Under the pieces are notes generated by a model. It did not search any database. It was not told where the DNA came from and saw only the letters and a program-made list of their open reading frames with translations. Made by a program: the position numbers and the translations under genes. DNA of 63,325 nt, counting the filler, from Folioceros fuciformis (taxonomy: Eukaryota): NCBI GenBank assembly GCA_049999805.1. It is 14 parts of 14 records of this genome, joined end to end, with 100 filler letters (N's around TTAATTAATTAA, not from the genome) between each part and the next. Parts side by side here need not be neighbours in the genome. Positions count along the whole stretch, not along the records: positions 61,031 to 63,325 come from JBNGIO010001965.1; 13 more parts are not named here. One strand, 5' to 3'. Positions 1 to 63,325 of this stretch are shown piece after piece; within the stretch, counting starts at the first letter, position 1; every line of letters starts with the position of its first letter.

Positions 1-1876
1 GGATGGGGTTTATTGAGTAGGTACGGTACATTCATTACGAGCTGGATATTTTTGCTAGGACTCATTCATAGGATGAGAAGCCGCCAATAAAGTGGAAGTT
101 TAACATGTATATGTTGCTTGGTATGACTGACGACAGTGAAGATCCTCTTGACATAGATTATGTACAGAAGATGGTTGACAAGCAAACACTGCCATATAGA
201 GTGGCTAGATGTTTATAGGTATCGTGGGATAATGCAGACAAGATATTTAAAATGTGGGAAAAGTGTGAGTTGCCAGAACAAATGACCTCGGCTACAATAG
301 GGACCAAGAAGAGGGCAAAAGCAAAACGCAAGACAAGTGACCCAGCCATTCCAAGTACATCTTCGTACGTTTCTGAGGATAACATTAGAAATCTATCAGC
401 GATGCAAGCCAGACTGTGGAGAGCCTTTCAAGGCGTCCCAGTAGGTGTGAAGGGAGAGGAGATGCTAATTGCTATGACACAAAAAGTTATTCAAGGAAAG
501 CTTCAGTTGAAAGACATGGACATTGAAGTTGGGAAGAAGAAGAAGATCCATTTGATTCAACATGCTTTCATAATTGCAATGAAGTCTTCCATATTCGAAG
601 AAGCGGAAGCTACGTTTCCGAAACACACTAAGGATGACCACCTTTTGAAGTTCCAAACAACCTTCATAAAAGTTGTAAGAAACTTTCTAGACTAGTGCTA
701 GAAGACACACTAATGGGTTCAATTCTTTTTGCAAAATCAGAAGATATAACGAACTTGGAGTCCTTGCCGAAGCCTTTCTAGGATTTTGTTTATTCGACAA
801 AGACCTGGAAAAGGATTGAAGAAGACAAGCAAAAGTCGGCCGACACCGATATGGACATAGGCTTATCGGACTTCAGAGTACCGGCCCGCAACACAAAGGT
901 GAAATATCAAGTTATTCAACGGAATGTTATGGAAATGAAGGCATTTCTTATCAAACACCCGTATACGCTGTTATTTATGGACTTGCATCGAGGGCTTCAG
1001 CGTCATAAATATAACAAACAAATGAATATCGTAAAGTTGGATGAAATGATAAGAGGATTCAGCGAATGCACATCGAGTAATATTTTCAAAGTTATTCTCA
1101 TGCATGGACTTGATCTCAATTCGGCAGCAAGGGAGGCGCTATGACCATGGTGTAAGAAGGGGAGTATACAAACTTTGATATGGGAGAAGACAAACATACC
1201 CCCAAACGAAGGAGTAGTTGAAACAGTTGAATATTTAACTGTTAAAAGTGCAGTGCAAACCGAGGCCCAAGAGTCGAAGGCTCCACTTTTTGCTAATCCA
1301 GGGTTTCTCTTACCACAGGTTATAAGGCATGGAGTGGTGGTGAAGAAGCATCTTTTCCATTCTGCAGATGCTCATGTCATCTCTTTGTACCAGAAACCAT
1401 TAGGGCTGATGAGTATGCTCGTCAATATGTTCTCCTCTAAGGGCGACTGGGTGGTGGATGCATGCGGAGGCTTTGGGTCTCTTCTTCAAAGTGCAGTTCA
1501 AAATGGAAGTCATGTGGTAGTAATCGATTTCGACATGAGAAGCACTACATATATTATGCAGCGGATTCTTGGTATAGGTTCTTTGCTTGACTCCGATGAA
1601 GAGATTACTACGGAATCCTTCAAACATGGACTATCAAAGTTATGGGCAAAAGAAGTGTGCGGCGATGGTAGTGTTGACTACAAAATGCAAGTGTATAGTC
1701 TCTTAGGGAAGAAAGGAGAGGTGCTATCCCTAAACGATGATAGGCTAATAGAGAACGGTTATGCTATTACGGTGTGGGATGAGATTTGTACTATACCGCC
1801 CCAAACAGTAGACAACCCCCACTTTTTTGTGCTAGAGGTGGAAGGCGATGACTTTGGTGACACATATGCTCAATGA
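1..1876 (+). pseudogene. Decayed long ORF (>600 codons, 5' end outside window) with C-terminal beta-class N4C/N6A DNA amino-methyltransferase-like domain; probably part of a mobile element
   Basis: Frame 3 reads from 3 to about 680 with TAG stops at 18, 69 and 216. After one frameshift, frame 2 reads to 1876 with TAG 779 and TGA 1142. Motif order resembles N6_N4_Mtase: LLFMDLHRG (degenerate motif IV, 980-991), IWEKTN, YQKPLGLMSMLVNMFSSKGDWVVDACGGFGS (motif X-I, about 1388-1480), VVIDFD (motif II). Confidence 0.65.
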
Positions 1877-2259
1877 TTGATTTTGAGGCGAACTAGGATG
1901 ACCTTGTTTTCGTTTGAGCCTGTCGTCATGAACATCAACATGGTATCTTTCAAATAGGTTTGAGATGAGGTATTCTACCGGCGCACCACATTCAACAGAC
2001 TCAAAACCTCAAGTATTTTTAAGAACACTCAAATTGTGGACTTAGTAGTTTTTGTGTTAGTTAAGTTTTTGGAATTAAAAAATTATGAAAACATATCGAC
2101 AACCTTAATGTTTAGGAGAAAAGATAAATGTGGATATGGAGCACGGATCAAACCAAATTCAAAATGCGCAAAACGGGCTTTATGGAATCCACCCGCTTTG
2201 ATCAGACCTTGTTTTGATCAAACTGTTATGATCTCTCCAAGCACTTGCATAACCCCAAC

Positions 2260-2302
2260 TATTGAAATTTCTTAGACTTGACAAGTCTAAGAAATTTCAA
2301 TA
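2260..2302. repeat. Perfect 21-bp inverted repeat with 1-nt spacer
   Basis: tattgaaatttcttagacttg-a-caagtctaagaaatttcaata. Confidence 0.9.
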
Positions 2303-2439
2303 CAAAATTTGTCAACTAACAAATTTCAAAGGCTTGTCAACTAATGGATTTCTTTCTAACAATGTAAGAAAGGCTTGAGATAGAGCAACAGTCTCAATGA
2401 GGTAACCTAGCCACTATGCAAAGTAGAAAAAAAGAAAGA

Positions 2440-2930
2440 ATGTGCTTTGCAGATTGCAGCTACATAATGTGGTTGAGAATTGTGGTTGTAGATTGTGCTC
2501 CCATATTGTACTTGTACGATGTAGTTGTACATTGCAATCTTAAATTTCAGTTGCATATTAATTGTGATCGAAGATCGCATTTGCACATGACCTTATAGCG
2601 TGTGATCGCAAAGTGTACATATAGAGTGTATTTTCAAATTGTAGTTGCAGTTTGTGGTTGCTTAGTGTACTTGTAGGATGTAAGTGTGGCTTATGGTTCA
2701 TAATTGTGGTTGCAAATTCTAGATGGTAATTGTAGTGGCAACCTTAGGATGCAAATTATGCTAACAATTTGGGCATGCACTTTGCGGTTGCGTTGTGCTT
2801 TGCAAGTTAAAGTTACAAATGGCTATGCACTTTGCAATTCCGTTTTGGCATGCACCTTGCAATTGTCTTTAGCCTTTGCACATTGCAATGAACCTTTGTC
2901 TACACATTGTAGAACCTTTTTGCGTTGAAA
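2440..2930. repeat. Degenerate TTGCA/TTGTG-rich tandem repeat
   Basis: Recurrent ttgca, gttgt and tgtgg words; no credible ORF. Confidence 0.45.
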
Positions 2931-2979
2931 CTGATTGGAGGTACTGAGAGTGATTTATTCACACCCCTTGTGTGTTCTG

Positions 2980-3620
2980 TGCAAGCACTACAAGTCATCT
3001 GCGACAACGCATATGTGAAGAGCTTAGAGGGTATGGACTACCTCTGTAATATGTATTGCTTGCATCTAGCCTTGATAATGTTTGTGCGGGGAGTGTAGGA
3101 GTAGGATGGAGCCCTTAGAGACCTACCCACACTTGTGGATTGAGTAGGAGGCCACTCCATGGGCATGGACATGCATTTCTCTTCTTTGCTCTCTTCAATA
3201 GTGTGGGGTCTCCACAATGGTGTTAGTGGGGTTGTGGTTTGGGGTGAATCCTTCTATGCCATTGACTTGCCCTCATGGGCTATGGAATAAAGAAAGTGGA
3301 TAGACAAGAAAGTGTGCAGGCCATATCCCGTTGCACTCTCACTTGGTGGTGACGAAAGCGGCCAGTCTTGTGTACAAAAAGCGCGAAGGGGACATCCCCT
3401 TGTTCTCTTCACATGAAATCAAAACCAGCTAGGTTTGCCGAGTGGCTTGATTCATTCAGTACCAGGCATATGGTGAGAGTGAGTGGTGAAACCCCATGAA
3501 TGATGAAAGCCTAGAAAAGGTTATGCAACAACTAGGATGTGTTAGAAAAGAAATGAGATGGAGCGGCTGTGCTAGAAAAGTAATGTCCCAATAAGTTGCT
3601 TTGTCCCATTGAAGGCTTAC
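2980..3620 (+). mobile_element. Degraded 3' end of an L1-type LINE (zf-RVT region)
   Basis: Frame-shifted translation GLPL*YVLLASSLDNVC...EPLETYPHLWIE*EATPWAW resembles the LINE C-terminal zinc-finger pattern (ET..HL...C...W). Confidence 0.4.
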
Positions 3621-4296
3621 ATAGCAGCATACTACCAATGCGATTAGGGTAGTTATACTAAAAAATTAGGATCGTATGCAAAACTATAAAACTTTGTATG
3701 ACATAACCCTTGACCATATCCCTATTCCATAGTATCCCATGTAAATCGTAACTATCAGAACAGTTGCGCTCCCAAGAAAACCCATGTCCGACACGACTTA
3801 GAGAAAATTATATATCAAAAAAACTCAAAAGAGAAAAATCACTGCGACACACGGCCGCCTAGGCATGGTGGAAGGGGCCTACCCACCGAGAAAACGGTTA
3901 GCCCAATTCGCGGCAGGGCCCGGCCCGAGAGCACCAGGGTCCTTGCCCGCGATCATCGACCTGCGGCCCTGCCCTGCCCCCTCGGAGGTCGGAGTGTCAA
4001 CCAGGCTCAGAGCCCCTTTTCGTCGAGTCGATCCACGAGCCGGAGAGCCGCGATCTTCGGGCCCACAGTACTGTAGCTTGCCCTTGCCTGGAGCCCCCGT
4101 TATTTGGCACGCTCTTTCTCTGAAGTTATTTATTTTAAAAAAGAAAAAAAAGGAGGAGCCGCCGATGGCACCCAACGCTCACACTGTTGTTCCCCTCGGT
4201 GACCGCGACACAGTCAGTTCTTCGCTGCTCGTGCTCCTAAGAAAACTTAACTTCTAGGGTTATTATTGTGGTACCCTTTGTACGGTTTCAGAACCA

Positions 4297-4696
4297 TGTT
4301 AGGGTTTGAACAACTCTAATCCCTTAAGTAGTTCTTCTTCACATGCCGCGATATAAAAGGGGCCTAGGCTAGCTCTGCGGTGGATGTAATCTTGTAGAGA
4401 GGATTCAATGTATTTGAGTGGAACGAGAGCACTTTAAAGGTTTTAGGGGGAAGAAGATAGATTAGGGTTCCTGCAGGTTGTGGTAGTGTAGAGTGTATGT
4501 ACGCTAGGAGAGCTTTGGAGGAGAAGATGAAGGAGAGAAGTCAGCTTTGAGTGCGAGTTCCCTTTGAGAGGACGGGGCGTCTTCGAGGCGGTGTTTCATG
4601 TGGTTCTGCTATTCCTTTCTTTTAAGTGCCTCATCCCACTCATTGGAGTATTCAGGAAGGTGGACGCATCAGGAAAAACATTCTAAAGGCATAACA
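4297..4696 (+). mobile_element. LTR-like sequence (TGTTA...TAACA)
   Basis: Inverted termini, internal TATAAAAGG and GA-rich tract; no target-site duplication found. Confidence 0.35.
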
Positions 4697-6295
4697 GTAT
4701 GTACCAAGAGGAGAGTCCGGGAGAGTCAGGCGACTTAGTAGTAGCCGTAGCACGAGCGCGGCACACCTCGTGTCAAAAGTTTTCACATAACACGAGAAAA
4801 TGAGGTCTGTTCGCGCCGGTCGATGCTAGCTAAACTTCATTTCACGGCCAGAAACCCTAAAATTGACGCCGATTCTAGGGCTTCCTGATCCCTTCTCGTA
4901 GCACTATATGCGCGGATTCGGCTCCTCGACTGTCGTCCATCTGGGGTTCCGGTTTCCAGCGAGTTCGCGCCCAGGTCCGTGGGCCTGTGTGTTGTCGCTT
5001 TGTTATTGATGTCGTGCGGATCGCCATCGTGAGTGCTTCTGGCAGAATTGAAGTAGTCTTGGTTCGCGCTTGGTGCAAGTGATGCAATGTTAATGTCAGT
5101 CTCGCGTTCTTGGCCTGTTAGTATAATCTGTAGTGGTCTGCTCGTCTGTGGCCAGCGTCTGGTTTTCTGTCACAACGGATGTGTCGGTGCAGAGCTTGTG
5201 CAATTGATGTGAAGCAAGAATAGGGACATCTCAGTGCCTTACGTGCCATGATGACTTTTCTATGGGAATCTCTCTGATGCACCAGCTCTCGCCTTCATAG
5301 CCGGCTTTTGTCGTCTGTGCAGGTGTTGTGGGCTTTCTGAACGATGGCCAAGTGCATGTGACTGATGCGCCCTCCTTTCGTCGGCCGCTTGACACTTGGT
5401 CCTATACCCTGACACATCTTCGTCTGGTCTTAGCAAACAATCTGTGAGGTCTGACGCTTCCCATGGTGATTGATGCGTAGGTTGTCAGGATGAGCTGATT
5501 GCAAAGGATTTGCGAGGTTTTTCGATCTGCTGAGTCCCCTGACAACCACCAGGTCTCTCCCCCCAAGGATATGGTGATACATGTCGTAGACATTCTCTGG
5601 CATACTGAGGACTTGCTTTGTTCCCATGTCACAGTGCTCTTCAGGGCAACTACCATTGCCCATATGTACGTGACCTAACTGCTACGTGTCCGGTTTCTCG
5701 ACCTTCGCAATTTACCACTTGCTTTGGAACAAAGCACAAATTCCCAATTCCATGGCAAGTTCCAATTCCAAGGACTTCATCTCTGCCATCTTTGCCAACC
5801 ACGTGCGAGACCCCGGGTTTTGAACTTCATCTTCTTACGATCACTCTCGGAATAAGGTTTCGTTGTCCAGACCCGCACCTGGAATGAAGCTCGAGTATAG
5901 GCACGCTGCACCCTTCACCGTAGTAAGCTTTTGGGTTACTGAAACGCGTTCTCTGAAATTACAGACATGGCGGACTGGAAACCACGCCGGCCTCCAGGCT
6001 GCTGTTTCGAGCTGAGCTGCATTGGCTTGAGACAAGTTGCTCCGAGCTGAGCTGCTGTAATCTCACGACAACCTGCTCCTACGAGTTTAGCTGCTAAGGC
6101 TTAAGCCGAAACAAGCGGGTGGCCCTGGTAAAGCACTACCTTCGAGCCGAGCTGAGGTGAGGTGAGCTTCTCGCCCGTTCGAGCTCGGCTGCTAAGGATT
6201 CCGAAATCAACTGAGCTTCATTGCTCGGTCGAGCTTGGCTGCGTATGCACCACACACAGTGTACTATACGCACTAATTCCTAAAATGACCTGTCG

Positions 6296-6533
6296 TGAGA
6301 GGTGGGGTGCACCAGGTAGTGAAGGAATGCATTACCTTTTTACATTTAATTTGGGTCCCCTGAAAGAGGTGGGGTGCGCCAGGCAGTGGAAGTAATGCAA
6401 GACCTTTTTGCATTTAATTTGGGTCCCCAGAAAGAGGTGGGGTGCGCCGGGCAGTGCAAGTAATGCATCACCTTTCTGCATTTAAGCAGGGTCTCCTGAG
6501 AGAGGTGGGGTGCCCCAGGCAGAGAAAGTAATA
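6296..6533. repeat. Tandem minisatellite, about 68-bp unit x 3.5
   Basis: agaggtggggtgc...gtaatgca...ccttt..gcatttaa...gggtc recurs at about 6297, 6364, 6432 and 6500. Confidence 0.85.
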
Positions 6534-6539
6534 TTCCTA

Positions 6540-6610
6540 GTGTAGCTGCCATGTATTCAGATTCGGTAGAGGAGAGGGAATGGTTGTCTGCCGCTTGGAT
6601 CCTAATCAAT
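6540..6610 (-). mobile_element. Ty1/Copia RNase H remnant
   Basis: SLSSTESEYMAAT motif. Confidence 0.55.
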
Positions 6611-7513
6611 GGCTGCCTCACATAGCATCAAGCGTTGTGACCTCAAGAAAGCCATGACTGGTGTAATATTTGCTTCCACCATTGATCACATATGGTAATA
6701 GGGAGTTTCAAAAATAGTAAGGAAAGACGATAGAAGACTTTGAAGATAAGATAAGCTATAGCCATGCTATAATTAGAGTCTGATGCTTCTTGTGAAGCCT
6801 AAAAGCTCCCAACTCCTTGCGTATCTGTTTGATGCATGCAAGGTACGCCTGCTCCTAAGTATCCCCAGTGCAGGCTTGTTTAGCAGGTTTGAGTGACTGT
6901 CTCATGAGTTACACATCACGGCACCTGCCGGCCATAGTACTCCATGATCTGATGAAGAATGTGCATCTTCTTGGACAAGAGGACCGCAAGAGAATCACAG
7001 ACAAGGTCTGTGGTGCAACTGAATTGCAAGGTAGGTAGAAAGTGCTGAAGTAAGTAGACATAACATATCCGAAGTTTTACAAGTTCCTACAGTTTGCAGT
7101 TTGGCAGCTTGTCAGCAGCATTGCCTTGTTTGTCAGGGAACAAAGATGCAGTGTAGAGAGGTTGACCTGCCCAAGAGTGGCGGCCCTGACAGTGTCAAGG
7201 CTCCACACGGTGCAGGCTTCTGCATTGGAATCAGCCTTCTACCCACCTGCTGAACTCTCCTAACCCCGACCTTGTGCAATTGTTTGTACACCACACGCAG
7301 AGTGTGTCCGTGTCCGTGAGATACAGTTTAGAAGCCTGCTACACTGAGCCCCTGAAATCCTGAGGGATGGTATGAACGAATGGAACAAAATTTGAAGAGG
7401 CGGCGAGGGCTAAACCTATTATGATACACCAGTTCTCAACCCAATGCCAATGCCAATGGCAAGCTCGCAGAGAGGCTCAGGAATGAAATGGAGAATCGGG
7501 CAATGCTCGGTCT

Positions 7514-7996
7514 TCACAAGGCGTCCACTTCCGGGATGGTGGAGAGGGAGGAGACCCAACTCTGCCGGGACCCAGCGCGCCGCCTTGGTCCCGGCGCTGA
7601 ATTCTGCAGCGGTTTCCGCGTGGGAACCGTGCTCCGCTTCAGGACAGGCGAGAGGCTCCCGACGCCAGCTTCCCGCAGGATCCTGGCCATGTGCTCCTTG
7701 GAGATGATGAATTGCTGTGACTTGTGCAGAGAGCGCACCGGGGACGGCTTCTCCAGCAAGAAGTAGGTGGTGCCGCCTTCCAGGAAGGCGTCCGGGGCGA
7801 GCATTCTGCCCTGCTGCCGCCGCAGCAGGGCCACGGCCGGGAAGATGGTGTAGCCCGGGTACGTCACCAGGAGCTCGCTGCACTTAATCCTGTTGGGAAA
7901 TTCCAAAACCGCCCCGTCCTGCAGCAGGATTGTCACCGCCGCATTTCTCCCCGCGCCCGCCTTCCTCAGAAACCTGAACAATCCTCCAGCCTCCAT
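7514..7996 (-). CDS. DUF4228 / PADRE-domain protein (copy 1), intronless
   Basis: VTILLQDGAVLEF...IKCSELLVTYPGY...LEGGTTYFLL and C-terminal WVSSLSTIPE signature. Confidence 0.85.
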   Translation of the reverse strand: MEAGGLFRFLRKAGAGRNAAVTILLQDGAVLEFPNRIKCSELLVTYPGYTIFPAVALLRRQQGRMLAPDAFLEGGTTYFLLEKPSPVRSLHKSQQFIISKEHMARILREAGVGSLSPVLKRSTVPTRKPLQNSAPGPRRRAGSRQSWVSSLSTIPEVDAL

Positions 7997-9564
7997 CGAT
8001 GTGGCAGCGTTGGATGCTGGTGGGCTGTTCTGTTCCGCGCTGCTCGTTTCTGTTCCCTTCGATGGAGGACGCCTTGGACTGAGCTGGGAGCGGGAGGAGT
8101 CGGAACTGCAAAGGCTGGGAGAGGACGCGGCATTTGTAATGGGCTGGGAGCTGGAGAAGAGCTGTCCAGGAAACCCCGAGCAACCAGGATTCTCAAGGAA
8201 AAACTAAATCCGAATCCTGGGAAAGCGGAATCGGAGCCTCCCGTATACGCGGTGCCATGTAAATGTGTCTGTGGCTGTTGGAGTTTACTATATGCATTCC
8301 AAAGGAGCACAAAGTAACGCCAATAAAATCGCAATCGCCGCCGACTCCCAGCGAGAGACGCCACTCAAGCCCAACAAAATCTAATCGGCTCTTTTCCGAA
8401 GAGCCGATGAAGCTCGGCCCTCAACGCTTTCAAGAAGCAGCCACTCGGGTATTGAGCTCCACCTCCTGATACCTCGCTGCTTCATGCTTAAATGGGCTGT
8501 CTCCCTCGCCATTTTTGCCGCCACAATTGGGGAGCGCCGACAATCTGGAATGGTTAATCATATGGTAGTCGTCGAGTCGAGACCATTTTTAGTATGCAAG
8601 TCAAGTCCGGCACTTACAACTCTGATTGTAACAAGCTGCTGAATGTGGACACATCTAGCACCTTACCCGCAGATTGCTCATACATGTCTCCGCGTTCATC
8701 TCTCACCTTGGGAGTTGTCTTCCCCATTAGTCTAGAGTAGTGTGTTCTATCACAGGCTCCGGGAAATGTTGCTACTCCAATGTGTAAAACATGCTTCTTC
8801 CATTTCCACTCATGGGAAGCCTCATTCCATGGGTCAAAAACGATCGACGCAGGGGAGCATCAGATTTTATCAGATGGAGCGCGTGAGTGTGAACAGAGAG
8901 GGCACTGGAGTGAAGGATTCGATGGCATTATCCATGTGTGCATGCACACATGTGCATACATGGAGACATACAGCTGCACACCACACGGACTGGTCTTCGA
9001 AGGGTAGGGACAGCCACTGCCGCGGCGGCTGGCATGAAGTTCATGTGCGGTGGGTCCAAGTCGGCATGTGCAGTCGTGTCCACACGTGATGACTCTCCGA
9101 TTTCTGAATCACCAGGTCCAGACCGACATGTACTTAAAAATGTGAACCTTCACAGAATGGTCCAAGGTCTCGAGACTACGTGGGCGGGCAGAGCCGGGAT
9201 TGGCTTCCCTGACGCCCATCTCACCAATCCGGGGACTGGTTGCTGTTGAGATGTCGTCAGAGGCCGTACAGCCCTGGCGGCAGCTGGAGCAGGGCACTAG
9301 TAATGGGTGGAGCTAGTCGAAGGGATGTGGTCCGTTGGGATCCGGAGCAGCCTACTCTGGGCTTTGTCAGAAGCTTAAAAATGGCTTGCCCATTGTTACA
9401 TACCTTAGCTTAACGCTTGCTGGACAGGTGTACACCTGTTCATTACACAAGAGGGGAAACGGTGCAAGAGCAAAATGTACAACTCCCGAGCACAAATAGA
9501 ACAGCTTCCAGGCTTCCAGCCTAGCCATCACTAATTCGCGAGTGGAAGCACTGTACCAATCAGC

Positions 9565-10086
9565 TCATACAGGAGCAATTTCAGGAATGCTGCACAGCGA
9601 TGACACCCATGTGCAGTTTCCTGCTGCCGGCTTGTGCCGTCTCACTCTCATCACAGGCTCTGGATTCCGAGATTGTACGCAATTGAGGCTCCTGGGCTCG
9701 AGGGCAGGCCTGGCTGGCCTGGAGGGGCGCCTGCCGATACTTCCTGCTCCTGCCCCGCCAATGATTCTGCCAATCTGCTCCAGGCTAAAGTCCACGAGCT
9801 CTTGGCAGCAAACTCCAGATGCTGAACTCGAGGTTGAACAGGATTCGTGGCTGCAGTCTGGTAGGAGGAGGTAGATCTGCCCAGTCTCGAGAAAGCTGTC
9901 CTTGGAAACGATCCTGGCCCGCTGTTGAGGCTTACCGTGGCTAGCCAGGCATACTTTGTGAGACGGGTGGGCAGCCAGCAGCACAGAACAGCGCATTCTC
10001 CTGTGAAATTGCAACACCTTCCCATCCTTTTGCACAATGGTTACCAATCCCTTGATCCGATCCGCCGTGCCTCCCACTGTTGCCAT
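9565..10086 (-). CDS. DUF4228 / PADRE-domain protein (copy 2), intronless
   Basis: VTIVQKDGKVLQF...CSVLLAAHPSH...LETGQIYLLLP...WVSSLCSIPE; first ATG at 10086. Confidence 0.85.
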   Translation of the reverse strand: MATVGGTADRIKGLVTIVQKDGKVLQFHRRMRCSVLLAAHPSHKVCLASHGKPQQRARIVSKDSFLETGQIYLLLPDCSHESCSTSSSASGVCCQELVDFSLEQIGRIIGGAGAGSIGRRPSRPARPALEPRSLNCVQSRNPEPVMRVRRHKPAAGNCTWVSSLCSIPEIAPV

Positions 10087-11854
10087 GACCTCCGGTCCAG
10101 AGCCCACCAATTGCCAAAAAACTTAACAGCGCCTTGGCTCGGGCTCTCTTCCTCTCCCCTAACTAAGTGTGAGTTCTTGCTCTCTTCTGCCGCTCTTCTA
10201 AAGTCTGTAGACTCTTGCGCACAAGCTCTACACCACTCGCTTCTTCTTCCTCCTCTTCCTCCCTGAACTCAGCCTGTCAGCTCTTCCCCACGAGAGACTT
10301 GAAGTTGAAGCCACACTTCATCGCAATTGCACTCCCTTGCACAGATGCCAGACAACGCCCTTCCTAGAGTGCGTACCACTGTCGGTGCAAGGTTTGAGCG
10401 GCAGCTTGCAAGACTCTCCAAAGTCGTGCTCCTGGTGAGGCAAGCACTGGTTTATAAACAGACCAGTGGGAACGGCGTTAAGGAAGCCGGTTATTCTGCA
10501 GGTTCTAGAAGGACGGTGTGTCGTCCAAGAGTCTTGCTGGTCGTGACCAAAGCCAGGCGCTATTCGTCACTACAAAGTAATTGAAGGCACGAAACCCGAA
10601 GCGCCACGTCGTCATGGTCATGTCTTTGTTTGCGTCATGCTAAGCGCAAAGTCACAGTGGTGTCCATGATCTGAGCTCTAATAACAGAGTACCTGGCCGT
10701 AATGCATGCCGTTCCGGATCACTGTAATCTCACTGCAGCGTAACCGTAACTGTTTGTATTCCGCTGTCATTTATTGCGCAAGCCTGGCAAGAAACAACAA
10801 ACTGCAGTCAACCCTCCCCTGAAAAGCATCCACTTGTGCAAAGATTGGCGCTAGTGTAGAATCCCGTTGAAGGTCGAGGACGACCGCACTCCCACAGGGC
10901 TGTAGAACAAGTCACGACCGTCTTCCGCCATTCAATCTGAGGCTTTTCATGTTTTGACTACCGCGAGTGAAGGGGGGACACTGGCCCACCTGACGCAGAA
11001 GCTTCCACTTGGAGCTGGCTGGAGTCTGGCGGCCAGCCAGGTTAGGGCAGGTTAGCGCAGCGCAACATCTGGAGACAGGCCAGCGCACATGCGTTGGGTC
11101 ACCGCGTATCTAAGCCACATCGGAAACGCGCCTGAGGAGACAATTGCTTGCTGCCTTCCTGCACACCGGTGCGCACTGTATGTAGTTTTAATAACAAGAA
11201 CGCTTGACTGTAGAATGTGGCCTCCAACATTTTCCTGATGGAACAGTCTGTCCGTCATTCCCAGCAGCTGTGACCATGGCGGCAAGCTTAGATGTGAGGT
11301 GTCAGCGGAAGCAGGTGGCCGGTTCACAAGAGCAAGTAGAGTAGTAAGCAGAGGTGATGATTCAATACCCTCGCCTGATAGCAGAACTACATCCAGTGGA
11401 CAGCCTAATGTTGAGTGAAACAAACCATCCCCGTCCCTTCATTAGGGACAATTTATTGTGCTTCTGAGGGAAAAGTGTACATCTGCAAGTAGATGACAAA
11501 AGTCATCCCAAGCGACAAGAATGTTGAATGTTGGTATGTTGGAACGTTGGAATGTTAGATGCTGATGTTGATCTCCTCCTTGTCATAGCTCACGCACCTA
11601 ACTAAGCAGCCTGAGTTATATTTACACTTGAATGGCTTGCATGCCCCGAACTTAAAGACAGCTAGCACACCAGGAACAATGTCATGACACTTTCACTTGC
11701 CTGCCTACAGCAGGCAGAAATTCCACACTTGTCGGCACCAAAAAATTCGAAACCAGCACTTCAGACACCGATTCAGACCTCCATCAGCCGAAGCCTCTCA
11801 GCCTCCGCGAAAAGCATGACGGCATTGAAACCGAATCAGGTCGCAATCAGCACA

Positions 11855-12382
11855 TCATACCGGTGCAACCTCCGGGATGGACGCCAAGGACGACACCCAG
11901 GGCTGCTTGGATCTGCCCCGCCTCCGCTTTTGCCTTCTCTCCCAAGGATCCAGATACTTGAGAGCCGCAGCTTCCGAAGATCTGGCGGGCGGACTCACAT
12001 CTCTCCCTCGTTCAGAAAGAATCCTCGAAAGGTAGTCCTTAGAGATCCTGAAGCGCATTGAGGACTCCGGCGCGCTTCCCCGCGCCTCATCCGCCGATCC
12101 TCCAGGCTTGGGAAGCAGGAAGTAGGTCTCCCCCGGTTCCAGATACGACTCGCCTTGCAGCATTTTCCCCTGCTGCTTCAGCACCAGCGCACTGGCGGGG
12201 CACAACGTGTGCCCCGGGTACGAGGCCAAGAGCTCCGAACACTTGATCCTTTGCGGAAACTCCACCACATTCCCATCGTACAGCAGCACCGTCACAACCC
12301 CGGCGCCTCCATCTCCTTCCTCGCCTTCCGCGTAGCTCCACCAGATCTTTCTCGTTGTCGCAAGCATCGCACCGGCAAGCAT
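11855..12382 (-). CDS. DUF4228 / PADRE-domain protein (copy 3), intronless
   Basis: VTVLLYDGNVVEF...IKCSELLASYPGH...LEPGETYFLLP...WVSSLASIPE; first ATG 12382 (alternative 12367); TATA-like element at about 12593. Confidence 0.85.
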   Translation of the reverse strand: MLAGAMLATTRKIWWSYAEGEEGDGGAGVVTVLLYDGNVVEFPQRIKCSELLASYPGHTLCPASALVLKQQGKMLQGESYLEPGETYFLLPKPGGSADEARGSAPESSMRFRISKDYLSRILSERGRDVSPPARSSEAAALKYLDPWERRQKRRRGRSKQPWVSSLASIPEVAPV

Positions 12383-12619
12383 GGCCAGATCGCCGATCCC
12401 AACCAGTCGCACTCAAGCAGACGCAAAGTACGCCAGTTGCACCACCAGAGGCCCGCGGTAAGCAAATGACTTGACGACGTGATCTGACGCAACCCAATAA
12501 CAATCCTTTTAATCCGTCTCCAACCACTCAACTTACTCCAAATAGGTGGGTGTACAACCAATCCCGCCTCCCGTTCCTGGATATTGAACGAGTATATAAC
12601 CATTCATCTTTATTATTTA

Positions 12620-13168
12620 TCAAGAACGTACATCATAATACCATGGTCTATCATAACTATATCTAATATAACAATCTCTAACCAAAAATTGCGCCACTCG
12701 AGCAGTTGGACAGAGAATAGTCTGAAGTTGTGAAGCTACATGTTCAAGACACATCTTACATTGTGTTGGAGTGGACATTGTTTCTTTATCTTCTTGAGCA
12801 TCTTCATCCCAATTATAACAAGTTGCTACGCTCCAAAAATATTGTTTACCAAAAAGATCAGGAGTGTAATAATACGGAAGTCCCTCCGGAAAATGTAGCT
12901 CTGCTAAACCAATAAGTGAATCAAGATTACCTCGTAAGCTGAATTCAAAAGGATCAGTTAAAGCAAAATTGTTCCCACATTCATGAAACAATGGAGTTGT
13001 ATTAGGGAGAGGATCTGAAGATATTTGACAAGCATTATAACATAATATCAACAATAATAATAAGCATGCACGGTAGTGTGAATACGGTTCTATCAATTCC
13101 CATATATTTCTCCATTTCCTGCATGTAGCCATTCTTTCATATAATTCAATTGAACAAAAAAAACTCAT
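12620..13168 (-). CDS. Gnk2 / DUF26 (Stress-antifung) single-domain cysteine-rich protein, probably secreted
   Basis: Hydrophobic CLLLLLILC stretch, then PNTT..FHECG, VATC-x19-CKMC, CPTARVAQF..DCYIRYS; start is ATG 13168 or 13132. Confidence 0.75.
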   Translation of the reverse strand: MSFFCSIELYERMATCRKWRNIWELIEPYSHYRACLLLLLILCYNACQISSDPLPNTTPLFHECGNNFALTDPFEFSLRGNLDSLIGLAELHFPEGLPYYYTPDLFGKQYFWSVATCYNWDEDAQEDKETMSTPTQCKMCLEHVASQLQTILCPTARVAQFLVRDCYIRYSYDRPWYYDVRS

Positions 13169-13865
13169 GCCCAAAGTCTAACAATGATCATCACACACAA
13201 AAATTTGTAAGCTTAAAACTAGATTTCCTCAAATATTGAATATACCAGAACCTCCTAATATAACAAGGTATTAGATCTTCATACACATCAACATACTGAA
13301 GATGCTCATAGAATCTCCCCCTTTTTAAAAGCTTATGTAAAATATATAATATGTTTCAAAAATTATTTAAATATATATATATACTTATGATTTAAGTTTG
13401 AAATTTTTATATTTTAGAAAATAATATACTGATTTATAAATATGGTATTGATCAAGAACCAATTCTTGTTAAGAATCTCTAAACGAATCAATCCTTAACT
13501 TTGCATACACGGATTGTTTATGGATGGAATTGGTGAACTTTGTTGAACCAATTCAAATATTCCTCTTGTTTCGTTTNNNNNNNNNNNNNNNNNNNNNNNN
13601 NNNNNNNNNNNNNNNNNNNNTTAATTAATTAANNNNNNNNNNNNNNNNNNNNNNNNNNNNNNNNNNNNNNNNNNNNAGTTGGTTGGTTGAGGCAATTCCT
13701 TGTTATGAGGTTTGATGCTTTATGCTAGAATCTAGGTTAGACCATATATTCTATTTAACATAAGTATGTATAACCTAAAGACTTTGTAGAAAAATTAGAT
13801 GGAAGTTCATTTACTCCGTGTCAAGGGGAACAACCCGCAATGGGGAAAAGCCAAGAATGGGGTTC

Positions 13866-14260
13866 TAACCCCCTCGTTTGCCTAGCCTGTAACTCCCTAT
13901 CACCCATAAGATGTCGCATTCAGGTATAAGATATGGCCTACTTACCACCGGGGCCGCTGAAGCCACGTTCGCTCCGCTGGATGTTCTCCAAAAAAATTGC
14001 ATTTGCTAAGGCCTTTTGTAACGCAATCAAAGCCCGTTGCTAGAAAAATGCCCCCAAATCGGATAGGGGAAGCTCTACGCTGCTCCTGCTAACATGATGG
14101 GCCTTTGCACATGTCTTCAAAAACCTAGAAAAATCTTTACCCATGGCCTCATATGTTTCAATAGCAAGGGGATCAACAAAGTGACCTTGTTGCATGGACT
14201 TGTACTTGGAAGTCTTCCTTGTCGTGCTTGGCATCGACTATCACCCCCTACACCAGCACA
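13866..14260 (-). mobile_element. 3' remnant of a non-LTR retrotransposon with restriction-like endonuclease (CRE-like)
   Basis: KTSKY...GHFVDPLAIETYEAMG...FL...FF*QRALIALQKALANAI matches the REL-endonuclease tail pattern. Confidence 0.6.
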
Positions 14261-15468
14261 CCTCAATTGGGACTTTGAATTAAAGTCCATATACTACAGA
14301 TGGTCTCACAAACTAAACATGAACTTGCCTGATTTTACAAAATACTCATAGATAAATAATAAGTAAAACAATTTAAGTAATATTTAAAAAAAAATCTGTA
14401 TACCTATTGCAAGATACAAAATGATCCAAACTTAATCCTACCAAACTATAGGCTTTGTCGTAATTTCAATTCAGCTTAACATTTCATCACAACTATAAAA
14501 TCTAACTAGGAAGGAAACCAAGAAAATGTATTACAACTTATTTCTTATGGATGTATAAATACCAGATTTTTTAGGTTGTATCTCATTGTGGAACGAAATG
14601 AAATGAATCGTCCAGATTATTGACTTGTAGAACTTTTCCTAGGGGGTGGTTGACTAGGGAGAAGGGAAGCAGAAGAGTTGATGAAATATTTTTATTCTGC
14701 TTTTTTTTCTTTAATAAAATTTAAGCGTTATAAAAAAATAATGGTAAAAAGAGGAAAACCGGAGTAGGCACAAAAGCGTGGCGAAGCAGCACAAGCGGGG
14801 AGCAATAAGAGTCTTGGGAAGCAACAACAGGTGCCATGTACATAGAAATGATAATAATAAGAAAAATTATGGAGGCGATATATATAATCCCACAAAAAAG
14901 TAGTGTGCAAGGTGTAGGCCGAATGGTGATGCTGGGTTGGGGAAAAGCACCAAAGAATGACATGGAAGTGAGCTTTGCAGGCTGGTTCCTAGTTTGTGGA
15001 GCTCGTTGGATGTGAGGTAGTGGTAACGGCAATTTTAAGACATCTGAGAGTGAGAGCAAGTAAGTTTGTGGAGGTCGTTGGGTGTGAGGTAGTCGCTAGG
15101 TAATGGCACGTTTGAGACATTCTTGAGAATGAGAGCAAGAGTGCAATTGAATTGATGACAGACAAGTGACCTGACTTAGCGCGTTTTCAAATTGTTGGCT
15201 GTGAAGCCAGTCCCGGTTGGGAGGTATGGTGGAGGTGGAAGGAATGCATTTGAAGAGACTAGGTTGCATGAGAAATATGCATAGGGTGTGGAATGGAGTC
15301 CCAATTGTAGGTGTGCTGTTGTGGGGGGTGATGGTCGATGCCAAGAGACGAGGTAAGGGCAGAGGTGGGAGGAGTTTTGAAGGGCAGCATTGCTGCAGTA
15401 GGGGCCGGGCCACGAGACGAGGGTGACGCTGAATCGGTGTCGTCGGGCAAGTAATGAAGGTGTTGGCA

Positions 15469-15772
15469 GAGGCGAGGCGAGGCGAGGCGAGGCGAGTCGA
15501 GTCGGACGCAGGCAGGTGGCTCACTGTGAGTGGAATGGTGGCAGAGAGGAACAAGGGACAGAGTGGTAGCTGTGAGTGGAACGGTAGCACAGAGGAACAA
15601 GAGAGAGTGGGTCCTGACGGCTATGCAGTCACTAAAACTCAAATTGTGTGCGTTCCGAAGGAGTGGTTTGAGAAACGTGTAGGCGTGGATGTGGCTGCAG
15701 GGTAGGGGTGTGGTGGTGGTTTGTTGACGCGGACAATACATGAGATGAGATGAGATGAGATTAGATTAGACT
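15469..15772. repeat. Microsatellites (GAGGC)n at about 15469-15500 and (ATGAG)n at about 15740-15760
   Basis: Direct reading. Confidence 0.8.
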
Positions 15773-16529
15773 GCATGGATGAGGAGGAGGCGGCAGGCAT
15801 ATCCACTTGGAATTGAGAGCCGGGAGTGTGGCGGTGGACTGTGTGGACATGTGATGCGGAAATGGAGCGCATGTGAACGTGTGAAACGGCAGTTTGAGTT
15901 TGAGGTTGGCACACGGTGCGGCGCACATGCAATGCGGATTGTGGTTGGAGAGGCGAAGTGGGAACTTGAAGGCATGTGTAGCATAAATGTTGGAAAGTCG
16001 CGTGGGTGGTATGGCAAGATTTCGGCAGGTGGTGGGTGCAGAGTCCAGTTGCACTTTTGGTGCAGCTGTTGGGTCGTAACGTAACGTTGTGCTCCACAGT
16101 GAGTGAGTCCAGTTGGTAAGAGGAGACGACGAGATGAGACGGAATAAAGAAATGGGGATGAGGCCATTCCATGCTCATATAAGTTGAGCTGGAGGAAGGA
16201 GATGAGCGATGCAGCGAGCGAAGGGATCCTGAATCTGGNNNNNNNNNNNNNNNNNNNNNNNNNNNNNNNNNNNNNNNNNNNNTTAATTAATTAANNNNNN
16301 NNNNNNNNNNNNNNNNNNNNNNNNNNNNNNNNNNNNNNTTCCTATCGCTGACACTAAGGGCACTGCCCATTAGCTAGATTTGTGTGGCTAATCATCCAGT
16401 GGGAGCTTGTTGTGTTTCTTGAGTGTCTTCATCAGACCTTTCTAGCATCACCCATTTTTGGCAAACTCTTCTATCAAAGCTCGAAACCCATAGTGATGAT
16501 AAGTTTTTGGCACCACAAATCATCAGCTG

Positions 16530-17012
16530 CTAGCACTTGAACACATGTCGGTAGGTTTCCTTGTTACCTTTCTTCTTTATGTTATTGACAGTCCTGGCAG
16601 GCTTGTATCCCCACTCCTTCTCCATGTAGGCCTCATCGTCAGAATCCACAGGAAGGGGGACCTTCAAGTAGGCCTTCACCTCTTCAGGGTTGGGCATGAG
16701 AGCTACCCATGCTATGCCCGCCTTCTTCTTCTCTTTAGTTTTCTTGCAGGTCATCTTGTGAAAGTCGGCTGCTGGAGCTGCGAACACCTTTCGAGGAACG
16801 CCCTTATCATCGAAGTTTTGTACCCTTCTCGCCATTTTTCCTTTTGAGCTATCCGAAGGAAGTGGCACACCAGCTAGAGACTCGAAACAGATTATGTTAG
16901 AATGAAGGCAGTTCATTGCATGCAGACATGACTGTCTCTCAGAGAACTTTTTGACAGGAATCCAGATCCTGTCACATCCTAAGCACTTCACGCCTTGTGT
17001 GACATCACCCAT
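16530..17012 (-). CDS. Unknown ORF antisense to an LTR-element 3' end (160 aa, may continue past a frameshift to about 16390)
   Basis: ATG 17012, N-terminal CLGC, basic KKTKEKKK stretch; TATAAAA on the minus strand at about 17237-17243. Confidence 0.4.
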   Translation of the reverse strand: MGDVTQGVKCLGCDRIWIPVKKFSERQSCLHAMNCLHSNIICFESLAGVPLPSDSSKGKMARRVQNFDDKGVPRKVFAAPAADFHKMTCKKTKEKKKAGIAWVALMPNPEEVKAYLKVPLPVDSDDEAYMEKEWGYKPARTVNNIKKKGNKETYRHVFKC

Positions 17013-17282
17013 GGCTGATCACACAAATCAACGCTAGCAACAACTGCTAGAAGAAGATAGAGCTCTGCAGAAGGAAGCAAGACACAAGACTAAGAGCACC
17101 AAGACGCCAGCTTTAGAGGATTCAAGACTACCATAGCTCTAGTTATAGGAAGCGTTGGAGAGTAATCATGGAGAGTAACTCAGACATGTGTAGGAGTGTC
17201 ACGATATGCATGCAATCGTGCATTCATCATCAGTACTTTTATAGGCCTTAATTTCCCCTTAAAAGTGAAACATGCTTCAACT

Positions 17283-17463
17283 AAGTGGGAGTATTAGAAA
17301 AGTAGGAGGCCGTTATGTTAAGAACAGTAACAAACGGTTCAGGTAGTTTCGCATTTACAGTTTAGACGGTTTAATAACCGCTTAATATTTTGTATAAGAC
17401 AATTTGTTTTAGCAATAAACAATATCCTTTTTGCTTCACACTCGAGAGGACGCTTTCCTTCCA
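17283..17463 (+). mobile_element. PPT plus short (about 172 bp) Copia-type 3' LTR
   Basis: AAGTGGGAG (17283-17291) followed by TATTAG...AATAAA...TTCCA (17292-17463). Confidence 0.55.
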
Positions 17464-18087
17464 TGGCTCCCAAGAACATCCGTCACCTAGCCTCCTCACC
17501 TCGATCCTGCCATAGCTAGCTTCATAGCTTTTACCCTTGAGGTACCTCTTGATACGCTTGAGAGCTACCCATTGATCTCTTCCTGGGTTTTCAGAGAACT
17601 AAGCAACTGCATTTACAGTGTTGGAGATCTTAGGCCTTGTCTGATTACTCTAAAACATAAGACTACCAACAGCCATATGGTAAGGAATATTCTCCATCTC
17701 TTTCTTGTCCTCTTTAGATTGTGGACATGAGGCAGATGAGAGCTTGATGCCAAAGGCACCTGGAGTAGTTAACGCCCTTGCACTCTCCATGTTGAAGCAT
17801 TTGAGCATACCAGCTATGTATCTACCCTAATGAAGGTAAATAGCACCTGTACTATCTCTATGTACATGCATGCCCAGGATATACTTAACCTTTCCCAAGT
17901 CCTCCATCTCGAATTCCCTACTGAGGTCTGCCTTGATCTTGTTGACTAGTTCTACATTATTTCCTAGAATGACCAAGTCATCCATATAGAGAGCGACTAG
18001 CACAAGAGAACTATCCTTGTGTAGAACATAGATGTTAGTATCAGCTTCACTTTGGATAAAACCTATTTTCTTAAGATAAGTGTCTAT
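17464..18087 (-). mobile_element. Ty1/Copia reverse transcriptase fragment (pseudogene)
   Basis: GFIQSEADTNIY...LVALYMDDLVI...FEMEDLG, later WVALKRIKRYLKG. Confidence 0.85.
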
Positions 18088-19132
18088 TGTCTTGTGGAGC
18101 GGAACTTGCACCCAAGAACCATCAAGGGCCACACTTCCCCCTTATTATCATCGTAGTACTAGGATTCGCTCCCAAGGGAGTGAACCAGCGTCAAGGTTTC
18201 CTACAACTTCCCCCACTGATGGCCCTCATCTAATCCTATCTATCAGCCGGCTCCTAGACCTAACCACACTACAACAAAAAGATCAGAATCATGTCTTCAA
18301 CACCACTACAACCCCAGTTGAATGAGGACTCAGCATCATCTTCAGCTCCCACTCCTAGCTCCGAGTATTAGCCGCCTTAGCAGCTGAGAGGAGGTTCCAG
18401 CCCTGGCCTCAACCTCCACTCTCAGCCCTAAATGCCAGCGACCTCAGTAGCTGATTGAGAACTTCAACACCCAACCCTTCTCCAACACTCCAACTCTTCA
18501 ATCCTTCATCGTCACGTCTCACTCCTAGATTTTGAAACACAACAGCCCCTCACTTGCAGTCCTTGAGGCAGGGATGTGCAGACCTAGCCTAGATGGCCCC
18601 CTCGGCTCATAGCCCTGCAATCCGTCGCCTTGGAAACCCCCTAGGCACATCAAGGTACCCCAACCACCCAACCAGCATGCAAGAAAGGTCAGCCCCTGTG
18701 GATCTGGCCACCCAGATCTCGGCAATTTTGGGAGCCGCCACGTTCCCCTAGTGGCATGGGGAATCAAGGCCGAGGCACATCTGCACACTGGGTTAAACCT
18801 CTAACCCAGTAGCCTGCACACAAGGTTAAGGGAGCTCTCACCAAAAAAACCTTCCCCCCTCAATGAGTGGCTTGGCCTCTTATATTGCCTTCATCCAACC
18901 CTCCATCTCTCCCTACTAGGGTTAACCTCAATCAACCACCTAACAGTCTCTCTCTGACCTAAGCCGCACCTAACTCTGACCTACACCCAGTTCTGACCTA
19001 AACCTAAACCAAGTCTGACCTAACCCTAATAAGGTCTAAACCTAGTCCTAAGTCTGATCTAACCTAATCAGACCTAAACATAGTCAGACCTAGTTTTGAC
19101 CCCAACCTAAACCAAGCCTAACTCTAACCTAC
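18088..19132. mobile_element. LTR-like insertion truncating the Copia RT, with subterminal (CTGACCTAAACC)-like repeats
   Basis: Begins with TG exactly where RT similarity ends; tandem acctaa/ctgacc units at 18950-19132; runs into a gap. Confidence 0.45.
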
Positions 19133-19232
19133 NNNNNNNNNNNNNNNNNNNNNNNNNNNNNNNNNNNNNNNNNNNNTTAATTAATTAANNNNNNNNNNNN
19201 NNNNNNNNNNNNNNNNNNNNNNNNNNNNNNNN

Positions 19233-20984
19233 GTCCGGTAGCACTCCCTTGAAGAGCGGCCCGAACCTGCCGTCCCCAAGCGGCTGGTCGAAGCTCTTGG
19301 TGGCCCGCCGTAGTTCCTTGTACGTCCAGGCCCTTGCGTTCACGTGCTCCCCGGCTCCCTGCCTGGCCACGAGCCTGACCGGGGTGCCTGACTTGGACTC
19401 GGAGCTTACCACCTTCACCTTCCTCTTCTTGACGCAGCAGCAGTAGCACGTGAGCACCAAGATCAGCAGCGCCAGCACCGCGGCGCTGCACCCGATCGCG
19501 ATCGCTGCCACCTTCCACGTCTCCAAGTGACGCCTCCCCCCTACCTTATGGATCGGATAACGGGGCGGGATCGGGTCATCGAGCTGCCCTACCTTGAAGA
19601 AGACGGTTGACGCAGAACTGGCCACAGTCCCCAGAAGTGCGGAAGAGTAGAGCTCGCATGTAGCAACCGAGGAGGTATTGGAGAACAAGAGTGCCGCACA
19701 GGAGCAGTTCCGCAAGCACACATCCTTGCACGCATCGGCGGAGGTAGCGTTGAAAGTGGTGAAGCTGCTACCACCCAGGAACTCTGCCTCCACTCCCTCG
19801 CTGAAGTTACTGCCACTGCTGCCACTCTGGCATGGCGAAAAGGGCACCGGAGGCCTGCAGGGCGCATCGGCAGAGAAGGCGTCGGCCTGCAGACCCGGTG
19901 GGCAGGAGCAGACGGGTTCCCCGGCCGTCCCCGTACTGCAAAGCCCGTTCGTCCCGCACACTCCATAAACCCGGCAAGGATCCCCGACCGCCTCCCACAC
20001 CGACCTCCAAGCTCGAGTCTGTGAGGACCAGCTCCACATCCTGAAGTTGCCGTCCGCGTCCAGCGTCATCCTACGCAACACCGAGCCCCCGGTCCCGGAA
20101 TCGTTGGCCTGCCAGGAGAAGACGTCCCTGGCGTTCTTGTCCACCAGCGCGAACTTGCCCCCCGCGTCCAGGACGGCGTAGAGCGCGGTAAGCTTGGAGA
20201 CGCGGGAGGCGTTCCGGAACAGGCTCACATTGGCCTGATCCGCGCCAGGGGAGAGGAAGAAGGGGGTGGAGGAGTTCCAGGAGACAGCGAACCCGCCGTC
20301 GGATCGCAGCACGGCGGAATAGAGCCCCGGGGCGGGGTCCCCGTACCCGGCCGAGACGTTGGAGGCAGCGAAGGAGACGTCGGGGACGGAGAAGGTGGAA
20401 TTGGGAAGGAGCAGGATATCCTGCGCGGCCCGCCATGCCCGCAGCGTGTTCCGCCTGGCCAGCGACTGGCCCGGGAGCAGAGTATCCGTAGGGGAATCGA
20501 AGGTTTCCCACACCACCCCCGAGCTGGCGTTGAGCAGCTGCAGGTTCCCGGACGGGAGAAAAGTGGCCTCTACCACGCCGTCCCCTGCGGTGTTGCTCTC
20601 CCACACCACCATCCCTGCTCCTGCTCCTGCCCCTGCTCCTGCACTACTAAATAACATCAGATTCCCCTGCTGGAAGCGCAAGAGCGCACCCTCCCCGACC
20701 GAGCTGTTCCGATTGGCCGCCCACACCACGGTGAGCGGCACTGCCCCTCGGCCTCCGCCGCCCAGGCCCGCGTACGCGTACCATATCCCCAGCACGTACG
20801 ACGACGGGGACACCGGGAAGAAGCCCAGCTCGAAGGTCCCGTTCCCGGACAGCCATCCCGGCTGGCCCGGCGAGAGGGTAGCGTTGAGCGAGATGCGGAA
20901 CCTCTGCCGAGGCGACGGCTCTTGCTGCTGTGCACTGCACAACGCCAGCCACAGCAGGACGATCCCCAGCGCCGCGGCCCTCAT
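19233..20984 (-). CDS. G-type lectin S-domain receptor-like kinase, 5' part (truncated by gap in kinase subdomain I)
   Basis: Signal peptide MRAAALGIVLLWLALCSA; B-lectin (SGNGTFELGFF, VVWAANRN, WETFDSPTDTLLPGQ); RRMTLDADGNFR; EGF-like CRVYGVCG..GLC; PAN CKDVCLRNCSC; transmembrane helix; TYKELRRATKSF..LGDGRFG. Confidence 0.92.
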
Positions 20985-21932
20985 CTCATAGTCAGCAACA
21001 GAGTAGAGCAGAGCAGAGCAAAGCCGAGCAAAGAAAGGGATGCAATCCTCCCAAGTGCGTAGAGTCACGGAGGACTGGCGGAAACGGCGACGAATCGAAA
21101 AAGCCTCGTGTCTCCCTGTGGAACGATGATGCTTCAATCCAGCGTCATGTGGTCCCCCCGCTTCTCCATCTCCATCTCCATCTCCAGCTACAGCAGCTCC
21201 AGGTATGTGTGGGAGGAGGAGGAAGGCAGGGTGTGCATTAATTGCACCTCCTGAGGCGTGCGGAATTGCGCATCCCAGTCACGCTGTCGGCGCGTAGAGC
21301 ACCAGAGTGGGTCGGTCAGGTCGGTCGGTCGAGCGGGAAGTCTGGACGGGTCCAGGTCAAGAAGATCTCGGAAAGCACGTCAATACAAGAGCAGGCGGGA
21401 AGGGAATAAGAATGGGAATGGTGATGGGAATGGGCGAGGAGGGAGTAGGAGTGGGATGGGATCGGGAACGGCAAAGCAAGTGGAAGAAATGGGAGTGGGA
21501 GGGACTGGCAGGTGGCGGCAGCGAGGCCATGGATCTATGTCATTCTTTCCTTCCTTGCTTCCTCGCTTTAGGTCCCGGGGATGGGCAGCCCCGCGCACCA
21601 CCCCCTCCTCCTTGGGACCCCCACCCACCCTTGGCCACCAGAGAGGGCAAGGGGAGATTTCGTCAACCTCGGACCGGCAGGGAAGGAACGTGGAAGGCGC
21701 CCGCCCCTGGCGAGCCGGCGGCAGGCAGCCGAGATGAACGACAGAGAGACAGAAAGGAGGTGACTGAACCCTCTGGAGGCTCTGGATGCGGCGGTCTCTG
21801 CCTTGTCAACTCAACCCTAGCGGAAGACGCGAGACGCGGTTCGCGCTCTCTATGCAACGCGGCTTTCACAAACCTCTTGTCTCTTCTCCTCTCCTCTCTT
21901 TCCCTTCTCTCCTCTCCTCTCCTCACTTGGCC

Positions 21933-22002
21933 TGCTGCTGCCCGCTAACGACTGCCCGCCACCTGCTGCCCGCTTACGACTGCCCGCCACCTGCTGCCCG
22001 CT
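21933..22002. repeat. 28-bp tandem repeat x about 2.4
   Basis: ctgctgcccgctWacgactgcccgccac units. Confidence 0.7.
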
Positions 22003-23941
22003 TTTAAAACAAAAGCTACCGCGCACCCTCAAGTTAGGTAGCTGCGTAAAGGCGACAGCCTGGTGCAGTCCTTGGAGAGTTCCCCCCCTCTTTCCTTCTT
22101 TCTTTTCCCTGCTTCCAAGTCCCGTGAATATGGCATCGATGTCCTTGACTCCGTCCCACGGACGACAATAAAAACAGACTACCTACGACCACGACACACA
22201 TCGCAAACCCTAGACCACATATTGGCTAATGTGTGTTGCCTAAGCAATCCCGTTTGCTTTGCACCAAGCATTGCCACAACCAAAACCATCTACACACTCT
22301 GATAAACACACCTAGTAAAGGCCAGGCGCAGGCGCAGGAGCAGGCCCAGGCCCTGGCCCTGGCCCCGGCGTGGGACCGCCCACGAATCCAGCTCACTTCC
22401 TCTGCCCATGGCCACCCAGCTGCCAACACCAAGAACTATGCCCAACTTTGTCGTCTCTCGAACGACCCGATGCTCTTGACGCATCGTGCGCGCGGCAGGA
22501 AGGGCTCTCTCAGCCATAGATAGCAGCATCCCATAGCATGGCAATTGGCTTCACCCGTAACCCAGTTTCCCAAACACGAAAAGCTACAACAGTGGACCGG
22601 ACCGGCTTGACTTCTAGTGTAACTGGTTGAGTCTTTCCGGGTCTCATTGGGCGGCAGCTAACAATGGAATCCTTGACAAGGGGTCTAGGATGGGATCAGG
22701 GCATGGGCGTGGGCGTCATGACTTAGCAGCCCTTATTCCTGGGTCAACTCATCCATGCCGGATTCACAAGCAAGTGGACGATCCATAATTGACAGCTACT
22801 GTATGTATGGAACTCTACAATAGGTGCCAGCCGAGCAGAGCGGACCGCGGACTTCGGCGCTGCCTCTTCCACAGAGGGGAAGGGATAGACAGGATATGGC
22901 TGGGCTGGTGCAGACGGTAGGCTACCTGGAAACGATATGACCGTCGCCGGACACGCAGGTCGGTCGAAGCAGGTGTAGCCATGGCGCTGCAGATTCCCGG
23001 CTCCTGCTCCTGCTCCTGCTCCTGCTTGCACCCCTTGCGCTTGCGTCACTGCATGTGCCCAGTTTATCTCGAGCTCTCCAGCACCGCCACATGGTGCCGC
23101 AAGGCAGCACCACACACTTTTGTGCCTCTTGCCAGTCTCATACGCCATGGCATGGCCTGCCCTGGCCTGCCCTACTTCATGGGAATTCGCCTAGCGCCCA
23201 TCACTGCTTTCGACCGTACACCACCACTGCAGATGTCCGTGTGCCGCGGGAGACATCCACCCAAATCTCTTCCCGTGTTTTCATGCGTGCTCCACTCCTC
23301 GGTCCTTGTTCTAATCTTTGTGCCCGCTGTCCTGTACGGCCTACATTCGCATCCCTAGGCGTAAAGAGAGCTCCTATCCGCCTGCATACTACCTTCCCTT
23401 CCACTTGCTACATATCTGTAGACAGTATGGACTATGTTATGCATACACCCGGCGGGCTGCACATATGTGCATATGTACGTATGGAAAACTGCACTGTGCA
23501 TCCTGTGTGCCATCACTGCTCGCATCACCTCACGCCTGCTGCAAAGTGTCAGAAGTTGAACGCTACGCTCCAACCGGAACACACCCAACAATGCCGTCCT
23601 CACCGCACCACTCGCCCCCACTTGCAGCGAGCCACCAGGAGAAAAAAACAGCAACTGCAGGCCGGAGATACGACATCCAGTGCCAGCGAGACACTCACCA
23701 GTTAACTGCGCCAACAACAGCCTCTACCCCCCCCCCTGCAGCACCAACACCAGCACCAGCACCAGCACGCGACACGGGCTCATCACCCTTCTTCAACCAC
23801 CACCAACAAACCTACCTCGCAACCAACGCTACAACACAACGATGTATGGATGTTAACCCATATCCCATCTACGTACAGTACATACATTGTACCTAGCAAA
23901 AACACAGTGAATCAGATTACATCAATAAATACAACACTAGT

Positions 23942-23999
23942 CTGTCAAGAGCTTATGTGACTTCAGCGTCCAGCTTCGTGCCACATAAGCTCTTGACAG
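23942..23999. repeat. Perfect 18-bp inverted repeat with 22-nt loop
   Basis: ctgtcaagagcttatgtg ... cacataagctcttgacag. Confidence 0.9.
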
Positions 24000-24171
24000 C
24001 TGGCCTCCAGTGAAACCATTTTCTTCAACATGCGTCCAGGCATTTCACACCTTCGCCTCACTCTCAACAGCTTGCAAGCTGCAACAGCCAAGATAGGTAC
24101 ACAGTTCGCACCATACTGGAGGGAAGGACTAGAACAGAGAGGTGGAAAAAGAAAAAGAATAAATCAAAAAA

Positions 24172-24561
24172 CTACACCAGACTTCTGAGCTCTTTGCTGG
24201 TGGAAATCAGTGGCATGATTTCCCTGATAGGAGTAGGTTGATTTGATGCGGTCAATTCGGGATCATACTCCTTCACTGTTTTGGGAATGGGAGGTGCCAA
24301 CACTTCAACCACTCCCTCTAGCATCCTAACAACCTTCCCCATGGCAGGACGCAGATCAGGGTCGTCCTGGATGCACCAGAATCCAACACGCGTTGCTCTC
24401 TCCGCCTGCTCTACGTCAAAATCACCCTGGAGCCGGTCATCCATCACATTCACATACCAACTTCCAGCAATTTGAAGCCATACCAGACCCGAGCAATTTT
24501 GCTTGTCCGTCGTTACAAATATTTCACAATTCCTGCGTCCAGCTATAATTTCTAGCAGCAC
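24172..24561 (-). CDS. Last exon of an SD2-type receptor-like kinase (subdomains IX-XI)
   Basis: LLEIIAGRRN...DDRLQGDFDVEQAER..VGFWCIQDDPDLRPAMGKVVRMLEG; AG acceptor just upstream; the rest lies in a gap. Confidence 0.88.
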   Translation of the reverse strand: MLLEIIAGRRNCEIFVTTDKQNCSGLVWLQIAGSWYVNVMDDRLQGDFDVEQAERATRVGFWCIQDDPDLRPAMGKVVRMLEGVVEVLAPPIPKTVKEYDPELTASNQPTPIREIMPLISTSKELRSLV

Positions 24562-24905
24562 CTGTATACCAACGACACCGNNNNNNNNNNNNNNNNNNNN
24601 NNNNNNNNNNNNNNNNNNNNNNNNTTAATTAATTAANNNNNNNNNNNNNNNNNNNNNNNNNNNNNNNNNNNNNNNNNNNNACAAATCGCAGACGCCGGGA
24701 GCGAGTGTGTGGGCGCCGTATTGACCCCGGCTGAGGAAGTCAGGATCTCGATCAGACGTAGGAGGACATTCCTGTTATGAGCGACAGAGGCCCAAGTTGT
24801 GGACATACGATTCGGAAGAAGTTGTGAGGGTAACCTGTAGAATCTACATTTCATTTCGACCAATTTCAAACTAGCTTTTTGGTTGATTTGGATCGATTTT
24901 GAAGC

Positions 24906-25892
24906 ATGACGTCCTCAGAAAACGTCATGTTCAATATCGAGAAGTTAGATGGTACTAACTTCCCGTTCTGGAAAGAACAAGTGTATAATGTTCTAGTACA
25001 GAAGAAGCAGATCAAGCCCATCAAGCTGCTAGGAGTGAAACCTGTTAGCATGACTCAGGATGAGTGGCAGGATCTAGATGAGCTTGCTAGGTCTACCATC
25101 ATGCTAACAGTGTCGAAGTCGGTCTACTTCAACGTGAAAGACAAGACCACAAGTTTCGAGCTATGGCAGAAGCTGTGTGACTTGTATGAGAAGCAAAGTG
25201 CGGCTTCTCAGGTGTATTGGTTGAAACACCTGGTGGACTTGAAGATGAAGGAAGGGACGAGGATGTCTGATCATCTGAATGAGTTCAATACCATTTTCAG
25301 CCAGCTCTCATCTCAAGGTATCTTGTTCCCAGATTCCGTGAGAGCTATGTTTCTGTTGGTCACATTACCAGAGAGCTGGGACACCTTCCGTACGGCTCTG
25401 AGTAATTCCGCTCCTGCCAGTGGTCTTACCGTTGTAAATGTAGAAGGTAGCCTGTTAACAGAGGAGGTGAACAGGAAGAATATGGAACCTTCGAAAGGTT
25501 CTCATGCCCTCATGGTGAGAGGAAGGTCCACTTCAAAGGGGAAGTTCAAGGAGCGAAGTTCTTCCCGTAGCAAATCTCGTAGTCGTAACAATGTTGAGTG
25601 TTACCATTGTCACAAGAAGGGTCACATCAGAAGGGACTGTGAGAAGTTCAAGAAGAAAAAAGGCAAGGAGAAGAAGCAGAGCGACAACAAGGCAGATTCG
25701 AGTATCGAGCGTGATGAGGTGAACTCTTTTGACGATGAAGATGTTCTTATCTCTTCTTCTTTTGGTTCTGCACAACTGACAGCCATGGAGAGTCACTTAT
25801 TCTCTAATTGGATAATTGACTCTGGAGCATCTTTCCATGTTACTCCGCATAGGGAGTGGTTTAGCACTTATGATGCTACTAGGAAAGGATGT
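24906..25892 (+). mobile_element. Ty1/Copia (Tnt1-like) gag-protease, open ORF truncated by gap
   Basis: IEKLDGTNFPFWK, LLVTLPESWD, zinc knuckle CYHCHKKGHIRRDC, protease WIIDSGASFHVT. Confidence 0.92.
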
Positions 25893-26251
25893 NNNNNNNN
25901 NNNNNNNNNNNNNNNNNNNNNNNNNNNNNNNNNNNNTTAATTAATTAANNNNNNNNNNNNNNNNNNNNNNNNNNNNNNNNNNNNNNNNNNNNACTTTGTA
26001 CAAGGACGGGACGGTCGGGTGCGCCCACACATATATACCTATACATTATTTTACTATTTTCGTAATCCTCGTTATGTATTTTCTTTACACCGAGTTTTGG
26101 GGAGATCCGCGGTAATAAAACCACAAACCTTTTCTACCACACCAAGCCTCTTCCTCTCCTTCCAGGCACGTGTTCGGCCCACCACGCTCCATGGAAAAAA
26201 ACTATTGTTGTTTGATATATTTTTATGCAGAGTAATGATTCTGTTCATCTT

Positions 26252-26332
26252 GTTGACATGGCCGAGTTGGTCTAAGGCGCCAGATTAAGGTTCTGGTCCG
26301 CAAGGGCATGGGTTCGAATCCCATTGTCAACA
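26252..26332 (+). tRNA. tRNA-Leu(AAG)
   Basis: GTTGACA/TGTCAAC acceptor stem, A-box TGGCCGAGTTGG, anticodon arm CCAGA-TTAAGGT-TCTGG, long variable arm, B-box GGTTCGAATCC. Confidence 0.95.
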
Positions 26333-26647
26333 TGGCGTTATTGCTTGCTGATAAGTTAATCGCGCGCAGCTTTCTGCATTTGTTTCCCCGTCCAGGGCCC
26401 GAGCACTCGGTACGGTCCAAGACGATCTATCTGGTGCAGAGCCGAACATCCACGACATTTTATGTGGTGCAGGTCCGAGCATTCGGTCCAAAACTAGGAC
26501 CCGGAAATGGGACAGAGGTAGAATAGACTAAAATGGCATTTGTCGTTGGGGCCACACGAGTGTGACCCCAACGAAAGCTGGCATTCTATTACAGTGCAGA
26601 GCACGAAAATGGGCAAGGGCAGTTCACACACTGAGCGGGGGCTCTCA

Positions 26648-29058
26648 TCAGGCCAGATTGTACAAACTCTTGGTGAGACCGCAGCCCAGGATGCTGTTAG
26701 GGAGAGGAGGGATCTGATCCACTCCTTCAGCAAAGATAACTCCCATGCCCATGTAGAAGTGGGACTCCACATGGCAATGAAAGGGCCACACTCCAGGATT
26801 GTCAGCCACAAACCGAATGGCAAGCCAGCCCCAGGGGAACGACGACGCTGTGTTCCTGGTGAGCGGGTTCTGCAGGTTGTAGTTGAGCTCATCCTTGGCG
26901 GGATCATACCGCCCCTTCCCATACCCTAGAATCCAAAAATCATGCCCATGCAAGTGCCAAGGGTGGATGTCGGAGCTGTTGGGGAACTGCACGTTGGTGT
27001 TTTGGATCACCACGTCCACCACATCCCCAAGCCGGAAGGTGTATATACCGTTCCCATACTCCGCATTCTGATAGGGCGGGGGACTGAAGACATCATAGTC
27101 TGCCAGACCAGGGTACACATCCGGAGGAGGGCTGGCGTCGAAGGCGTTCTTGATCTTATACTTGAGGGCAGGCAAAATCGGGGTCTTGGGGTAGGTGAAG
27201 GACACGTTGTTGATGGCCCACTTGAATTTCCCCCCGACGAAGTACTGCGAGGTGAGCAGCACCAGCTTCCTGTCTGCCTGCTGGGGAACGGGCCTTACGT
27301 ACCCCGCCCTGGCCACCTGCTTCTGAGCCTGCTCCAGGCTGTAGTCGTAGTCATCCCAACGCGGGCTTGATGGAGGCGGCGTCGTCGGAGGAGTTGCATC
27401 CTTGGGCAGGTACTGCAGCACCGCCAGCCCCGTCGGGGTGTTAGGTGGCCTGCCCCGGATGTTCACTCCCGCCCAGTAATTCCTGCTCGGATCCTGGTTC
27501 GCCGTGAAGAGCACGGAATAGGTCTGGCCGGAGTACAAGTCTAGATTGCTCAGCTCCACCGGCTCAACATACCCCCCGTCGGCCTCCACGAGCGTCAGAT
27601 TGTGCCCCTGCAACAAGACGAAAGGGGATTTCGGCATCCACTCTTGCGAAAAGTGTAAAACACAGTGATTTTGCATCAAGATTTTGAAAAAGGCAGAGAA
27701 GTGCGGACCTCCAACACGAAGTTGAGTGCCTGGAGAGACGAGGCGCTGCCGATGCGGAGGCGGTAGGTGCCTCCCGGCTTCACGGGGCCGATCACCAGGG
27801 GCGAGCACTGCGGGTTCGTAGAGTTGCAGGAGAGCGCGTCCCCCGACCCGGCCACGGCGCCCGACGGGATCAGAGAGCAGTTGTATCGTCCCCGTCCTCC
27901 GATCAACAGCGACTGGGCGTCCCCCACCCAGCGGAACGGAATGGTATCCAGCCCCAGCTCCTGGTCATAAGTAGTGCGGTGGAACCAGTCGCTGAGCACC
28001 ACGTCGAAATCGCCATCGTACTGGAACGGCTCCTGCACACCTTCCGGTGGGAGCACCACTATCGAGCCGTACAGCCCCGCTGATCGCTGCAGCCCGAAGT
28101 GGCCGTGGTACAAGAACGTGCCTTCCTGCGCACAACAACATCACACACCAATGGAGTCTGAGACAATCAATTTTCCATCTTGTTTCACGCCGTACGCGTG
28201 ACCTGACTTATTCGTATCCATTACACAATCAGTTCGCCTCGAGTGCACCGCATCAAACTTCTTGCACTCATTCAATCAATCCTGTGGCAGAAACATCCAA
28301 CTTCTTCCACACATTACATCGAATCAACCTGTGACATCCCAGCACACATCCAAAACGCATTCCGTCCATGCGTGGCAAGCACATCAACCTTGTCACAGCC
28401 TCCCTTCACTCAATCCAATTTGTGAGAACTACATCAGGCTTGTTGCAAGCATTCAGTCAATGGCAAAGCACATCGAACTTGCTACCCGCATTCAACGTTA
28501 ACAAAGTGGCAACAAACAGATCAAACTCCGCTCCCAGATGTACCTGAGGCACCACGAATTTGTAGGTGAAGGTCTCTCCCGGATTGATGGGACATTGTGA
28601 CACATACACGGCTCCATCGGACCAAGGAGTTCCTTTCTGCATTCGCACGAATCCAGGTCGGGTTAGCTCACTATAGACCGCACTCTCGAGACTTCCCACC
28701 ACGACGGAAGGCACCGAATTCGAGGGTCGAATGCGAGCTGTGCAAAATGCAGGAGGAGACGAGATTGCGAGCCTTAGGGTGGCACCTGCTGGATTCCGTG
28801 CCAGTGGATGGCCAGACCTTCGGTGGTCAAGGCGTTCTCAAGCTCCACCAACACCGTGTCACCGGCGCGCGCGCGGATGGTAGGGCCGGGGAACTGCCCG
28901 TTGATGCCGATAACCACGGCCTCCACGCAATCGGGGGACCAGTACAGGTACTCCGCCTTCCACTTATAGTGATGCGTGCGCGAGGCCTGAGCCTGCAGCG
29001 GCAGCACCAGCAGGAGCGGCAGCACGCTCAGCAGACGGTGCAGTGCCAAGCGCGCCAT
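26648..29058 (-). CDS. L-ascorbate oxidase (multicopper oxidase); exons 29058-28786, 28636-28544, 28125-27709, 27607-26648
   Basis: Signal peptide; YWSPDC; all four copper motifs [32 protein letters not shown] introns join in frame. Confidence 0.93.
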
Positions 29059-29100
29059 GGCGGCAGCTCCCGCTCCCCGGCCGAGCGGGCCGCACACGAG

Positions 29101-29180
29101 CCGCGAATCAAAAGTCGCGAACAAAAAATCGCGAATCGAAGATCGCGGATTTGAAAATCGCGAATCGTAAGTCGCGAAGT
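29101..29180. repeat. Array of about 6 TCGCGA(ATC)-like units just upstream of the ascorbate oxidase ATG
   Basis: cgcgaatc aaaagtcgcgaac aaaaaatcgcgaatc gaagatcgcggatt tgaaaatcgcgaatc gtaagtcgcgaag. Confidence 0.75.
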
Positions 29181-30264
29181 GTGATATCAGCCCGTTAGAT
29201 GTACCGAACTGGAAGAGACGCCTGCGAGCAAAGTAGCTCACACATTTGGTGCCAGCATCGTGCCAGGCCCGATGAGCAGCAAAATCTGCGCTGTCTGTCT
29301 CCGCTCGTCCTTCACCACTGCGAGTGCGAGCAGAAAAACGAATCAAGCGGGTCGTGACAATATCCGCTGTCCAAGCTGTAGCGAGCGCTGTTCTCTCATG
29401 TGGTTTGCTGCCGACGCCGGTGGGATGTTCTTTATGCTCAACGGGGAAGTGCGAGTGAAGGCCGAGCAAATTAAGGCGGTCGTTGAAGAAGTGGGTGGCG
29501 TGGTCGACTGCGGCTACTAGAGTCGGGTTCCGGGAAGCAAAGCTGAAACTCGGGCGGACGTCCTAGGCAGGACCGGGAATGGTCCTGGTAACTGAGCCGC
29601 TCACCAGCTCATTGCCAAATCCCATATTCCAGAAGTTTCTCCGCTGGCACGTTTAACGTGGGACCTACAAGCCATTTGCGAAGTCGCGGAGGGATGCCCT
29701 GAAGGCCAGGCCGCTCACAAATCCGCAACTCACACGATGCCCTGGAGAGCTGTCCAATATTCCGTCACCAGCTGGTCATCACAGCATGCAGTCGTGAATT
29801 TCTGACGTCATTCTTCTGTCGTGTTCCCGGCAGGCTTCCTGAAAGCCTTTGACGTGACAGATGTCGGCGTCGTGGAAGAAAGTAGACACAAATTCTTGCG
29901 GGAACGAGATAGCGTGGTTTTCACGAGGAAACGTCGAGGCAGTCTGTGAAGAACTTCCGCCAGTAACCAAATGACGTCGTCTGCTGAGGTTTCGGCACGT
30001 ACGGTTCTGAACACAAAGACGGGGGGGTGTAAGAGGGCTTCAAAGCCCGTGCCCTTTATATGGCAGGAGCAACAATTCTGCTAGTTATGACAAAGGAAAC
30101 ACCAGCCCGGAACAATGCAGGGTGGTGTATCACCAATCTAATGTACAGAGACTGGGCAAGGGGCNNNNNNNNNNNNNNNNNNNNNNNNNNNNNNNNNNNN
30201 NNNNNNNNTTAATTAATTAANNNNNNNNNNNNNNNNNNNNNNNNNNNNNNNNNNNNNNNNNNNN

Positions 30265-30685
30265 AGTTCTCACGTGTGTTGTATGTGTGGAGAGTATTGC
30301 TTGTGAGTGTGAGGGAGTGTGGTTGATTCGCGGAGTCTTGTTTTCCAAAGATTGGCATTTGTATGTGTGTAGAGCATCCAATAAGACCAGACCTGTGAGT
30401 CTTAAAGTTCTTAGGACAGAAACTCGTGGTGGAAACCCGCGGCGGTACCTACACGCCGGGGAAATATTAGTTAGGGTTTTGGGTGGGACCCACCACTATC
30501 GTGGGAACCACTACCAGTCGCGGAACAATGATTGCGGTTGTAGAGTAGGATCCGGGATAGGTCGCGAAGCAATGACCGTGGTTGTAGAGTAGGATCTAGG
30601 ATAGCTGGCTAACTAGGAGTAATAATAGTAGAGCTAGTAGGTAGTAGAAATAGTAGTGGAGACTTACGTAAGAGTCATAGTGACA
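30265..30685 (+). mobile_element. LTR remnant ending in ...GTGACA
   Basis: Internal direct repeat ggttgtagagtaggatcYRggatag x2, LTR-like composition, CA end. Confidence 0.35.
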
Positions 30686-31239
30686 TTAGTCCCCGTTACT
30701 TGGCATAAATCATTTCCTTACTGAGTAAATAATACTATTACAACTACAACGACATAGAAGATGAATGTGGACATCACGGTGACTCCGTACACAACATTTC
30801 ACTCCACATGCCCTGCCCTGCCCGGATTGTCTAACTTCCTCTTGGGACGCTATGGAAACGTAGAAACCAACGATTCGCAACGTGTGCCCGCAAAACCTGT
30901 GATGCCAGCAAGCCGCGTTGGCAGGGCAGGCTGGATGCCTTGCTCGCACTCTCGTACCGACTCTTTCGACCTGTCCCGGCCTGAGAAACTGTACATGTGT
31001 GGGGAAGAGGGAGCTGGTTCTGGGTGGCCGGGTGCATGCTCTGGCAGCTGCAGTGCAGTAGGGTTAAAGACGGATACTTACTTTCCTGTACAATGTCATG
31101 TGGATTGCCAACCGGATGTTCGCTTGTCAGGGCGTGTTGTAGCCGGTAGCCTTGTATGGTCCGATGCGGAGAAGGTCGGGCGTGGATCCGGAGCTGGAGC
31201 CGGAGCCGGATGGGTATGTGTGTGTAGCAAGCAGCCTTA

Positions 31240-31680
31240 AGTTAGCTTACCTGCAGGGATTCCATTCCGAAGCAGACTTGAGAACTGGTGTGGGGTGGCA
31301 GGTGAAACGCACGGCATTGTTCATGTCAAGGCGAGTGGGCTTCATTCAGCCTGACTTGTTTATTGTGAATGACCTGGTGGACGTACGGTACGCAAAGTGT
31401 GGCAGCTTGCCAATGGATGATATCGATGCTTAGTCTTGATCAACACGAGTTTTTGATGGGCTTGGTAGGAAAGTCTGATGCGTCGTTGCACCTATACTCG
31501 GCATGGCTGCACCTACTTCTCTGACGTTTGTCACCTTCCTGCTCGACAGTGTTCCAGCTGGCGTATGCGTAGCTACCCTCCAAGTATGTCAGTACAGTTC
31601 CAAGGGTGTGGCGCTCTTTTGGCTTGACGCTCGAGGAAGCTATTGAGGAATCTGGCTATATGTTCGACACACAGTCGGTC
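31240..31680 (+). pseudogene. Degenerate PLS-class PPR gene fragment
   Basis: GFIQPDLFIVNDLVDVRYAKCGSL...RVFDGL resembles the consensus GFESDLFVGNTLVDMYAKCGSL..ARRVFDGM; many stops and indels. Confidence 0.5.
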
Positions 31681-31996
31681 TGGTTCGAATTTTCTGCAAT
31701 GAACTGAATTCTCAAATGAACGCAGGCTAAGAGTAAACGGCACACCAAGGACGCATAAATGACTGTATCTCAGTTAGTCTAGTCGATATTCTGATTCATT
31801 TACGTATTTCTCGCGTAACAAGTCAGTCCGGTACATGTTTCGATTGAAGTAAAATGTCAACGACTGTGTGGAAGTCATAAGCACTGTACGACAGTTCTGG
31901 AAAGCACCTAGTAGGATGATAAAATTCCCTACAAGGGAATAAGGATCCCAGTATCCTAAACTCTGCGAATATCCGTCAATCTGCTTATGCTCATGG

Positions 31997-34420
31997 TCAC
32001 ATCTTGGGTGTCGGCACGCGCTGTCTCACCCGCTGGACCAGCTCTCTGCGTAGTATCTTTCCTGAAGGCAGCTTCGGAATGCTGTCGATGAACTCCACTT
32101 TTCGAATTTTCTTGTACCCAACTACCTGCCATAAAAAGTTCGCGGATTTCATTGCGTGAATTTCCCGATGAAAACAGGTAATGGCTTGTTCCACGGAAGA
32201 GTAAACGGAAGCCCACAGCATTTGAATACATCTACTCTGGACGAAGATGGAAAACGCTTGCACATATCCTGCCTCTACATACGCGTAAATCACCTTGTCT
32301 GCGATGTACTGTTTCACATCCTCTTCGGTAATCGTGGCCCCCGCCATACGCACAACGAAGGCCATGGGTATCTCTCCAGTGTTATCGTCAGGGTAACTGC
32401 ATACATAGACCAGCAGCATAACTAAGCTTCAGATTTCATAGTGTTGCAAAAGTTGAAGGCTAGGAATATGGAAGGAAATTTAGGGTCCTGAGGCTGCTAA
32501 CGGTATCACAGCTGCATCTTGAATTTCAGGATGACTGAGTAGTAGTCCTTCAAGTTCTGCAGGTGGAACCTGCAATGGCCATATACAAATCCAGAATTTT
32601 TGCGGGCGTCAAATGTGTTTGCAAGAGTGTCTCAGCTGGTGTACTGAGTAGCACAATATGTCGGATGGTGTAGTAACCTTTCCGTGGGTTCATTTACCAT
32701 ATATGTGTGAAGAATGTGTATGTATTGTCAGAAGCTATACCTGAAATCCATTGTACTTGATGACCTCTTTGATGCGATCGACGATGTATAGAAACCCATC
32801 CTCGTTGAAGAAACCCACATCGCCCGAGTGAAGCCACCCGTCTTCGTCAATAGACTCAAGAGTTGCTTTCGGGTTACCCTTATAACCTGCAAAAAGTGAG
32901 GTTAGTGTGAATCTGTACTCTAGACAGCTATTCTAAGGTGATCGCCTGCGTGTGCATGTAACGATTTAAGTTGGTGTCCTCCCTACCTTTCATGTTTCCA
33001 GGACTTCGAAACCAAAGCTCTCCTGGTTTGTTCGGGCCAAGAAATGCTCCCGTTTGCGGATCGACGACTCTCGCTTCACTGTTGGAGAGCAGAAGCCCTA
33101 CAGATCCGAAGTACTCTGGCCTGTAACCAATGGCAGGGAAGGTTGCTCCCATGCCGGAAGTCTCGGTCATACCGTAACCCTGCCACACGTTTAAATAAAG
33201 GAGTCTGGAAGATTCGGCCATGCACAGAGAGGAAGTCAAATATTATTGAAATCTAGCACCATTCCTGAATTGATCAGATCTGGATGATCATCAAGTTAAG
33301 CTCTGACTCCATATACCTGCAGGATTTTGGCCCCTGGGAAACGGGCAGCGCATCGTTCGATAGTCTCCCGGCTCAATGGTGCAGCACCGCAGCTGATAAT
33401 AGTCACGGAAGACAAGTCATACTTGCGCAGCTCCTCTTCACTTAAGTTCAGGATGTCGAGCAGGATAGGAGGCACAAGAGGCAAATGCGTGACACGGAAC
33501 TGCTCCACAGCTTTCAGAAGACCATGCAGAGAGTACTTGGGCATCACTACTACAGTAGCCCCCCTCACAAGGTTTGCAAGTGTGAGCACGACGAGGCTAT
33601 ACACGTGAAACTGAGGAGTCGCGCACACGTAGACATCATCATCCTTGGTTCCACTAACGGGATTACCGTTGAAGATAGTCGTAAATGCTACAAGGTTCTT
33701 ATGCGTGAGGACTGTCGCCTTGCTCACCCCCGTGGTGCCAGACGACAGCAACATCAGAGCTTCCCAGTTCTGCGGAATCTTATATACACAGCGGTCCAAA
33801 GCAAATATATCGCCGAACATGTCAGCCAGCGTCCAATCAAACTCCCCTCTCTTCCATCCCGGATCCGCCTTCCCGATAACAAATGCCGGCATCTTTTTGG
33901 AGTCCCAGAAGGAAGTCTTCGTCTCAGCTCGCATCCTGTCAATCACAGCCGGCGTGGTGAACACCGCACCAAACCTTAGATGATCCCCGAAGATCCTTTC
34001 CAGCTCGTCGGCTGTGTATGCAGGATTAGCAGGGAGCACAACTGCACCCGCGCGCAGACACGCCAGCATCGCCACAATCATCTCCAACGAGTTAGGAGCG
34101 AGAACTAGTGCATGATCGCCATACGTCGGCCCCGCGAACGGCAGCAGCGCCATGGCCCTATTCACCTTCACCTCCAGCTCTCGGAATGTGAGCCCCTCCC
34201 CGGTTGCGGCATCCATCAAGGCGACCTTCTCCCAGCGTCCGTGCTTCCCCGTCTCCTCGAAAATGTGGTCCACAATCCCCTGCGCCGATGTCCCGTCCGG
34301 CAACGTGATGGCAGGGAGCTTGCTGGAATATATCCCGGTAGCTTCGTTGTACCCGCTCCCCTCCGCCACCACTCCACCCGATCCCGATCCCGATCCCGCG
34401 TGCACATCCTCTACCGCCAT
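31997..34420 (-). CDS. 4-coumarate:CoA ligase-like acyl-activating enzyme, probably peroxisomal; exons 34420-33317, 33179-32987, 32886-32741, 32569-32502, 32396-32294, 32125-31997
   Basis: AMP-binding [64 protein letters not shown]-terminus -PKM. Confidence 0.92.
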
Positions 34421-35357
34421 AGCTCGCGCGTTCCACCAGGCTCCCGCCGCGATCTGGCCACTGGACGCGAATTATTGAATCGGAGTCACATGTTGCACTC
34501 GTCCATGGCCTAGTCACTCCCCCTGTCCAGTCGAACAGGACCGCGGCTTTTATGCCCCAGGCACCACCGTACCTGCAAAGCCCTAGCGAGGTGCGGGAAC
34601 GCAGCCAAGGAGTTGCTCTGGGCGGCGCCCAGCGGGACGCCCTCGAGGGTGGTTAATAACCAACTGGTCACGGGAGCTCAAGCGCGAAAGGACCTACCTG
34701 TCTCCCACATAACGCTCGTGGGGAGGTCGCCTACGGGCGGGTTCCGTTCATGGAACACCAAGGCCATTCCCAGCCGTGAGGTTCTTGGCGTCGGGTGACT
34801 TAACCGGAGTTAACTCGAGGTTGGACTGCAGTTAGACCGGAATCGTGCCGGGCGACTTGCTTCCATCATGACCTTTTCGCTTATCGGGAGATCAAGCTTG
34901 GGAAAGATGGGCGAAAGAAAGAAAGAAAGAAATGAAGTTATATGAAGGTCCACGCGGGTGCACGTAGGTTAATGGGCACACTTGGCTCGTGGCGGGCTCA
35001 CGCGCCAAGCTCCAGGTCTATCGCTTTCCAGTTTCTGTTTTGTTGGTGAAGCGAATCGTGGGCAGCGCTTGCCCTGTCGCTCCTTCGCGTTGTTGGCCAG
35101 CGTTTGTGTGGCATTTGCCGGAGGCCGGAGGCCGGAGGCGATCGGCCTCATAGCGAGCTGAATTTCAAGAGCACTGTTTGATCTGGGTCGGCAGGCGGCA
35201 CTGGTGTGCATTCAGCTCGATCAGGGCTGCAGCTGAGGTTTGGTCTCGAGCTGGAGGTACCGTGAATTCATGAACGCGAGTGTCGGTGTGAGTGACGGAA
35301 CGTGTTTGACTCCAGCTGTGTGATGATGGATTTGTGGAATTCCTGGTAGGTATTTCG

Positions 35358-35864
35358 ATGGCAAGACACTTCGCAAGTTCGAAAATGGCGATGGTGACGG
35401 CGGCAATGCTTGTGCTGCTTTGTGCGAATTCATGGAGTGCGGAGACCGACGGGAACGGCGCTGGGAGTGTTGCATTGAATGAAAAGCGGGAAAGGATCAG
35501 CTCTGTCCCGAGAAGTGGCGTCTGGGAGCCGCAGGCGAGAACTGCTGGAGTTATGTTGAGCGCTACGAGCGCTTCTTATGGAGGGGGAGGATACATGTCG
35601 GGGCGACCCCGCGGCGGCTGCGTCATCCAGCCTTCTGCCTGTTTGAACAGAAAAATTCCGAACAATGCGTGCTGCGGGTCGTCTTGTTACGACCTGGACA
35701 CGAACCCCGAGCACTGCGGCAAATGCTATCACACCTGTGAGGTCGGCCGTATCTGCTGCTCCGGGAAGTGCAAGAATGTGAATCGGGACAAGCATAACTG
35801 CGGTGGATGCAAGAAGAAATGCGCATATGGAGAGTCGTGCGTCTTCGGGCTGTGCGGTTACTAG
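35358..35864 (+). CDS. STIG1-family secreted cysteine-rich protein
   Basis: Signal peptide, then CCGSSCYDLDTNPEHCGKCYHTC..GRICCSGKC....DKHNCGGCKKKC..GESCVFGLCGY. Confidence 0.9.
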   Translation: MARHFASSKMAMVTAAMLVLLCANSWSAETDGNGAGSVALNEKRERISSVPRSGVWEPQARTAGVMLSATSASYGGGGYMSGRPRGGCVIQPSACLNRKIPNNACCGSSCYDLDTNPEHCGKCYHTCEVGRICCSGKCKNVNRDKHNCGGCKKKCAYGESCVFGLCGY

Positions 35865-36932
35865 GCAAGGCAGCAGCCCGCAGAATTGAGCTCTCCTTCA
35901 GTCCAAGTCCTTGCGTGTCTGCATCTGGCAGCCTCTTTGGCGGCAGGTGCACTACACGCTGCAGTCCTTCATTCACAGTTTGTGTGGTGACAGTGTCCAC
36001 AGCTTGAAGAATGGTAGGCGGAGGTCGTTCCTCGCCAACGGAGGCTGCTCATCTGTTGAAACTGTCCGTGGTTGATCCCCATAAAGTGCATGATATGCTC
36101 ATACTTCCATTTCGGGACCCGAATGGAAGTAAGAACCCATGACAAATTTTCGCGTGGTTCTTACTGGTAGTTTTCTCATGGGGACAAGAAAGTCTCGCGC
36201 AGATGTGGTGCTGGACATTGCCTGTGTTCTCAAGCCCGGCTGTCAGTTGTTTCCTACATAGTAAGAATTCACAAGTGGGGGACGACAGAATGAGGCTATC
36301 TTTTTGCGGATCAATGCACTAGGCACATGCATCGAATGAGATGCAGTGCTAGCGCTCTAGTTCAACATCAAATTGTACCATTCAAACCTAAGCTTTATTT
36401 TTGTGATTGTTGCATGCTGGCTTCGTCCTGCTCCTGGATGCTTGCTTGATCGTGGCAATTCCAACGTCCACGCCCGTTCTTTCAGAAGCTCATTGTGATT
36501 GTCACCTTACTAAACAGCACATTACAGTACAAGCCCTTTCTTGCCTTGCCCGTTACACGAGCCGTGATCATATCTCGCCGTGTGAAGTATGTTAGGTTGT
36601 ATGTAATATTACTGTTTTATGGCGGTTCGCGCGATGACAGGACAGGTACATCCTATTCCGTCTGGGGGGACAAGCTACATGGCCTACATGCTGGGTCTAC
36701 GATTTCGTCAGGTATTATGTGTTCTTTCTTGCATGTGCAACCTTTGAGCGGACTACTTTAGGGCTTTTCGATGCCAGGGACATCCACAGGGTTGAGTTCT
36801 GCCTGCAAGACGGGGATGGCAGCAGTGGTGATTCTTCTGGTTCCTTCTGATCCACAGCAGCGCGAGGCGGATTTGGGTGCCGGCAGCGATTTAGGAAGGA
36901 CTGTTGAAAGGGGGGTTTGACGTGGTTGAGAG

Positions 36933-37797
36933 ATGGGCTCCCCATTGCAGTTGGAACCGCTGCTTATGCTGCTCCAATCTCCTTCCAAGGATGTGGTAGC
37001 CCAGATTGTGGATGAAGCTTACGGAAGCAGGAACGCAGTGGTTCGGGAGGATTTGCCCGCTTCTCTCATCTCGATACTCCAGAACCAGCTCGGCATCACT
37101 GATGAGGGTGAGCAGGATCTGGTGAGCTTCTCCATCCCTTGCCTGTCTTCACGTCAACTTGTAGATATGTCATTCACGTGCTTGAAGCCTAACTCTTGTT
37201 CTTACAAGCAGCTGCTGCAAACCTTGATTGTCTTCATGCGCAAATGCGTGTACGAGTCTCTGACGCTGGACGGCATTCAAGCTCTCTTTCCGAACGATTT
37301 CCACCCTCAACTCCGGCGCCTTCTGGTGCAGATCATAGTGAAGCAGCAACAGGCCTGGCGAGAGCAGGCCATCAAGTCACAGGTGCACTCTCCGTCCCAC
37401 CTCTGGCTGCATCAATTCAGTATCCGCTTTACTTGGTAGGCTCTGATGACGAACCCTAACCTTGACTCCCACAGATCAGCTTACCTCGACTTGAATCTCT
37501 GTCCTGGCAAGTCTTTCCGCTCGGGGAACCATCAGCTCCTCCAAGGGCCACGGTCCACCTCAAGGTACGCATCTTCTAGTCATACTGTAGAACTTCTCCT
37601 TCGTCCATCCCTCGTCCCTGCTTCCTGAGCACCGCTTCACTCACTTTCCGTCATCCTCTTAGGTCAGGGACGACAGCATGAACCGAATGGACACCACCAC
37701 ACGGCACCAGTTCCAGGTCACCCGACCCTCGTTGACAACGATGCTGGACTCCCTTCACAAAATACGTGACCAGCTTGACAGCATCTCCAGCCAGTGA
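36933..37797 (+). CDS. COMMD9: COMM domain-containing protein 9; exons 36933-37121, 37212-37382, 37475-37564, 37663-37797
   Basis: LLQSPSKDVV, LFPNDFHPQLRRLL, SQ|ISLPRLESLSWQV, LTTMLDSLHKIRDQLDSI; GT-AG introns join in frame. Confidence 0.85.
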
Positions 37798-39812
37798 CAT
37801 TCCTTCTTTTGTGTCCAATAATTCTCGGAAACTTTAGCCTACGTCCATATCTACATCCAAAAGGAACGCGTGTTGCATTATTGGACTGGAATGCAGCTCA
37901 CGCATACCAGGCCTCTTTATGGGTGTCTCGACTTGTGAGCTGCAACGCATTATGATATCAGGTAAACCATTGTCATCACTCCAGGCCTGGAATTCATGAT
38001 TGCTTGCTTCTTACTCGTAGGCTGTCGCCCGTTTGTCAGATATCTGATCCCTATGCATCTGATACTTCACTTGTGTTACTATGTATGTACTTACTGTATG
38101 TTTCTTCAGTGAATAGTACTGTATCTCGGCGATCTCACACCTTCCTCATGATTTGGTAGATGTGCAGTGAGTGAGTTCTTACATATTTACCTGTCAGAAG
38201 GGGATGTTTTTAAGCATGCCATATTTAGTAGCAGTAATGGTGTCCAATTGTGTACACATTCCAGAGAGTATGGGTGCCATCCCACATCATTAAATGCGAG
38301 ATCAGACTGGAAAAATTGAGTCAGGAGCCTGGCCTATTATAGCCAGCCTTGAACTCTCGGTCAGAACATCTGGCAAGGCAGTGCTCGTGTTACAGGTCTT
38401 CATGTGTACTGCAAGCTCGACCGCGACTGAAGGGGCCTAATTACGGCATTACGTGCGGCAACACGCGGGTCCAGAAAGGAAAAAAGGGGGAGACGGGAGA
38501 AAGAACACCCGCGGATTGGCCGCCCGGAGACGCGCCCCTCCGTTTTACACCTTGAAACGGGGCGGCTCGAGAGGCCCCGTTCTAGCCGGTGGGTGGCTCC
38601 TTCAACGCGGGGAAGCCGCGTGGTTTGGGACCGGGCCCACCGCCCATCACCAGCTTCCGGGGCACGCTCCTTGCGCGCCCCGTTTGGCACTAGTTTGGTG
38701 TATAGTGCTGACTAGGGTTCGACCAGGAGGAGAGGAAGCGAGCGCCGCATGGTCGTGCAGCGTGACGTGCGGTGGAGGGAGAACCAGTTCTGCCGACCAC
38801 GGGTTCGAGCCGCATCTGATGACAGACACAGAGCCAGCTTGCTCCTTTAAGAGCGTGTTGCGTGCGGGCCCCTTCCGCCTGGAGCTAGTTCCGCTGATCT
38901 TGTCCCCGGCGGTGCTCTGGCCCCGGTGGTCCGCTCCGGCGCCGGTGGTCCGATCTTGCGGACCAGTGATTCCGCCGTGCACGGCACTGGTTGCTCTGGA
39001 GGTGACGCTGCCTCTGCGTCGCCTCACTCGGTCTGGTCCAAGGCTGGGAGCGTGTTTTCCCCGAGCTGCCTCGTCTTTGCTTTGATTTTGGTCGGCCTTG
39101 GACTTGCCGGGCTCCTGCTTTGTCCCGGTAACGGAGTGTTGGATAATGTGTTGAATNNNNNNNNNNNNNNNNNNNNNNNNNNNNNNNNNNNNNNNNNNNN
39201 TTAATTAATTAANNNNNNNNNNNNNNNNNNNNNNNNNNNNNNNNNNNNNNNNNNNNGGGATAAAGACGCAGAAGCCATCCCACGCCACTCACTGCAAGAG
39301 GCTGTGTGTGACACGGGAGGAGGAGAGCGTTGGGAGCCAAGGGCGAAGCGCGAAACGCGAAACCCAAACCGGCGAGGGAGGAGAGAGAAAAGGGCGGGTA
39401 TGTGTGAAGTAATTCCAGCATTTTACCGCAGATTTTAAATGGGTAGGGTCGTTTTGTGGTTGCCGACATTCCTGGCCTTGTGTTTGGAAGGGGATGGGTG
39501 GATTGTGGACAGAGGGGCAGGATCGTTGGGTGGTGTGCCTCACTGCGTGCCTGCTTTCTGCACTCCCTCCCCTCCCTCCCACCTCCCATCTCCCGCGCGC
39601 CAGAAAGGCAATGCGGAGCAGCGCTGTCTGCCCGAGCTCGGACTCTGCTCCCACGCGCCTGTGAGAACATCGGGGTCGGGGACGGGGTCGGAATCGGAGT
39701 CCGGCTCGGCTCCGGTTGAGGCCGCCGGGAGTGGGATCGACGCCAGCGGCGGGAGTCCTCTACCCGTCCTTGGCCTTGGCCTCGGCCTGGGGTTGGACCA
39801 GAGGACCGGAGG

Positions 39813-41873
39813 ATGGGAAGCCTCAGGGTGCTGATGCCCGGCACATTGCTGGGAAGCAGCGGCCAGGCAGAGGCATGGAGGGCCGAATTGAGCACTGCCC
39901 GGCCTGCGCTTCCGCGCAGGTGAAGGTTCCAGACGCATATGACAGCCTGCCGTGGCCTTGTTGTGGTTTGAATGAACATGGCGTGGACTGACTTAGCCTA
40001 TTCCTAGGGGCCCTTTGCTTGCAAGCTTCAAGAGAGGAAGCTGAAACAGTGGGGGTTGTGGCAGGGGCGGGAAGGGGAATGCCGGGGCTGTGAGATGCTG
40101 CGTGCGGGAGGCGGGTCCGGAGGACGTGGAAGAGGTTGAGGCGGGCGACAAGGGTGACCTCATCGGCCGCGAGGCCGTGTTGAGGAGAGGGGTGTTGTCT
40201 GCCGCCATGCTGGCCACCATGACCTGCGTGTGCACCGACGGGGCGGAGGCCGCAATTGCTCGCCACGCCGCCGTGGAGGCCCGGCGCCGTGAGTCCCTTC
40301 AGATGCAGACCCTGCAGGCGGCCAAGCGCGGGGGAACTCGCCGGGAGATAGGCAAGTCTGCCATCGGAACCGCGGAGTGGGAGTACGGCAATATCTGCGG
40401 GCCTGGTAGCTGGGGCTCCGTCTGCGCCGCGGGCCGCGTGCAGTCGCCGGTGAACTTCGAGTTGAACAAGGTGCAGAAGGGGGAGAAGACCATGCGTGAC
40501 CTGGTGTTCGACTACGGCCCCGTCTCTCCCACCTTCCTCAACACCGGGCACGGCACAATGCAGGTGAGTTTCACGCAACGGCAAGGTGACCCAGATTTCA
40601 TTTCAGACACCATGCTTTTTCCCTTCTCTTTTTCCTCAATGGTGAGGATGTGTGAGAGCAGAATTACATACCACCAACAGTGCCGTAGCTGGCGTTGGGA
40701 CGGACATTCCGGTGTCGGGCTTGGGTGATAACTGAAAAGCTGGCAGGTAAATTTTCCAGGTGGTCGCAACAAGCTGAAGATCGGCGACAGGACGCTGGAC
40801 CTGCTGCAGTTCCACTTCCACACGCCGTCTGAGCATTCCTTCAATGGGGTGCACCACTGCATGGAGGCTCACTTGGTGCACGGTGAGATGAGAGTCCTTG
40901 AAGACATCAGCCTTCCTCACGCGTGCTATCACTTGACTGACTGTTCCAGCCCTTGTTTGTCGTTGTTGCTGAAGGTGACCCTCAAACCAAGTCGCTGGCA
41001 GTGGTCGGGTATGTTGTCGACTGTAGATGCTGGCAGTCTGTCCTGTGGCAGTTGTAGGTAGGCCTCAGAGTTACAATGTGTGACGTGGATGTGGCCGTTG
41101 CCATCCTTGTGGGAGCAGGGTGCTGCTCGATGCCAAGAGCCGGGTCACCGCCAACAGGGCCCTGCAGGCTGCACTGGAGTATTCCCCCAAGGAGCATTAC
41201 AAGACTGCGTGAGTGAGGCGTATCTCTTCTGTCGCCGCCGTTTGTTAGTTGCGCTCTCGTTCAACAGCACTGACAGTGGATTGTTGCTGGTGTTGCAGAA
41301 AAGGACCGGATAATTTCAGTCTTTCGCCCGCCCTCCTCCTCCCGTCAGCAGGAAGAATCGTAAGTAGCTGTAGCTGTAGTGGAGAGAGCTTCAAGGGTGC
41401 TTAGGCTTGAGTGGGATGACACCCATGACGCTCGTCGCTTGCTTGGCATTGGCAGCGGAAGAAGCGGGGATACATGTTCTACCAGGGTTCCCTCACAACT
41501 CCTCCCTGCTCCGAGGGTGTGGAGTGGTACGTCATGGGTGAGTATCCCGTACCATGCCTCCCACTTCCCTTAATATCTTCCATCCGCCATGGCATCTGCT
41601 CCCAGGCACATGTGCACATGATTCCCACTCGCTTGTTTGCAGAAACACCGGTGAATATCTCCTATGCACAAGTGGTGGAGTTCATGAGATACGTCGGAGA
41701 CTCCAGAACTTTGGCCCTGAACACTGTTAGTCCATCCCTAAACCCTGTTGCCCATTGCTGCCCCTCTTTCCTTCCGTTCTTCCTGCGGGCTTACATCTGT
41801 ATTGAATGGCACGCAGAGGCCCGTCCAGCCCCTGGGCCAGCGAACGGTATTCAAGGGCCCGATAATGGCGTGA
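39813..41873 (+). CDS. CAH3: CAH3-like thylakoid-lumen alpha carbonic anhydrase, about 9 exons; first exon 39813-39919 tentative
   Basis: Transit peptide with Tat motif RRGVL..CVC..AEA; WEYG..GPGSW, QSPVN, LNTGHGTMQ|VNFP, zinc ligands LLQFHFHTPSEH and MEAHLVH, GSLTTPPCSEGVEW, EFMRYVGD..TLALNT|RPVQPL. Confidence 0.88.
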
Positions 41874-44045
41874 TATTCCAGCTCCCGCCAACCTACACGC
41901 TATAAGAAGCGTGGGAGTGTGCGAGAGCCGCTGAACCAGGTTCCAAGAATCAGAGGTGTCCGGCAGGACAAGGAACAAGAGGCGAGTGCAGCCCGAACCA
42001 CCGGACTCCACTGCCTTGCATGGGCCCCGCACCTGGCCCGGTTTCCGGCTGTATGTACACTCCTTCCCTAGCTGCCTGCGCCCCTGTAGGCTATGAGATC
42101 AGCGGCCCCGGATACTTTGCCACAACCACATCAGCATAATATAGAGGATATCCCTCCCTGAAGCTTTTCGCACGATTCGTCTACGCCTGTCAAGCATGTG
42201 TCTACCCCATCGCCTGTCAAACGCTCCCACCGAGGCCCAGTGCTTGGTATGCTGGACAAGATTGAAGCTCACGAAAGAACCGACTCCCTTCGCACTCCGC
42301 CTTCATGCATTTGCGGAGCGAATACCTGCACGTGGACAACACACCCTGCCCCTGTTCCCGTGGGTACAACAACGTTACCCTGCATCCAGTTCCCATGAAC
42401 CCGCCTAGGAACATGACAGGAGCCAATCGCTCTCCTTGTCAGACCACCCGTAGATAAGGATGCATGGTGCAAACACCGAGTTACTGTTCAAGTGCAAGGA
42501 ATGCAGGGCCAATGCTGAGCGCTTCCTTGGCTTCCAAGGTCTCCATCTCCATCGTCCATACGCGCTGTCGCCTCCCGCCCGTTGGCACCTCTCTTTCTCC
42601 GCGTTTCTCTTCTCCCTGTTTTTCTATCTTCCTCCAGCACCTTCGGTGCCCGCCTATCTCCCGGCTCGCCTTTTAATGGCAACTGCGGCCAGCAACAGCA
42701 GCGGCACTGCCGGCGGCCCTGGCCCAAGCCTCCTGTGGCACGCTGATCTCAACGTGTGTGTGTGCGAGCTGTCGTCTCTGGCTTCCCGTCCTCCTTTCCC
42801 CTTTCTTCCTTCTTCCTTCAGCCATCCTCGCGAGTGCCGGCCCCGTTCCGTTACTTCTTCCGCTACGTGGAGCGATCTCAGCCCAGGAGTGTAGGGTTTT
42901 GGTGCTCTCCCCCTCGCGCTCCCTCTCCCGTTGGCTCAGCATGTCGGAAAGGTAGAAACCCTCGCCCAGGGTCGGGGATGGCACATACGTCTGCCTCACC
43001 CTCCGTCGTAACGACGGTGACCTAATTTAGAGATGGCGTTAGAATTAGCGCTGTTGCGAAAGAGTATAAAATTGGGAGACAGCAAAATTTGCTCCCTCCT
43101 TTCGCATTCTGGGCTTTCGCTGGCGTGTCGCTCCACGCCAGGCCAGCCTTCCCCCACTTCCTCGCCCTTCCTTCCCTTTCCGTCCCTGCCCGCCTGCGGA
43201 TGCCCTTAGCGCGGCTGCGCCTGCGTCGGCCCTCCTCTGGCCCCCATTCAACACAGCTTCTGCCAATTACGTCTCTTGTAGCGGCAAATTCCCTGCTGGC
43301 CGCCGCGCTGGGCGCCTGGATCCCGCCTCCTGCCGCTGCTTGCTGCCACTAAGCCTATTGCTGCTGCCTCACTGCCCCNNNNNNNNNNNNNNNNNNNNNN
43401 NNNNNNNNNNNNNNNNNNNNNNTTAATTAATTAANNNNNNNNNNNNNNNNNNNNNNNNNNNNNNNNNNNNNNNNNNNNCCCCGGACCTACATCGAAGCAA
43501 AATCAAGCGCTTCACAGCACGCACAGACGCTTCCACCACCGCCACATCTAATACCAATTGTTTCAAGTTTAGAATTCTGCAACCAAGTTCCGCAATGGAA
43601 GGTTATTTTGCAGACCCTCTACAAAAAGCTCTTACATTTTCTTTTTCTTAATTCCACACAAATATTGCACACCAAGGTCAAGATCCTATACCTATGACTT
43701 AGGTGGGCATGGCCCCATCACATTGTCTTTCTAAACTACTTTTATACCTCTAAGTCGAAGTTCCTCTTGGTCTTTGAAAACATCATCTTGTTCCATTAAA
43801 ATTACTTTATTATCTTCCGTGCAATTAAGCAAGCTTCCCTTCATGTCCAACTCCTATGTGTTTGCCGAGGTCTGCTGTCCTTCTAGAAGGATTTTTCTTG
43901 TCTCCATCTTTGCCCTTTGCAATCTAAGTGGCACAATCAAAATGTAGCTACTCATTAGGTCCGTTAATAGCCTCATTATAAGATTGAGGATATGGCCTCA
44001 CTTCTAGTATATGTAGGCTAGAAACATGAGCTTGATGTCAAAATT

Positions 44046-44480
44046 CTAGTGATTGATAAGGTGGCTCTGCCAATGAGCACGAGGATATTGCTCACGTGTG
44101 GGATATCTTGGTACAGGTACTTCAACAATCGGAGAAGGTGGCATATCAACATATGTAGAGCCATCCAGATCAGAATCAGCTGGAGGCTCCATGACTTCAG
44201 CTCCAGTAGGGGGGATATCGTCATCAGCATCAGCAACTTTCCAAGCAACCTCTCCCACTTGCTGAAAATCTGCAGCATCAACTAAATGATCACCAGACTC
44301 ACCATCAGATAAAGAGTAGTCTACGGGATCTGGGAGATCTGTAGAAGGGTGGCCAAGGTGATGATCAAGGGGTTGTACAGGTAGATCAAGTGCAACATCA
44401 ACCTCTGATGACCAGGTGTGTGATTATTGTTTGGAATTTTTAGTTTCAATGGAATCACCAGGAGCAGAATCGCACTCATA
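44046..44480 (-). mobile_element. Copia integrase-RT linker-like remnant
   Basis: Pro/acidic low-complexity stretch ending PRYPTRE. Confidence 0.4.
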
Positions 44481-44844
44481 TCTCGTGCATTGTCAAAATT
44501 GAAAGGACATGTATTAAAGAATATGGACAATTTTTTTTAAAAGTATGAGACCTTAGAACTTCCAAAAGAAATAAAGCTCATGGCAATTAGGATCAACAAA
44601 AAAAAGTGAAAAAAATACAAACAACCATAGTAGCTGTTAGCAAGGAGGGTGTTCAGAAAGCCTACAAAAATGCAAGGAAAGCCATGACTAAGTTTCCAAG
44701 GTATCAGGATAAACTATGCGTTGAGTTATTCCTTAAAAGGTTCATGGGTGTGAAGTTTTGTCGAATGCAGATGAGGAGAGCAACCGCAAGCCACATTGTC
44801 AATACCCTTTCAATTTTTGGTAAAGGATCTCAATTTGTTGCTCA

Positions 44845-44908
44845 ATTCTTCATCAAGGAGTTGTATTCGTCATCAATGGATGATGAATACAACTCCTTGA
44901 TGAAGAAT
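44845..44908. repeat. 30-bp foldback hairpin (1 mismatch, 4-nt loop) at the 5' breakpoint of a Copia RT
   Basis: attcttcatcaaggagttgtattcgtcatc-aatg-gatgatgaatacaactccttgatgaagaat. Confidence 0.9.
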
Positions 44909-46570
44909 AAAACTTGGGGGTTAACTGATCTTTCACTTGGCAGAAAACTGATTAGCTGTAAGTAGATCTTTAAGACTAAGCTAAAGGCTGATGGAACAAT
45001 AGCTAGATATAAATCACAATTGGTAGCCAAGCTGTTTAGTCAGACTCCTGGCATCGATTACGGGGGCACCTTCTCTCCGGTGGTCAAGCCTCTATCAGTG
45101 AGGATGCTTCTGGCCATAGCTGTTGAGTATGATCTTGAAGTCCACCAGATGGACGTTTGCACGACTATATTGCATGGGGAGCTCGAGGAGACCTTATACA
45201 TGCAACAGCTGGAGAGATTTATTGACAAGAAATGGCCTAAGAAAGTGTGCAAACTGCTCAAAACTATATATGGCTCAAAGCAAAGCCCTCGGGCCTGGTA
45301 CAAACATATCATGAAGTATGTAAAGCAGCTGAATTTTCTACAATCACCTATTGATAGTAATGTATTTTACCTGGCCCAAGGAGGGCTGTTTGTAATTTTG
45401 GCCCTTAATGTTGACGACTGTGTTCTCCTCAGCAACAACACTTCACAACTTAACAAGGTGAAGACCATGTTGCGTGCTGAATTTGAAATGACCGACCACT
45501 GTGATCTTCAATTTCGTCTGGGCATTCAGATCCTATGACATCGAGCTGCTGGTCAAATCATTCTACATCAAACCAAATATATAAAGAAGATCCTTAAGCG
45601 GTTTCATATAGACGAGTCCAAAGTTGCTACGACACCCTTAGCAGTGGGGAAGAAGTTGAGCATTGAGTAAGCCCCTTAAAGTGCAGCTGATTTGAAAGAC
45701 ATGTCTGCTATTCCTTATGCTGAGGTTCTCGAATGCTTGATATTCCTGGCTAATTGGACACGTCCGGATATTAGGTATAGTGTTAGCATGGTATCACAAT
45801 TCCTTAAGCAACCACGACGTGATCACTGGGCAGCAGTGAAGCATGTATGCCACTACATTAAGGAACTATTACCTATGGCCTACATTATTCAGCTAGTGAG
45901 AGAAATCGTTTGGTGCTTACCTCTTATGTTGATGCCCATTGGGCATCGTTTGTAGATACACGGAAGAGCCTTTCTGCCTATTGCTTCCTCTTAGTTGCTG
46001 GATCTGTTAGTTGGAGCTGTAAGAAACAGTCTTCCTTAGCCCTCTCCTCAACAGAAGCCGAGTATAAGGCAATAACAAACGCTTGCAAGGAGGCAGAATG
46101 GGAACGTTAGTTTTTGAAATCAGTAGATCAAACTCAATCACATCCTACTAATCTGTCATGTGATAACATGGGTGCTATAGCCTTAGTTGCTAATCCTAGG
46201 TTTCATGCTAGGACTAAACATAAAGAGCTCTATCACCATTACATAAGAGACGTAGCTAATAGAGGTGTTGCAGAAAGTTTTGTTCCTTAAATTCCTTGCA
46301 CAAGCAAGTCAGTATTGGTGGATGAAGCATACTGCTAAGATTCAGTCGCAAACTGACAAGGTTAAGTGGGAGAACTAATTCTTCCTAGAAACCTAACGAT
46401 TAGTAAAAGCTCCTTGTTTAAGTTTTTTAGGAAAAACTTGGCAATCCTCTGATCAAATCTTGTATCCTAGTCCTGTCTTTCACATTGGGTTCTCTCCTAT
46501 ATAAGATGTCTGTTGTAGATCTCATGTCCCTCTGTAAAGAAGTAAACCGAGCCTTTACATGCAACAATTT
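44877..46570 (+). mobile_element. Ty1/Copia RT-RNase H pseudogene with PPT (AAGTGGGAG about 46365) and probable 3' LTR
   Basis: MDDEYNSLMKNKTW, GIDY..TFSPVV, VHQMDV, YGSKQSPRAW, LNVDD, YVDAHWA, LSSTEAEY; several stops and frameshifts. Confidence 0.9.
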
Positions 46571-47356
46571 TAGAGGGATTAAGGACAAGTACACTACAGA
46601 AGAAAGGAAATTTTCAACTCAAAGCCTTCACCGGCAACACTAAGATCAACCTTCAGCTCCAGATTAGGTGCAGCAAGGTGTAGGTTTGTAGTGATGGGAG
46701 TAGCTAGAGAAGCATCATAATCGTCGTCGATTAGCAGGGGCAGCCATAGAACATTGCCCTCCTCTATGTTGTGCTGTGCTAGGGGGCCTATAGGAGCGTG
46801 CCCTCCTATATGTTGTGCTGTGGTAGTGCGGTGACCATTCCTTTCGCGACGGGCAAATTCATGCTTGTCCCTATGCCCTTCTCTTCGCACTCGCTTTTCC
46901 CTTCTCCATGGACCGGATCGTGTCCGGCTTGAGCGCCTCTGCTGCACTCATACTCGTTTGTTCAGGCTTGGGGTTTGAATTCATTTGGGAAACATGTTTT
47001 ATAAGGTTATGAGGCTCACGAGGTCTTCATGGGGTCATATGCTATCATGGCATAACAAACCCACATGGGCTCATGGCTCTTCACTTACTGGCTTGACCTA
47101 CTCGCGCTTACTTTGGTCTACCTACCTATCTACTTGCCATTATTTGCTAAGATGTACCACAAGGGTAATTTTTGGACATAACCTGCTTAGATTAAGTGAG
47201 AGTGTTAATAATTAGAGATTAGTTTAACCTAACATATTATTTATTTATAATTAATTTGATTAGCTAAGGAGCACAATACCAACTGTTTAAGACAATTTTG
47301 TGTATTCATAATTTAATTGCATTTTTTTTACTTGCAAATGTTTCTGCTATTACAAT

Positions 47357-47470
47357 TTATAAGAGATACTTGAAGGCAAAGTGGTCCTCATGAAACACTA
47401 CCTTACAAGCTAGAAGGTAGTGATGAAACTTCTTACAAGCATATATGATGCCCAAGGCATATTTCCTTCC
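47357..47470 (-). mobile_element. Ty3/Gypsy RNase H fragment
   Basis: ALGIIYACKKFHHYLL..KVVFHEDH.AFKYLL. Confidence 0.65.
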
Positions 47471-48337
47471 CACAACCTTATCAAGACACAATGAGACATG
47501 GCCAACACACAACACTCGTTCAAAGAGGAACAAGAGTGCGTAGATCAAGAGAAAGACATATCCTTTAAAATTAAAAGCTAAGGGCAAGCTCCTCAACCTC
47601 GACCACTGCACCTCATGATCCTACTAGACGTTGTGCAACACATACAGCCAGCATACGCTGCTTAGCTAAGCAAGAATAGACTAGAAGGGCTGACATAACG
47701 AACACAATTAAGAGCCAAGGGCCTCACCCTTGACCCTGGCCATTGCACCTGATGGTCCTACCAAATGCTGTGCAGTTGCAAATCCGATGTACACTGCTAG
47801 TTCTAAACCAAGCAGGGATAGACAAGGAGAGCAAGACATGACCATTTGAATCCTACAGGCTCAATCTATCTTACAGGAGCCTCTCTCTCTCCTACCTCAT
47901 TGAAGAAGAAGAAGGGTCAATAGCCAAAGGTAGGCTTGAAAACGGTAATTCCCAAAGCAAAACCGGGTTGAATACGAAGGTTGTCATGGTTGTTGGAGTC
48001 TAGCTCATGGGTGGCTAGACTATCCTTAGATGGTTCGATAGGTGAAGTAGCCGAATGACAACCTTGGGAAAAGTAGCAAAATTAGGAAAAGAAAAAAAAA
48101 AAGAGAGAAAGAAAAGAAAAGGAAAAGTAATGCGGAAGGGGAAACGGGATGGAGGACATAGGGTGGAAGAAGGCGCGCACGTGGCAAGGAGATGGTCAGA
48201 GCACGAGATAGAGGAGAATTGGCGGGATGGGGTGGAANNNNNNNNNNNNNNNNNNNNNNNNNNNNNNNNNNNNNNNNNNNNTTAATTAATTAANNNNNNN
48301 NNNNNNNNNNNNNNNNNNNNNNNNNNNNNNNNNNNNN

Positions 48338-48881
48338 CTCTACTTCTGACCAATGGGGCGCCGTCAAGGGCTGATCGAATCGGGCGCCTCTCCTCTCCAG
48401 ATTGCTGCCTGGATGGGGAAAACTCGGTGACAATCAAATCGTCGTCGCTCTCCCCCCAAGCAGAATTTCCAGTGGAATTGAGGCCGTCGGACAAATCCTT
48501 CTGGAGAGACGTGCTTGATTCTTCATGGCACCTTGAGGATGTCCTGCAAGGTGAGGAATTGGGCTGGGAATCAGCAAAAAAGCCAGAATGCCTACATCTT
48601 TCTTGCAATCTCCTTTGTAGTCGATTGTGGCGACTTGGAGATTGATCGGGTCCCAATTCACGATGATTTTGGGCCGCATCAAGCTGGGGAGTCCACCCTC
48701 TGTTATCCAAAGCTTGGATCAAAGCATCCAGGAAGTTGTCACCCAAGGATTGATAGTAGCGAGGTGCATTCTGCCATCCGAATCCCCGTGAATTCCTTCG
48801 CTGAATTGATTGCCCTTGAGCACGCTCCACATCGTCACCAAAGCGCCAAGAATGAGCAGCGTTGCGCCGATTTCTGGCCAT
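48338..48881 (-). CDS. Unknown ORF (MARNRRNAAH...), Ser-rich, truncated by gap; possibly element-encoded
   Basis: About 180 open codons from an ATG; no recognisable domain. Confidence 0.25.
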
Positions 48882-49396
48882 GTTGGTGTGTCGAAGCAAG
48901 TCTCGCTTGATATGGTTGCTGGATGAGGAGAAAAGCTTAGAAGAGCAATGTGTAAGAAGGAGCAAGGCTGAATGCCTTCCCCTAAACACAAAGCCATGCT
49001 TATAAACCTATGTAGAGAACCCTATCAAATCTCCTTTTCTTATTTTTTTTAAAAGGATAAACATGATAAAAATAGAAACATACTCTTCTATTTTTTTTTC
49101 ATATCTTCTAAAGGAAAAATTGTAGGACACAAAATCTAATCCTGATAAAATAGTGAGTCTAGATTTAGTGTAAGACATGGGTGAGCCCAAATACACAGTT
49201 GTAGGAAAGCGACGACAAAGATATTGTCATAACTTCCAATGGTGATCTTGTTATTCCAATCTGCTAACGAGAACGACGTATCTAATGCTTCTATCCATAA
49301 GCGAGCAGGTAGAGCTTCATGCGTCCATTGCTCACCTAGATAGTGATACATACGTAATCTAGCCATTGGACCTAGAGACCATGGTAAGAGCCTTGT

Positions 49397-49613
49397 GGCT
49401 TTGATACCAAGTTAGAATTGCATGTGGAGGCGTCTTAAGCAAAGATGCTATATTAAAAATTAAATTAAGTGTGTTCATAGGTGGGCTTTTATAGGTGGTC
49501 TTGTACGGGGTGTGTCCTTTCACTAGCCTAGCTAACTACCTATACTAATTGCTAGGTCTAGCTGACTAACCATATTGGTACAGAACCAACGTGGTCTGTT
49601 ATTATTTCTAACT
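49397..49613 (-). mobile_element. 5' LTR (49410-49613, AGTTAGAA...TTCTAACT) with tRNA-iMet primer-binding site (PBS)
   Basis: Minus strand reads ...TTCTAACT directly followed by TGGTATCAAAGCC; similar to the LTRs at 51626 and 58883. Confidence 0.8.
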
Positions 49614-49824
49614 GCTTCTTGTGAGTAGGTCCAAGTCTACAAGACCAAGATTGGGTTGAGGACCAACACCGGTTTTGCGAGCAGGTCCAAGCCTGCAAGA
49701 TCAAAGTCCTAGTAATTGCAAATTGTTTTTGCTACCCTTTAAAGACGTATTTTTCTCTAACGAGTGATCTAGTCGAAATATCATAATATTTCGACTGCTC
49801 GCTCTTCCATGAAAGCTCTTAAGG

Positions 49825-51843
49825 ATGGTTGCTCAACCACCACCAATACCAACAATCTTCAATATGATGAATGTCAACATTGACTTCAAGGAGAAGGATC
49901 ACTTCAACGGCACAAAATTCGAAGTATGGTCTCGTCAAATGAAGACTGCTTTGAATACTCGGGATCTGCTCCCGATTGTCGAAGGTACCTTCCCCAAGCC
50001 GTCTGGTCCCCAGTCGCTTGACGCTTGGGTCTGACAGGACAGATAGGCTATGCATATGCTAATCTCCGGATTAGACGAGGTTACCTTACACCATATTGAT
50101 GGTGCCATAACCTCTACTGAAGCTTGGAAGCAACTCATAGACATCTATCAATCTACTAATGCGATGACTCTTGTTACGATACGTTTGGAGTTCTACTCAT
50201 TATGTATGCAACCTAACAACAGTGTTGCTCAGCACATAAGCAAGTTCAGGTATCTATGCGCTCAACTTGCAGCACATGGAACGGCAATCTCCGAATTTAA
50301 TGTTGCGTTCCAGCTCTTAGCTAGCCTCCCGGCTAGTTATCAAACCTTTGTCTCGTCCCAGAATCAGATGGTGAGAAATGCTCACCAAGATGTTAGGTCG
50401 GGCCAAGTCCCGAATATAACTGTGTCAGAGATTGCTGGAGCTCTCCTGTAAGAGGAGGCTGCTAGGTTCAATGCTGGCACATCTCAATACGGGGGAGAAA
50501 GGGTTATGTTCGTGACCAACGGTAGGTCACAACAGAATAAGAATAGGAACTCTCAGGGATCTTTGGGTTTTTCCAAGTCTCCTAAGCGAGAGGGGACATG
50601 TCATTGGTGCCAGATACCTGGCCATTGGGAGAGAGAGTGTCGGAAGAAACAGACTGGATCTGTGGCTAATTGCTTTTGCGGCGTTAGTGCACGACTGTAG
50701 CCACAGACACATGTTCACATCATGGCGAAAGATTTCGTCTTCGTACGACAAGTCTTGCAAGACGACATGTTCCGCTTGATTTCGGCCAGGAAGATTGTCT
50801 TCTCTATGATCCGCGTCATGACTTGTACATTTCGTGGGCAGATCTGTTCTTACATTTGTTGCCTCACTAATCTAGTGGCATCGATCTTGATAGATGGTCC
50901 ATTTAGAGGGAGATCGTACCGTGGCGATGCACTTCTCACACTTCCATGGTATGGATGCTAGTTGCACTGCTCTTTATAATTGGCTTCTTCCCCTCAAGCG
51001 TTTCCACTGTTCATACTTTATGCTCGAGAGGGGGAAGATGAACAAGCCATGGCGAGGAGTACCGGTGAACTTGCTATCTGAATCATGGTGCCCCGTTACG
51101 TTGGTGCGGTACATGGCGTTCCCAAGGCACCTATGTAATAGAAAAAAAAAAAAGGAGTTCAACAAGCCGACTTCACTACCTCTGAAGACATGCATATTAT
51201 CTCTGCTGTAGAGGGAGTTCTACTTACGCTTCCAAAGGGTTACAATCCTGAAGTAGCTGAGTGGAGTTGTTGGCAATCGGTGATGAATATGATTATTTGG
51301 CTTTCTCAGAAAAGTGGTCATTGGAATGGTAGATTGTAGATACTATACGATGCTGTACGATTTAGGTCGCTCATTTGGTGGGGCTATCCGTTTTTGTTCC
51401 GTCGCTATGAGTTGTAAGATGTTGCAGAAAGCTTACTCTTTTTTGGTCACAAGAGTGGTGTTCTTCTCCACAAGTTGCTTCTCCACAAGTTGCTGTACAC
51501 TACAGGCTCACTGCGAGGCAATTCAACCGACTCTAGGTAATAGCCGAATTGAGCACGGCTGGAAACTTAACTACCACAAGAGGAGCTCTTAGATAACAGC
51601 AACCCGCAACGTGTCTGAGAGGGAGAGTTAGAAGAAAAAGCAGACCACGTTGGTTTTGTACCACGTTAGTCTAACTAGGCCTTAGCTTTAAATGTATTTA
51701 GTTAAATAGCAAGCTAGCGAAAGGACACAACTCTTCGTAACCCTTTAAAAGCCCACCTATGAACCTAAACCTTAGTTGATTGTTTATCCTTCTTAGTAAA
51801 GCATCTGCTTGATGCAAGACGCTTTCGCATGGCATTTCTAACT
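49825..51843 (+). mobile_element. Non-autonomous Copia derivative: decayed gag, no pol, PPT and 3' LTR (51626-51843)
   Basis: FNGTKFEVWSRQMK, LLASLPASYQTFV, zinc knuckle CHWCQIPGHWEREC; GAGAGGGAG at 51617-51625, then AGTTAGAA...TTCTAACT. Confidence 0.8.
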
Positions 51844-51899
51844 TGGTTTGCTATTCAATGACTTTTCCTTGCTCAGTATTCAATCCTCGTCTTCCTTTC

Positions 51900-52800
51900 T
51901 AATGGACTATACCCCTCCTAGTACTGCAAACAAGTCACTCCTTTAGCAATGTAGAGTAGGACACATGAACCCTACATACCTTATCATACTTGCCAATCGT
52001 AATAGATACAAAGATCTTGTCAAAATCAAGATATGCAAAAACATCTTTTGCGAAATCTATCAATACACAAAAGTTAACTAGTCACCCTTTAAAGACCCAT
52101 TGCCAACTCGCGCTTGCCACCTCTTAGAGACAATCCACTCTTATATATGTGGCCTTAAGAGGCACCACATCCTTCAATGGACCTTTATATTTCATAACAT
52201 TCCTAGACGAATGGAGCAGGTACTATTACATCTGTTTTCTATTGCACTAGGATGAAGCCCTTTCCCACTTCCAAGAATTCATTCTTACTACCGAATGTCA
52301 CATTAGTTTTCAAGTCACCACCCTAGACACAATTGATGGTGATGATTACATGAGCCATGCTTTCCAAGGCTTTTGCAAATCTAAAGTTATCTATAGACAA
52401 TTCATTGTCTCTTACACCCTCTTCAAAACCCCTTTGTAGAATGCCAGAATCACTAGTTGAATTTTTTTGCTCTTTGCTCAAGTTAACAAGGATGTCCAAA
52501 GACTATTGGGGAGAACTTGCGCCCACCTCTAACTATTTGAAGAACACACAGTCTTCTTACCATAGAGCTTCCCCATGCCACACCATTCAAGCGATAACCT
52601 AGCCATAAACCTAGGGTTTCTCACTTTCATATCTTTTGGGGCCGATGCTCATATTGCAAATGAGACTCATAGGAAGTCAGATGACAAAGGTTGCAAGCTC
52701 CTTTTCATTGGCTACTCTGACCAGGTCAAGGCTTCTAAATTGTTCGACCTTGTCTCTTAAGAGGTAATTTTCTCCCACGGTGTTCACTTCAACGAAACTC
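51900..52800 (+). mobile_element. Highly degraded Copia integrase
   Basis: YICG, YFITFLDEWSRY, FGADAHI...RKSDDKG.KLLFIGYS..KASKLFD. Confidence 0.6.
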
Positions 52801-52964
52801 ACTTCTATACATACTTTCATTCCTTCCTCACAACTCACCCATTACTTGTGCCTAGCATTTAGGGTTATTCTTCTCTTGCTAAGTCCCCCTTGATCTACAG
52901 AGGGCCACTTACACTTCCTAAAACTCCTACGTACTTGATTTTCTACAAGCTCACAAGATAACTC

Positions 52965-53090
52965 AACTGCCTCTTCCAACACTACTTTAGTCTCTTCCAT
53001 TACCACCTTAGTCTCTTCCAATACATACCTTCAGTCTCTACCAACACCACCTTAGCCTTTGCCAACACCAACTTAGACTCCACCAGCCTG
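52965..53090. repeat. About 22-bp tandem repeat
   Basis: tcttcca.YaccaccttagtC-like units x about 5. Confidence 0.6.
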
Positions 53091-54211
53091 TGTCTAACAA
53101 CTTGTACTGCCCATTCCACAATTAGATATCCTTATCCCTTAGGTAAAGCCCCTATAAAAATCATTTTGCAATTCAAGATGTTGTAGCAACCTTAAACACC
53201 TCGAGAAATGGCTCATCAAGGGCCTAAGGGTTCAAATTCTAGGGTTCCATTACCTTTTTACTTTTCCCACATTTAGTAGCCTTTAAATCAATCTATTGGT
53301 ATCTAGAAGTGCGAGTTGGAAGCTAAGTTGCATTTGCAAGTCCACACTAAGAACCAATTGTCACACAAAAGTTTGCACTAGAAGTAAACCACTACGCACA
53401 AGTTCTTGCTCCGAGCGTGCCCACGCTCACAAGTGTACACTATGACCTAGTTGCTATGTACTTGTGCGTGCCATGACCCACTTGACACGCACAAGTGTAC
53501 GCCATGACTAAGCTGGCGCGCACTTGTGTGCGTGATGAACGAACTGGTGCACACAATTGCACTCCATAACCTAGCTAACAAACATTTTAAGCACATAATG
53601 GTCAAACAAATCCTAAAAATAGCAAAAAAGCCCAAAAGATCCCTTTTTCTAGACAGTTGCGCAAACAAGTTTGCGCCATATTGCTTCAAGGTTTTATTGT
53701 TACTTTTCCCCTATTTTTACTATTTTGTATGAAAAAGTCTATTTTGATCATTTTTAACCCCTTCTAGCACAATTTTGTAATAAAATATGAGTTCATCTTA
53801 ACTAGTCCTCAATCTTTCTTTCTTTTGATAGTCTAAACCTTTGAGTAAGTAGTGAGGACNNNNNNNNNNNNNNNNNNNNNNNNNNNNNNNNNNNNNNNNN
53901 NNNTTAATTAATTAANNNNNNNNNNNNNNNNNNNNNNNNNNNNNNNNNNNNNNNNNNNNTATTTATACTCCACAGCTAAGCCACTGCTAAAACTGGGAAT
54001 GATACACACCACTCATCCTAGAATACTAGTGGTCATTACAACTCCATCCTTCTTAGGAGGTTTTGCCTGGAACACACATTTTGTTTCCAAAGGCAGCAAG
54101 AAGCATACTTGCTTCTTCATCAAGACAGCTCTAGATTTAGCTTTCATCTTTCTACTTTTAACTTTCACCTTATTTCACTTATGCCACCTTATGCCATTAC
54201 TCTCTTCCCCA

Positions 54212-57200
54212 CTAGGAAGATGTCATTGTCCTCAATGACCTGCAGTATAACGTGAGATCATCCATGATCCTTGTTGCACATCTTGAAGTGAAACCCAGAC
54301 AAGATCTGTTCATGTCGTCATTCTCTTTCGAAATCACAAACGGTTTCAGCAAAGAGACATGAAACACATCATGAGAGAAGATCCAATTAGGCAGTTGTAG
54401 TTTGTAAGCCACATTCCCAATGCGCTTTAGAACTACGAAAGGACCTCCATACTTAGGCCTTAACTTTGGGGACAATCCTTGAGGTACTGGGAAGTGTTTC
54501 AACTTTACCCAAACCTTGTCACCCACTTGAAATTCTGCCTCTTTCCTGTGCCTATTAGCAAACTTCTTTTGCCTGTCTTGAGCTTTGGCCAAAATCCTCT
54601 TAGCAATTTCATGCCTGGCGCTTAACTGCTCAATAAATTCACGTGGTTCTCTTGCTGCTGTCTCAAACACGTCAGCATTCAACATGGAAACTGCGTCCAT
54701 TGCTTCGTTACCTGTCATCTGAAAAGGTGTATAGCCTGTGGAGCTATGTACAGTATTGTTATAACAAAACTCTGCATCCTCAAGATGATTACTCCAGTTC
54801 CTTTGGTCCATTTGTACATAGTGTCGTAAGTATTCCTCTTGGATTCTGTTTACTCTTTCTGTAGATCCATCTGTATCAGGGTGATATGCTGTACTTAGAC
54901 ATAGTTGCACTCCCAAGCTCTTCATAAGCTGTTGCCAAATTTCCGCTGTGAATCTGGGATCTCTATCACTCACAATTTGCATAGGCAATCCATGTAACAC
55001 ATAGATATGCTTCTTAAACAATTGAGCAACTTCTAAAGCCTTCACTTGCTTCTTCGTGGGGATAAAGTGTGCTTGCTTGCTGGACCTATCAACAACTGTC
55101 ATGATAGCTGTGTATCCATTACTGGGTGGCAATGGCATAACAAAATCCATTGATATACTCTTCCAAGGCCCACTTGGAATAGGCAGGGGTTGCAACAAAC
55201 CTCGTGGATTTGTCTGCTTTACTTTATCCTGCTGACAGTCTACACAAGACTTCACATACTCTACAGTATGTTTGTACATTCCAGGCCAGTAAAACAGCTT
55301 CTTCAACTTCTCATAAGTTGTGTCAATTCCCCGATGACCAGCACTTAACACATCGTGACATTCTGCAAGCAACTTTTTTCTCAACTCTTGAGAATCAGGA
55401 ATCACAATCCTGTTTTGCTTGAACATTAACAAGCCATTTCTAAGCTTAAACTTAGACCCCGGTTGCTCTATCTTGTTGATCCAATCTTGCACTAATGGAT
55501 CATGCAAATAAGCCTCTTTAATCTGCGTGTGAGTGTCCCTTGGCTCAATCACCATCCGCGTTGTAGCTAGCTTAGGATTCTTCAGCTTAAAAACAGACAT
55601 TAAACTCAACTCCTGCTTGCGACTAAGAGCATCTGTCACGAGATTTTCCTTCCCTGGCTTGTGCTTAATCTCTACATCATACATCGCTAGGAAATCTTGC
55701 CATCTAGCTTGTCTAGCATTTAGTCGCAGCTGATTAGAAAAGAAGCTTGTACTTACATTATCTGTGTACAGCACAAAAGATCTTCCAAGAAGATAGTGTC
55801 TCCAAATCTTGAGACAATTGATGACGGCTGTCATCTCCTTCTCATATGTGGGGTATTTCCTCTCATGTTCATGCAACTTTCTTGATTCGTAAGCCACTGG
55901 CCTACCTTCTTGCATAAGCACTCCTCCAATAGCTGTATCTGACGCATCAGTATACACTTCTATATATTTCTTTGGATCATAGATTGCTAGTACTGGGGTA
56001 GTGCTAAGTTTCAACTTGAGAAACTCAAATGCCCTTTGACATTCTTCATCCCACTTCCATGTCTTCACCTTCTTCAAGAGATCAGTTAATGGGGCAGCAA
56101 TTTTGGCAAACATTGGTACAAATCTTCTATACACGCTAGCCAATCCTAAAAAGATACGCACTTCATGCACATTGCTTGGCGGCAGCCAACTCTGTATGGC
56201 TTTTACCTTACCAGGATCCATCCTGATTCCATCAGCAGAGACAATGAATCCAAGGAAGTCGATTTCTTCCTTAACAAAGTCACACTTTGTTATAGCTAAG
56301 AACAAAGAATTTGCCCTTAACCTTTCCAACACTTTCCTCAAGTGTTGGACATGCTCCTCTAAGGTAGAACTGAATATCAAAATGTCATCCAAATAGATCA
56401 CAACACACTCATCCAACAGATCTCTGAATATACTATTCATAAGAGTCTGAAATGTGGCTGGTGCATTAGTGAGTCCAAATGGCATGACTAGAAATTCAAA
56501 AGATCCATACCTTGTCCTACAAGCAGTTTTGTATTCATGTCCTTCTGCGATGCGAATCTGGTAATAACCAGCCATCAAATCCAGTCTGGTAAAATACTTA
56601 GCACCTTTCAACCTGTCAAACATATCATCCATCCTTGGCAAAGGATAGGAATTTTTTACTGTTATCTGGTTGAGTGCTCTGTAATCCAAGCATAACCTTA
56701 ATCCTCCATTCTTCTTTCGCGTAAACAATACTGGCGCACCAAATGGGGATTTTGAGACTCTAACATAGCCCTTGGCTAACAAGTTAGACATTTGTCTCTT
56801 CAATTCTTGAAGCTCATCTAGCGACAATCTATATGGCGCTCTTGATGGCGGTACACTTCCTGGCTTTAGATCAATTTCATGATCTACAACTCTCCGTTGA
56901 GGTAAAGGAGGTAACTCAGTAGGCATTAAGTCTTTAAACTCATCTAAGACATCCTGTATCTCCTTTGGAATCTTTGGTTGCTTCTGAGATTCCATCTCAA
57001 GACCATCTTCTAGTCCTTGCAACACCAACAAATAGAGTTCCTCTCCATTTTTGACACAACGCTTGAGCTCTTTCTTAGAGATGACTTCATCAATCTTGTG
57101 CCCAAGCTGATGCTCAAGGACTGCACAACTCACTTTGTGCTTTTCATCTCCTACGATCTGTATGGTGCGTGAGTCCACGTCTACACATACCTTATTGGCC

Positions 57201-57478
57201 TTCATCCATTCTAAGCCCAAGATGATTTCATGATCATCCATATCTACAACTGTGAAGCTTGCTTGTCCTGTCCAATTGCCTATCTGCAAAGGAACTTTTT
57301 CTAGCTGTCCTAAGAACTGCAGCTTTCCTTTTGCTTGTTTCACTATACATGGCTCTGAAATACTAGCCCATGTCAAACCAAGCTTACTTGCTCTGCCAGG
57401 AGAAATGAAATTATGTGTTGCTGCTAGATCAAGCAACATCTTCGCTTCTTCACGATTCACACATCCTTCTATATACAT
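54212..57478 (-). mobile_element. Ty3/Gypsy (chromovirus-like) pol, open 1088-codon ORF: PR-RT-RH-INT
   Basis: [86 protein letters not shown]. Confidence 0.95.
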
Positions 57479-58059
57479 GAGCTCTCCACCTGCCCTATGA
57501 ATAATGCTGTCCTCAGCATCTTGAGAGTCACCACATGTAGCCTGTGCAACATGTGGCCAATCCCGTCATTTGGGATTTTCAGATCCGGATACTTCTGTAA
57601 TCCTGAGTCTTTGGGGCTGTGGGTTGTCTTGAACAACATTCAAAGTTTGTTGAGTATTGGGGCATTCATTCGCGTAATGTCCCGGCTNNNNNNNNNNNNN
57701 NNNNNNNNNNNNNNNNNNNNNNNNNNNNNNNTTAATTAATTAANNNNNNNNNNNNNNNNNNNNNNNNNNNNNNNNNNNNNNNNNNNNTCTACGTGCAAGT
57801 GTAGGAGAGGAGAGGAGAGAAGAGAGGGTGGTATTGGTGATCACAACCATGAAAACAATACACATCACCACTGTCTTACTATGGAGGTCCGAGGTCTCCA
57901 TTTAAGTAGTACATTTAGGGCTACACAACTTCCAGGTTCAATATGGGATAATCTACACTATCCTAAGTTCACTAATAACTAGAACTAGTCTAGTATGAAC
58001 CCAACTGGGATAACTAACACCACATGAGTTTAGCTCATATAGAGCTCGATAACTCAACA

Positions 58060-59087
58060 TGCAGTTAAAGGGATAATGCGATACCTTAAGGGCACTCCTA
58101 ACTTTGGTCTCTGCTACAAACCTAGCAGGAAGAAGCATCTGCAGCTCAGCTGTTATGTGGATGCAGATTGGGCTTCTGATGCTGATACCCGCAAAAGCCT
58201 TTCTGCTTATTGTTTTCTGGCTGGTTCCACAGTAATTAACTGGTCTTGCAGGAAACAAGCCTCCATCTCTCTGTCTTCTACAGAATCAGAGTATAAGGCA
58301 TTGACAGAAGCCACAAAGGAGGCTGAGTGGGAAAGGAAACTATGTGAGGATCTGGGAATGCTCCAAAAGGGCCCTACCATCCTTAACTGTGATAATATGT
58401 CAGCCATTGCTATGGTGGCTAATCCTGTTTTCCATGCTCGCACTAAGCACATCGAGATCCAACATCATTATGTGAGGGATGCTGCTGAGCGAGGTTTAGT
58501 GAAGATTCAGTATGTGTCTACAGACCTTAATGTAGCTGATGTTCTGACAAAGTCACTTCCTAAGTTTCGACACTGTTTTCATAGGGAAGGACTTGGTCTT
58601 GTAGATTGTAGTGGTTATGTAACTCAAGAGAATTTGAAGACGTGGTAATGATATTCCTTCTTGCTCCATCTAGTGCAAGGGCAACTGTACCTGGAGTATT
58701 ACTTCTGCTCTGGTCATGACCGGTGCGCTACTGTAGAGGTTGTCGCCATCGACAGACTTCTTGACAGTGTCAGCGACTGGAAGAGTTGACAGCCGAGCTA
58801 AAGTAGATAGCTCTAGAATACAAACTTGCTAAGCATTGATCTCTAGTAGAGCTCTCATAATCTCTACGTGACTGAGAGGGAGAGTTAGAAGGGGTAGCAG
58901 TCCACTAGAATTATGTAACCATAGGTTATGTTAGCTTATCTACCAAAGTGCTAGGTTAGTTAGCTAGGCTAGCGAAAGGTCACACCCTTTGGGGTGAAAC
59001 CTATAAAAAGACAATTGTTTATATTTTTTATCATTTCTGAATTATCTTTTGTATTGAAGACACGCTTCCGCATGTAGTCTTCCAACT
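58060..59087 (+). mobile_element. Copia RNase H, PPT and 3' LTR (58883-59087, AGTTAGAA...TTCCAACT)
   Basis: RYLKGT, YVDADWA, SLSSTESEY, CDNMSAI, FHARTKHIEIQHHYVRD, ADVLTK; GAGAGGGAG at 58874-58882. Confidence 0.92.
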
Positions 59088-59380
59088 TATAGGTCTGGTT
59101 TCAGACTTGGGAAGTTTAGGTCCAGTACCGGGCCATAGGGTTGGGAAAGTTTGAGTCTAGGTCTGGTGATTAGTTTAATATGAATTAAAGATATATAATA
59201 TTAAATGATTAAATAATAATAGAATGATATTAAAAAAATAAAATAGTAAAATAATGGTCTGAACATAGGAACGGGAATATGTGGGGTATGTCAGTGTTAG
59301 GGGTCAGGCTGGCTGATTGCCTAGCTGGCCTGAACGGTCATGGAGGTCGTGCCTTAGCTAGGGCTAGAGGCAGGGGTTGC
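59088..59380 (+). repeat. Dispersed repeat copy A (LTR-like), similar to 60690-60930
   Basis: Shared blocks ggccatagggttggg, gtgattagtttaatat.aattaaagatatataatattaaatgattaaata, gaacataggaacggg, gggtatgtcagtg. Confidence 0.8.
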
Positions 59381-59794
59381 NNNNNNNNNNNNNNNNNNNN
59401 NNNNNNNNNNNNNNNNNNNNNNNNTTAATTAATTAANNNNNNNNNNNNNNNNNNNNNNNNNNNNNNNNNNNNNNNNNNNNGTGTTGGTGCTGGAGCGAGA
59501 GAGTGAGTGAAGTGAGTGAAGGAAGTCGCAGATCTGAGAGGTTAGAGTCGTTGTAGTGACTGGAGTGAGTTTGTGGGCACCGAGAGAGGTGCAGCTGACC
59601 GCCGGACAGCGAGGCCTGTCCTACGCCCGATCGGAGCTGGAGGGGAGCCCTCGAATCCATCATCGAGTTGATCAAGTCCGACCCTCCATCCACAGCAGCA
59701 AGGAACCCCATCGCTCCTTCGTGGGAACGAAACCCAATGTCTCAACGACAGTGGGATAAGTGTGGCCACTAAAGGTGGAACCCGTCGGCAATCA

Positions 59795-60520
59795 GTGCCC
59801 GGGATTTTGCCTCCACACTAATGCATCTGGTGGAGCCACTATAGGTTCAATATCTTGGGGATAAATATGATCGGAGACTTGTCCATCAGATGCAGGAAGG
59901 GCAGGTGCTCCCTCTAGGTCATCAGGGGATGGAGCTCCCTCTGATTCCAAAACACAAGCATGTAGGGGGTGTTTTGGCTCAATGAAGGTGACGCTACGTG
60001 AGAGGGACATCGTCCTAGTAGTTGGATCGTAGAGTCTATAGGCCTTAGACTGTTCATTGTACCCTACGAAAACTAGGGCTTGAGCTCTAGGGTCTATTTT
60101 GCAACGTTTCTCTGAGGAACAAGTGCATATGCTCTGGAGCCAAAGACATGCAGGTGTAGCAGGCTCGGCTTCCTCTTGAAGATAACCTCATAGGGTGTTT
60201 GGTCAAGGATAGAACTCGTTAGGATCCTGTTCAGGACATAGGTTGCAGAGACAATAGCCTCAGCCCAATATGCTTGAGAGAGTCCCGACCAAAGGAGCAT
60301 ACTTCAAGTCATGGCTAGAAGAGTATGGTTCGTCTTCTCAGCAACCCCGTTCTGCTGAGGTGTGTAAGGTACAGTCAATTGTCTCTGTATGCCAGCCGCA
60401 GTGAGGTAATCGTCGAAAGCAGTATTAACGAACTCAGTTCCATTGTTTGTACGTAGGTACTTGAGCAAGGAACTTGTCTGGCGTTGAACCTGCAGGGAGC
60501 CACTTGTGAACCTCCAAAGT
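59795..60520 (-). mobile_element. Copia integrase core plus SH3-like fragment
   Basis: LRTNNGTEF, TVPYTPQQNGVAEK.NHTL, YWAEAIVSATYVLNR, TPYE, LHVFGSRAY, FVGY...KAYRLYDP, SRSVTF. Confidence 0.9.
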
Positions 60521-60689
60521 TTGGGGTAGTAGTTTGTTTTGGTTGAAAAAGGGTTAATAGTGGTATGGTTTGGTTTTCTTTTTCAACTTATTTTCCCTAA
60601 TTTTCCTTGATTTTTTGGTCATTTTTCCTATTTTTCTTTGTGCTAATTGGGTTAATTGACCAGGAAATAGTGGGTTTGGTTATAAGAGT

Positions 60690-60930
60690 GGGTATAGGTT
60701 TGGTCCCAGACCTGGGAAGGTTTAGGTTCGGTACCAGGCCATAGGGTTGGGTGATTAGTTTAATATTAATTAAAGATATATAATATTAAATGATTAAATA
60801 ATATAATAATAAATAATAAATAATAAAAATAATATAATAATGGTTTGAACATAGGAACGGGTATCTGGGTATGTCAGTGTCAGGGGTCAGGGTCTAACGA
60901 TAGGCTGGCTGATTGCTTGGCTGGCATGAA
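60690..60930 (+). repeat. Dispersed repeat copy B, similar to 59088-59380
   Basis: Same blocks as copy A. Confidence 0.8.
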
Positions 60931-61031
60931 NNNNNNNNNNNNNNNNNNNNNNNNNNNNNNNNNNNNNNNNNNNNTTAATTAATTAANNNNNNNNNNNNNN
61001 NNNNNNNNNNNNNNNNNNNNNNNNNNNNNNT

Positions 61032-63325
61032 CACAAGAATGGACATGTAGTCATAGTATGTTTTCAGAAGCATCCAGAGAGAAGATCTCAGAAAAATGCA
61101 AGTAGTGGGACAAGGACTATAGCAGTCGATCTTGGAGGTACAGCTACCACAGAAGTTGGTATTAGTGTTGGGGTCTCACGCAGCCGACAGCAAAGGGACA
61201 AGGCCAAAGCTAAGGCTGCATCCAATGCAGAGAAGGTATCTGCCCTAGAAGTCACTGTTGCAACGTTATCTTCACAGCTGGGCGCGCTTACAGCCAGTCT
61301 CAGTAGTGGAGCAACCTCACCCAAACCAGCCAGTGTTGCTGAACTGGTCAAAGACAAGGAGGAGGATTACGGCTCACCACATTAGGTGTGTGTCGCCAAC
61401 TGGATGGAGCCTGAGATGACAATTGTTGAGTTGCCACACACGTGGGTGGGGCAACATTTATACCCACCAGTGTTGGAGACAGCAGCAGGGCCAGTCACTC
61501 GGCAGCGAGGAGTGAGGGCGGTCATGCCCCAGTCTTTTGCACCACTGTCACCAGGAAGTGCAATCCCAGTTCAAGGGCAAGAGCATTCCACATTGGCAGG
61601 AGGGCCACAGACAGTAGACAAGCCTCCACTGCAACCACAGGTGTCAGCTAGTGGGCCAGTCTACTTGATGCCCAGGGCCTTCACTGTGGAACAATTATCT
61701 GAGAAACTGACTGGCATTCCTCTATTCTCTTTGCAAGACATGGGGCTAGGACATGAGCATTTGCCCAAGGAATTGCAACCAATGCAAGTAGTTGTATTGT
61801 CTTCAGGAGCGTCATGCTGGCCACTAGCTCCAGATGGGTGGGTGGTACTTGGTAGCATCTCACCTTGCAGCAGGGAGACAGTCGTTGGAAGCATGTTCGA
61901 AGTTGCAGCAGCTGGAAGGCAGCCTGCTCAACCCATTAGCTCTCCTATGATCCAACACACCAACCGCCTAGCAGTCAGAGTCGGCAATGCACTTGTTGAC
62001 AATGATGCGGGGCATATTATGGTGAATTGGTATGCCCCAAGGGTTGTACTGCTCGACACTGGTGCTCAACCAGTGATCATTGGCAAGACATTAGCTGCCA
62101 GGCTCAACCTCGATGGTTCAGCTCTCAAGAGCTCTCCTTGGAGCATAAGGATAGCATCAGGAGCCATTGAGCCAGTCACCGGAGCGACTATCAAGACTGT
62201 GGATATCACACTCAAGCCAGGCACCCCAGATGCCATGACGCTGAGTCTTCCATGCCTAGTGACAACAGCCACAAACTATGACGTGCTGTTAGGGCAAGAA
62301 ATTCTGTTTCCACCAGGTTTAACTGTGGACAACTGGATAGAGCAGGTGTATTATCGTCCAGATTGGAAGCAAGGAGGGAGAAGGGTGGCACACTTACCCC
62401 TTCGATTGCATTACATGTCAGAGGCTGACACAGCTACACTTGTAGAGCGACAAGCCTGTACAACAGTCCTGGTCAGTGAGGGAACACCCTTGGCCAGCAA
62501 CCATTTGCAGGATGAGGACCACCTAGAGTCAGAGCAAGAGGAGGAGCATGGTGACAGCTACTCAAGCAACACCACAACCACATGCAGATTGACAGATCTG
62601 ATCAAGGCCGCTGACCATCCCACACAGGTTGAGGGTGTGCTGCAGGATGCTTACGAGCATGTCTAGTAGGTGCAAGCTCTGTTGCAGCGAGGACTCAAGG
62701 ATCCCATGCAAGAGCATGTTTTTAAGTCTCAGGTGATTGATTGGCCTATCCCAGCCGCCAGCCTTTTTCACGTGGAGCTGTTTGGCGGCATTTGTACTAG
62801 CCTAAAGGCTTTGCTTAAGGTAGGCCTCCCTATCAGGCGTTATGTATATTGTGACAGCAGCAGGGAAGCACGGCAGATAGCTGCTCATCGCTTACAGGAG
62901 CTCCGCAGCAGGTTCCCCACACAGCTATCGGAGGCAGCCTTAGCTACCACATTCTTAGCACTACCTCAAGACGTTAGGTACATCCCGGCCCTGGGATCCA
63001 TAGACGTGCTAATAGCTGGCTGGGAATGCCAAGGGTTCTCCCAAGCAGGTGCAGGAGCGGGATTGGAGGACCATCGCACTGGGTTGTTTCGAGACCTGCA
63101 ATAGATCTTGGCATGGGTGCAACAGGAAAATCCACAGTGTGGCTATCTCCTCGAGAACACCCCAGCGCAGCTTGACAAGAGGGATTCCGTGCGACAGGAC
63201 ATGGCAGTCGTGGAGCACCATCTTGGTGCTCCCTTTCTTTTGGATGCTATCCAGGTGGGTAGTTATGCGCACCGTCTCCGCAACTACTGGACCAACCTCA
63301 TCCCTAATTCAGTCTTGGCACTCGT
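61032..63325 (+). mobile_element. Retrotransposon polyprotein (gag zinc knuckle - aspartic protease - C5 DNA cytosine methyltransferase), decayed, both ends outside the visible sequence
   Basis: One reading frame with only TAG stops (61383, 62664, 62667, 63102): HKNGHVVIVCFQKHPE; LLDTGAQPVIIG (D at 62055) and YDVLLGQE; then the DNMT motifs. Confidence 0.85.
62760..63325 (+). pseudogene. DNMT3-like C5 cytosine methyltransferase domain inside the retrotransposon polyprotein
   Basis: Motif I VELFGGI (62772), II YVYCD, III QDVR, IV DVLIAGWECQGFS (Cys 63027), GLEDHRTGLF, VI YLLENT (63153), VIII AHRLRNYWTNL (63267). Confidence 0.88.

Follow-up and report, generated by a model that had tools for sequence, protein, structure and literature searches.

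The first 1876 nucleotides of a Folioceros fuciformis contig (JBNGIO010001949.1) resemble a methyltransferase of prokaryotic type, which raises the question of what such a sequence is, how it came to lie in a plant genome, and whether it belongs to a mobile element or to the host. The window (the whole stretch of DNA analysed, 63,325 nucleotides) consists of contigs joined by N44-TTAATTAATTAA-N44 spacers, and its bases 1–13576 are ungapped. Positions 1–1876 are very probably the 3' part (~600 codons) of a dead copy (pseudogene) in a repeated streptophyte family of PF01555-related permuted amino-methyltransferases. The features on which this reading is based are collected in Table 1.

Table 1. 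Features at and around the methyltransferase-like segment (positions in the window)
Feature	Position	Strand	Basis
Decayed upstream coding segment	1–674	+	Frame from base 3, stops, BLASTP colinearity, helical model of P0009
Probable retained intron, 66 nt, GTAAGA ... TCAG	675–740	+	Sequence and intron boundaries of L007
Decayed methyltransferase-domain segment with disordered C-terminal tail	741–1876	+	Stops, PF01555 score, phmmer, AF2, Foldseek
Motif IV remnant, D-L-H-R-G	980–994	+	Family alignments
Conserved I-W-E-K-T-N block	1178–1195	+	Family alignment
SAM-binding half, Y-Q-K-P (1388–1399) to D-A-C-G-G-F-G-S (1457–1480)	1388–1480	+	PF01555 and family alignment
3' flank repeated together with the ORF	1877–2403		Summed contig depth 29–49, against 11–15 in unique sequence
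Perfect palindrome, 21-nt arms	2260–2302		Inverted-repeat search
Three tandem PADRE ORFs (PF14009, formerly DUF4228)	7514–8203, 9565–10122, 11855–12412	-	Pfam, 47.8–64.1 bits (cut-off 29.6)

The segment reads on the forward strand from position 3 to 1876 as one decayed frame of ~600 codons (~224 + 378), broken by five in-frame stops (18, 69, 216, 779 and 1142) and one frame change. The frame that begins at base 3 contains TAG at 18–20, 69–71 and 216–218 and is readable until ~674, while the frame from 638 contains TAG at 779–781 and TGA at 1142–1144 before ending with TGA at 1874–1876. BLASTP places positions 3–692 on residues 195–344 of the relative P0009 (E 4e-6), residues 300–480 of P0025 (E 1e-7) and residues 1242–1406 of P0047 (E 1e-8), and positions 782–1876 align to the methyltransferase domains of the same three proteins. 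Because both halves are colinear with single long proteins, they represent one ancestral gene. A first-pass annotation of this DNA had taken the short ORFs here for fragments of a single broken frame in a decayed copy, and the stops, the frame change and the colinearity bear this out. The peptides that it quoted are all present in the translation (YQVIQRNVMEMK, TLLFMDLHRG, IWEKTN, YQKPLGLMSMLV, DWVVDACGGFGS and HVVVIDFD). In a quick tree with SH-aLRT support, the terminal branch of the window copy has a length of 2.17 against a median of 0.75.

The same annotation placed a frameshift near position 680. A change of frame does occur there, between 638 and 695, but it does not look like a simple coding indel. 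The candidate intron at 675–740 occupies the same place as phase-0 intron 2 of the relative in L007, and for this reason it is read as retained. Excising it leaves both frames still one base out of register. A sequence scan found 19 other canonical GT/GC-AG pairs across 600–800 that restore the register; the GT-AG pair that best fits the homology (675/740) fails to do so. The frame change is therefore probably for the most part a retained intron with a 1-nt register defect.

At position 1 of the contig the gene is already under way. In relatives the N-terminal domain closes with a conserved M-x-F-[IL]-x-K-[VI]-R-[YF]-F-H motif, and the contig picks up the sequence directly behind it, so this domain is cut off and absent from the window copy. 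What remains upstream of the frame change is the counterpart of a helical linker of ~150–250 residues that lies between the N-terminal and methyltransferase domains of the long members. A large helical region in front of the methyltransferase had been predicted from the sequence, and in the structural model of P0009 the region upstream of the methyltransferase, including the part homologous to the window, is indeed helical.

The 3' half was originally read as a beta-class amino-methyltransferase. With the window protein alone a word-indexed protein search gave no match, and PF01555 scores 23.4 bits on 782–1876 and 23.8 bits on 1145–1873, below the Pfam gathering cut-off of 26.7 bits; this direct match covers the SAM-binding half only (profile positions 163–213 of 221). 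A phmmer search of 1.84 billion proteins with 782–1876 retrieved 60 proteins at E<=1e-3 and 11 at <=1e-10. By this measure of sequence similarity, the homology is far beyond chance (best E 5.6e-25). Nine of ten relatives tested pass the PF01555 cut-off with 30.0–65.7 bits, the exception being P0010 at 25.0. Membership of PF01555 thus fails for the window sequence itself and holds for all but one of the relatives tested, and it reaches the window copy transitively.

Structure and profile comparisons agree with this assignment. When the family profile is compared with the PDB, 11 of the 12 sequences at E<=0.01 are beta-class N6A/N4C DNA methyltransferases, and the profile alignment pairs the family with TTHA0409 and M.MboIIA. 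The AF2 model of the window protein has a pLDDT of 75.7 and a pTM of 0.76, with residues 282–365 disordered. Its best Foldseek match is CcrM (E 4.7e-14), and TTHA0409 (4.2e-11), N4CMT (4.8e-11), M.BceJIV, M.RsrI, M1.HpyAVI, M.MboIIA and M.PvuII are also among the top matches, which range from E 5e-14 to 1e-9. PHROG matches at E<=0.001 are annotated as DNA methyltransferase or methyltransferase. The circular permutation is present as well, with DLHRG (residues 67–71 of the 782–1876 translation) preceding DACGGFGS (residues 226–233). The proposed structure prediction and fold search thus lead to solved beta-class N6A/N4C DNA methyltransferases, and the identification as a permuted beta-class homologue stands on profile, fold and the membership of relatives.

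It seems improbable that the match is to a generic Rossmann methyltransferase with RNA, protein or small molecules as its substrate instead of DNA. Relatives do show weak secondary Pfam matches to Methyltransf_25/11, TRM5-TYW2 and Cons_hypoth95, but every one of these is below its cut-off. The fold list also contains METTL3-METTL14, which writes m6A on RNA (E about 1e-7), and Iyer et al. 2016 (PMC4738411) describe how enzymes of this kind have repeatedly switched to RNA among eukaryotes. The permuted order is nevertheless that of PF01555, as are the W-x-K-x-N and YQKP blocks, and the Foldseek matches listed to rank 37, like the 11 PDB profile matches above, are all DNA N6A/N4C enzymes.

The active-site motifs are unusual. 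In the alignment the family consensus of motif IV is D-[ILAFV]-P-[YH]-G, summarised as D-x-P-Y-G, and the three Riccia members read D-[IVA]-P-Y-G. The window reads DLHRG, and its nearest clade reads DLPRG in all three relatives that cover the site, which makes the arginine in the aromatic position a clade trait. The only change private to the window copy is the replacement of proline by histidine. Motif IV had been called degenerate in this copy; this holds for the histidine, but not for the arginine. The catalytic pattern (D/N/S)-P-P-(Y/F/W/H) is not found in the window (D-L-H-R), in its clade (D-L-P-R) or in the wider family (D-[IAFLV]-P-[YH]), and the alignment to M.MboIIA sets LLVaDiPrGl opposite LAVIDPPYNL. 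Motif I was also described as degenerate, an assessment that we do not share, since G-x-G is kept (CGGFGS in the window, CSGSGT in the family). A cysteine replaces the phenylalanine of F-x-G-x-G in the window, as in most family members, and is preceded by YQKP. W134, K136 and N138 of the I-W-E-K-T-N block are invariant or nearly so in the family. As motif IV begins with D, in contrast to the TSPPY of DN4MT1, adenine N6 appears a likelier target of intact members than cytosine N4. The DLPRG clade has no aromatic residue at this site, and even its intact members may be inactive or doing something else.

Long members of the family carry an N-terminal domain with a GG-x-H-x-x-E-A-R / D-H-N signature. 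Pfam gave no match to this domain in four long members, a ParB identity was not found by Pfam, NCBIfam or PHROGs on long relatives, and a profile of the domain gave zero ParB matches in the PDB. DUF6551 is weakly matched in five of 12 members (best E 0.033, Pfam). A language-model atlas places the domain near ParB_N, DUF6551 and fungal DUF3723 clusters with scores of 0.91–0.95, which serve as leads only. In the P0009 model, residues 113–195 alternate between strand and helix at a pLDDT of 50–70. As a lead, the domain may be ParB/Srx-like.

Given a domain type that is mainly prokaryotic and a segment that lies at the end of a contig, bacterial or phage contamination or a chimeric assembly could be suspected. 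However, the three PADRE genes lie on the same ungapped contig, as had been claimed for plant DUF4228 genes in 1–13576, and independent contigs from two DNA runs tile 1–8000 piecewise with overlapping pieces. G+C is 41–43% and the composition has no break at 1876. The genomes of four plants or charophytes have annotated relatives, and introns are present in the relative in L007. Contamination is thus scarcely credible, and the original view that this is plant DNA can be retained. Contigs from a presumed-RNA run fall only on 2643–2709, 3082–3170 and 4947–8000, with none on 1–1876, and are uninformative on expression. Annotators should be prepared to meet copies of this family in plants other than flowering ones and should not treat them as contaminants.

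The family is eukaryotic and streptophyte, extending from stoneworts to Ginkgo. Among 30 relatives looked up, nine bear an organism name: one from Ginkgo, two from Chara braunii, three from Riccia sorocarpa and three from Adiantum nelumboides. No named angiosperm member is among the relatives found, the sampling being weak. The quick tree groups Ginkgo with Adiantum, the two Riccia proteins with each other, and Chara with another protein. The full relative in L007 has four canonical GT-AG introns. Across the N-terminal domain of five loci pN is 0.04–0.11 and pS 0.38–1.0, and the two pairs with computable dS give dN/dS values of 0.03 and 0.09. These substitution patterns indicate that intact relatives are under strong purifying selection and that the family is functional elsewhere. 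A scan of a viral contig collection gave two loci, each of which matches over motif I only (E 6e-7 and 1e-5), and no close viral relative. At the nucleotide level the window shares a single 27-nt stretch with metagenome loci.

Both in the genome of the window and in Adiantum the family is multi-copy. Within the window itself, tblastn found no second gene copy. In the DNA run of the window, 261 contigs match 1–8000 at >=80% likeness, and 171 of these are under 90% alike. Summed contig depth is 58–220 over 1–1869 and 11–15 over 3472–8000, which is unique sequence, although contig depth is not copy number and other organisms in the sample can add to it. Up to 7–10 different contigs disagree at single places. 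The repeat reaches ~500 bp beyond the stop codon. In one relative search Adiantum accounted for 13 of 16 matches, and these 13 models lie on different contigs and are near-identical yet rearranged. Many family copies are truncated or rearranged. Being multi-copy and dispersed, the family behaves like a repeat, and the diverged contigs and the Adiantum models together sustain the suggestion of a repeated family.

This repeat behaviour brings forward the possibility that the window copy once belonged, as cargo or as a core gene, to a large mobile element or endogenised DNA virus (giant-virus-like, Polinton-like or an unknown transposon), the remainder of which lay upstream of the contig start. 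Such an origin would suit a dispersed multi-copy family in which many copies are truncated or rearranged, and a contig that begins within the gene leaves the upstream neighbourhood outside. Fusions of a ParB fold with PF01555 are reportedly enriched in phages and prophages, according to the part of PMC12704722 at hand. Among annotated profiles, the best matches are to methyltransferase families of phages, foremost phrog_67 (P0009, E 1.5e-27). The repeated sequence past the stop codon contains a perfect palindrome, and the atlas places the N-terminal domain near the DUF3723 clusters; DUF3723 is carried on Starship elements.

The surroundings of the copies do not favour an element or virus. No transposase, integrase, replication gene, capsid gene or defined termini with a target-site duplication were found in 1–13576, and neither long terminal inverted nor long direct repeats surround the gene on this contig, where a tandem-repeat search found only a 25-nt array at 2820–2889. 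In L007, no other ORF of >=100 aa with a mobile-element or viral domain is present within 1.3 kb upstream and 2 kb downstream of the full gene, and no similarity was found between its flanks and the contig of the window. The gene in L024 is adjoined by an ordinary short-chain dehydrogenase-like ORF, with no mobile-element or viral domain. Similarity among copies ends at the stop codon, save for one 130-nt piece. The viral contig collection offers just the two weak motif I matches, and strong purifying selection acts on the relatives, whose genes contain spliceosomal introns. A Helitron reading of the palindrome was dropped, as the palindrome is A+T-rich and the repeat depth has no clean end there. 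The assignment to a mobile-element or virus-like family in the first-pass annotation is therefore not upheld: inspection of the flanks for a transposase, recombinase or termini found none in the window contig, L007 or L024, and the relatives are intron-bearing with dN/dS <= 0.09. An element or virus, though still worth weighing, is an unlikely source of the window copy.

Better placed, with somewhat less than an even chance, is the view that these are ordinary host genes, derived long ago from bacteria or phages, fixed in the first streptophytes and multiplied by tandem and segmental duplication; the window would then hold a dead duplicate. The introns and the strong purifying selection in relatives, the occurrence from Chara to Ginkgo and the tree groupings of Ginkgo with Adiantum and of Riccia with Riccia all fit such a history. 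The Chara protein P0047 contains two complete units within one gene model, which suggests tandem copies. However, 13 near-identical, rearranged Adiantum models on different contigs are not readily explained in this way, and the many 80–95%-alike contigs in the genome of the window look more like repeat proliferation than gene-family growth. The lack of a named angiosperm member, under weak sampling, would in addition require repeated loss.

Amino-methylation of DNA (6mA/4mC) in plants and animals is disputed, and to our knowledge very few eukaryotic writers of prokaryotic type are known. They include the rotifer N4CMT (PMC8885841) and Marchantia DN4MT1 (bioRxiv 10.1101/2021.02.12.428880), as presented in the portions of these two reports available. 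The beta-class PF01555 enzymes (CcrM, M.RsrI, M.MboIIA, M1.HpyAVI, TTHA0409 and M.PvuII) have the same fold and the same order of motif IV, W-x-K, QKP and motif I as the present family. They differ in motif IV, which is (D/N/S)PP(Y/F/W) and not D-x-P-Y-G (DLPRG/DLHRG in the clade of the window), and the family genes are those of eukaryotes: they contain introns, and their products bear a long N-terminal extension and tails that are acidic and disordered. The phage and prophage fusions of a ParB-CTPase fold with PF01555 may match in architecture, so far as the partial text of PMC12704722 describes them, with a GG-x-H-x-x-x-A-R domain before a permuted methyltransferase. Distinct from these, the plant family has the helical linker, a plant or charophyte nuclear host and a ParB fold that is putative only. 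The ParB-Tls loci treated in PMC4738411 belong to this comparison as well.

Among eukaryotic enzymes, MpDN4MT1a/b are described as Marchantia sperm 4mC writers with the motif TSPPY, and DN4MT1 clusters with prokaryotic N4C enzymes, in the accessible part of bioRxiv 10.1101/2021.02.12.428880. The present family resembles DN4MT1 in comprising land-plant nuclear genes of prokaryotic amino-methyltransferase ancestry with liverwort (Riccia) members; it is set apart from the published description, as far as this was available, by D-[IVA]-P-Y-G in place of TSPPY. The bdelloid rotifer N4CMT (PMC8885841; 8s9m/8s9n/8s9o) is similarly eukaryotic, intron-bearing, permuted PF01555 and of bacterial origin, and matches the window model at a Foldseek E of 5e-11 with 13–14% sequence identity. 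Unlike the family, N4CMT has, on the excerpted account, a C-terminal chromodomain, a single allelic pair and a 4mC-type motif, and it is stated there to have no eukaryotic homologues. The general scenario for the group-1 clades of Iyer, Zhang and Aravind 2016 (PMC4738411) is comparable: M.MboIIA/DpnA-like enzymes were gained independently from phages or prokaryotes, their strand-4 motifs are unusual, and they expanded in particular lineages. Within the available text of that paper, land plants show few N6A-methyltransferases, and none of its six eukaryotic clades is a land-plant or charophyte one with the architecture of this family. A description of the family was not found in titles and abstract openings; proteins of this kind may be listed in the supporting information of PMC4738411 or in the supplementary data of PMC8885841. 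The pseudogene belongs to a little-studied plant family of permuted amino-methyltransferases; the locus itself is ordinary, one dead copy.

Intact members encode, in order, the N-terminal domain (possibly ParB/Srx-like), the helical linker and the amino-methyltransferase domain, which is circularly permuted and of the beta class. SAM would be bound by the YQKP...D-x-C-S-G-S-G half, and at the D-x-P-Y-G loop its methyl group would pass to a flipped base, on the exocyclic amine. The N-terminal domain could tether the enzyme to nucleic acid or load it there, a role proposed for the phage ParB-methyltransferase fusions. The window copy cannot work, because its contig has no N-terminal domain, the frame contains five stops and a register defect, and the proline of motif IV is lost. 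The family, being selected and intron-bearing with an unusual active-site motif and an extra N-terminal domain, merits closer study than the dead copy does. Active intact members would be candidate plant 6mA/4mC writers, with which the methylomes of Chara, liverwort, fern and Ginkgo lineages could be compared. Inactive ones would show that a phage-type fusion protein has been retained for some other role.

More speculatively, the family could be an undescribed phage-derived amino-methylation system of streptophytes, in which a ParB-like loader is fused to a permuted methyltransferase with a D-x-P-Y-G active site that would write 6mA or 4mC on nuclear DNA. Its repeat-like spread would then be that of a selfish element marking its own DNA; this would be a long shot. 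Chara, liverworts, ferns and Ginkgo are lineages with motile sperm. Such a system would have been retained by selection in these lineages and would write, for example, on repeats or in gametes, alongside Marchantia DN4MT1, and the dead copy in the window would be its fossil.

The locus at 1–1876 of the window consists of two broken frames on the plus strand. The first, in the frame of base 3, is readable until ~674 and contains TAG at 18–20, 69–71 and 216–218. The second, open from 638, ends with TGA at 1874–1876 and is broken by TAG at 779–781 and TGA at 1142–1144. The first-pass annotation, which counted five internal stops and a single frame change, is therefore borne out (~224 + 378 codons), and all peptide strings quoted there are found in the window translation. 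The translation of 782–1876 (P0001), with X at the stop, was compared by phmmer with 1.84 billion representative proteins and matches 60 of them at E≤1e-3 (11 at ≤1e-10; best 5.6e-25). The upstream translation (P0066, 3–692) is colinear with residues 195–344 of P0009 (E 4e-6), 300–480 of P0025 (E 1e-7) and 1242–1406 of P0047 (E 1e-8), three long relatives in which the matched region lies directly N-terminal of the methyltransferase domain. Both broken frames therefore derive from a single ancestral gene. At its very start the window reads MGFIE*VRYIHYELD, a match to the motif at the end of the N-terminal domain in relatives (MSFLQKVRYFHNEWVD in Adiantum, MSSIERVRFFHHEYLD in the metagenome locus L007), so that the contig begins within the gene and lacks the N-terminal domain. 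The locus is a pseudogene, ordinary in itself.

The frame change coincides with an intron position. In L007 a phase-0 intron lies after ...EYFIAFKDW and before KPCRSKKPGEVKDIHDFPTSF; at the homologous place in the window GTAAGA occurs at 675, after ...TTFIKV. An acceptor-like TCAG ends at 740, before EDITNLESLPKPF, which aligns with the ...LP..F... block of the relatives. After excision of 675–740 the two frames are still offset by one base, and each of the 19 other canonical pairs that restore register either loses conserved residues or has no pyrimidine tract. The apparent frameshift is best read as a probable retained intron plus a 1-nt lesion. The window has none of the other three L007 introns: its coding sequence runs on uninterrupted at the corresponding positions.

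The window sequence scores 23.4–23.8 bits against PF01555 (N6_N4_Mtase), below the cut-off of 26.7, and the match is limited to the SAM-binding end of the profile. Nine of ten relatives exceed the cut-off (30.0–65.7 bits), and P0010 scores 25.0. A profile built from the window protein and 11 relatives (A1) detects 12 PDB sequences at E≤0.01. One of these, a Fab chain, is spurious; the other eleven belong to beta-class N6-adenine or N4-cytosine DNA methyltransferases, among them TTHA0409 (1.4e-10), M.MboIIA, M.RsrI, DpnA/M1.HpyAVI, CcrM, rotifer N4CMT and M.BceJIV. The window protein was modelled with AlphaFold2 from an alignment of 62 sequences (pLDDT 75.7, pTM 0.76; residues 282–365 disordered). 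The model's top Foldseek matches in the PDB are CcrM (4.7e-14), TTHA0409, N4CMT, M.BceJIV, M.RsrI, M1.HpyAVI, M.MboIIA and M.PvuII, and METTL3-METTL14 appears only from E ~1e-7. With a Rossmann fold and a relation to PF01555 both found, and no better match to an RNA or protein methyltransferase, the beta-class amino-methyltransferase reading stands. Also upheld is the core of the earlier interpretation, namely that this is a decayed homologue of these enzymes, that it belongs to a repeated family and that the DNA is genuinely that of a plant.

The catalytic loop of the family is D-[ILAFV]-P-[YH]-G-[FLYM] in the alignments, against a textbook form of (D/N/S)PP(Y/F/W). The window has DLHRGL, and the three nearest relatives covering the loop (P0002, P0003, P0004) have DLPRGL. 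Replacement of the aromatic residue by arginine is thus a trait of the window's clade, and of the degeneration ascribed to motif IV only the change from proline to histidine is private to this copy. Motif I, likewise called degenerate, does depart from the family (C-G-G-F-G-S for C-S-G-S-G-T) but retains G-x-G. W134, K136, N138, Q204, K205, P206, W223, D226 and G232, invariant or nearly so in A1, are all conserved in the window. Iyer et al. 2016 (PMC4738411) cite the rule that a D-initial catalytic motif marks adenine-N6 enzymes, and the Marchantia preprint (bioRxiv 2021.02.12.428880) gives the DN4MT1 loop as TSPPY, unlike the D-[ILAFV]-P-[YH]-G of the present family. The family motif begins with D, not S, which points to adenine-N6 rather than cytosine-N4 as the probable target.

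A block of ~150 residues is common to the long relatives; P-P, R, G-G-x-H, A and H-N are its invariant positions (alignment A4 of the N-terminal domain). Its GG-x-H-x-x-E-A-R and D-H-N signatures resemble ParB motifs. Fusions of a ParB fold with PF01555 are described as enriched in phages and prophages in PMC12704722. Because of these signatures and fusions, a ParB/Srx fold is suspected. The N-terminal domain has no Pfam match in four long members, and ParB is absent among its PDB profile-search matches. DUF6551 matches weakly (P0009, E 0.019; 5 of 12 domain sequences, best 0.033), and neighbours in a language-model atlas, to be taken as leads only, include DUF3723, ParB_N and DUF6551 clusters at 0.91–0.95. 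In a model of P0009 this region alternates strands and helices (pLDDT 50–70), and the part homologous to window 3–692 is helical (pLDDT 60–90).

An organism is assigned for 9 of 30 relatives (Ginkgo biloba 1, Chara braunii 2, Riccia sorocarpa 3, Adiantum nelumboides 3); the other 21 derive from run or metagenome assemblies. Profile search of a named collection gives 16 matches, of which 13 are Adiantum proteins annotated as hypothetical and encoded on different contigs. No angiosperm or bacterium occurs among the named matches, in a thin sampling. The family belongs to eukaryotes, mainly to streptophytes. A quick maximum-likelihood tree places the window copy in one clade (SH-aLRT 99) with P0002–P0005, P0012 and P0017, which all come from run or metagenome assemblies. 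The terminal branch of the window copy (2.17 versus a median of 0.75) fits the expectation for a pseudogene. Ginkgo and Adiantum group together, as do Chara and P0025. P0047 (Chara braunii, 1825 aa) contains two complete units of N-terminal domain, linker and methyltransferase, separated by Ala/Pro-rich and Glu-rich low-complexity stretches, which suggests tandem copies joined by gene prediction. The more distant P0053 (559 aa) combines a canonical D-P-P-F loop with the linker-like region of the family; at its C-terminus an MYM-type zinc finger (PF06467) scores 18 bits, below cut-off. It may represent a sister lineage whose DNA-binding add-on is a different one.

Contigs from two DNA runs of the window's sample were compared with 1–8000 at ≥80% likeness. 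Run X1 yields 261 contigs, 171 of them <90% alike. Summed contig depth, which is not copy number, is 58–220 over 1–1869, 29–49 over 1870–2403 and 11–15 over 3472–8000, where single contigs match without differences. At single places in the gene up to 7 contigs (X1, X2) or 10 (X3) carry a differing letter. This shows many diverged copies of the gene and ~0.5 kb of 3' flank. Run X3 derives from the sample that gave the DNA runs. Most of its differences from the window are C>T (426) or G>A (126), and many places are altered in every X3 contig. The pattern resembles that of a library converted with bisulfite or enzymatically, in which case methylation data on this repeat family already exist.

A metagenome scan gives 80 loci. 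Copies at these loci are 68–87% identical in nucleotides across the gene, and their homology stops at the stop codon except for one 130-nt piece ~600 bp downstream. For the N-terminal domain at five of these loci, which could be paralogues of one genome or come from several species, pN is 0.04–0.11 versus pS 0.38–1.0, and the two pairs with computable dS give dN/dS values of 0.03 and 0.09. The members at these five loci are, or were, functional proteins. The stretch L007:2166–2621, which encodes the N-terminal domain, and its homologues in L045, L018, L025 and L017 are 82–93% protein-identical with saturated synonymous sites (pS up to 1.0), an unusually strong conservation for copies ~25% different in DNA.

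The first-pass annotation proposed a mobile-element or virus-like family. This is unproven, copy number being its sole support: beside the gene, neither L007 nor L024 has a further long ORF with mobile-element or viral domains, no terminal repeats were found in contig 1, and no close relative occurs in the viral contig collection. The Adiantum gene model P0080 also includes an integrase-core domain (PF00665), which looks like a neighbouring retroelement merged by gene prediction. A larger element could extend upstream of the window copy, since that side lies beyond the contig start.

Iyer et al. 2016 (PMC4738411) describe six eukaryotic acquisitions of M.MboIIA/DpnA-like enzymes, none of which, as presented there, is a land-plant or charophyte clade with the present architecture, and report few N6A-methyltransferases in land plants. 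Rotifer N4CMT is without eukaryotic homologues according to Rodriguez et al. 2022 (PMC8885841). Literature searches, judged by title and abstract opening, gave no description of this plant family. UniProt's automatic name on Chara and Riccia members, 'DNA methylase N-4/N-6 domain-containing protein', means that the domain assignment itself is already in databases. The family is a streptophyte lineage of predicted permuted amino-methyltransferases. Its genes contain introns, are under selection and behave like repeats, and its proteins are marked by a changed catalytic loop and an additional N-terminal domain.

Features of contig 1 and of two metagenome loci carrying the gene
Feature	Sequence	Position	Strand	Details
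Perfect palindrome	contig 1	2260–2302		21-nt arms, 1-nt spacer; TATTGAAATTTCTTAGACTTG / CAAGTCTAAGAAATTTCAATA
Degenerate TGCA-rich repeats, ~25 nt	contig 1	2400–3470		array at 2820–2889
Tandem array, 67–68-nt units	contig 1	6297–6532		3–4 copies, 81–91% identity
185-aa ORF	contig 1	12620–13177	minus	plant Stress-antifung (DUF26) domain PF01657, 21.1 bits, below cut-off 25
Full gene	L007	1368–4647		four introns, canonical GT-AG ends
5'-truncated copy	L024			adjoins short-chain-dehydrogenase-like ORF

The window consists of contigs joined by artificial N44-TTAATTAATTAA-N44 spacers (13577–13676 and 12 further places) with stops in all frames; the first contig spans 1–13576. Its 26 N runs correspond to 13 spacers and 14 contigs, and overall G+C is 48%. 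The palindrome lies ~400 bp 3' of the pseudogene stop, within the co-repeated flank. A separate repeat at 2938–3204 reaches a summed contig depth of 82 versus a baseline of 11–15, with rearranged joints in its contigs. The tandem array is located between the pseudogene and the PADRE (PF14009/DUF4228) genes, and the 185-aa ORF adjoins the A+T-rich contig end. Contigs of a guessed-RNA run with the same species label cover 4947–8000 at depth 45–364 and contain two spliced joints with GT..AG ends (5397–5480 and 5854–5963), indicating that an expressed, intron-bearing transcript overlaps or adjoins the first PADRE ORF (7514–8203, minus strand).

Follow-up and report, generated by a model that had tools for sequence, protein, structure and literature searches.

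KnitGypsy-Dnmt3 of the alga Klebsormidium nitens was described as a Gypsy-type retrotransposon with a non-rearranged DNMT3-like domain in its polyprotein, and the legend of Fig. 4c notes a DIRS-like repeat layout in K. nitens (de Mendoza et al. 2018, PMC5890265). The same paper reported that its domain produced no de novo methylation in yeast, a result that the authors called inconclusive because human DNMT3B also failed. SymbioDIRS-Dnmt3 of Symbiodinium, which was acquired independently according to that account, carried the only retrotransposon DNMT3-like domain that the report presents as methylating CG de novo, again in yeast (PMC5890265).

We analyzed a window of 63,325 nucleotides (the whole stretch of DNA examined here) and focused on its last contig, in which a preliminary description had noticed a cytosine methyltransferase within a retrotransposon polyprotein. 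To our knowledge, published cases of transposon-borne DNMTs are so far limited to dinoflagellates and a single charophyte alga. Apart from the 2018 study of algae and articles that cite it, our literature search for DNMT-bearing retrotransposons in land plants returned nothing, which was consistent with the earlier remark that no land-plant description was known. From the domain anatomy and homology of the contig, its place in the family, its occurrence in many copies and its decay, we concluded with a probability of roughly 0.85 that it derives from a Ty3/Gypsy-type LTR retrotransposon of the KnitGypsy-Dnmt3 type and represents a dead, truncated copy, with the order gag, linker, protease, DNMT3-like domain and, past the end of the contig, predicted reverse transcriptase (RT), RNase H and integrase, and with many diverged copies in the nuclear DNA of the source organism.

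Reading frame and gag-protease region

The contig (61031-63325; 2295 bp) was one of 14 in the window. Because the 13 linkers were identical (N44-TTAATTAATTAA-N44), the window consisted of 14 unlinked contigs, none of them physically linked to 61031-63325, and the gap noted earlier in front of this contig was indeed artificial. In a six-frame stop count, frame +1 of 61032-63325 comprised 764 codons and was interrupted 4 times, in each case by TAG, compared to 22-40 stops in each of the remaining five frames. The preliminary description had proposed a single frame broken at only four TAG codons, and we recovered this frame. It begins with the tail of a probable zinc knuckle and continues through a linker and a retropepsin (PF13975) into a C5-methyltransferase (PF00145). 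The features upstream of the methyltransferase, together with all in-frame stops, were as follows (L002 and L003 are related loci on metagenome contigs).

60931..61030, no strand: artificial linker, N44 + TTAATTAATTAA + N44, one of 13 identical linkers in the window
61032..61061, + strand: probable gag CCHC zinc knuckle, last 10 residues (H-x4-C), cut by the contig start; read from the sequence
61194..61751, + strand: linker between gag and protease, aa 55-240; homologous to the corresponding part of L002/L003
61383..61385, + strand: in-frame TAG, codon 118; frame +1 translation
62037..62306, + strand: retropepsin with D-T-G active-site motif, aa 336-425; PF13975 and PF13650
62664..62669, + strand: two adjoining in-frame TAG, codons 545-546, in the acidic protease-DNMT linker; frame +1 translation
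63102..63104, + strand: in-frame TAG, codon 691, between motifs IV and VI; frame +1 translation

The 10 residues at the contig start (HKNGHVVIVC) were not significant alone. The position of the gag knuckle remnant proposed earlier was supported by collinearity with the CCHC knuckles of relatives, and the remnant is a probable one. Specifically, L002 and L003 contained a full CCHC knuckle ~64 codons upstream of the linker that aligned to window aa 55-240, and a zf-CCHC domain was also located upstream of the protease in the related proteins P0019, P0005 and P0016. The linker matched no Pfam family, and it was 24% identical to that of L002/L003 over 221 aa in tblastn searches of a small database of 67 loci (E of 6e-8 and 3e-7). 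In the case of the protease, the gag-asp_proteas family PF13975 matched aa 336-425 with 30.0 bits (cut-off 28.2, stops read as X), PF13650 matched the same stretch with 26.6 bits (cut-off 24.3), and identity to the L002/L003 protease was 42-48%.

A tblastn search found no second copy of the element within the window, and a search for repeats or an LTR inside the 2.3-kb contig gave only short matches at chance level. In contigs from DNA runs, the place of TAG codon 691 was occupied by a sense codon in other copies, and frame 1 stayed open for the 30 letters past 63325, as judged by eye.

Some observations concerned the other contigs of the window. An ORF at 1145-1876 gave a sub-threshold N6_N4_Mtase match and had no PDB relative at E<=1, and a 4CL-like ORF was 29-37% identical to database matches, among the 120 listed. 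An Rfam search of these contigs gave one tRNA and one plant-type snoRNA only.

The DNMT3-like domain and its catalytic motifs

The methyltransferase ran to the contig end, and its features are listed below. The conservation statements refer to two alignments, one of 10 sequences (A1) and one of 26 sequences (A2).

62769..63325, + strand: DNMT3-like C5-cytosine methyltransferase, motifs I-VIII only, the contig end preceding IX-X; PF00145 and DNMT3A/3B alignment
62775..62792, + strand: motif I ELFGGI, SAM-binding FxGxG; E36, F38, G39 and G40 invariant in 10/10 sequences
63015..63041, + strand: motif IV AGWECQGFS, catalytic Cys kept, Glu replacing the canonical Pro; E-C-Q invariant in 10/10
63147..63161, + strand: motif VI LLENT, ENV-type catalytic Glu; E162 invariant and N163 nearly so in 26 sequences
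63267..63299, + strand: motif VIII AHRLRNYWTNL; A200, R202, R204 and N209 invariant; aligned to AHRARYFWGNL of DNMT3B

The canonical order of motifs I, IV, VI and VIII described earlier was recovered in a single-stretch alignment to motifs I-VIII of DNMT3B, and this order is non-permuted, unlike that of DRM. A PF00145 search had been proposed as a check, and the DNA_methylase family was matched above its gathering score of 22, with 28.4 bits at aa 655-718 of the whole frame and 30.9 bits for the DNMT part alone, the match covering only profile positions 59-119 of 324. The window copy kept all of the family-invariant residues, including F38, G39, G40, Y58, D62, C120, E162, R202 and R204.

When the window DNMT alone was compared to PDB chains, the best match was DNMT3B (1.4e-3). 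A profile built from the 26 family sequences ranked DNMT3A (6.9e-24), DNMT3B (7.8e-21) and DNMT3C (2.5e-20) ahead of NtDRM (3.6e-14), DRM2 (1.5e-9), M.HhaI (1e-8) and DNMT2 (3.6e-5), and no DNMT1 or chromomethylase, by chain name, was among the PDB matches listed at E<=1. Positions 333-380 of the family profile, which come from relatives and lie beyond the end of the window contig, aligned to motifs IX-X of DNMT3A. This ranking agreed with the assignment made in the preliminary description and supported the prediction that the window methyltransferase is DNMT3-like.

The Pro-Cys catalytic dipeptide is near-universal in this class of enzyme. The window motif IV lacked it and had Cys preceded by Glu, as noticed earlier. 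This change is a conserved trait of the family and not a lesion, because 105 of the 147 motifs found among 189 sequences read E-C (35 read P-C and 7 were other dipeptides). All seven readable members of the window's clade had E-C.

Relatives, copies and source of the contig

A phmmer search of 1.84 billion representatives gave 1226 matches at E<=1e-3. The named relatives were Klebsormidium nitens, Mesostigma viride, Closterium spp. and Calypogeia fissa, and in four proteins (P0001, P0019, P0021 and P0060) the window query covered protease and DNMT in one stretch. The protease-DNMT adjacency recurred in 34 of the 188 retrieved relatives, from several taxa, with the architectures PR-DNMT (27), PR-DNMT-RT-RH-INT (4), PR-DNMT-RT (2) and DNMT-RT (1). 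In P0016, the order was zf-CCHC, PR, DNMT, RT, RNaseH and integrase. Loci L002 and L003, which belong to the window's group, carried PR, DNMT, RT, RH and INT on one strand and were flanked by direct repeats of 300 nt and 263 nt that were 86% alike and ~9.79 kb apart; both loci showed decay, and their DNMT match contained 7 stops.

Linkage of protease and DNMT in other copies had been named earlier as decisive, and it was found in these 34 relatives and in L002/L003. Together with the single frame in the window and the adjacency in Klebsormidium and Calypogeia, this finding supported the original proposal of a retrotransposon with a DNMT in its polyprotein. The RT, RNase H and integrase that had been expected downstream were present in the closest long relatives, L002/L003, together with the flanking direct repeats, and also in P0016; in the window copy they would lie beyond the end of the 2.3-kb contig. 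Because the window contains none of these four features, the full architecture of its copy is predicted from relatives that are 38-48% identical, and the copy would once have had RT, RNase H, integrase and LTRs as they do.

The phylogeny suggested in the preliminary description placed the window with Calypogeia and apart from Klebsormidium; the comparison with DNMT3, DRM and bacterial enzymes was made via the profile ranking given above, and the DNMT trees carry no root from host DNMT3 genes. Specifically, the window grouped with both Calypogeia proteins in a clade of six with a FastTree support of 97 (152 rows), and the same clade had an SH-aLRT of 95 in a smaller tree (52 rows). With L001-L003 added, the clade comprised nine rows and had moderate support (SH-aLRT 83, no starred set). 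The window DNMT matched transposon-borne relatives at up to 4.5e-57, with DNMT-part matches of 1e-25 to 1e-48, compared to only 1e-3 for DNMT3A/B.

The multi-copy state of the element was apparent in three DNA runs from two studies with one species label. Contigs with at least 80% likeness to the stretch numbered 284, 280 and 2 in the three runs, counts that are not depth-normalised to single-copy genes, and the two counts of ~280 come from two runs of one sample. The identity classes in run X1 contained 55, 89, 74 and 66 contigs, and none of the contigs from the three runs spanned the whole 61032-63325 stretch. Differences among copies were mostly transitions, and 32 of the 40 best-supported differences listed were non-synonymous. 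The CpG observed/expected ratio of the contig was 0.34, which matched the 0.33-0.35 of the window's other transposon contigs and was below the 0.65-0.88 of the genic contigs. The copy in the window is dead. The DNA runs of the source organism contain many such copies, diverged from one another, and decay occurred mostly by transitions, as in methylated repeats.

Two other origins for the contig were weighed against these data. Bryophyte samples commonly carry algae, and the contig, which is unplaced and 2.3 kb long, is joined by an artificial linker; with all other named relatives being streptophyte or green algae (Klebsormidium, Mesostigma, Closterium and Chlamydomonas eustigma), the sequence might come from a contaminating alga or another associated eukaryote rather than from the plant genome. 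We considered this quite improbable: a liverwort harbors the closest relatives that have a name, and the contigs that carry them measure 13-21 Mb, the window grouped with Calypogeia in three trees, and its CpG depletion equals that of the other transposon contigs. Moreover, contigs of graded divergence were found in each of two runs (~280) and, under the same label, in a second study (2). The source of the contig is likely to be a land plant. In the second alternative, the DNMT would be a fragment of a DNMT3 gene of the host, and a one-off nested insertion or an assembly chimera would have brought the protease next to it. This idea draws on the shortness of the contig and on the fact that a host DNMT3 is retained in bryophytes (Yaari 2019, via PMC10952607). 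It can practically be set aside, because protease and DNMT share one frame, the adjacency recurs in relatives and in L002/L003, and the similarity to transposon-borne DNMTs far exceeds that to DNMT3A/B.

A different question is whether the element is as we describe but its DNMT domain is a pseudo-enzyme that binds DNA, RNA or chromatin, or an enzyme with another substrate. The Glu in place of the canonical Pro throughout the window's clade and in most of the family suggests such a role, as does the yeast result for KnitGypsy-Dnmt3, although that null was called inconclusive by its authors given the failure of human DNMT3B (PMC5890265). Among sequences only 35-53% identical, however, the SAM-binding residues of motifs I-III, the catalytic Cys of motif IV, the Glu of motif VI and the Arg residues of motif VIII were invariant or nearly so, which is the pattern expected from selection for catalysis. 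We regarded a noncatalytic or differently directed domain as unlikely, though far less so than either of the two alternative origins.

Proposed mechanism and comparison with described systems

The reading that we prefer, a dead Gypsy-Dnmt3 copy, suggests how live members of the family may work. Their polyprotein would be cut by the protease, and the DNMT3-like domain, either released or attached to pol, would use SAM to methylate cytosines. The target may be newly reverse-transcribed cDNA or the integration site, and a new copy would then enter the genome already marked. Both the catalytic activity and the substrate in this scheme are predictions for live members; the window copy itself is a dead fragment with no present function.

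The preliminary description had left open whether the element was inherited from streptophyte algae or independently acquired. Because linker, protease and DNMT are collinear with those of the algal elements, one common origin of the element type is favored, whether its spread between hosts was vertical or horizontal. We tentatively suggest, at somewhat less than even odds, that Gypsy-Dnmt3 is an old streptophyte-wide lineage (Mesostigma, Klebsormidium and Closterium) that extends into land plants (liverworts and the source organism), with E-C conserved in most members and with a module that moved between the PR-RT and RNaseH-IN junctions.

Cytosine methylation is the plant host's main weapon against transposons, and a transposon that supplies a de novo methyltransferase itself turns this relationship around. 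If it occurs both in the genome of a liverwort and in a plant-like source, the element type would change from an algal curiosity to a lineage that came along when plants colonized land and, if true, would be the first transposon-encoded writer of 5-methylcytosine seen in embryophytes. Should the E-C enzymes be active, de novo methyltransferases that the host does not control would be present in the genomes of land plants. The element also provides bryophyte epigenetics with a specific candidate for methylation by a non-host enzyme. The conserved Glu-for-Pro exchange in the catalytic motif also poses a testable biochemical question on C5-methyltransferases.

Among known systems, host DNMT3A/B/C and plant DRM were the best structural relatives by profile. 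The window DNMT shares with the DNMT3 type the non-permuted I-IV-VI-VIII-(IX-X) order and the motif VIII AHRxRxxWxNL, but it differs from host enzymes in having no PWWP or ADD domain, in being part of a retroelement polyprotein, and in its E-C (not P-C) and ENT (not ENV) motifs. DRM has permuted motifs and a far lower profile score. SymbioDIRS-Dnmt3 resembles the window in that a DNMT3-like domain is borne by a retrotransposon within pol; it differs in being a tyrosine-recombinase (DIRS) element without the protease-DNMT junction.

Gypsy elements with a DNMT between RNase H and integrase carry the same DNMT family, mostly with E-C and 40-49% identical to the window's domain. They differ from the window in the junction (RT-RH-DNMT-INT), which was seen in 77 of the 188 relatives and in loci L005, L018, L019 and L027. 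Most of the carriers were on metagenome contigs, and they included Chlamydomonas eustigma proteins. For this DNMT family, our literature search returned no account of such an arrangement.

The nearest named relatives were Calypogeia fissa proteins (CAM6094570.1, CAM6104163.1 and P0286), which have the PR-DNMT order and GWECQ, as in the window. In the case of Calypogeia P0281, BLASTP gave 4e-88 and 38% identity over 424 aa, from the protease to motif VI. The Calypogeia proteins, two or three in number and located on chromosome-scale contigs of 13-21 Mb, are 38-48% identical to the window and represent either another family or a lineage that separated long ago. Their sole annotation is "unnamed protein product", and no paper on C. 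fissa protease-DNMT proteins was found in the literature search.

The K. nitens protein GAQ93235.1 (P0019) has the order zf-CCHC, protease and DNMT, and its protease, linker and DNMT were collinear with those of the window in a BLASTP match of 7e-45 over 453 aa. It differs in sequence (29% identity), in its motif IV (GFPCQ in Klebsormidium, GWECQ in the window's clade) and in the tree, where the two DNMTs fall into different clades. The host of KnitGypsy-Dnmt3 is an alga, whereas that of the window looks like a land plant. As in the Gypsy-Dnmt3 type, the window DNMT lies in the protease ORF, directly after the protease, and is homologous to that of the K. nitens element.

Reading frame and domains of the element fragment

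Frame +1 of 61032-63325 contained only 4 stops in 764 codons, all of them TAG (codons 118, 545, 546, and 691), and each of the other five frames contained 22-40 stops. A Pfam search of frame +1, with X at the stop codons, identified the following domains.

aa 336-425, frame +1: retropepsin PF13975, 30.0 bits (cut-off 28.2)
aa 655-718, frame +1: C5 DNA methylase PF00145, 28.4 bits (cut-off 22)

DNMT motifs I, IV, VI, and VIII were in canonical order. Thus, the preliminary description of one frame split by four TAG stops and running from a retropepsin into a C5 methyltransferase was accurate, and the PF00145 search that it proposed was positive. As for its gag knuckle remnant, the first ten residues were compatible with a terminal CCHC knuckle segment, although they were not significant taken alone. 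When the DNMT part alone was searched, the DNMT3B and DNMT3A catalytic domains each aligned without a break across motifs I-VIII (E 1.4e-3 to 3e-3), and M.HhaI matched around motif IV only.

The window was composed of 14 small contigs (1.2-13.6 kb each) and was not a single locus. Between them stood 13 artificial linkers of identical sequence (N44-TTAATTAATTAA-N44).

13577-13676, 16239-16338, 19133-19232, 24581-24680, 25893-25992: linkers 1-5
30165-30264, 39157-39256, 43379-43478, 48238-48337, 53860-53959: linkers 6-10
57688-57787, 59381-59480, 60931-61030: linkers 11-13

The contigs were unplaced, and neighborhood was biologically meaningless throughout the window. The retrotransposon fragment was the last contig (61031-63325, 2295 bp) and had no physical link to the others, as an earlier caveat about an artificial gap had warned. 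Plant-type content on the other contigs included a B_lectin/S_locus_glycop/PAN ectodomain ORF, a laccase fragment, a copia gag, an intact Ty3/Gypsy pol, and a 4CL-like ORF (no more than 29-37% identity to any of the 120 matches listed from a search of 5.8 billion proteins).

5197-5283, + strand: plant-type box C/D snoRNA, R44/J54/Z268 family (58.2 bits)
26252-26332, + strand: tRNA gene
54212-57478, - strand: uninterrupted Ty3/Gypsy pol, 1088 codons, on its own 3.7-kb contig
1145-1876, + strand: open frame, 243 codons, with a sub-threshold PF01555 match

The Ty3/Gypsy pol comprised protease, RT, RNase H, integrase, and a Tf2-type SH3 domain without any DNMT, and the CpG observed/expected ratio of its contig was 0.33. 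The 243-codon frame scored 23.1 bits (cut-off 26.7) against the N6/N4 DNA methylase family PF01555 over the C-terminal SAM-binding part, and it had no PDB relatives at E<=1. An N4-cytosine methyltransferase of prokaryotic derivation is known in the liverwort Marchantia, according to the available part of bioRxiv 10.1101/2021.02.12.428880.

Relatives and domain order

A single metagenome scan with a 10-sequence family alignment yielded 67 loci, among which L002 (19.5 kb) and L003 (12.0 kb) were the two long ones that most resembled the window over query residues 21-218. Both carried protease, DNMT, RT, RNase H, and integrase on one strand, with proteases 42-48% identical and DNMTs about 41% identical to those of the window copy. 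A complete CCHC knuckle was present upstream, as was a linker that matched window aa 55-240 at 24% identity across 221 aa (E 6e-8 and 3e-7 in the 67-locus database). Flanking the coding region were direct repeats (300 and 263 nt; 86% alike) at a spacing of about 9.79 kb. With the upstream part included, the whole 764-codon frame was therefore collinear with an element of LTR type. The two loci were decayed; each had a single ORF of at least 200 aa, and its DNMT match was interrupted by 7 stops. In L002, about 670 nt between protease and DNMT (8233-8905) was an inverted copy of positions 1-690 at the contig start; this block is probably another repeat nested within the element.

When 1.84 billion representatives were searched with phmmer, 1226 matches were obtained at E<=1e-3, including 442 at <=1e-10 and 56 at <=1e-30, and the best 150 were listed. 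Among the matches listed, protease and DNMT were spanned in one stretch in several proteins (P0001, P0019, P0021, and P0060). Another, P0016 (2188 aa), contained zf-CCHC, aspartyl protease, DNA_methylase, RVT_1, RNase H, and integrase. Thus, the RT, RNase H, and integrase predicted downstream were present in L002, L003, and P0016, and the window contig itself ended before that region. Named algal members came from Closterium spp., Mesostigma viride, Klebsormidium nitens, and, more distantly, Chlamydomonas eustigma. The K. nitens protein (GAQ93235.1) had zf-CCHC, then protease, then DNMT, and its match to the window covered 453 aa (E 7e-45). The leafy liverwort Calypogeia fissa was also represented; its protein P0281 (411 aa, protease plus DNA_methylase) matched from protease to motif VI at 4e-88 (38% identity, 424 aa).

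Domain order was classified in 188 proteins with local phmmer probes made from the window's Ty3 pol and parts of the query. DNMT adjoined the protease or preceded RT in 34 proteins (27 PR-DNMT, 4 PR-DNMT-RT-RH-INT, 2 PR-DNMT-RT, and 1 DNMT-RT) and followed RT/RNase H or preceded integrase in 77; DNMT alone was detected in 67 and no DNMT in 10. The RT-RH-DNMT-INT order, in which the DNMT of a Gypsy pol stands between RNase H and integrase, was found mostly in metagenome proteins (P0020, P0025, P0031, P0033, and others) and loci (L005, L018, L019, and L027), with C. eustigma among the named sources. Some of these proteins, such as P0025, also had G-patch and PHD domains. In unrooted trees, the RT-RH-DNMT-INT group mostly formed one cluster beside the window's clade.

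All DNMT-domain trees, including the proposed comparison with Klebsormidium element DNMTs, were unrooted and built without a host DNMT3 outgroup. In a FastTree of 152 rows (149 of 179 domain matches, covering motifs I-VIII, plus three partial rows), the window was one of 6 members of a clade (support 97) whose others were both Calypogeia proteins and three unnamed fragments. The same clade was recovered (SH-aLRT 95) in a quick IQ-TREE run of 52 rows, from which 8 duplicate or long-branch rows were left out; the rows kept included 21 from the RH-DNMT-INT region of the tree and 12 others. When loci including L002 and L003 were added, the window clade comprised 9 rows with moderate support (SH-aLRT 83).

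Methyltransferase class and motif IV

A profile of 26 aligned family members was run against all PDB sequences. The best matches were DNMT3A (E 6.9e-24), DNMT3B (7.8e-21), and DNMT3C (2.5e-20), ahead of tobacco DRM (3.6e-14), DRM2 (1.5e-9), M.HhaI (1e-8), and DNMT2 (3.6e-5), and the matches listed at E<=1 included no chain named DNMT1 or chromomethylase. The profile alignment extended over motifs IX-X of DNMT3A, a region past the end of the window contig. Judged by profile similarity, the methyltransferase domain is DNMT3-like and non-permuted, as initially proposed.

In motifs I, II, III, VI, and VIII, the positions for SAM binding and catalysis were invariant or nearly so in the alignments, and the window copy retained all of them. 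In motif IV, E-C-Q was invariant in the 10-sequence alignment. The 188 proteins plus the window were searched with a pattern that required motif IV and then motif VI; E-C was found in 105/147, P-C in 35/147, and other residues in 7/147, and 42 had no such pattern. GWECQG[FL]S was present in 7/7 members of the window's clade that could be read; L002 and L003 were too decayed to count. On this evidence, E-C in place of P-C is a family trait. The preliminary description was correct about the Glu before Cys, which is not a lesion of this copy.

Decay, host origin, and proposed activity

Parts of the stretch were present in 3 DNA sequencing runs from two studies with one species label. Contigs of at least 80% likeness numbered 284, 280, and 2, and in one run, X1, they fell into graded identity classes (55 at >=99%, 89 at 95-99%, 74 at 90-95%, and 66 at <90%). 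The best-matching run may come from the sample that was assembled, which keeps this evidence from being fully independent. The CpG observed/expected ratio was 0.34 on the element contig, 0.33-0.35 on the window's other transposon contigs, and 0.65-0.88 on genic contigs. The Calypogeia proteins were encoded on chromosome-scale contigs of 13-21 Mb. Taken together, the copies in the runs, the CpG match, and the liverwort matches make it unlikely that the contig came from a contaminating organism. Changes among copies were transitions for the most part, and 32 of the 40 best-supported differences listed (305 more lay beyond these) were residue-changing in frame +1. In many, the window had T and other copies had C, and at 1 of the 4 stops other copies had a sense codon. 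This pattern fits private, deamination-type decay, and the window copy is a dead fragment.

What was observed is the anatomy and kinship of the element; the mechanism is proposed. In live members, gag-PR-DNMT-RT-RH-IN would be translated, the protease would process the polyprotein, and the DNMT3-like domain would methylate cDNA or the insertion site. The available text of de Mendoza et al. 2018 (PMC5890265) proposes cDNA self-methylation for pol-embedded DNMTs and describes KnitGypsy-Dnmt3 in K. nitens. In its yeast assays, CG methylation was shown for SymbioDIRS-Dnmt3 alone; no methylation was obtained with the domain of KnitGypsy-Dnmt3, a result that the authors considered inconclusive. That the E-C domain is non-catalytic, or has an otherwise different role, strikes us as less likely than not, but as a serious alternative.

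Overall, the results supported the reading of a retrotransposon with its own DNMT3-like domain. In a search of the main texts of openly accessible literature, Gypsy-Dnmt3 was described only by de Mendoza et al. 2018 in K. nitens, the name 'KnitGypsy' occurred in a single paper, and, as previously suspected, no land-plant description was found. The available parts of two later sources (PMC12344493 and bioRxiv 10.64898/2026.05.21.726589) mention Gypsy-Dnmt3 only as "streptophytes", citing the 2018 paper, and the available part of a 2022 review of land-plant transposons mentions no transposon-borne DNMT. The element is thus of the known Gypsy-Dnmt3 kind, in a host group where reports appear to be absent. 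Two points may concern specialists, namely the same DNMT module at two pol junctions and the conserved Glu-Cys catalytic dipeptide. In the case of the dipeptide, motif IV of the window's clade reads GWECQ, unlike the GFPCQ of Klebsormidium.
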